From the NCBI GenBank assembly GCA_030526225.1, contig JAUNDF010000039.1:5740-19090 (forward strand): a DNA stretch of 13,351 bases, written 5' to 3'. The notes below the pieces were generated by a model. That model ran no database searches and had not been told where the DNA came from. It saw nothing but the letters and a program-made list of their open reading frames with translations. The stretch comes from Clostridia bacterium. Lineage in GTDB: Bacteria; Bacillota; Clostridia; Christensenellales; Aristaeellaceae. This document shows, one piece after another, positions 1-13,351 of the stretch (positions are counted from its first letter, which is position 1; each line of letters starts with the position of its first letter). The position numbers were made by a program, and so were the translations under genes.

Positions 1-179
1 ACATGATGAAGCTGCACCGGGTGGAATGCATCCACGACACGGAGAATACCGCCAGCGGTCGGGTGATGCAAAAATGCGGCCTCCGCTATGAAGGCCGCAT
101 GCGTCAAAAAATCGCAAACAAGGGAACGTATGTGGATGTGGATTTGTACGCCATCCTCTGCGACGATCCCAGAGGATAA
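1..179 (+). CDS. GNAT-family N-acetyltransferase, C-terminal fragment (5' end lies outside the window)
   Basis: Frame 3 is open from the window edge to TAA at 177-179. The translation is MMKLHRVECIHDTENTASGRVMQKCGLRYEGRMRQKIANKGTYVDVDLYAILCDDPRG. The N-x-x-S-x-x-V-x-x-K-x-G-x-x-x-E-G ... Y-A-I-L pattern is typical of the C-terminal part of RimJ/RimL-type GNATs. It is absent from the ORF track because it is truncated. Confidence 0.6.
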   Translation, partial: MMKLHRVECIHDTENTASGRVMQKCGLRYEGRMRQKIANKGTYVDVDLYAILCDDPRG

Positions 180-182
180 GGC

Positions 183-791
183 TCAGCGGTCATACTGCGC
201 CATGCGCTTTTTCAGCACCTCGGGCCTTGCAAGGGAGTAACCGAAGAAGCCCAGCACATCCTGTGCCTGCTGATACACGCCGTGGTTGTAGCACACCAGC
301 CCCGCCTTTTCCAGATGCATGGAGCCGTCCTCCCGGAACAGCTCCTCCTGCACGCGGACGGCCACCACTTCGCCGATGAACATATCGTGGCTGCCCAGCT
401 CCGTCACACTCTTCACCCTGCAGGACAGGTACGCCGGACATTCCGCAATGGCGGGGGCATACTGCAGCTCTGCCGCGGGAACAGCCGTCAGCTTCATTTC
501 GGCAAACTTGTCGAAATCCCGGCCGGATTTTACACCGCACCAGTCCAGCTCCCGGCAGTGGGCCGCATCCACCAGATTGACCACAAACTCGCCGCTTTCC
601 TGAATCAAATGATGGGAATACCGCTCCTTGCGGATGGAGACCGACACCATGGGCGGCGTGGTATTGACGGTGCCTGCCCAGGCCACGGTGATAATGTTGG
701 GCTTTTCCTCGGTGATGCCCCGGCAGGAAATCATCACCGCCGGTACAGGGCAAAGCATGGTGCAGGGATCGATGGGACGGAATTGCTTCAT
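183..791 (-). CDS. Flavin reductase-like (FMN-binding split-barrel) domain protein
   Basis: Track ORF 183..803. The segment ...PNIITVAWAGTVNTTPPMVSVSIRKERYSHHLIQESGEFVVNL... resembles the flavin reductase domain family. The track start at 803 is a GTG that overlaps the SD-like GAAAGGG. The ATG at 791 (MKQFRPID...) lies ~9-11 nt downstream of that SD and is preferred. Stop is TGA (183-185). Confidence 0.8.
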   Translation of the reverse strand: MKQFRPIDPCTMLCPVPAVMISCRGITEEKPNIITVAWAGTVNTTPPMVSVSIRKERYSHHLIQESGEFVVNLVDAAHCRELDWCGVKSGRDFDKFAEMKLTAVPAAELQYAPAIAECPAYLSCRVKSVTELGSHDMFIGEVVAVRVQEELFREDGSMHLEKAGLVCYNHGVYQQAQDVLGFFGYSLARPEVLKKRMAQYDR

Positions 792-864
792 ATTAATAAG
801 CACCCTTTCTGCTGCAAGTCATACGCATTCAATCTGCGGCTGCCGAAACGGCAGCGGATAAAAT

Positions 865-893
865 ATACTAACACGCCCGGGGATAAAATGCAA
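865..893 (-). promoter_or_regulatory. Candidate sigma-A promoter for the flavin reductase gene
   Basis: On the minus strand: TTGCAT (893-888), a 17-nt spacer, then TAGTAT (870-865). Found by pattern match only. Confidence 0.3.
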
Positions 894-916
894 ATCCCCG
901 CCGTCAAGGAGGTTTC

Positions 917-1807
917 ATGGCCTACAACGCCAGACATGGCCACGGTGCCAAAATCCGCAGCAAGGGCAAAATGATTGCCATCATCATCGTTGTCGCCGCG
1001 CTGCTTGCAGTGCTGGCCATTCCCTTTATCGAGCCCTTCCTGCTGGAGGTGGACAGCCGCGCACTGGTGTCCTCCGACCTGCCCGGTGATGTGGGCACCC
1101 TGCGCATCGTGTATGTATCGGATATCCATCGGGGACCGTTCTACAGCCAGAGCCGGGTCCGGCAGCTGTGCAGCCGCATCAACGATCTGCGTCCCGACCT
1201 GCTGATTCTCGGCGGCGACTACGCGGAGGACTCCGACCATGCCATCGACTTTTTCCGCAATCTCCCCGACCTGCATGTCACCTATGCCGTCTGCGCCGTC
1301 ATGGGCGAAACGGACCGCACCCTGCCGGAGAGCAATCTGAGCGTGCTGAAGACCACCATGTACACCGCCGGGGTCACCCCCGTGGTCAACGAGGTGGTCC
1401 CCATCCGCATCGGCGGCGGCTCCACCATTTACGTGGCCGGTATCGACGATGTAACCGCCGGCTCCCCCGCCCTGCAGCAGGTGGCCGCTCAGGTCCGGCA
1501 GGATGATTATGTCATCTTTGCCAGCCATTCCCCGGCGGTGATTCAGGATTCTCTCCGCGCTTCCGGCAGCGACGGAAAGCGCGGCTGGTATGACCTGGGC
1601 CTGTTCGGCCACACCCACGGCGGGCAGATCTGGCCCCTTGGCAAGGCACTGGGCTTCGGGCAGAACATCCCCGACCGGTACATGTCCGGCTGGAAGCAGG
1701 AAAACAAGATTGACATGCTCATCTCCCGGGGCGTGGGCACCTCCGTTGTCCCCATGCGGCTGATGAGCAAGCCTCAAATCCACCTGATTACCGTCAAGTG
1801 CAAATGA
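917..1807 (+). CDS. Membrane-anchored metallophosphoesterase (calcineurin-like, YkuE/YaeI type)
   Basis: AGGAGG at 905-910 lies 6 nt before the ATG at 917. There is an N-terminal TM helix (IAIIIVVAALLAVLAIPFI). Phosphoesterase motifs are present: VYVSDIHRG, LILGGDY, ASHSP, GHTHGGQI. Stop is TGA. Confidence 0.85.
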   Translation: MAYNARHGHGAKIRSKGKMIAIIIVVAALLAVLAIPFIEPFLLEVDSRALVSSDLPGDVGTLRIVYVSDIHRGPFYSQSRVRQLCSRINDLRPDLLILGGDYAEDSDHAIDFFRNLPDLHVTYAVCAVMGETDRTLPESNLSVLKTTMYTAGVTPVVNEVVPIRIGGGSTIYVAGIDDVTAGSPALQQVAAQVRQDDYVIFASHSPAVIQDSLRASGSDGKRGWYDLGLFGHTHGGQIWPLGKALGFGQNIPDRYMSGWKQENKIDMLISRGVGTSVVPMRLMSKPQIHLITVKCK

Positions 1808-1846
1808 GGAAATATTACAAAAATAACGCTTTATGATTTTTGCATC

Positions 1847-1875
1847 TATACAAAAATGTAAAAGCAATGTATAAT
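1847..1875 (+). promoter_or_regulatory. Candidate sigma-A promoter for the solute-binding-protein/galK unit
   Basis: TATACA (1847-1852), a 17-nt spacer, then TATAAT (1870-1875) preceded by TG. It lies in the only AT-rich island between the two genes (1808-1900). Confidence 0.4.
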
Positions 1876-1912
1876 AAAAGCAACTATAGTAATCCGGAGG
1901 GAGTCCGCAACG

Positions 1913-3406
1913 GTGATCCGCAAGATATTCTGCAGCCTGCTGTGCGCGGTGCTGCTTGTTTCGGCCGCGGCTGCATATGCCCAGCCCTTTGTCATGGCCG
2001 GATTTGATGATGCTTCCGCCAATCACGACTGGGAGACCAACCTGTTTTTCCGCCGCATGGAGGAAAAAACCGGCGTCACCTTTATCTATCTGCAATACAG
2101 CGACAAGGCTGCATGGACACAGGCCAAGGCTTCCCTGTTTGCCGAAGGTGAGCAGCCCGATGTGCTGTTCAAGGCCGAGCTGACAAGCGAAGAGACCGAG
2201 CGCCTCTTCGGTCAGGGCTATCTGATTGACCTTGCCCCCTACGTCACCCCCGAGGTGATGCCCAACCTGTGCGCCCTGCTGGAGAAGAACCCTGCATGGC
2301 GTCAGGCCATCACCGGCCGCGGCGGCGAAATCATCACCCTGCCGTATATCAACGAGCTGCCCAACAACAACACCATGTGGATTAACCGCCGCTGGCTGGA
2401 TACGCTGAAGCTTTCCGTGCCCGCCACCGCGGAAGAGCTGACGGAGGTGCTCCGCGCCTTCCGGGACGGCGACCCCAACAAAAACGGCAGCAAGGATGAG
2501 GTCCCCCTCTCCTTTATGAGCATGTGGGATTTGAAGTACCTGTCCCACGCCTTCGGCATCATTGCCAACGATTACAACGTGTACGCCGACGAGGACGGCA
2601 CCGTCCGCTGTGCCTTTGACCAGCCGGCATACCGCGATTTTGTCAACTGGCTGCATCAGCTGTGGGAGGAAGGCCTGCTGTACCGCTCCGGCTTCTCCTC
2701 CATCGATCAGACCCGCATGGTCACCGACCAGAACGCCGTGATGACCATGGGCATGATGTTTGCCCCCACCCCTCTTTCTCTGATCCCCGCAACCGCCATG
2801 GATGATTACGATGCGCTGCCGCCCCTTGTCTGTGAGGGTAAGCAGGTGTACCGCGATTTCTGCGGCGAGGTTGTTCGAGGTGCCTTTGCCGTAACGAAAT
2901 CCTGCGCAGAGCCGGAAACCGTGCTGCGCTGGGTGGATACCCTTTACGGCGAGGAAGGCTCCGTATTGGCGCAGGCCGGTGTGGAGGGTGAGGAATTCAC
3001 CCGCGCAAGCGACGGCACCTGGTACTGGCTCAGCGATGATGAGACGGTCACCAATGTCATCCTCCCCGAACGCACCATCACCAGCGGTGCCTTTGTCCCC
3101 ATGTATGCACCGGCAGCATTTCAGCTGCAGCTTGACCGCGCAGAAACCACCAGAATCATGACCCAGCTGTATGAGCAGCGGCAGTATGTCCGTCTGCCCA
3201 TCCCCCTGAGCCACCTGACAAGCGCGGAGCAGGCCCGTTTGGATGAGCTTCAGAATGTTGTGGCTCCCTGGGCCGAGCAGCAGCTGGTCCACTTCGTCAC
3301 CGGCGAAGCGGTGCTGGATGATGCATCCTGGCAGGCATTTTTATCCCGGCTTCACACCCTTGGCATGGACGAGATTGTGTCCATCTGGCAGCAGAGCAAC
3401 CGATAA
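1913..3406 (+). CDS. Extracellular solute-binding protein, ABC transporter family 1 (LipO/YtcQ-like sugar-binding type)
   Basis: GTG start at 1913 with GGAGGGAG ~10 nt upstream. The Sec-type signal peptide is MIRKIFCSLLCAVLLVSAAAAYA/QP. Its ~500-aa size and N-terminal ...WETNLFFRRMEEKTGVTF... are typical of large sugar/oligosaccharide SBPs. Stop is TAA. Confidence 0.8.
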   Translation: MIRKIFCSLLCAVLLVSAAAAYAQPFVMAGFDDASANHDWETNLFFRRMEEKTGVTFIYLQYSDKAAWTQAKASLFAEGEQPDVLFKAELTSEETERLFGQGYLIDLAPYVTPEVMPNLCALLEKNPAWRQAITGRGGEIITLPYINELPNNNTMWINRRWLDTLKLSVPATAEELTEVLRAFRDGDPNKNGSKDEVPLSFMSMWDLKYLSHAFGIIANDYNVYADEDGTVRCAFDQPAYRDFVNWLHQLWEEGLLYRSGFSSIDQTRMVTDQNAVMTMGMMFAPTPLSLIPATAMDDYDALPPLVCEGKQVYRDFCGEVVRGAFAVTKSCAEPETVLRWVDTLYGEEGSVLAQAGVEGEEFTRASDGTWYWLSDDETVTNVILPERTITSGAFVPMYAPAAFQLQLDRAETTRIMTQLYEQRQYVRLPIPLSHLTSAEQARLDELQNVVAPWAEQQLVHFVTGEAVLDDASWQAFLSRLHTLGMDEIVSIWQQSNR

Positions 3407-3464
3407 CGCTGCCCCACACCAGTCATCACCTACATTAATGATAAAAAGAAGGGCGGAAACAGGA

Positions 3465-4745
3465 ATGAACAATTATGCAGATGTTGGCAAGGCTTTAACC
3501 TCTCCCCGTGTATTGGAAAAACTCTCCGAGCTTTACGGCACCCGCGACGGCATGACGGTCTATCAGTCCAATCGCTACAACGGACTGCTCAAGCGCCATG
3601 AAGAGCTGTTCAATTCCCCTGATCGCGTGCAGTTCATCAGCGCCCCCGGCCGCACCGAAATCGGCGGCAATCACACCGACCACAACCGCGGCCGCGTGCT
3701 GGCAGCCTCTGTCAATCTGGACTGCCTCTCTGCCGTTACCCCCCGCAATGACATGCTGGTCAATTTGGTCAGCGAGGGCTATGCCCCCATTCAGGTGGAT
3801 TTGAGCGATCTTGCGCTGGTGGAAGAGGAGAAGGGCACCACCCGCGCCCTCATCCGCGGCGTTGCCGCCCGCATGGTTGAGCTGGGCTACAAGATTGGCG
3901 GCTTTGATGTAGCCGTTACCTCTTCCGTTGCCTCCGGCAGCGGCCTGAGCTCCTCTGCCGCCTTTGAGGTGATGGTCTGCGCCATCTTCGACCAGCTGTA
4001 CAACGGCTTCGTCATCGATTTCAAGACCCGCGCCAAGATTGGCCAGTACGCCGAAAATGTGTACTTCGGCAAGCCCAGCGGTCTGCTGGACCAGATGGCC
4101 TCCGCAGCCGGCGGTCTGGTGGCTGTTGACTTTAAGGAGGATGACCCCGAGGTATTCCCCCTGAGCTTTGACTTTGCCGCTCACGGCTACTCCCTGGTGG
4201 TGGTTGCCACCGGCGGCAGCCATGCCGACCTCACCGACGACTATGCCGCCATCCCCAACGAGATGAAGGCCGTGGCCGGCAAGCTGGGTGCACCCTACCT
4301 GCGCAAGGTTCGCCGCGAGGAGTTCATCAAGGCCATCCCCGAGCTGCGCAATTCCGTCAGCGACCGTGCCATCATGCGCGCCATGCATTTCTATGATGAA
4401 AACCAGCGCGTTACCCGTCAGGTGGAAGCACTGCGCGACAACGAGCTGACCAAGTTCTTCGACAACATCATCGAGAGCGGCCGCAGCAGCTATATGTACC
4501 TGCAGAACGTTTACGCCAAGCCCGAGGATCAGAGCCTGTCCCTTGCCCTGTGCATGGCCGAATCCATGCTGAAGGACCGCGGCGCATGGCGCATCCACGG
4601 CGGCGGCTTTGCAGGCACCACCCTGAACTTTGTCCCCCAGGATCTGCTGGCCGAGTTCATCGCGTGGAACGAGCAGGTCTTCGGCAAGCACTGCTGCCAT
4701 GTGCTGGACATCCGTCCCCAGGGCGCCGCAGTCATCGAGCTGTAA
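3465..4745 (+). CDS. galK: Galactokinase (GHMP kinase family)
   Basis: The real start is the ATG at 3465 (MNNYADVGK...). The track ORF from 3243 is an upstream extension that overlaps the SBP gene. The galactokinase signature APGRTEIGGNHTDHNRGRVLAA is present. The GHMP ATP-binding motif is GGFDVAVTSSVASGSGLSSSAA, and the C-terminal GGGFAGT motif is also present. Stop is TAA. Confidence 0.85.
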   Translation: MNNYADVGKALTSPRVLEKLSELYGTRDGMTVYQSNRYNGLLKRHEELFNSPDRVQFISAPGRTEIGGNHTDHNRGRVLAASVNLDCLSAVTPRNDMLVNLVSEGYAPIQVDLSDLALVEEEKGTTRALIRGVAARMVELGYKIGGFDVAVTSSVASGSGLSSSAAFEVMVCAIFDQLYNGFVIDFKTRAKIGQYAENVYFGKPSGLLDQMASAAGGLVAVDFKEDDPEVFPLSFDFAAHGYSLVVVATGGSHADLTDDYAAIPNEMKAVAGKLGAPYLRKVRREEFIKAIPELRNSVSDRAIMRAMHFYDENQRVTRQVEALRDNELTKFFDNIIESGRSSYMYLQNVYAKPEDQSLSLALCMAESMLKDRGAWRIHGGGFAGTTLNFVPQDLLAEFIAWNEQVFGKHCCHVLDIRPQGAAVIEL

Positions 4746-4752
4746 TCCCATT

Positions 4753-4787
4753 CGCTCAGGCATTTCGCTGCCTGGGCGATTTTTGTT
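4753..4787 (+). terminator. Rho-independent terminator after galK
   Basis: Stem CGCTCAGGCA (4753-4762) pairs with TGCCTGGGCG (4769-4778), 10 bp with one G-U pair. The loop is TTTCGC, followed by ATTTTTGTT. Confidence 0.6.
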
Positions 4788-4838
4788 GCCCTTTTTCGAG
4801 CAATTGGCAGGATTCCTGCATTCCGCGCCGATTCTCGA

Positions 4839-4867
4839 TTGCAATCAGGGTCAAATTGTGGTAAAAT
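4839..4867 (+). promoter_or_regulatory. Candidate extended -10 sigma-A promoter of the rfb operon
   Basis: TTGCAA (4839-4844), a 17-nt spacer ending in TGG, then TAAAAT (4862-4867). This is ~60 nt upstream of the rfbA ATG. The rfbA SD is GTGAGG at 4914-4919. Confidence 0.5.
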
Positions 4868-4927
4868 TATTTTGATATAGTATGCACATTCCCAGGCGAA
4901 TCAATCAACGAAAGTGAGGCATAGCCC

Positions 4928-5815
4928 ATGAAAGGCATTATCCTCGCCGGCGGCGCCGGCACTCGCTTGTATCCGCTTACCATGGTGACCAGCAAGCAGC
5001 TGCTGCCCGTATATGACAAGCCCATGATCTACTATCCCCTGTCCACGCTGATGCTGGCGGGCATCCGGGATATCATGATTATTTCCACCCCCACCGATAC
5101 GCCCCGCTTCGAGGCACTGCTGGGTGACGGCAATCAGTTCGGCCTGAACCTGACCTACAAGGTGCAGCCCTCTCCCGACGGTCTTGCCCAGGCGTTCCTG
5201 CTGGGTGAGGAGTTTATCGGCGATGAAGCCTGTGCCATGGTGCTGGGTGACAACATTTTCTACGGCAACGGCTTCAGCAAGATTCTCCGCGCTGCCGCTG
5301 ACCGGGCCGAGAACGCACAGCATGCCACCATCTTCGGCTACTACGTCACCGACCCCGAGCGCTTCGGCATCGTGGAGTTTGACGAAAACGGCAAGGTGCT
5401 GTCCGTGGAGGAAAAGCCCGCCAAGCCCAAGAGCAACTACTGCATTACGGGTCTGTACTTCTACCCCAAGGGCGTGAGCAAGATGGCCCACGAGGTGAAG
5501 CCCTCCGCAAGAGGCGAGCTGGAAATCACCACCCTCAACGATATGTACCTCAAGCGGGACATCCTTGATGTGGAACTGCTGGGCCGCGGCTTTGCATGGC
5601 TGGATACCGGCACCATGGATAGTCTCGTGGAAGCAGCCGACTTTGTGCAGATGATTGAAAAGCGCCAGTCCATCAAGATTTCCGCCCCCGAAGAAATTGC
5701 CTACCGCAACGGCTGGATCAGCAAGGAAAAGCTGCTGGAATCCGCCGAACGCTACGGCAAGAGCCCCTACGGCGCTCACCTGAAGGCCGTGGCCGAGGGC
5801 AAAATCCGTTATTGA
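4928..5815 (+). CDS. rfbA: Glucose-1-phosphate thymidylyltransferase (RmlA)
   Basis: The N-terminus is [38 protein letters not shown]. ...DNIFYG... and ...GFAWLDTGT... are classic RmlA motifs. Length is 295 aa. Stop is TGA. Confidence 0.95.
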
Positions 5816-5844
5816 TTCGCATAAGATAAAAGGAGTCCAGTCCC

Positions 5845-6408
5845 ATGGAGAAAATCGCCACCGCACTGCCGGATGTATTCATCATTGAGCCCAAGGTATT
5901 CGGCGACCATCGCGGCTATTTTATGGAAACCTATTCCACCAAGACCTTCGCGGACATCGGCATTGACACCGTATTCGTGCAGGACAACCAGTCCTTCACC
6001 GCCCAGAAGGGCACATTGCGGGGCATCCATTTTCAGAATGCCCCCATGGCACAGGCCAAGCTGGTCCGCGTGACCAAGGGCGCCGTGCTGGATGTGGCCG
6101 TTGACCTGCGCAAGGGCAGCCCCACCTACCGTCAGTGGGTGGCCGTGGAGCTTTCTGCGGATAACAAGCGCATGCTCTACATCCCCCGCGGCTTCGGTCA
6201 CGGCTTCAAGACCCTGACGGATGATGTGGAGTTCTGCTACAAGGTGGACAACCTGTACAGCAAGGAATGCGACCGCGGCATCCGGTTCAATGACCCCGCC
6301 ATCGGCGTTGATTGGGGCGAAGTGATTGAGGCGCTGCTGAGCCAGAAGGATACAGCCGCGCCCCTGCTGGAGGATAGTGACTGCAATTTTGTATATGGTG
6401 AAATTTGA
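5845..6408 (+). CDS. rfbC: dTDP-4-dehydrorhamnose 3,5-epimerase (RmlC)
   Basis: AAAGGAG SD precedes the start. FIIEPKVFGDHRGYFMETY, RGIHFQ, KLVRVTKGAVLDVAVDLR and YIPRGFGHGF are RmlC cupin motifs. Stop is TGA. Confidence 0.95.
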   Translation: MEKIATALPDVFIIEPKVFGDHRGYFMETYSTKTFADIGIDTVFVQDNQSFTAQKGTLRGIHFQNAPMAQAKLVRVTKGAVLDVAVDLRKGSPTYRQWVAVELSADNKRMLYIPRGFGHGFKTLTDDVEFCYKVDNLYSKECDRGIRFNDPAIGVDWGEVIEALLSQKDTAAPLLEDSDCNFVYGEI

Positions 6409-6413
6409 GGAAA

Positions 6414-6526
6414 GCCCTCTCACCGCCTGCGGGCGGAGCTCCCCCGGAGGGGGAGCCAAGGGGATTTCCGCGCCAGCGCCTGGCTCTCCCTTTGGGAGAG
6501 CTGTCACCGAAGGTGACTGAGAGGGC
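6414..6526. repeat. Nested-palindrome structured element: two inverted ~44-nt modules around a 24-nt spacer, in the rfbC-rfbB spacer
   Basis: The left module (6414-6457) is GCCCTCTCA-CCGCCTGCGGGCGG-AGCTCCCCC-GGA-GGGGGAGCC. The reverse complement of the right module (6526-6482) is GCCCTCTCA-GTCACCTTCGGTGAC-AGCTCTCCC-AAA-GGGAGAGCC. Local hairpins are 6423-6436, 6438-6456, 6472-6484, 6483-6501 and 6503-6517. The closing stem pairs 6414-6422 with 6518-6526. Confidence 0.6.
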
Positions 6527-6582
6527 AGGCACAGCAATTTTCATGTATTCCTTTACCGAATCCATTGAAGGAGGACACACCC

Positions 6583-7611
6583 ATGAACATCGTCGTCACC
6601 GGCGGTGCCGGATTTATCGGTGCCAACTTTGTGTATTACGAGCTGAACAACCACCCCGAGGACCGCATCATCTGCATCGACAGCCTGACCTATGCCGGCA
6701 ACCTGTCCAGCCTTGAGGAAGCTCTCAAGAACCCCAACTTCCGCTTCATCAAGGCCGACATCACCGACAAAGCCGCTGTGGAAAAAATGTTTGAGGAAGA
6801 GCATCCCGACATCGTTATCAACTTTGCCGCAGAAAGCCATGTGGACCGCTCTGTGGAGGATCCGGGCCTGTTCCTGCGCACCAACATCCTCGGCACCCAG
6901 ACCCTGATGGATGCCTGCCGCAAGTACGGCATCAAGCGCTACCATCAGGTATCCACCGACGAGGTGTACGGCGATCTGCCTCTGGACCGCCCTGACCTGT
7001 TCTTCCATGAGGACACCCCCATCCACACCAGCAGCCCCTACTCTGCCTCCAAGGCATCTGCCGACCTGCTGGTGCTGGCCTATGCCCGCACCTTCAAGCT
7101 GCCGGTGTCCATCACCCGCTGCTCCAACAACTACGGTCCCTATCATTTCCCCGAAAAGCTGATTCCCCTGATGATTTCCCGTGCGCTGGCTGACGAAAGC
7201 CTGCCCGTATACGGCACCGGCGAGAACGTCCGCGACTGGCTGTATGTGGAAGATCACTGCGCCGCCATCGATCTGGTGGCCCGCAAGGGCCGCGAGGGCG
7301 AAGTGTACAACGTGGGCGGCCATAACGAGCGCACCAATCTGGAGGTTGTGAAGACCATCCTGCGCCAGCTGGGCAAGCCGGAATCCCTCATCACCTATGT
7401 GAAGGACCGCCCCGGCCATGACCAGCGCTACGCCATCGACCCCACCAAGATTCACACCGAGCTGGGCTGGCTGCCCAAGACCACCTTTGACGAGGGCATC
7501 AAGCGCACCATCCAGTGGTACCTGGACAACGAGAAATGGTGGAAGGACATCCTGGCCGGCGATTATCAGAACTACTACGAAAAGATGTATGGAAACAGAG
7601 GCAACGCATGA
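6583..7611 (+). CDS. rfbB: dTDP-glucose 4,6-dehydratase (RmlB)
   Basis: GAAGGAGG (6568-6575) lies 7 nt before the ATG at 6583. The track start at 6565 is a TTG inside the SD and is rejected. MNIVVTGGAGFIGANFV is the Rossmann GxxGxxG motif. The YSASK catalytic motif is present, and DRPGHDQRYAID is typical of RmlB. Stop is TGA. Confidence 0.95.
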   Translation: MNIVVTGGAGFIGANFVYYELNNHPEDRIICIDSLTYAGNLSSLEEALKNPNFRFIKADITDKAAVEKMFEEEHPDIVINFAAESHVDRSVEDPGLFLRTNILGTQTLMDACRKYGIKRYHQVSTDEVYGDLPLDRPDLFFHEDTPIHTSSPYSASKASADLLVLAYARTFKLPVSITRCSNNYGPYHFPEKLIPLMISRALADESLPVYGTGENVRDWLYVEDHCAAIDLVARKGREGEVYNVGGHNERTNLEVVKTILRQLGKPESLITYVKDRPGHDQRYAIDPTKIHTELGWLPKTTFDEGIKRTIQWYLDNEKWWKDILAGDYQNYYEKMYGNRGNA

Positions 7612-8465
7612 AGATTCTTGTAACCGGTGTAGCCGGACAGCTGGGCTACGATTGTGTCAAGCAGCTGGAGCATTTGGGCATCCCCTGCCGCGGTGTTGAC
7701 CGGGACGATTTCGACCTGACCGATGCGCAGGCCGTGATGAACTATGTGCAGGAGTACAAGCCCGATGCCATTATGCACTGCGCCGCCTATACCAATGTGG
7801 ACAAGGCCGAGACCGAGCCTCAGGTGGCTGCCGCCGTCAACGGCATGGGCACGCTGAACATGGTTCGTGCCGCCCAGAGCGTGGGTGCATCCCTGATGTA
7901 CATCTCCACCGACTACGTGTTCGACGGTGAGGGTGACCAGCCCTTTGAGGTTGATGCCCCCTACGGCCCCACCAACGTGTACGGCCTGACCAAGATGCAG
8001 GGTGAGGAGGCCGTGCGCAGCCTGATGACCAAGTATTTCATCATCCGCACCGCATGGGTCTTCGGCATGAACGGCCGCAATTTTGTCAAAACCATGCTGC
8101 GTCTGGGCGCCGAGCGCTCCAGCGTGAATGTGGTATGCGACCAGTTCGGCTCCCCCACCTACACCCCCGATTTGGCCCGGCTGATGTGCGAAATGATTAT
8201 GACCAACCGCTACGGCGTATATCATGCCACCAACGAGGGCTTCTGCTCCTGGGCTGATTTTGCCGCCGCCATCATGCAGCAGGGCAACCGCCGCTGCACC
8301 GTGCATCCCGTGACCAGCGAGGAGTATGCATCCGCCACCAAGCGCCCCGCCAATTCCCGCCTGAGCAAGGATGCGCTGGAGCGCGCCGGCTTCTCCCGGC
8401 TGCCCAGCTGGCAGAACGCCCTGTCCCGCTACATTGTGGAGCTGGACGAAAACGGAATGCTGTAA
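7608..8465 (+). CDS. rfbD: dTDP-4-dehydrorhamnose reductase (RmlD)
   Basis: The ATG at 7608 overlaps the rfbB stop (ATGA, 4-nt overlap, suggesting translational coupling). MKILVTGVAGQLGYD, ISTDYVFDG, YGLTKMQGE and the C-terminal RPANSRLS are RmlD motifs. The track start at 7515 lies inside rfbB and is rejected. Stop is TAA followed by TGA. Confidence 0.95.
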   Translation: MKILVTGVAGQLGYDCVKQLEHLGIPCRGVDRDDFDLTDAQAVMNYVQEYKPDAIMHCAAYTNVDKAETEPQVAAAVNGMGTLNMVRAAQSVGASLMYISTDYVFDGEGDQPFEVDAPYGPTNVYGLTKMQGEEAVRSLMTKYFIIRTAWVFGMNGRNFVKTMLRLGAERSSVNVVCDQFGSPTYTPDLARLMCEMIMTNRYGVYHATNEGFCSWADFAAAIMQQGNRRCTVHPVTSEEYASATKRPANSRLSKDALERAGFSRLPSWQNALSRYIVELDENGML

Positions 8466-8476
8466 TGAATTAAATC

Positions 8477-8516
8477 AGACAGCCGCATACCCTTCACGGC
8501 TGTCTTTTCCCTTTTT
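8477..8516 (+). terminator. Rho-independent terminator (or attenuating hairpin) after rfbD
   Basis: AGACAGCCG (8477-8485) pairs with CGGCTGTCT (8497-8505), a perfect 9-bp stem with an 11-nt loop, followed by TTTTCCCTTTTT. Confidence 0.65.
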
Positions 8517-8531
8517 ATCGGAGGAAGCTAC

Positions 8532-9431
8532 ATGAAAGCGCTGATACTCAATTCCGGCCTCGGCAGCCGCATGGGTGACCTGACCCGCCAGCACCCCAAG
8601 TGCATGACGGCCATTCACGGCGGCGAAACCATTCTGTCCCGCCAGCTGCGGCAGCTGAGCGATGCGGGCATCCGTCAGGTGGTGATGACCACCGGTGCCT
8701 TTGATCAGGTCCTGCGGGACTACTGTTCCTCTCTGGCACTGCCCCTGGACATCACCTTTGTGATGAATCCCCGCTACAGCGAGACCAACTATATCTACTC
8801 CATCTACTGTGCCCGGGAGCATCTGGCGGATGACATCCTGCTGATGCACGGCGATCTGGTGTTTGAAGATGCGGTGCTGGCCGATGTGATGGCCGCGCCC
8901 CACAGCTGCATGGCTGTATCCTCCACCCTGCCCCTGCCGGAAAAGGATTTCAAGGCCGTGGTGGAAGACGGACACATCACCCGGGTGGGCATCGAATTCT
9001 TCGACCATGCCATGGCCGCCCAGCCCCTGTACAAGCTGTGCAAAGAGGACTGGCTGCAGTGGCTGGATGCTATCGCCCGCTTTGTGGATGAAGGCACGGT
9101 GAAGGTCTATGCCGAAAACGCCTTCAATCAGGTATCCGATGCATGCCGCATCCTGCCCCTGGATGTTTTAGACAGCCTGTGCGGCGAGATTGATACCCCC
9201 GCCGATCTGGAGGCCATGAACGCCCGGCTGGACAGCAAAACCGTGTACATGTGCTTCTCCGCGGACATGATTCACTCCGGCCATGTGGCCATCATCCGCA
9301 AGGCTGCCCGTCTGGGACGGCTGGTGATCGGCGTGCTGTCCGACGAAGCGGTGGCCAGCTTCAAGCGCTTCCCCCTGATGCCCTATGAGGAGCGCCGCAG
9401 CCTATTTGCCAGCCTTGCCGGTGTCGATTAG
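8532..9431 (+). CDS. LicC/PntC-like nucleotidyltransferase domain plus the N-terminal half of a TagD-like cytidylyltransferase fold; ends at an in-frame TAG (upstream part of the 8532..10532 frame)
   Basis: GGAGGAAG SD lies 5 nt before the ATG at 8532. MKALILNSGLGSRMG...HPKCM is the NTP-transferase G-loop. ...NPRYSETNYIYSIY... and ...GEIDTPADLEAM resemble LicC. From aa ~237, TVYMCFSADMIHSGHVAIIRKAARLG carries the HxGH motif (9273-9284) of the cytidylyltransferase superfamily. TAG at 9429-9431 cuts this fold. Confidence 0.75.
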   Translation: MKALILNSGLGSRMGDLTRQHPKCMTAIHGGETILSRQLRQLSDAGIRQVVMTTGAFDQVLRDYCSSLALPLDITFVMNPRYSETNYIYSIYCAREHLADDILLMHGDLVFEDAVLADVMAAPHSCMAVSSTLPLPEKDFKAVVEDGHITRVGIEFFDHAMAAQPLYKLCKEDWLQWLDAIARFVDEGTVKVYAENAFNQVSDACRILPLDVLDSLCGEIDTPADLEAMNARLDSKTVYMCFSADMIHSGHVAIIRKAARLGRLVIGVLSDEAVASFKRFPLMPYEERRSLFASLAGVD

Positions 9432-10532
9432 GTGATTGAGCAGAAGCAGCTGGACTACACCGATGTCCTGCGTCAGCTGAAGCCCGATTATGTGGTCCAC
9501 GGCGATGACTGGCGCACAGGCTTTCAGGTGCCCGTCCGGGAGGCTGTGCTCCGCGAACTGGCCGTATACGGCGGCAAGCTGGTGGAATTCCCCTATTCCA
9601 AGGATGAAAAGTATGACGAGCTGGACCGCCGCACCCGCCTGCAGCTGGCCATGCCCGACCATCGCCGGGGCCGCCTGCGCCGTCTGCTGGCCATGAAGCA
9701 GCCTGTCACCTTCCTGGAGGCACACAGCGGCATCACCGGCCTGATTGCCGAAAAAACCACCATCTATCAGGATGGCAAGGCACATCAGTTTGACGGCATG
9801 TGGGTCAGCTCCCTGTGCGATTCCACCGCCAAGGGCAAGCCGGATATCGAGCTGGTGGATATGTCCAGCCGTCTGCGCACCATTGATGACATCATGGAGG
9901 TCACCACCAAGCCCATCATCCTTGACGGCGATACCGGCGGCCTGACCGAGCACTTTGTGTACACCGTGCGCACCCTGGAGCGCATGGGCGTATCCGCCGT
10001 CATCATTGAAGACAAAACGGGCCTGAAGAAGAACAGCCTCTTCGGCACCGAGGTGGAGCAGACGCAGGACAGCATCGAGAATTTCTCCGCCAAGATTGCC
10101 GCCGGCAAGCGCGCCCAGCGCACCCGCGACTTTATGATTATCGCCCGCATCGAGAGCCTGATTCTCGAGCGCGGCATGGAGGATGCCCTGACCCGCGCCT
10201 TCGCCTTTGTGGCCGCCGGTGCCGATGGCATCATGATTCACTCCCGCAAGAAGGATCCGGCAGAGATTTTCGAATTCGCCGAAAAATTCCGCGCCGTGGA
10301 CAAGACAACCCCCATCGTGGTGGTGCCCACCTCCTTTAACACCGTCACCGAGGAGGAATTCGCCGCCCGGGGCATCAACATCGTCATCTACGCCAATCAG
10401 CTGACCCGCAGCGGCTTCCCTGCCATGCAGAAGGCCGCCACCGCCATTCTGGAAAATCACCGGGCCAAGGAAGCGGATGACATGTGCATGTCCATCAAGG
10501 AAATCCTGACGCTGATTCCCGACGAAGTGTAA
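9432..10532 (+). CDS. aepX: C-terminal half of the TagD-like fold fused to phosphoenolpyruvate mutase (PepM/AepX); same frame as 8532..9431, true initiation unclear
   Basis: The frame continues directly after the TAG with GTG at 9432 and no SD. ...LKPDYVVHGDDWRTG completes the TagD-like fold. PepM motifs are present: LEAHSGITGLIAE, WVSSLCDS, ILDGDTGG, the PepM-specific EDKxxxxxNS motif (IEDKTGLKKNS, 10008-10037), ARIES and IMIHSRK. Stop is TAA. Confidence 0.8.
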   Translation: MIEQKQLDYTDVLRQLKPDYVVHGDDWRTGFQVPVREAVLRELAVYGGKLVEFPYSKDEKYDELDRRTRLQLAMPDHRRGRLRRLLAMKQPVTFLEAHSGITGLIAEKTTIYQDGKAHQFDGMWVSSLCDSTAKGKPDIELVDMSSRLRTIDDIMEVTTKPIILDGDTGGLTEHFVYTVRTLERMGVSAVIIEDKTGLKKNSLFGTEVEQTQDSIENFSAKIAAGKRAQRTRDFMIIARIESLILERGMEDALTRAFAFVAAGADGIMIHSRKKDPAEIFEFAEKFRAVDKTTPIVVVPTSFNTVTEEEFAARGINIVIYANQLTRSGFPAMQKAATAILENHRAKEADDMCMSIKEILTLIPDEV

Positions 10533-10547
10533 ACCATCCAATCCATA

Positions 10548-10588
10548 CAAAAACCGGCGTGTCATCTGCTCGACACGCCGGTTTCTTG
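10548..10588. terminator. Bidirectional rho-independent terminator between the convergent pepM and MATE genes
   Basis: ACCGGCGTGTC (10553-10563) pairs with GACACGCCGGT (10572-10582), a perfect 11-bp stem with an 8-nt loop. It is flanked by AAAAA on the left and TTTCTT on the right. Confidence 0.7.
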
Positions 10589-10589
10589 A

Positions 10590-11936
10590 TTATTCTCTTG
10601 CTTCCACATGAGCGAAGCGCCGCTCCACCTTTCGCATGGTGGAAATGATGCCGAAGGTCAGCACGGTGGTCATGGCAATCCAGCTGATGGGCTCCGTGAG
10701 GCATACGCCAAGGTAGCCAAGCCACGGCACCAGGAACATCACCGACAGCACCTTCACCGTCATTTCAAGCACACTGGTCACCAGCGGGATGATTTTCGCC
10801 CCCATGCCCTGCAATGTACACCGGAAGATAAACAGCGGACCCAATGCATAAAAGCACACCACGGCGATTTTGATATAGCGCTCGCCGTTGCGCAGGATAT
10901 CCGCATCATCCGAGGTGGCCACCCAGCCCACCAGCTGGCGGCCAAAGATGAAGGACACCAAAATCAGCACCGTGGTAATCACCGTGTCAATGGCCAGCGC
11001 ATGGCAAACGCCCTGCCGGATGCGGCGGATTTTGCCGGCGCCGTAGTTTTGGCTGACATAGGTGGTCATGGAAATGCCGATGGTGAAAATCATCACCATC
11101 AGGATATCCACAATCTTTCGGGCGGATACATGGGCAATCATCACCTGCGTACCAAGGCTGTTGATGCCGCTTTGCAGGATGATGGTGCCGATGTTGACGA
11201 TGCTCAGCATCAGCGCCATGCTCAGGCCGAAATTTGTCAGCTCCCGCACCTCGCGGCCCTGCAATGCGAAGTCATCCCTGCGGGGCAATACAGCGCCTTT
11301 GCACAGGATATACAGGCAGGACAGCGCCGCCATGGCCTGGGCAATCACCGTGGCAACCGCCGCGCCGCGGATGCCCATGTGCAGCGGGCCGCACATCAGC
11401 AAATCCAGCACCACATTGATGACGATGGCCGCAAACAGGCAGTACAGCGGCCGCTTGCTGTCCCCAAGGGCGCGCAGGGTGTTGGCGCACATGTTGTACA
11501 GCGCCACAAACACCTGACCGCCAATGATGATGGTAATGTACGCCATGGCATCATCCATGATGTGCGCCGGGGTTTTCAGCAGCTCCAGCACAGGCCGCGC
11601 CAGCACAAGGCCCAGCACCACCATCACCGCCGTCACAGCGCCTGTCAGCATCATGGTCCCTGCCACAGCGCGGCGCACACCGGCGGTGTTTTCCGCCCCG
11701 AAATGGCGGGCCGTGACAATGCCGAAGCCCTGGGTCAGGCCGTTGACAAAGCCGGTGAGCAGGTTCACCACCACCGCCGTTGCGCCAACCGCCGCCAGCG
11801 CATTGCCGCCCACGTACATGCTGACAATTTTGCTGTCCGTCATGTTGTAAATCTGCTGGGCCACGTTGCCAATCATCAGCGGAAGGGCAAACAGAAAGAT
11901 GACCTTCGCCGGGAAGCCCTTGGTTAAATCCTTCAT
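10590..11936 (-). CDS. MATE-family efflux transporter
   Basis: 448 aa with ~12 hydrophobic segments. The N-terminus ...FLFALPLMIGNVAQQIYNMTDSKIV... and the internal ...LRALGDSKRPLY... are typical MatE-repeat motifs. GAGGA SD lies ~8 nt upstream of the ATG at 11936. Stop is TAA. Confidence 0.9.
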   Translation of the reverse strand: MKDLTKGFPAKVIFLFALPLMIGNVAQQIYNMTDSKIVSMYVGGNALAAVGATAVVVNLLTGFVNGLTQGFGIVTARHFGAENTAGVRRAVAGTMMLTGAVTAVMVVLGLVLARPVLELLKTPAHIMDDAMAYITIIIGGQVFVALYNMCANTLRALGDSKRPLYCLFAAIVINVVLDLLMCGPLHMGIRGAAVATVIAQAMAALSCLYILCKGAVLPRRDDFALQGREVRELTNFGLSMALMLSIVNIGTIILQSGINSLGTQVMIAHVSARKIVDILMVMIFTIGISMTTYVSQNYGAGKIRRIRQGVCHALAIDTVITTVLILVSFIFGRQLVGWVATSDDADILRNGERYIKIAVVCFYALGPLFIFRCTLQGMGAKIIPLVTSVLEMTVKVLSVMFLVPWLGYLGVCLTEPISWIAMTTVLTFGIISTMRKVERRFAHVEARE

Positions 11937-11944
11937 TCAGCCGT

Positions 11945-12006
11945 CCTCACAAACAAAGATAAAGCCCCCTTGGGCTGCGCTTATTGTAGCGCGGCGCAAG
12001 GGGCTT
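11945..12006 (-). terminator. Candidate rho-independent terminator of the LRR gene (overlaps the MATE promoter)
   Basis: An ~18-bp interrupted hairpin pairs 11962-11980 with 11989-12006 (one mismatch, one bulged C, one G-U). On the minus strand it is followed by TATCTTTGTTTG. Confidence 0.4.
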
Positions 12007-12011
12007 GTCAA
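11983..12011 (-). promoter_or_regulatory. Near-consensus sigma-A promoter for the MATE gene
   Basis: On the minus strand: TTGACA (12011-12006), an exact 17-nt spacer, then TACAAT (11988-11983). The predicted transcription start near 11976 gives a ~40-nt leader. Confidence 0.5.
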
Positions 12012-12037
12012 TTGACCCGACACACGGAATTTTCGGT

Positions 12038-13018
12038 TTATTTCACTTTCTCGTATGGCAGATTCTGCTTCTTTGCGTACTTCTGCGCGTAGCTGCCGGA
12101 TTTGACCAGCAGTGTGGGCGGATTGGCCTGTTCAAAGGCAAAATCGCCGATTTTCTTCACCGACTTGGGGATGGCAATCTCCGTCAGCCTGCATCCGTAG
12201 AAGCAGCCCTCCATGATGGACTTCAGCCCCTTGCCGAGGGTAACCGCCGTCAGGCCTGTGCAGTCGGAAAAGCTGTACTTTCCCAGCGTTTCCACGCTGT
12301 CCGGGAGGATGATTTCCTTCAGCCCCGTGCAATAGGCAAAGCTGTAGTCCCCGATATCCGTTACCGTTTGGGGGATGGTGATTTGATTCAGCTGTTTGCA
12401 CCCATAGAAGGCGTAATTGCCCACGGTCATCACGCCGTCTATGATGGTCACCGCGGTGCTCATGCGCGCCGGAAGACAGCTCACCAGCCGCTGCTCCCAG
12501 GTGTGCATCAGCATGCCGGATTTGAACAGCAGCACCGGATGATCGTCGGTCAGGTAAATGTCCTTCAATGCAGGGCAATCCATGAAGGGGTTATCCCCCA
12601 CCTCGATCAGGGAGTAGGGCAAATCCACGGACTGCAAGCCGATACAGCCGGCATAGCAGAGACTGCCCATGGTTTTTACGCCCTCAGGCAAAGCCACGGC
12701 AGTGAAGCCCGTACAGCCCGCAAAGCAGCCATCCTCCAGCACAGACACGCTGTCAGGCAGGGTGATGTCCGTTAGTGCAGCGCACCCGCGGAAGGCATCC
12801 GCACCAATGCTTTCGATGCCCGATGGTACCGTATACTGCGCGGTATCCGTCCCGGACAGGAAGCAAATGAGCCGGTGATTCTGCCTGTCCGTCAGCGCAC
12901 CGCCTGCAAAGGCAAAGCGGGGATGATTGCCCGAAACCACGATTTCCTTCATCGCAGGGCAATTGGAGAAAGGATTGCCCTTGATTTCCTTCAGTGTATC
13001 GGGCAGCACCACGCGCAC
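12038..13018 (-). CDS. BspA-type leucine-rich-repeat (LRR_5) protein, C-terminal part; the frame is actually open up to 13066 and continues the 13067..13351 ORF
   Basis: It contains repeated ~23-25-aa units: ITLPDSVSVLEDGCFAGC, VALPEGVKTMGSLCYAGC, ITIPQTVTDIGDYSFAYC, IILPDSVETLGKYSFSDC, IAIPKSVKKIGDFAFE. The track start at 13018 is a GTG inside a repeat (..PNLVRVVLPD..) with no SD. Stop is TAA (12038-12040). Confidence 0.7.
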   Translation of the reverse strand: MRVVLPDTLKEIKGNPFSNCPAMKEIVVSGNHPRFAFAGGALTDRQNHRLICFLSGTDTAQYTVPSGIESIGADAFRGCAALTDITLPDSVSVLEDGCFAGCTGFTAVALPEGVKTMGSLCYAGCIGLQSVDLPYSLIEVGDNPFMDCPALKDIYLTDDHPVLLFKSGMLMHTWEQRLVSCLPARMSTAVTIIDGVMTVGNYAFYGCKQLNQITIPQTVTDIGDYSFAYCTGLKEIILPDSVETLGKYSFSDCTGLTAVTLGKGLKSIMEGCFYGCRLTEIAIPKSVKKIGDFAFEQANPPTLLVKSGSYAQKYAKKQNLPYEKVK

Positions 13019-13066
13019 AAGGTTGGGACAGTCGATGAAAACGCCCTCGTCAAGGGTGACAACGCC

Positions 13067-13351
13067 CTATGGAATGGTCACAGAGCGCACGGATTCGTTG
13101 TATGCAAAGGCTTCTGTCCGGATGCCCGTCACCTGCCGTCCGTCCATTTTGGCAGGAATGACCACATCCTCCGTCTCTTCAAACTGGCTGTAGTAAGAGA
13201 TGACCGCCGTCTTCCCTTTTTGGGGGATGTAATAGTACGCTCCGCACTCCTTGTCGTTCAGATCCTCGTTCAGGGCCGCCATGGCCTGCATCGGCAGACA
13301 CAGGGACACGGACAGCAAAATCGAAAGCACCAGAGCAATCCATTTCCTCAT
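13067..13351 (-). CDS. Signal peptide plus first LRR unit of the same BspA-type protein; ends at an in-frame TAG (13067-13069)
   Basis: The ATG sits at the window edge (13351-13349). MRKWIALVLSILLSVSLCLPMQAMA/A is a Sec signal peptide. VVIPAKMDGRQVTGIRTEAFAYNESVRSVTIP is the first LRR unit. The gene is in the same frame as 12038..13018 (13351-13018 = 333). Confidence 0.7.
   Translation of the reverse strand: MRKWIALVLSILLSVSLCLPMQAMAALNEDLNDKECGAYYYIPQKGKTAVISYYSQFEETEDVVIPAKMDGRQVTGIRTEAFAYNESVRSVTIP

Follow-up and report, generated by a model that had tools for sequence, protein, structure and literature searches.

A single in-frame amber codon interrupts what would otherwise be one long, three-domain gene in an uncultured member of the Clostridia, which raises the question of whether the codon is decoded, separates two genes, or is a plain lesion, either of the gene or of its consensus sequence. 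An earlier reading of the window (the whole 13,351-nucleotide stretch of DNA analysed here), made from the letters alone, had put forward four options: read-through or recoding, re-initiation at a GTG abutting the stop, a recent nonsense mutation, and a base-call error. Of these, a recent nonsense mutation and a base-call or consensus error fit all the evidence presented below, whereas recoding and re-initiation are unsupported. An ordinary nonsense pseudogene is the most likely explanation, a consensus error is possible, and programmed recoding is very unlikely.

Organization of the interrupted gene

The gene occupies a single frame of 666 codons (8532..10532, forward strand) followed by TAA, and the TAG at 9429-9431 is its sole interruption (Table 1). 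As originally described, this codon alone parts two ORFs that share one frame, the upstream one (8532..9431) starting with ATG and encoding 299 amino acids, and the downstream one (9432..10532) starting with GTG and encoding 366. Three Pfam families follow one another in the frame, namely NTP_transf_3 at residues 3-122, CTP_transf_like at 244-340, and PEP_mutase at 382-640. More than 120 homologues align with the frame colinearly over their full length, in the same order of PF12804, PF01467, and Ppm (NTase-CyTase-Ppm). This architecture has been catalogued before, in Rice et al. (2019, Nat Commun 10:3698, PMC6697681), who list Ppm fusions with PF12804 (MobA/LicC-like NTase, 'PntC') and PF01467 and also define the Ppm-specific motif EDKXXXXXNS. 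The present frame agrees with these fusions in domain order, domain content, and this motif, and its homologues carry the NCBI name 'phosphoenolpyruvate mutase'; what sets it apart is the TAG at codon 300. A PF13714 score of 187 bits (cut-off 31.5), together with the TIGR02320 equivalog score, assigns the C-terminal domain to the PEP mutases.

Table 1. Coordinates of the features discussed, counted along the window.
Feature	Position	Strand	Remarks
rmlA-rmlC-rmlB-rmlD (dTDP-rhamnose synthesis)	4928..8465	+	Upstream context; from source names, Pfam for rmlB, and ORFs
Shine-Dalgarno GGAGG	8520..8524	+	7 nt 5' of ATG 8532
Disrupted gene, whole	8532..10532	+	PntC-like NTase / Fom1-type CyTase / PEP mutase fusion with one TAG
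LicC/PntC-like nucleotidyltransferase domain, N-terminal	8532..9236	+	Residues 1-235; PF12804 6e-13 (3-122), PF00483 1.2e-6
Fom1-type cytidylyltransferase domain	9237..9656	+	Residues 236-375; PF01467 2.7e-14 at 244-340; TAG at residue 300
HSGH	9273-9284	+	HxGH nucleotide-binding motif, CyTase domain
In-frame amber codon TAG	9429..9431	+	Residue 300; variable column of the fusion family
GTG abutting TAG	9432..9434	+	Conserved Val codon of the V(V/I)EQK motif
HGDDW	9498-9512	+	CyTase domain
PEP mutase domain	9675..10529	+	TIGR02320 409.3 bits (cut-off 319.55); PF13714 5.2e-55
DGDTGG	9924-9941	+	PEP mutase motif, intact
EDKTGLKKNS	10008-10037	+	Matches Ppm-specific EDKXXXXXNS
ARIES	10143-10157	+	PEP mutase motif, intact
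IHSRK	10236-10250	+	PEP mutase motif, intact
Intrinsic-terminator-like hairpin, 13 pairs	10551..10584	+	Directly 3' of TAA

The middle domain had been called TagD-like. The TagD/TarD glycerol-3-phosphate cytidylyltransferases (PDB 1coz, 2b7l) do share its nucleotidyltransferase fold and its HxGH motif, and alignment to 1coz bears out the by-eye placement of the TAG column at the Glu of VDEVI in B. subtilis TagD. However, this match is distant (E ~1e-7), whereas the CyTase of Fom1, a CyTase-Ppm protein from Streptomyces wedmorensis, aligns over 120 residues with an E-value of 1.6e-38 and has both HxGH and HGDDW; judged by these alignments, the domain is not a TagD orthologue. The RTxGIS(T/S) motif of TagD is indeed missing and is replaced by FPYSKDEKY, but since PYSKDEKY is a conserved trait of the entire fusion family, the idea of a non-canonical CyTase peculiar to the present copy was rejected. 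The proposed position of the amber codon in the middle of the CyTase fold holds, since the Pfam match spans residue 300 and the Fom1 CyTase (PDB 5x3d, chain residues 27-146) is colinear across the stop.

Fom1 cytidylylates 2-hydroxyethylphosphonate, and the present domain resembles the Fom1 CyTase in sequence. The two proteins differ in that Fom1 has no additional PntC-like domain at its N terminus, and in that the present CyTase is cut in two by the TAG. A further link to Fom1 comes from the neighbours of the fusion gene, as most relatives adjoin ppd (a TPP enzyme) and a PhpC-like Fe-alcohol dehydrogenase, which together form a route to HEP (PMC8942020). Both genes stand beside the fusion gene in 73 of the 81 relatives' loci, whereas tblastn finds neither in the window, which accordingly holds no HEP-type phosphonate cluster with adjacent ppd and Fe-alcohol dehydrogenase.

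GGAGG-like sites precede the real starts in the window. No Shine-Dalgarno sequence was found before GTG 9432, ATG 9651, or ATG 9693, in agreement with the sequence-only reading. The PEP mutase domain thus has no uninterrupted, translatable coding sequence with a start signal of its own, the TAG lying upstream of the domain without a Shine-Dalgarno sequence. The PntC-like domain, on the other side, lies wholly 5' of the TAG. Downstream, the terminator-like hairpin ends the transcription unit, facing a convergent MATE gene.

The amber column in relatives and the age of the change

Hundreds of uninterrupted homologues of 667-671 amino acids, 70-78% identical to the present frame, occur in Clostridia and Bacteroidales, and more than 120 of them reach 73-78% identity at 100% coverage. 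Compared with these homologues, the TAG is the only interruption, with no gap and no frameshift. The column in which it falls had been singled out for comparison, and it proves to be variable, mostly K, R, or Q (K46 R39 Q8 S7 N7 A5 E4 H2 D1 L1). It thus accepts at least ten kinds of residue and does not call for a special amino acid. We also surveyed the column at the DNA level, which is unbiased by ORF calling, and a stop codon was found in 0 of 80 loci from GTDB species and in 0 of 120 metagenome contigs. Among 56 genome loci the column reads AAG in 17, CAG in 4, and GAG in 3, and among the 120 metagenome contigs AAG in 19 and CAG in 5. Each of these codons is one base away from TAG and they are frequent in the column, so one substitution would be enough to create the stop. 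The valine codon that follows is conserved, being GTT in 55, GTG in 54, GTA in 37, and GTC in 31 of 177 relatives. A dedicated restart codon at GTG 9432 was therefore rejected, as this is the ancestral valine codon of the family.

The ancestral codon of the present copy is inferred rather than observed, because no sister genome was found in any collection searched, and full-length homologues reach 78% identity at best. The sequence comes from an NCBI Clostridia MAG that was built from a single sample and is represented nowhere else: its species was absent from the GTDB species scan, and all proteins of the window form singleton clusters at 90% identity. Exact look-ups of the 299-residue product, RmlD, and the MATE protein returned only Logan contigs of run SRR24915835, identical to the window, while those of the 366-residue C-terminal ORF and RmlA returned no record. 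A search with the CyTase domain alone gave nothing above 71% identity and returned short proteins only, and a wobble-tolerant DNA pattern for ASLAGVD-NNN-VIEQKQLDYT had no match in JGI metagenomes. The Logan assembly of SRR24915835 has the same TAG and is 100% identical over 7427-9922. Both this assembly and the MAG were probably made from one set of reads, and hence they are not independent.

The intact PEP mutase motifs, which like the two CyTase motifs are all as first described, had been taken to argue against an old decayed pseudogene, and the wider comparison agrees. Identity to homologues is 0.65 for the N-terminal NTase, 0.74 for the CyTase upstream and 0.65 for the CyTase downstream of the stop, and 0.85 for the PEP mutase, and intact pairs at equal overall divergence give 0.66, 0.76, 0.67, and 0.85, respectively. 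Of 259 invariant family columns, only 2 differ in the present copy, both of them in the CyTase (K333V and E338A). No relaxed constraint or secondary lesion was thus detected 3' of the TAG by either measure, and an old decayed pseudogene was rejected. The lack of excess divergence downstream of the stop indicates that the change is recent, and the lack of secondary lesions points to a very recent change or an error. The perfect preservation of the PEP mutase domain is, however, also predicted by continued function.

A probable nonsense mutation and its alternatives

A recent nonsense mutation of a known trifunctional phosphonate-pathway gene, leaving a recent pseudogene, is in our view the probable explanation. 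The stop is premature relative to intact orthologues and is not shared by relatives, and the locus has no NCBI protein accession. RmlD (MDO4484135) and the MATE protein (MDO4484136) have consecutive accessions, so neither half of the fusion was given a product. In all these respects the gene resembles the 'internal stop' pseudogenes of PGAP, which have one unconserved in-frame stop compared with intact homologues and no annotated product, although it differs from ordinary nonsense pseudogenes in showing no secondary lesions yet. The change would be a single-base substitution, in the simplest case from AAG, CAG, or GAG to TAG, and would have struck a codon that varies among relatives and is not critical. 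Translation from ATG 8532 would then stop at 9431, yielding a 299-residue product made up of the complete PntC-like domain and a truncated half of the CyTase that is probably unable to fold. The PEP mutase domain, having no ribosome-binding site of its own, would not be made, or only in traces. With a truncated product and little or no PEP mutase, the gene would functionally be a recent pseudogene.

We regard it as unlikely, though possible, that the base instead arose as an artefact of sequencing, assembly, or consensus calling, or reflects a minority allele taken up by the assembler, and that the organism itself has AAG, CAG, or GAG and a normal 666-residue enzyme. The single-sample origin of the MAG, represented nowhere else, would suit such an error, and all but one base of the gene looks functional and under purifying selection. 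Known kinds of error include G-to-T and C-to-T changes that arise by miscalling or damage. Nevertheless, short-read consensus substitution errors are a rarity beside true segregating mutations, and both assemblies, NCBI MAG and Logan, have the identical base and run through the TAG without a contig break.

That the TAG is real and the locus retains some of its function, by re-initiation at GTG 9432 or by basal read-through and with no dedicated mechanism, seems improbable to us. Re-initiation could give a 366-residue protein that includes the entire PEP mutase domain, basal amber read-through could supply some full-length enzyme, and the 299-residue product would retain PntC-like activity. The adjoining TAG and GTG, the location of the PntC-like domain wholly upstream, and the lack of downstream decay are consistent with this view. 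Moreover, about 40% of PEP mutases occur on their own, unfused (Rice et al. 2019, PMC6697681), so this domain does not depend on its fusion partners. A natural two-gene version of the same family also exists (locus L081, CAUBKG010000009.1), in which the three-domain frame is likewise interrupted by stops. However, that true fission lies at the NTase/CyTase domain boundary and comprises a 25-codon spacer, two TAA codons, an AAGGAG Shine-Dalgarno sequence, and an ATG, none of which is present in the window. Here the break lies inside PF01467, GTG 9432 lacks a Shine-Dalgarno sequence, and the GTG is the ancestral valine codon seen in relatives that have no stop, so that neither a translationally coupled split gene nor re-initiation by design, as the sequence-only reading had considered, is borne out. 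A mid-fold split would also leave the C-terminal product with an orphan half-domain of about 75 residues, and a recent change would account for the missing decay just as well. The related possibility that the amber is both real and tolerated, through re-initiation at the GTG as an incipient gene fission or through suppression in an apparently TAG-avoiding lineage, has a slight chance.

Programmed recoding, in which a suppressor tRNA, pyrrolysine-type machinery, or a lineage-specific code decodes the TAG to give 666 residues, is hardly credible. Apart from the TAG the frame is flawless, the 11 other stops checked in the window include no TAG (TGA 5, TAA 6, the TAA of the fusion gene included), and a 121-nt fold around the codon (9400-9520) is better than shuffled sequences (MFE z = -2.19, with 5 of 200 shuffles as good). 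The fold score, however, comes from one arbitrarily chosen window and is weak. If TAG makes up about 15-20% of stops, 0 of 11 is compatible with chance (p estimated at ~0.1-0.2); the count is not significant, yet it is no positive proof that TAG terminates here. Against read-through or recoding stand the DNA-level surveys, which found the stop in no relative, and the tolerance of the column for many residues. In addition, no in-frame TAG occurs in the other 10 complete genes of the window (3,316 codons), an observation on which genome-wide reassignment of TAG was rejected, and neither a tRNA nor an Rfam element was found in the window.

Consequences for the locus and the strain

As no relative has it, the TAG looks like an ordinary recent nonsense mutation or a consensus error. 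The locus merits annotation as a pseudogene or a re-check of the reads, and is not reportable as a recoding candidate. If re-initiation were true, the strain would have a stand-alone PEP mutase and a free PntC-like enzyme, and gene fission would be seen here at its first step. If instead the stop is real and acts as an ordinary nonsense mutation, the strain, an uncultured member of the Clostridia, has probably become unable, only just now, to make phosphonate (C-P) cell-surface decorations, a strain-level loss of function of the kind seen in every genome and one that matters little.

Architecture and neighbourhood of the fusion gene

The sequence bears out the earlier description of a 666-codon frame with a single in-frame amber codon (see table), and the positions previously reported for the HSGH, HGDDW, DGDTGG, EDKTGLKKNS, ARIES, and IHSRK motifs were all exact on re-checking. 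Because the CTP_transf_like match spans residue 300, the TAG falls within the second of the frame's three domains. The frame scores 409 bits against the NCBIfam equivalog model for PEP mutase (cut-off 320). The nearest relative of the middle domain is the CyTase domain of Fom1 (PDB 5x3d), which aligns colinearly over 120 residues at E 1.6e-38, whereas TagD, to which it had been likened, is only remotely related (E about 1e-7). The RTxGIS motif is indeed replaced by FPYSKDEKY, but this stretch is kept family-wide and is thus no defect peculiar to the window copy.

Features of the fusion gene and its surroundings (domains are Pfam matches with the stop read through)
Feature	Position	Strand	Remark
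rmlA, rmlC, rmlB, rmlD		+	upstream of fusion gene, same strand
Shine-Dalgarno GGAGG	8520-8524	+	precedes ATG 8532
Fusion frame	ATG 8532 to TAA 10530-10532	+	sole interruption TAG 9429-9431
NTP_transf_3	residues 3-122 of fusion frame		
CTP_transf_like	residues 244-340 of fusion frame		spans stop at residue 300
PEP_mutase	residues 382-640 of fusion frame		
Strong terminator hairpin	10551-10584		downstream of fusion gene
MATE transporter gene			downstream, convergent to fusion gene
BspA-type LRR protein gene			downstream of fusion gene

The three-domain architecture is common and already described. Among 5.8 billion proteins searched, the best 120 matches are almost exclusively uninterrupted proteins of 667-671 aa with 100% query coverage, 73-78% identity, and the same three Pfam domains, and a scan in which each GTDB species was represented by one genome yielded 555 relatives in Clostridia and Bacteroidales. 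A published survey of Ppm fusions found PF12804 in 33%, PF01467 in 23.6%, and both in 2.9%, and the PF12804 type was characterized as phosphonate cytidylyltransferases (PntC) (Rice et al. 2019, PMC6697681). Genes for the TPP-dependent decarboxylase Ppd and an Fe-alcohol dehydrogenase, a pairing that constitutes the route to 2-hydroxyethylphosphonate (PMC8942020), flank the fusion gene in 73 of 81 relatives' loci; 2-hydroxyethylphosphonate is the substrate of Fom1's CyTase. Both genes are missing around the "orphan" fusion genes of the window and its nearest relatives (loci L002, L004, L072, L080, and L082; 76-78% identity). Across loci L002-L081, the proteins of Bacillota (Clostridia, Lachnospiraceae, Oscillospiraceae) and Bacteroidota (Prevotella, Bacteroides cutis, Bacteroidales MAGs) share 70-78% identity, which is far above expectation for vertical descent across phyla and suggests horizontal spread of the gene in gut and rumen communities.

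In the window, the fusion gene ends an rmlACBD (dTDP-rhamnose) gene row (4928-10584). From rmlD to the fusion gene there is a gap of 66 nt, in which a GC-rich hairpin of 11 pairs precedes a T-rich tract (TTTCCCTTTTT, 8477-8505; scored on the minus strand by the scan). This element may be a terminator or attenuator between the rml genes and the fusion gene. Further upstream, a 497-aa ORF (1913-3406, +), whose N-terminus resembles a signal peptide and which has no Pfam match at E<=1e-5, overlaps the mechanically called 500-aa galactokinase ORF (3243-4745), whose real start is probably ATG 3471. Protein accessions run along the contig from RmlD (MDO4484135) directly to MATE (MDO4484136), so neither half of the fusion gene was given a protein, from which we infer a pseudogene call by the annotators.

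The stop column in relatives

In an alignment of 120 homologues, the column of the stop has no gap and holds K (46), R (39), Q (8), S (7), N (7), A (5), E (4), H (2), D (1), and L (1); the position is thus variable, and no special residue is needed there. TagD has Glu at this position, as a by-eye alignment had already placed it; the residue is Leu in Staphylococcus aureus TarD and Ser in Fom1. Because protein databases cannot hold stops, the column was also surveyed in DNA. No stop was found there in the best 80 genome loci (tblastn), nor among the at least 120 metagenome contigs listed as matches to a family-specific degenerate DNA pattern in which this codon was left free. AAG, CAG, and GAG, each one substitution away from TAG, are frequent in relatives.

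Age and origin of the stop

The window copy retains identities to its homologues of 0.65, 0.74, 0.65, and 0.85 in the NTase, upstream CyTase, downstream CyTase, and PepM segments, compared with 0.66, 0.76, 0.67, and 0.85 for intact pairs at equal overall divergence. Two of the 259 columns invariant in the 120 homologues are altered, K333V (9528-9530) and E338A (9543-9545), both of them a short way past the stop, within the CyTase domain. Because neither segment identity nor invariant columns reveal measurable decay, the base change would have to be recent, or else not real. Among columns conserved at 95% or more, the CyTase domain has 5 of 11 deviations while holding 64 of 371 such columns, and constraint on it may be slightly relaxed in this lineage.

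The evidence is best explained by a single base change that is not programmed and affects a gene otherwise typical of a known fusion family. We consider a genuine recent nonsense mutation the probable case; it would leave a PntC-like fragment of 299 aa, and PEP mutase would not be made. That the TAG is instead a consensus error or minority allele seems unlikely: two Logan contigs of sequencing run SRR24915835 together cover everything from 7427 to the end of the window and match it at 100% identity, TAG included, so the base is reproducible between assemblers, although the same reads probably underlie both assemblies. Clustering at 90% identity leaves each protein of the window alone in its cluster, so the collections searched hold no sister strain.

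It is improbable that the locus keeps some function because ribosomes re-initiate by accident or read through the stop at a basal level. As the sequence-only reading had stated, neither GTG 9432 nor the internal ATG codons have a Shine-Dalgarno sequence before them; GGAGG-like sites do stand before genuine starts of the window. Its proposal of re-initiation at TAG-GTG also loses ground because this GTG encodes the conserved Val of V(V/I)EQK and is present in 54 of 177 stop-free relatives. A bona fide natural gene fission does occur in the family, at locus L081 (L081:1259-3328, CAUBKG010000009.1), where the frame is split at the NTase-CyTase boundary (query residue ~233) by a 25-codon spacer with two TAA codons, an AAGGAG Shine-Dalgarno sequence, and an ATG start. 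The window has none of these and is cut mid-fold. Programmed recoding, also proposed earlier, is very improbable. The RNA around the TAG (9400-9520; MFE -45.6 kcal/mol) is slightly more stable than dinucleotide shuffles, 5 of 200 of which fold as well, but this signal (z = -2.19) is weak and the stretch was chosen arbitrarily. Against recoding, the 10 other complete genes of the window (3,316 codons) are free of in-frame TAG codons, the window contains no tRNA or Rfam family, and relatives carry sense codons at the column, a contrary sign that had been sought in close strains and is seen only across the family (70-78% identity). At 183-13018, 11 other stop codons were checked, the fusion gene's own TAA among them; they comprise five TGA, six TAA, and no TAG, a sample too small for significance. 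The locus departs nowhere from known biology.

Follow-up and report, generated by a model that had tools for sequence, protein, structure and literature searches.

A trifunctional PEP mutase gene with an in-frame TAG in a Clostridia genome: a probable split phosphonate pathway and probable read-through of amber codons

In a contig of a Clostridia bacterium, a 13,351-nucleotide stretch (hereafter the window) carries a gene for a PEP mutase, pepM, that encodes two additional nucleotidyltransferase (NTase) folds, is interrupted by an in-frame TAG, and lies directly behind the rhamnose genes rfbACBD with no decarboxylase beside it. The question is whether such a gene is a remnant, the sign of a new chemistry, or an intact part of a pathway whose other members are encoded elsewhere. 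The reading preferred here, with a probability of about 60%, is that pepM encodes a trifunctional enzyme that starts a split pathway, with ppd elsewhere and an Fe-ADH on another contig (C118), for the decoration of a cell-surface glycan with phosphonate, and that the TAG does not truncate it.

The locus and its fused enzyme

Frame, domain and fold analysis bears out the arrangement described in a first-pass annotation, namely a PEP mutase with two fused NTase folds behind rfbACBD and, downstream, a strong terminator and a MATE gene of convergent orientation (Table 1); the span given there, up to 10588, includes the terminator beyond the coding sequence. By NCBIfam equivalogs, rfbACBD (4928–8465) are assigned to dTDP-L-rhamnose synthesis, and the true start of rfbD is probably near 7605, given that the Pfam match begins at residue 32 of the ORF. 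A hairpin with a U-tract between rfbD and pepM is a candidate terminator or attenuator, and co-transcription of pepM with the rfb genes is therefore not assured. Downstream, pepM and the MATE gene have a terminator in common, folding at −24.9 kcal/mol (z −7.6) on the plus strand and −26.2 kcal/mol (z −5.1) on the minus strand; the MATE gene itself is, as far as the evidence shows, outside the phosphonate pathway. Profile searches of the window frames revealed no ppd, aminotransferase or LicD gene, in agreement with the earlier statement that the locus has no pull enzyme. The BspA-type gene at the far end, of which 476 codons are on the contig and whose 5′ end is past the window edge, contains a second in-frame TAG of the window, and none of the 11 window genes checked ends in TAG. 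These two observations, as well as the hairpin in front of pepM, had been overlooked in the first pass.

Table 1. Coordinates of the features discussed, as positions in the window
Feature	Position	Strand	Evidence or remark
rfbA	4928–5815	+	TIGR01207, 466.7 bits, above equivalog cut-off
rfbC	5845–6408	+	TIGR01221, 228.4 bits, above equivalog cut-off
rfbB	6565–7611	+	TIGR01181, 493.3 bits, above equivalog cut-off
rfbD (ORF)	7515–8465	+	TIGR01214, 321.9 bits, above equivalog cut-off
Hairpin between rfbD and pepM	8477–8516	+	9-bp stem, 11-nt loop, then UUUUCCCUUUUU; stem also flagged by a hairpin scan; −17.7 kcal/mol, z −2.9
Shine-Dalgarno motif	8519–8525	+	GGAGGAA, 5′ of the pepM ATG
pepM frame	8532–10532	+	ATG 8532, TAA 10530–10532; 666 codons, single in-frame TAG
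Domain 1, LicC/PntC-like NTase, aa 1–235	8532–9236	+	PF12804, 50.7 bits (cut-off 27); PF00483, 30.6 bits
GxGxR motif of domain 1	8556–8570	+	G9-L-G-S-R13
Domain 2, Fom1-type cytidylyltransferase, aa 236–357	9237–9602	+	PDB 5x3d (Fom1 CyTase), E 1.4e-37 over aa 235–357; PF01467, TIGR00125
HxGH motif of domain 2	9273–9284	+	H248-S-G-H251
In-frame TAG, codon 300	9429–9431	+	variable polar alignment column (H/S/A/R/N/E/K)
GTG	9432	+	directly 3′ of the TAG
Domain 3, PEP mutase, aa 382–666	9675–10532	+	TIGR02320, 411.4 bits (cut-off 319.55); PDB 5unc, E 2e-40, and 1m1b, E 4.7e-37
EDKxxxxxNS motif of domain 3	10008–10037	+	E493-D-K-T-G-L-K-K-N-S502
Bidirectional intrinsic terminator	10551–10584	both	13-bp stem, 8 G-C pairs, U-tracts on both strands
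MATE family efflux transporter	10590–11936	−	PF01554, 151.9 bits; TIGR00797, 164.6 bits; convergent to pepM
BspA-type LRR surface protein	12038–13351	−	PF13306, 228 bits over the read-through product
In-frame TAG of the BspA-type gene	13067–13069	−	

The product of pepM is predicted to be one 666-residue trifunctional enzyme of an already catalogued class. Its C-terminal domain is, as judged from family score and motif, a true PEP mutase: the next-best family, phosphonopyruvate hydrolase, reaches 152 bits against its own cut-off of 374, and the EDKxxxxxNS motif, which distinguishes Ppm from other members of the isocitrate-lyase superfamily (PMC6697681), is invariant in the family alignment. 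The middle domain, in which the PF01467 match starts at aa 244 and scores 29.1 bits on the portion before the TAG that interrupts it, resembles the CyTase domain of Fom1, which converts CTP and 2-hydroxyethylphosphonate (HEP), a compound two steps after Ppd, into CMP-HEP (Cho 2017, as cited in PMC6697681; PMC6697681). By this homology and by the co-occurrence of Fe-ADH in relatives, domain 2 would likewise make CMP-HEP. Domain 1, whose counterpart in other relatives has a gene of its own (233 aa), shares with PntC (Ari1348, Tde1415) and with LicC of Streptococcus pneumoniae a PF12804 match above the gathering score, the GxGxR motif and, through the fusion, the association with ppm that is the defining genomic context of PntC (PMC6697681). 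However, the similarity is weak and extends over only about 120 residues, the Pfam match covering aa 3–122 and the PDB matches (LicC 1jyk, E 9e-9; Tde-PntC 6pd1, E 7.9e-7) aa 1–119.

Both NTase domains are fused in 2.9% of Ppm enzymes (Rice et al. 2019, Nat Commun 10:3698, PMC6697681), and these fusions have a domain content identical to that of the window copy, which differs in its in-frame TAG. A protein database search returned thousands of homologues of about 669 aa with the same three Pfam domains, and 39 intact tri-domain copies are present in 300 genomes of the same family. In the literature, no report was found on the biochemical characterization of any PF12804, PF01467 and Ppm double fusion.

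Partner genes and the proposed pathway

The assembly of this genome (G000) is of metagenome type, with 136 scaffolds and a completeness of 79.8%, leaving about 20% of the genome missing, and in it no match to Ppd (TIGR03297) above 22 bits was found, the two weak matches being generic ThDP enzymes; PhnW, or another AEP transaminase, was not found in it either. Among same-family genomes with pepM, Ppd scores above the cut-off in 78 of 80. Its gene is next to pepM in some of these relatives and on another contig or distant in many, for example at 1.7 Mb in the closed genome G315 and at 1.5 Mb in G168, and in genus g37 it sits beside rpsL in a beta-lactamase-fold/Ppd/DedA operon. The rpsL-adjacent site is assembled in the present genome and holds other genes, but the region is rearranged, and the absence of ppd from it is therefore weak evidence.

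These distributions bear on the earlier speculation that nucleotidyl activation could itself be the pull, which would mean that there is no decarboxylase and that the fused NTases cytidylylate phosphonopyruvate or a direct derivative of it, thereby drawing the PEP mutase reaction forward. In line with this, a pull enzyme was found neither in the window nor in the 79.8%-complete assembly, and two other carriers of pepM, G065 (97% complete) and G194 (94% complete), likewise have no Ppd match. Nevertheless, we regard it as extremely unlikely: the fusion belongs to a known class and in relatives almost always co-occurs with Ppd, the characterized members of both NTase families use HEP or AEP, which are downstream of Ppd (PMC6697681), and the genome retains an orthologue of the PnAA reductase, an Fe-ADH, which implies that phosphonoacetaldehyde is a product made. 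In this family, where pathway genes are routinely scattered, a pepM without an adjacent decarboxylase provides no evidence for new chemistry.

The Fe-ADH in question, part of a GtrA-DUF1810-GT2-FeADH operon on contig C118, finds its best matches in pepM-adjacent Fe-ADHs in four of the five relatives searched (G256, G201, G162 and G322); in the fifth, G234, the best match is on contig C41 while pepM is on C35, and the pairing of Fe-ADH with GT2 recurs. It is accordingly assigned by sequence as the orthologue of the pepM-adjacent Fe-ADH and a candidate PhpC-type branch-point enzyme acting on phosphonoacetaldehyde, although it is not adjacent to pepM here, unlike in G201 and G256. A LicD gene was also encountered, in a cluster with ABC-2 genes on contig C121; since an SDR gene and a separate IspD-like cytidylyltransferase gene belong to the same cluster, it probably represents a ribitol-phosphate-type system, not the phosphonate transferase.

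Neighborhoods were compared in same-family genomes, the closest pepM homologue in the database being 78%–84% identical. In addition to ppd in some of them, the neighbors of pepM comprise rfbACBD, LicD, ABC-2 and Fe-ADH genes: G201, a member of genus g37, has the order rfbACBD-pepM-FeADH, and in G048 pepM is flanked by LicD, ABC-2 exporter genes and Fe-ADH. In relatives the PntC-like domain also occurs together with Fe-ADH, in G033 even within one fused protein; this points to HEP, not AEP, as its substrate and sets it apart from PntC, as does the lack of a detected AEP transaminase in the present assembly. Given the prevalence of Ppd in relatives, its frequent distance from pepM, the gene order of G201 and the Fe-ADH on C118, the proposal that the rest of the pathway lies elsewhere is favored. 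A link to a rhamnose glycan, also raised earlier, gains modest support: of 39 relatives with the tri-domain pepM, 3, belonging to two genera, have rfbA at a distance of about 5 kb or less.

The best reading is therefore a split pathway of the hydroxyethylphosphonate type that decorates a cell-wall glycan. In such a pathway, the PEP mutase domain, identified by its family score and motif, would convert PEP to phosphonopyruvate, from which a Ppd encoded elsewhere, as expected from the 78 relatives, would form phosphonoacetaldehyde and supply the pull. The Fe-ADH on C118, by its orthology with the pepM-adjacent enzymes, would then reduce phosphonoacetaldehyde to HEP, the NTase domains would, by analogy with Fom1 and PntC, produce a CMP-phosphonate, and a transferase would place the phosphonate on the wall glycan, which may contain rhamnose. 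That pepM recurs beside rfbACBD, LicD, GT2 and ABC-2 exporter genes points to hydroxyethylphosphonate-modified wall glycans in gut Clostridia.

Two known systems come close to this scheme. Fom1 of Streptomyces wedmorensis, which functions in fosfomycin synthesis, likewise has a PF01467 CyTase directly N-terminal to the PEP mutase, and reportedly clusters with Fom2 and FomC, much as the relatives of pepM cluster with Ppd and Fe-ADH. In contrast to Fom1, the window enzyme has an additional N-terminal LicC/PntC-like domain, its context is not an antibiotic cluster but a set of genes for cell-wall glycans (rfb, LicD, ABC-2 exporter, GT2), and genes of the FomD or Fom3/4 type were not seen. The PhpC-branch clusters, represented by that of Stackebrandtia nassauensis, whose exopolysaccharide carries HEP (Li and Horsman 2022, PMC8942020), resemble pepM relatives in combining Ppm, Ppd and Fe-ADH with genes for glycan synthesis and export. 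In the present genome, by comparison, the genes lie dispersed at three or more loci, and Ppd was not found.

Probable read-through of TAG codons

Apart from its TAG, pepM has no further stop and no frameshift, and it keeps 133 of 139 family-invariant residues before the TAG and 234 of 241 after it (96%–97%). Across the genome, a stretch of 80 or more coding-like codons continues in the same frame after 118 of 196 TAGs, compared with 8.9% of TAA and 4.1% of TGA codons. The next in-frame stop comes at a median of 123 codons after TAG, 22 after TAA and 12 after TGA. Even where the piece downstream is short, 76% of those after TAG are still coding-like, as opposed to 2%–4% for TAA and TGA. Coding-likeness was scored with a codon model seeded with Pfam-confirmed genes and retrained iteratively; unseeded training is contaminated by antisense frames, which in this G+C-rich genome often exceed the genes in length. 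A minority of TAGs could be classified neither as read-through nor as terminating. TAG also occurs in essential genes: it interrupts Pfam domains in DnaE, LigA and MetH, and in RecD2 and AddB it falls within the read-through frame. It is thus most likely that TAG, which almost never ends coding regions here and is evidently read through, is decoded as an amino acid, and that the TAG of pepM is translated.

The best candidate for this amino acid is Glu. The frames of relatives are uninterrupted at the TAG sites of RecD2, LigA and MetH, and Glu occupies the site in five of five RecD2 homologues, in the two nearest LigA and in the nearest MetH, whereas relatives carry Ala or Ser at the DnaE site and Glu is found at the pepM column in only 2 of 11 homologues. 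The Trp and Leu opposite the LigA TAG in PDB alignments were discounted, because closer relatives (75% identity) have Glu at the same site. Pyl is a less likely candidate, as searches at normal thresholds detected no tRNA-Pyl and the aligned residues are Glu and do not resemble Lys. It is rather probable that amber is reassigned or obligatorily suppressed throughout this chromosome, with TAG probably read as Glu, so that pepM would yield its full-length trifunctional product and, like the Fe-ADH, would belong to a set of more than 100 genes whose expression depends on such decoding. A tRNA with anticodon CUA was not found with ARAGORN at the default or the 90% threshold, and the 80% threshold gave noise only. 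Searches of the incomplete assembly detected neither RF1 nor RF2, and the absence of RF1 is therefore uninformative.

The TAGs could instead be consensus errors, for instance miscalled GAGs, in a genome that uses the standard code and has an uninterrupted pepM. This is compatible with the fragmented assembly, with the failure to find a suppressor tRNA and with the base before TAG being mostly A, a possible context for systematic error; moreover, no second sample of the lineage carrying the pepM TAG was found, the protein cluster of pepM being a singleton and its C-terminal half, used as a protein query, matching nothing above 84% identity. But the excess is limited to TAG, in-frame TAA and TGA acting as normal gene ends, although any general G-to-T or C-to-T error should have produced these two codons as well. 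In addition, the 10-N scaffold gaps suggest short reads, for which motif-bound systematic miscalls would be unusual, and the 299-aa product is recorded in a Logan assembly of a sequencing run, possibly from the same reads. Consensus error is thus unlikely.

Decay of pepM, as envisaged when the internal TAG was earlier said to fit a remnant, is judged a little less probable still. On that account the pathway is being lost, ppd has already disappeared, and the TAG acts as a genuine nonsense codon that truncates the product at residue 299; the failure to find Ppd and PhnW, the rpsL-adjacent site devoid of ppd, the absence from this locus of the Fe-ADH that follows pepM in G201, and the TAG within the candidate Fe-ADH on C118 would all be in keeping with it. 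These absences, however, come from an assembly in which even RF2 is missing, and the conservation of pepM on each side of the TAG argues against decay. TAG also interrupts dnaE, ligA, metH, recD2 and over 100 further coding regions, not all of which can be dead, and a codon present inside well over 100 intact genes of the same genome is no sign of decay in pepM.

The GTG directly after the TAG, along with the fact that PntC and CyTase-PepM are two genes in some relatives, raises another option, in which translation stops and restarts to give a two-piece enzyme, a 299-aa PntC-like domain with half of the CyTase and a 366-aa remainder with the PEP mutase. This is very unlikely, since the split in relatives is at the PntC/CyTase boundary (about aa 233) and not within the CyTase fold, no Shine-Dalgarno motif precedes the GTG, and essential enzymes with a single domain, where a split is implausible, show the same pattern of TAGs.

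Stop codon reassignments are established for UGA in Mycoplasmatales, Absconditabacteria and Gracilibacteria, for TAG in recoded gut phages, and for UAR, read as Glu, in some ciliates. As in these cases, a stop codon here stands in frame within conserved genes genome-wide and rarely or never ends them; what differs is that the codon is TAG, the replicon a bacterial chromosome, and the positions apparently those of Glu. If TAG is truly decoded, this would be a bacterial amber reassignment supported by genome-wide statistics, whereas under the standard code pepM and well over 100 other genes of this genome would be annotated as pseudogenes.

A tri-domain PEP mutase behind the rhamnose operon

The PEP mutase gene of the window (pepM, Ppm class) encodes two nucleotidyltransferase folds ahead of its mutase domain. 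Comparison with solved structures matches residues 1-119 to LicC (1jyk, E 9e-9) and T. denticola PntC (6pd1, E 7.9e-7), residues 235-357 to the Fom1 cytidylyltransferase domain (5x3d, E 1.4e-37), and the C-terminus to the PEP mutases 5unc and 1m1b. The 366 residues 3' of the in-frame TAG score 411 bits with the PEP-mutase equivalog TIGR02320 (cut-off 319.55), and the product carries the Ppm-specific EDKxxxxxNS motif, together with HxGH and GxGxR. The combination of PF12804, PF01467 and Ppm is already known, since Rice et al. 2019 counted Ppm fusions with PF12804 (33%), with PF01467 (23.6%) and with both (2.9%) (PMC6697681). Among 5.8 billion proteins searched, thousands of about 669 residues share the three Pfam domains of pepM and are called 'phosphoenolpyruvate mutase' wherever a name is given, the best homologue being 78% identical. 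In the same family, 80 of 300 genomes carry pepM, 39 of them as a single uninterrupted tri-domain frame and most of the remainder as two successive genes, the first PntC-like (233 residues) and the second, of about 435 residues, joining the Fom1-type cytidylyltransferase (CyTase) to PepM. The window gene is a new member of this known class.

Upstream lie rfbA, rfbC, rfbB and rfbD, each exceeding its equivalog cut-off. On its downstream side, pepM is followed by a terminator that is strong in both directions (z -7.6 and -5.1) and by a MATE gene in convergent orientation; the first-pass annotation had described the locus correctly. A hairpin with a U-tract separates rfbD from pepM, which may therefore stand outside the rfb transcript. 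Elsewhere in the window, the 5' part of a galactokinase-like GHMP kinase frame runs over the last codons of the solute-binding-protein ORF before it, so that translation of the kinase probably begins at a later codon. Antisense frames of real genes stay open for at least the full length of those genes, and naive longest-ORF calling chooses the wrong strand in this genome. Scaffold gaps of 10 N occur directly 5' of the window and at 34 other places in the assembly.

Coordinates of features in the window, its genome (G000, with its contigs C22, C118 and so on) and a closed relative (G315)
Feature	Location	Strand	Remarks
pepM frame	window 8532 (ATG) to 10532 (TAA)	+	open apart from a single TAG
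pepM TAG	window 9429-9431		GTG is the next codon
PF12804/PF00483 nucleotidyltransferase match	pepM residues 3-122	+	
PF01467 cytidylyltransferase match	from pepM residue 244		broken by the TAG
Solute-binding-protein ORF	window 1913-3406		
GHMP kinase frame	window 3243-4745	+	about 110 surplus N-terminal residues
Antisense frames (examples)	window 788-3292, 4901-5866, 9402-10565	-	
BspA-type leucine-rich-repeat surface protein gene	window 12038 to beyond 13351		
TAG in the BspA-type gene	window 13067-13069	-	second TAG of the window
10-N scaffold gap	G000:C22:5730-5739		
Fe-ADH gene	G000:C118:25877-27010	-	operon with GtrA, DUF1810 and family-2 glycosyltransferase (GT2)
Fe-ADH region	G000:C118:23867-28820	-	GtrA, DUF1810, GT2, Fe-ADH, DUF218, RadC, DUF218
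Other in-frame TAGs (examples)	G000:C118:30520, C49:6694, C29:14300, C109:11324, C126:24343		
LicD cluster	G000:C121:88-4588	-	IspD-like cytidylyltransferase, SDR, LicD, ABC-2 permease, ABC ATPase; ends at contig edge
Neighbourhood of the remote ppd	G315:C1:1078559-1084403		amid class I/II aminotransferase, PGA_cap capsule-synthesis gene, phosphoglucomutase

In-frame TAG codons across the genome

A single TAG also interrupts the Fe-dependent alcohol dehydrogenase (Fe-ADH) gene on C118, and the whole genome was therefore tested for TAG behaviour with a codon model whose seed was a set of genes confirmed by Pfam (sense +0.3 to +0.6, antisense -0.3 to -0.6). Of the stops that close a coding-like segment, 118 of 196 TAG, 88 of 988 TAA and 26 of 634 TGA codons are followed directly in frame by 80 or more coding-like codons. 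The TAA and TGA cases are gene junctions, because they show Shine-Dalgarno motifs and ATGs, which the TAG cases lack. The next in-frame stop comes at a median of 123 codons after TAG, 22 after TAA and 12 after TGA, and shorter pieces 3' of the stop score as coding in 76% of cases after TAG versus 2-4% after TAA and TGA. TAGs fall within the DnaE finger, LigA adenylation and MetH methyltransferase domains and, in RecD2 and AddB, within the frame that read-through gives. At the DnaE, LigA, MetH and RecD2 sites, the frames of relatives (60-76% identity) run on without a stop; the aligned residue is Glu in all five RecD2 proteins, in the two closest LigA proteins and in the closest MetH, with DnaE an exception (Ala/Ser). 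No window gene ends in TAG. In the assembly, which comprises 136 scaffolds and is 79.8% complete, neither tRNA-CUA nor RF1 was found, nor was RF2, and protein searches turned up no second sample of the lineage. Consensus error confined to one codon seems an unlikely source of the TAGs, because neither TAA nor TGA is affected and the gaps of 10 N suggest short reads.

The amber codon of pepM is thus part of a genome-wide phenomenon, and it is the unusual element of these coordinates. Its alignment column is variable (H/S/A/R/N/E/K), and, of the residues invariant among nine full-length homologues, pepM keeps 133/139 on the 5' side of the TAG and 234/241 on the 3' side. Given this conservation and the behaviour of TAG genome-wide, the codon carries no information on decay of pepM in particular, and the earlier reading of the gene as a remnant finds no support.

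In-frame TAGs occur in dnaE, ligA, metH, recD2 and addB, as well as in over 100 further coding regions, mostly with A on the 5' side and C or G on the 3' side; five genes of the Fe-ADH region each hold one or two. The read-through product of the BspA-type gene spans 476 codons on the contig and matches PF13306 with 228 bits.

Placement of the decarboxylase gene

Phosphonopyruvate decarboxylase (Ppd) exceeds its cut-off in 78 of the 80 family genomes with pepM, which does not support the proposal that the fused nucleotidyltransferase domains supply the thermodynamic pull and favours the suggestion that the rest of the pathway may lie elsewhere. In genomes with both genes, ppd is often not beside pepM: the distance is 1.7 Mb and 1.5 Mb in two closed genomes (G315 and G168, respectively), and the genes occupy separate contigs in at least 15 further drafts. 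Such separation is ordinary for the family. The ppd gene of genus g37 is found beside rpsL-rpsG-fusA in a small operon, between genes for a beta-lactamase-fold protein and a DedA/VTT protein. G201 of this genus has rfbA-rfbC-rfbB-rfbD and then pepM on the same strand, in the order of the window, followed by Fe-ADH; in G234 (g37) and G256 (genus g16), rfbACBD is convergent with pepM, and Fe-ADH adjoins pepM in G256 and is on a different contig in G234. A recurring layout thus places pepM after the rhamnose operon and ppd at another locus. The partner genes of ppd in G315 differ from those in g37.

In the genome of the window, the Ppd profile TIGR03297 retrieved only two generic ThDP enzymes (19-22 bits). 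The first-pass annotation had proposed a whole-genome search for ppd, AEP transaminase and licD-like genes; LicD genes are present on C83 and C121, and neither ppd nor the transaminase was found in the 79.8%-complete assembly. Five relatives were searched with the Fe-ADH on C118: its best match is the pepM-adjacent Fe-ADH in four (G256, G201, G162 and G322) and, in G234, one on a contig other than that of pepM; an Fe-ADH-GT2 pair also occurs in G234. The gene is an orthologue of the phosphonate-cluster reductase. Retention of this phosphonoacetaldehyde reductase argues that phosphonoacetaldehyde is apparently still made, which suggests that ppd sits in the fifth of the genome that the assembly lacks. 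A contrary sign is that the assembly covers the rpsL-adjacent site and shows no ppd there, though the region is rearranged.

Probable product and destination

One relative (G048) has a compact cluster in the order LicD, Ppd, PntC, CyTase/PepM, ABC-2 permease, ABC ATPase and Fe-ADH, and another (G033) fuses a PntC-like domain to Fe-ADH. These gene arrangements suggest that 2-hydroxyethylphosphonate is the phosphonate to be activated and that a wall glycopolymer is its destination; the pathway so predicted for the relatives of pepM matches the PhpC branch described by Li and Horsman 2022 (PMC8942020). A phosphonate-bearing rhamnose glycan, as proposed earlier, would be plausible.

The LicD of C121 was considered as part of the phosphonate system and set aside, as its cluster includes a separate IspD-like cytidylyltransferase and probably forms another wall-polymer system, of the ribitol-phosphate type. 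The transporter genes of this cluster are 42-57% identical to those within the phosphonate cluster of G048.
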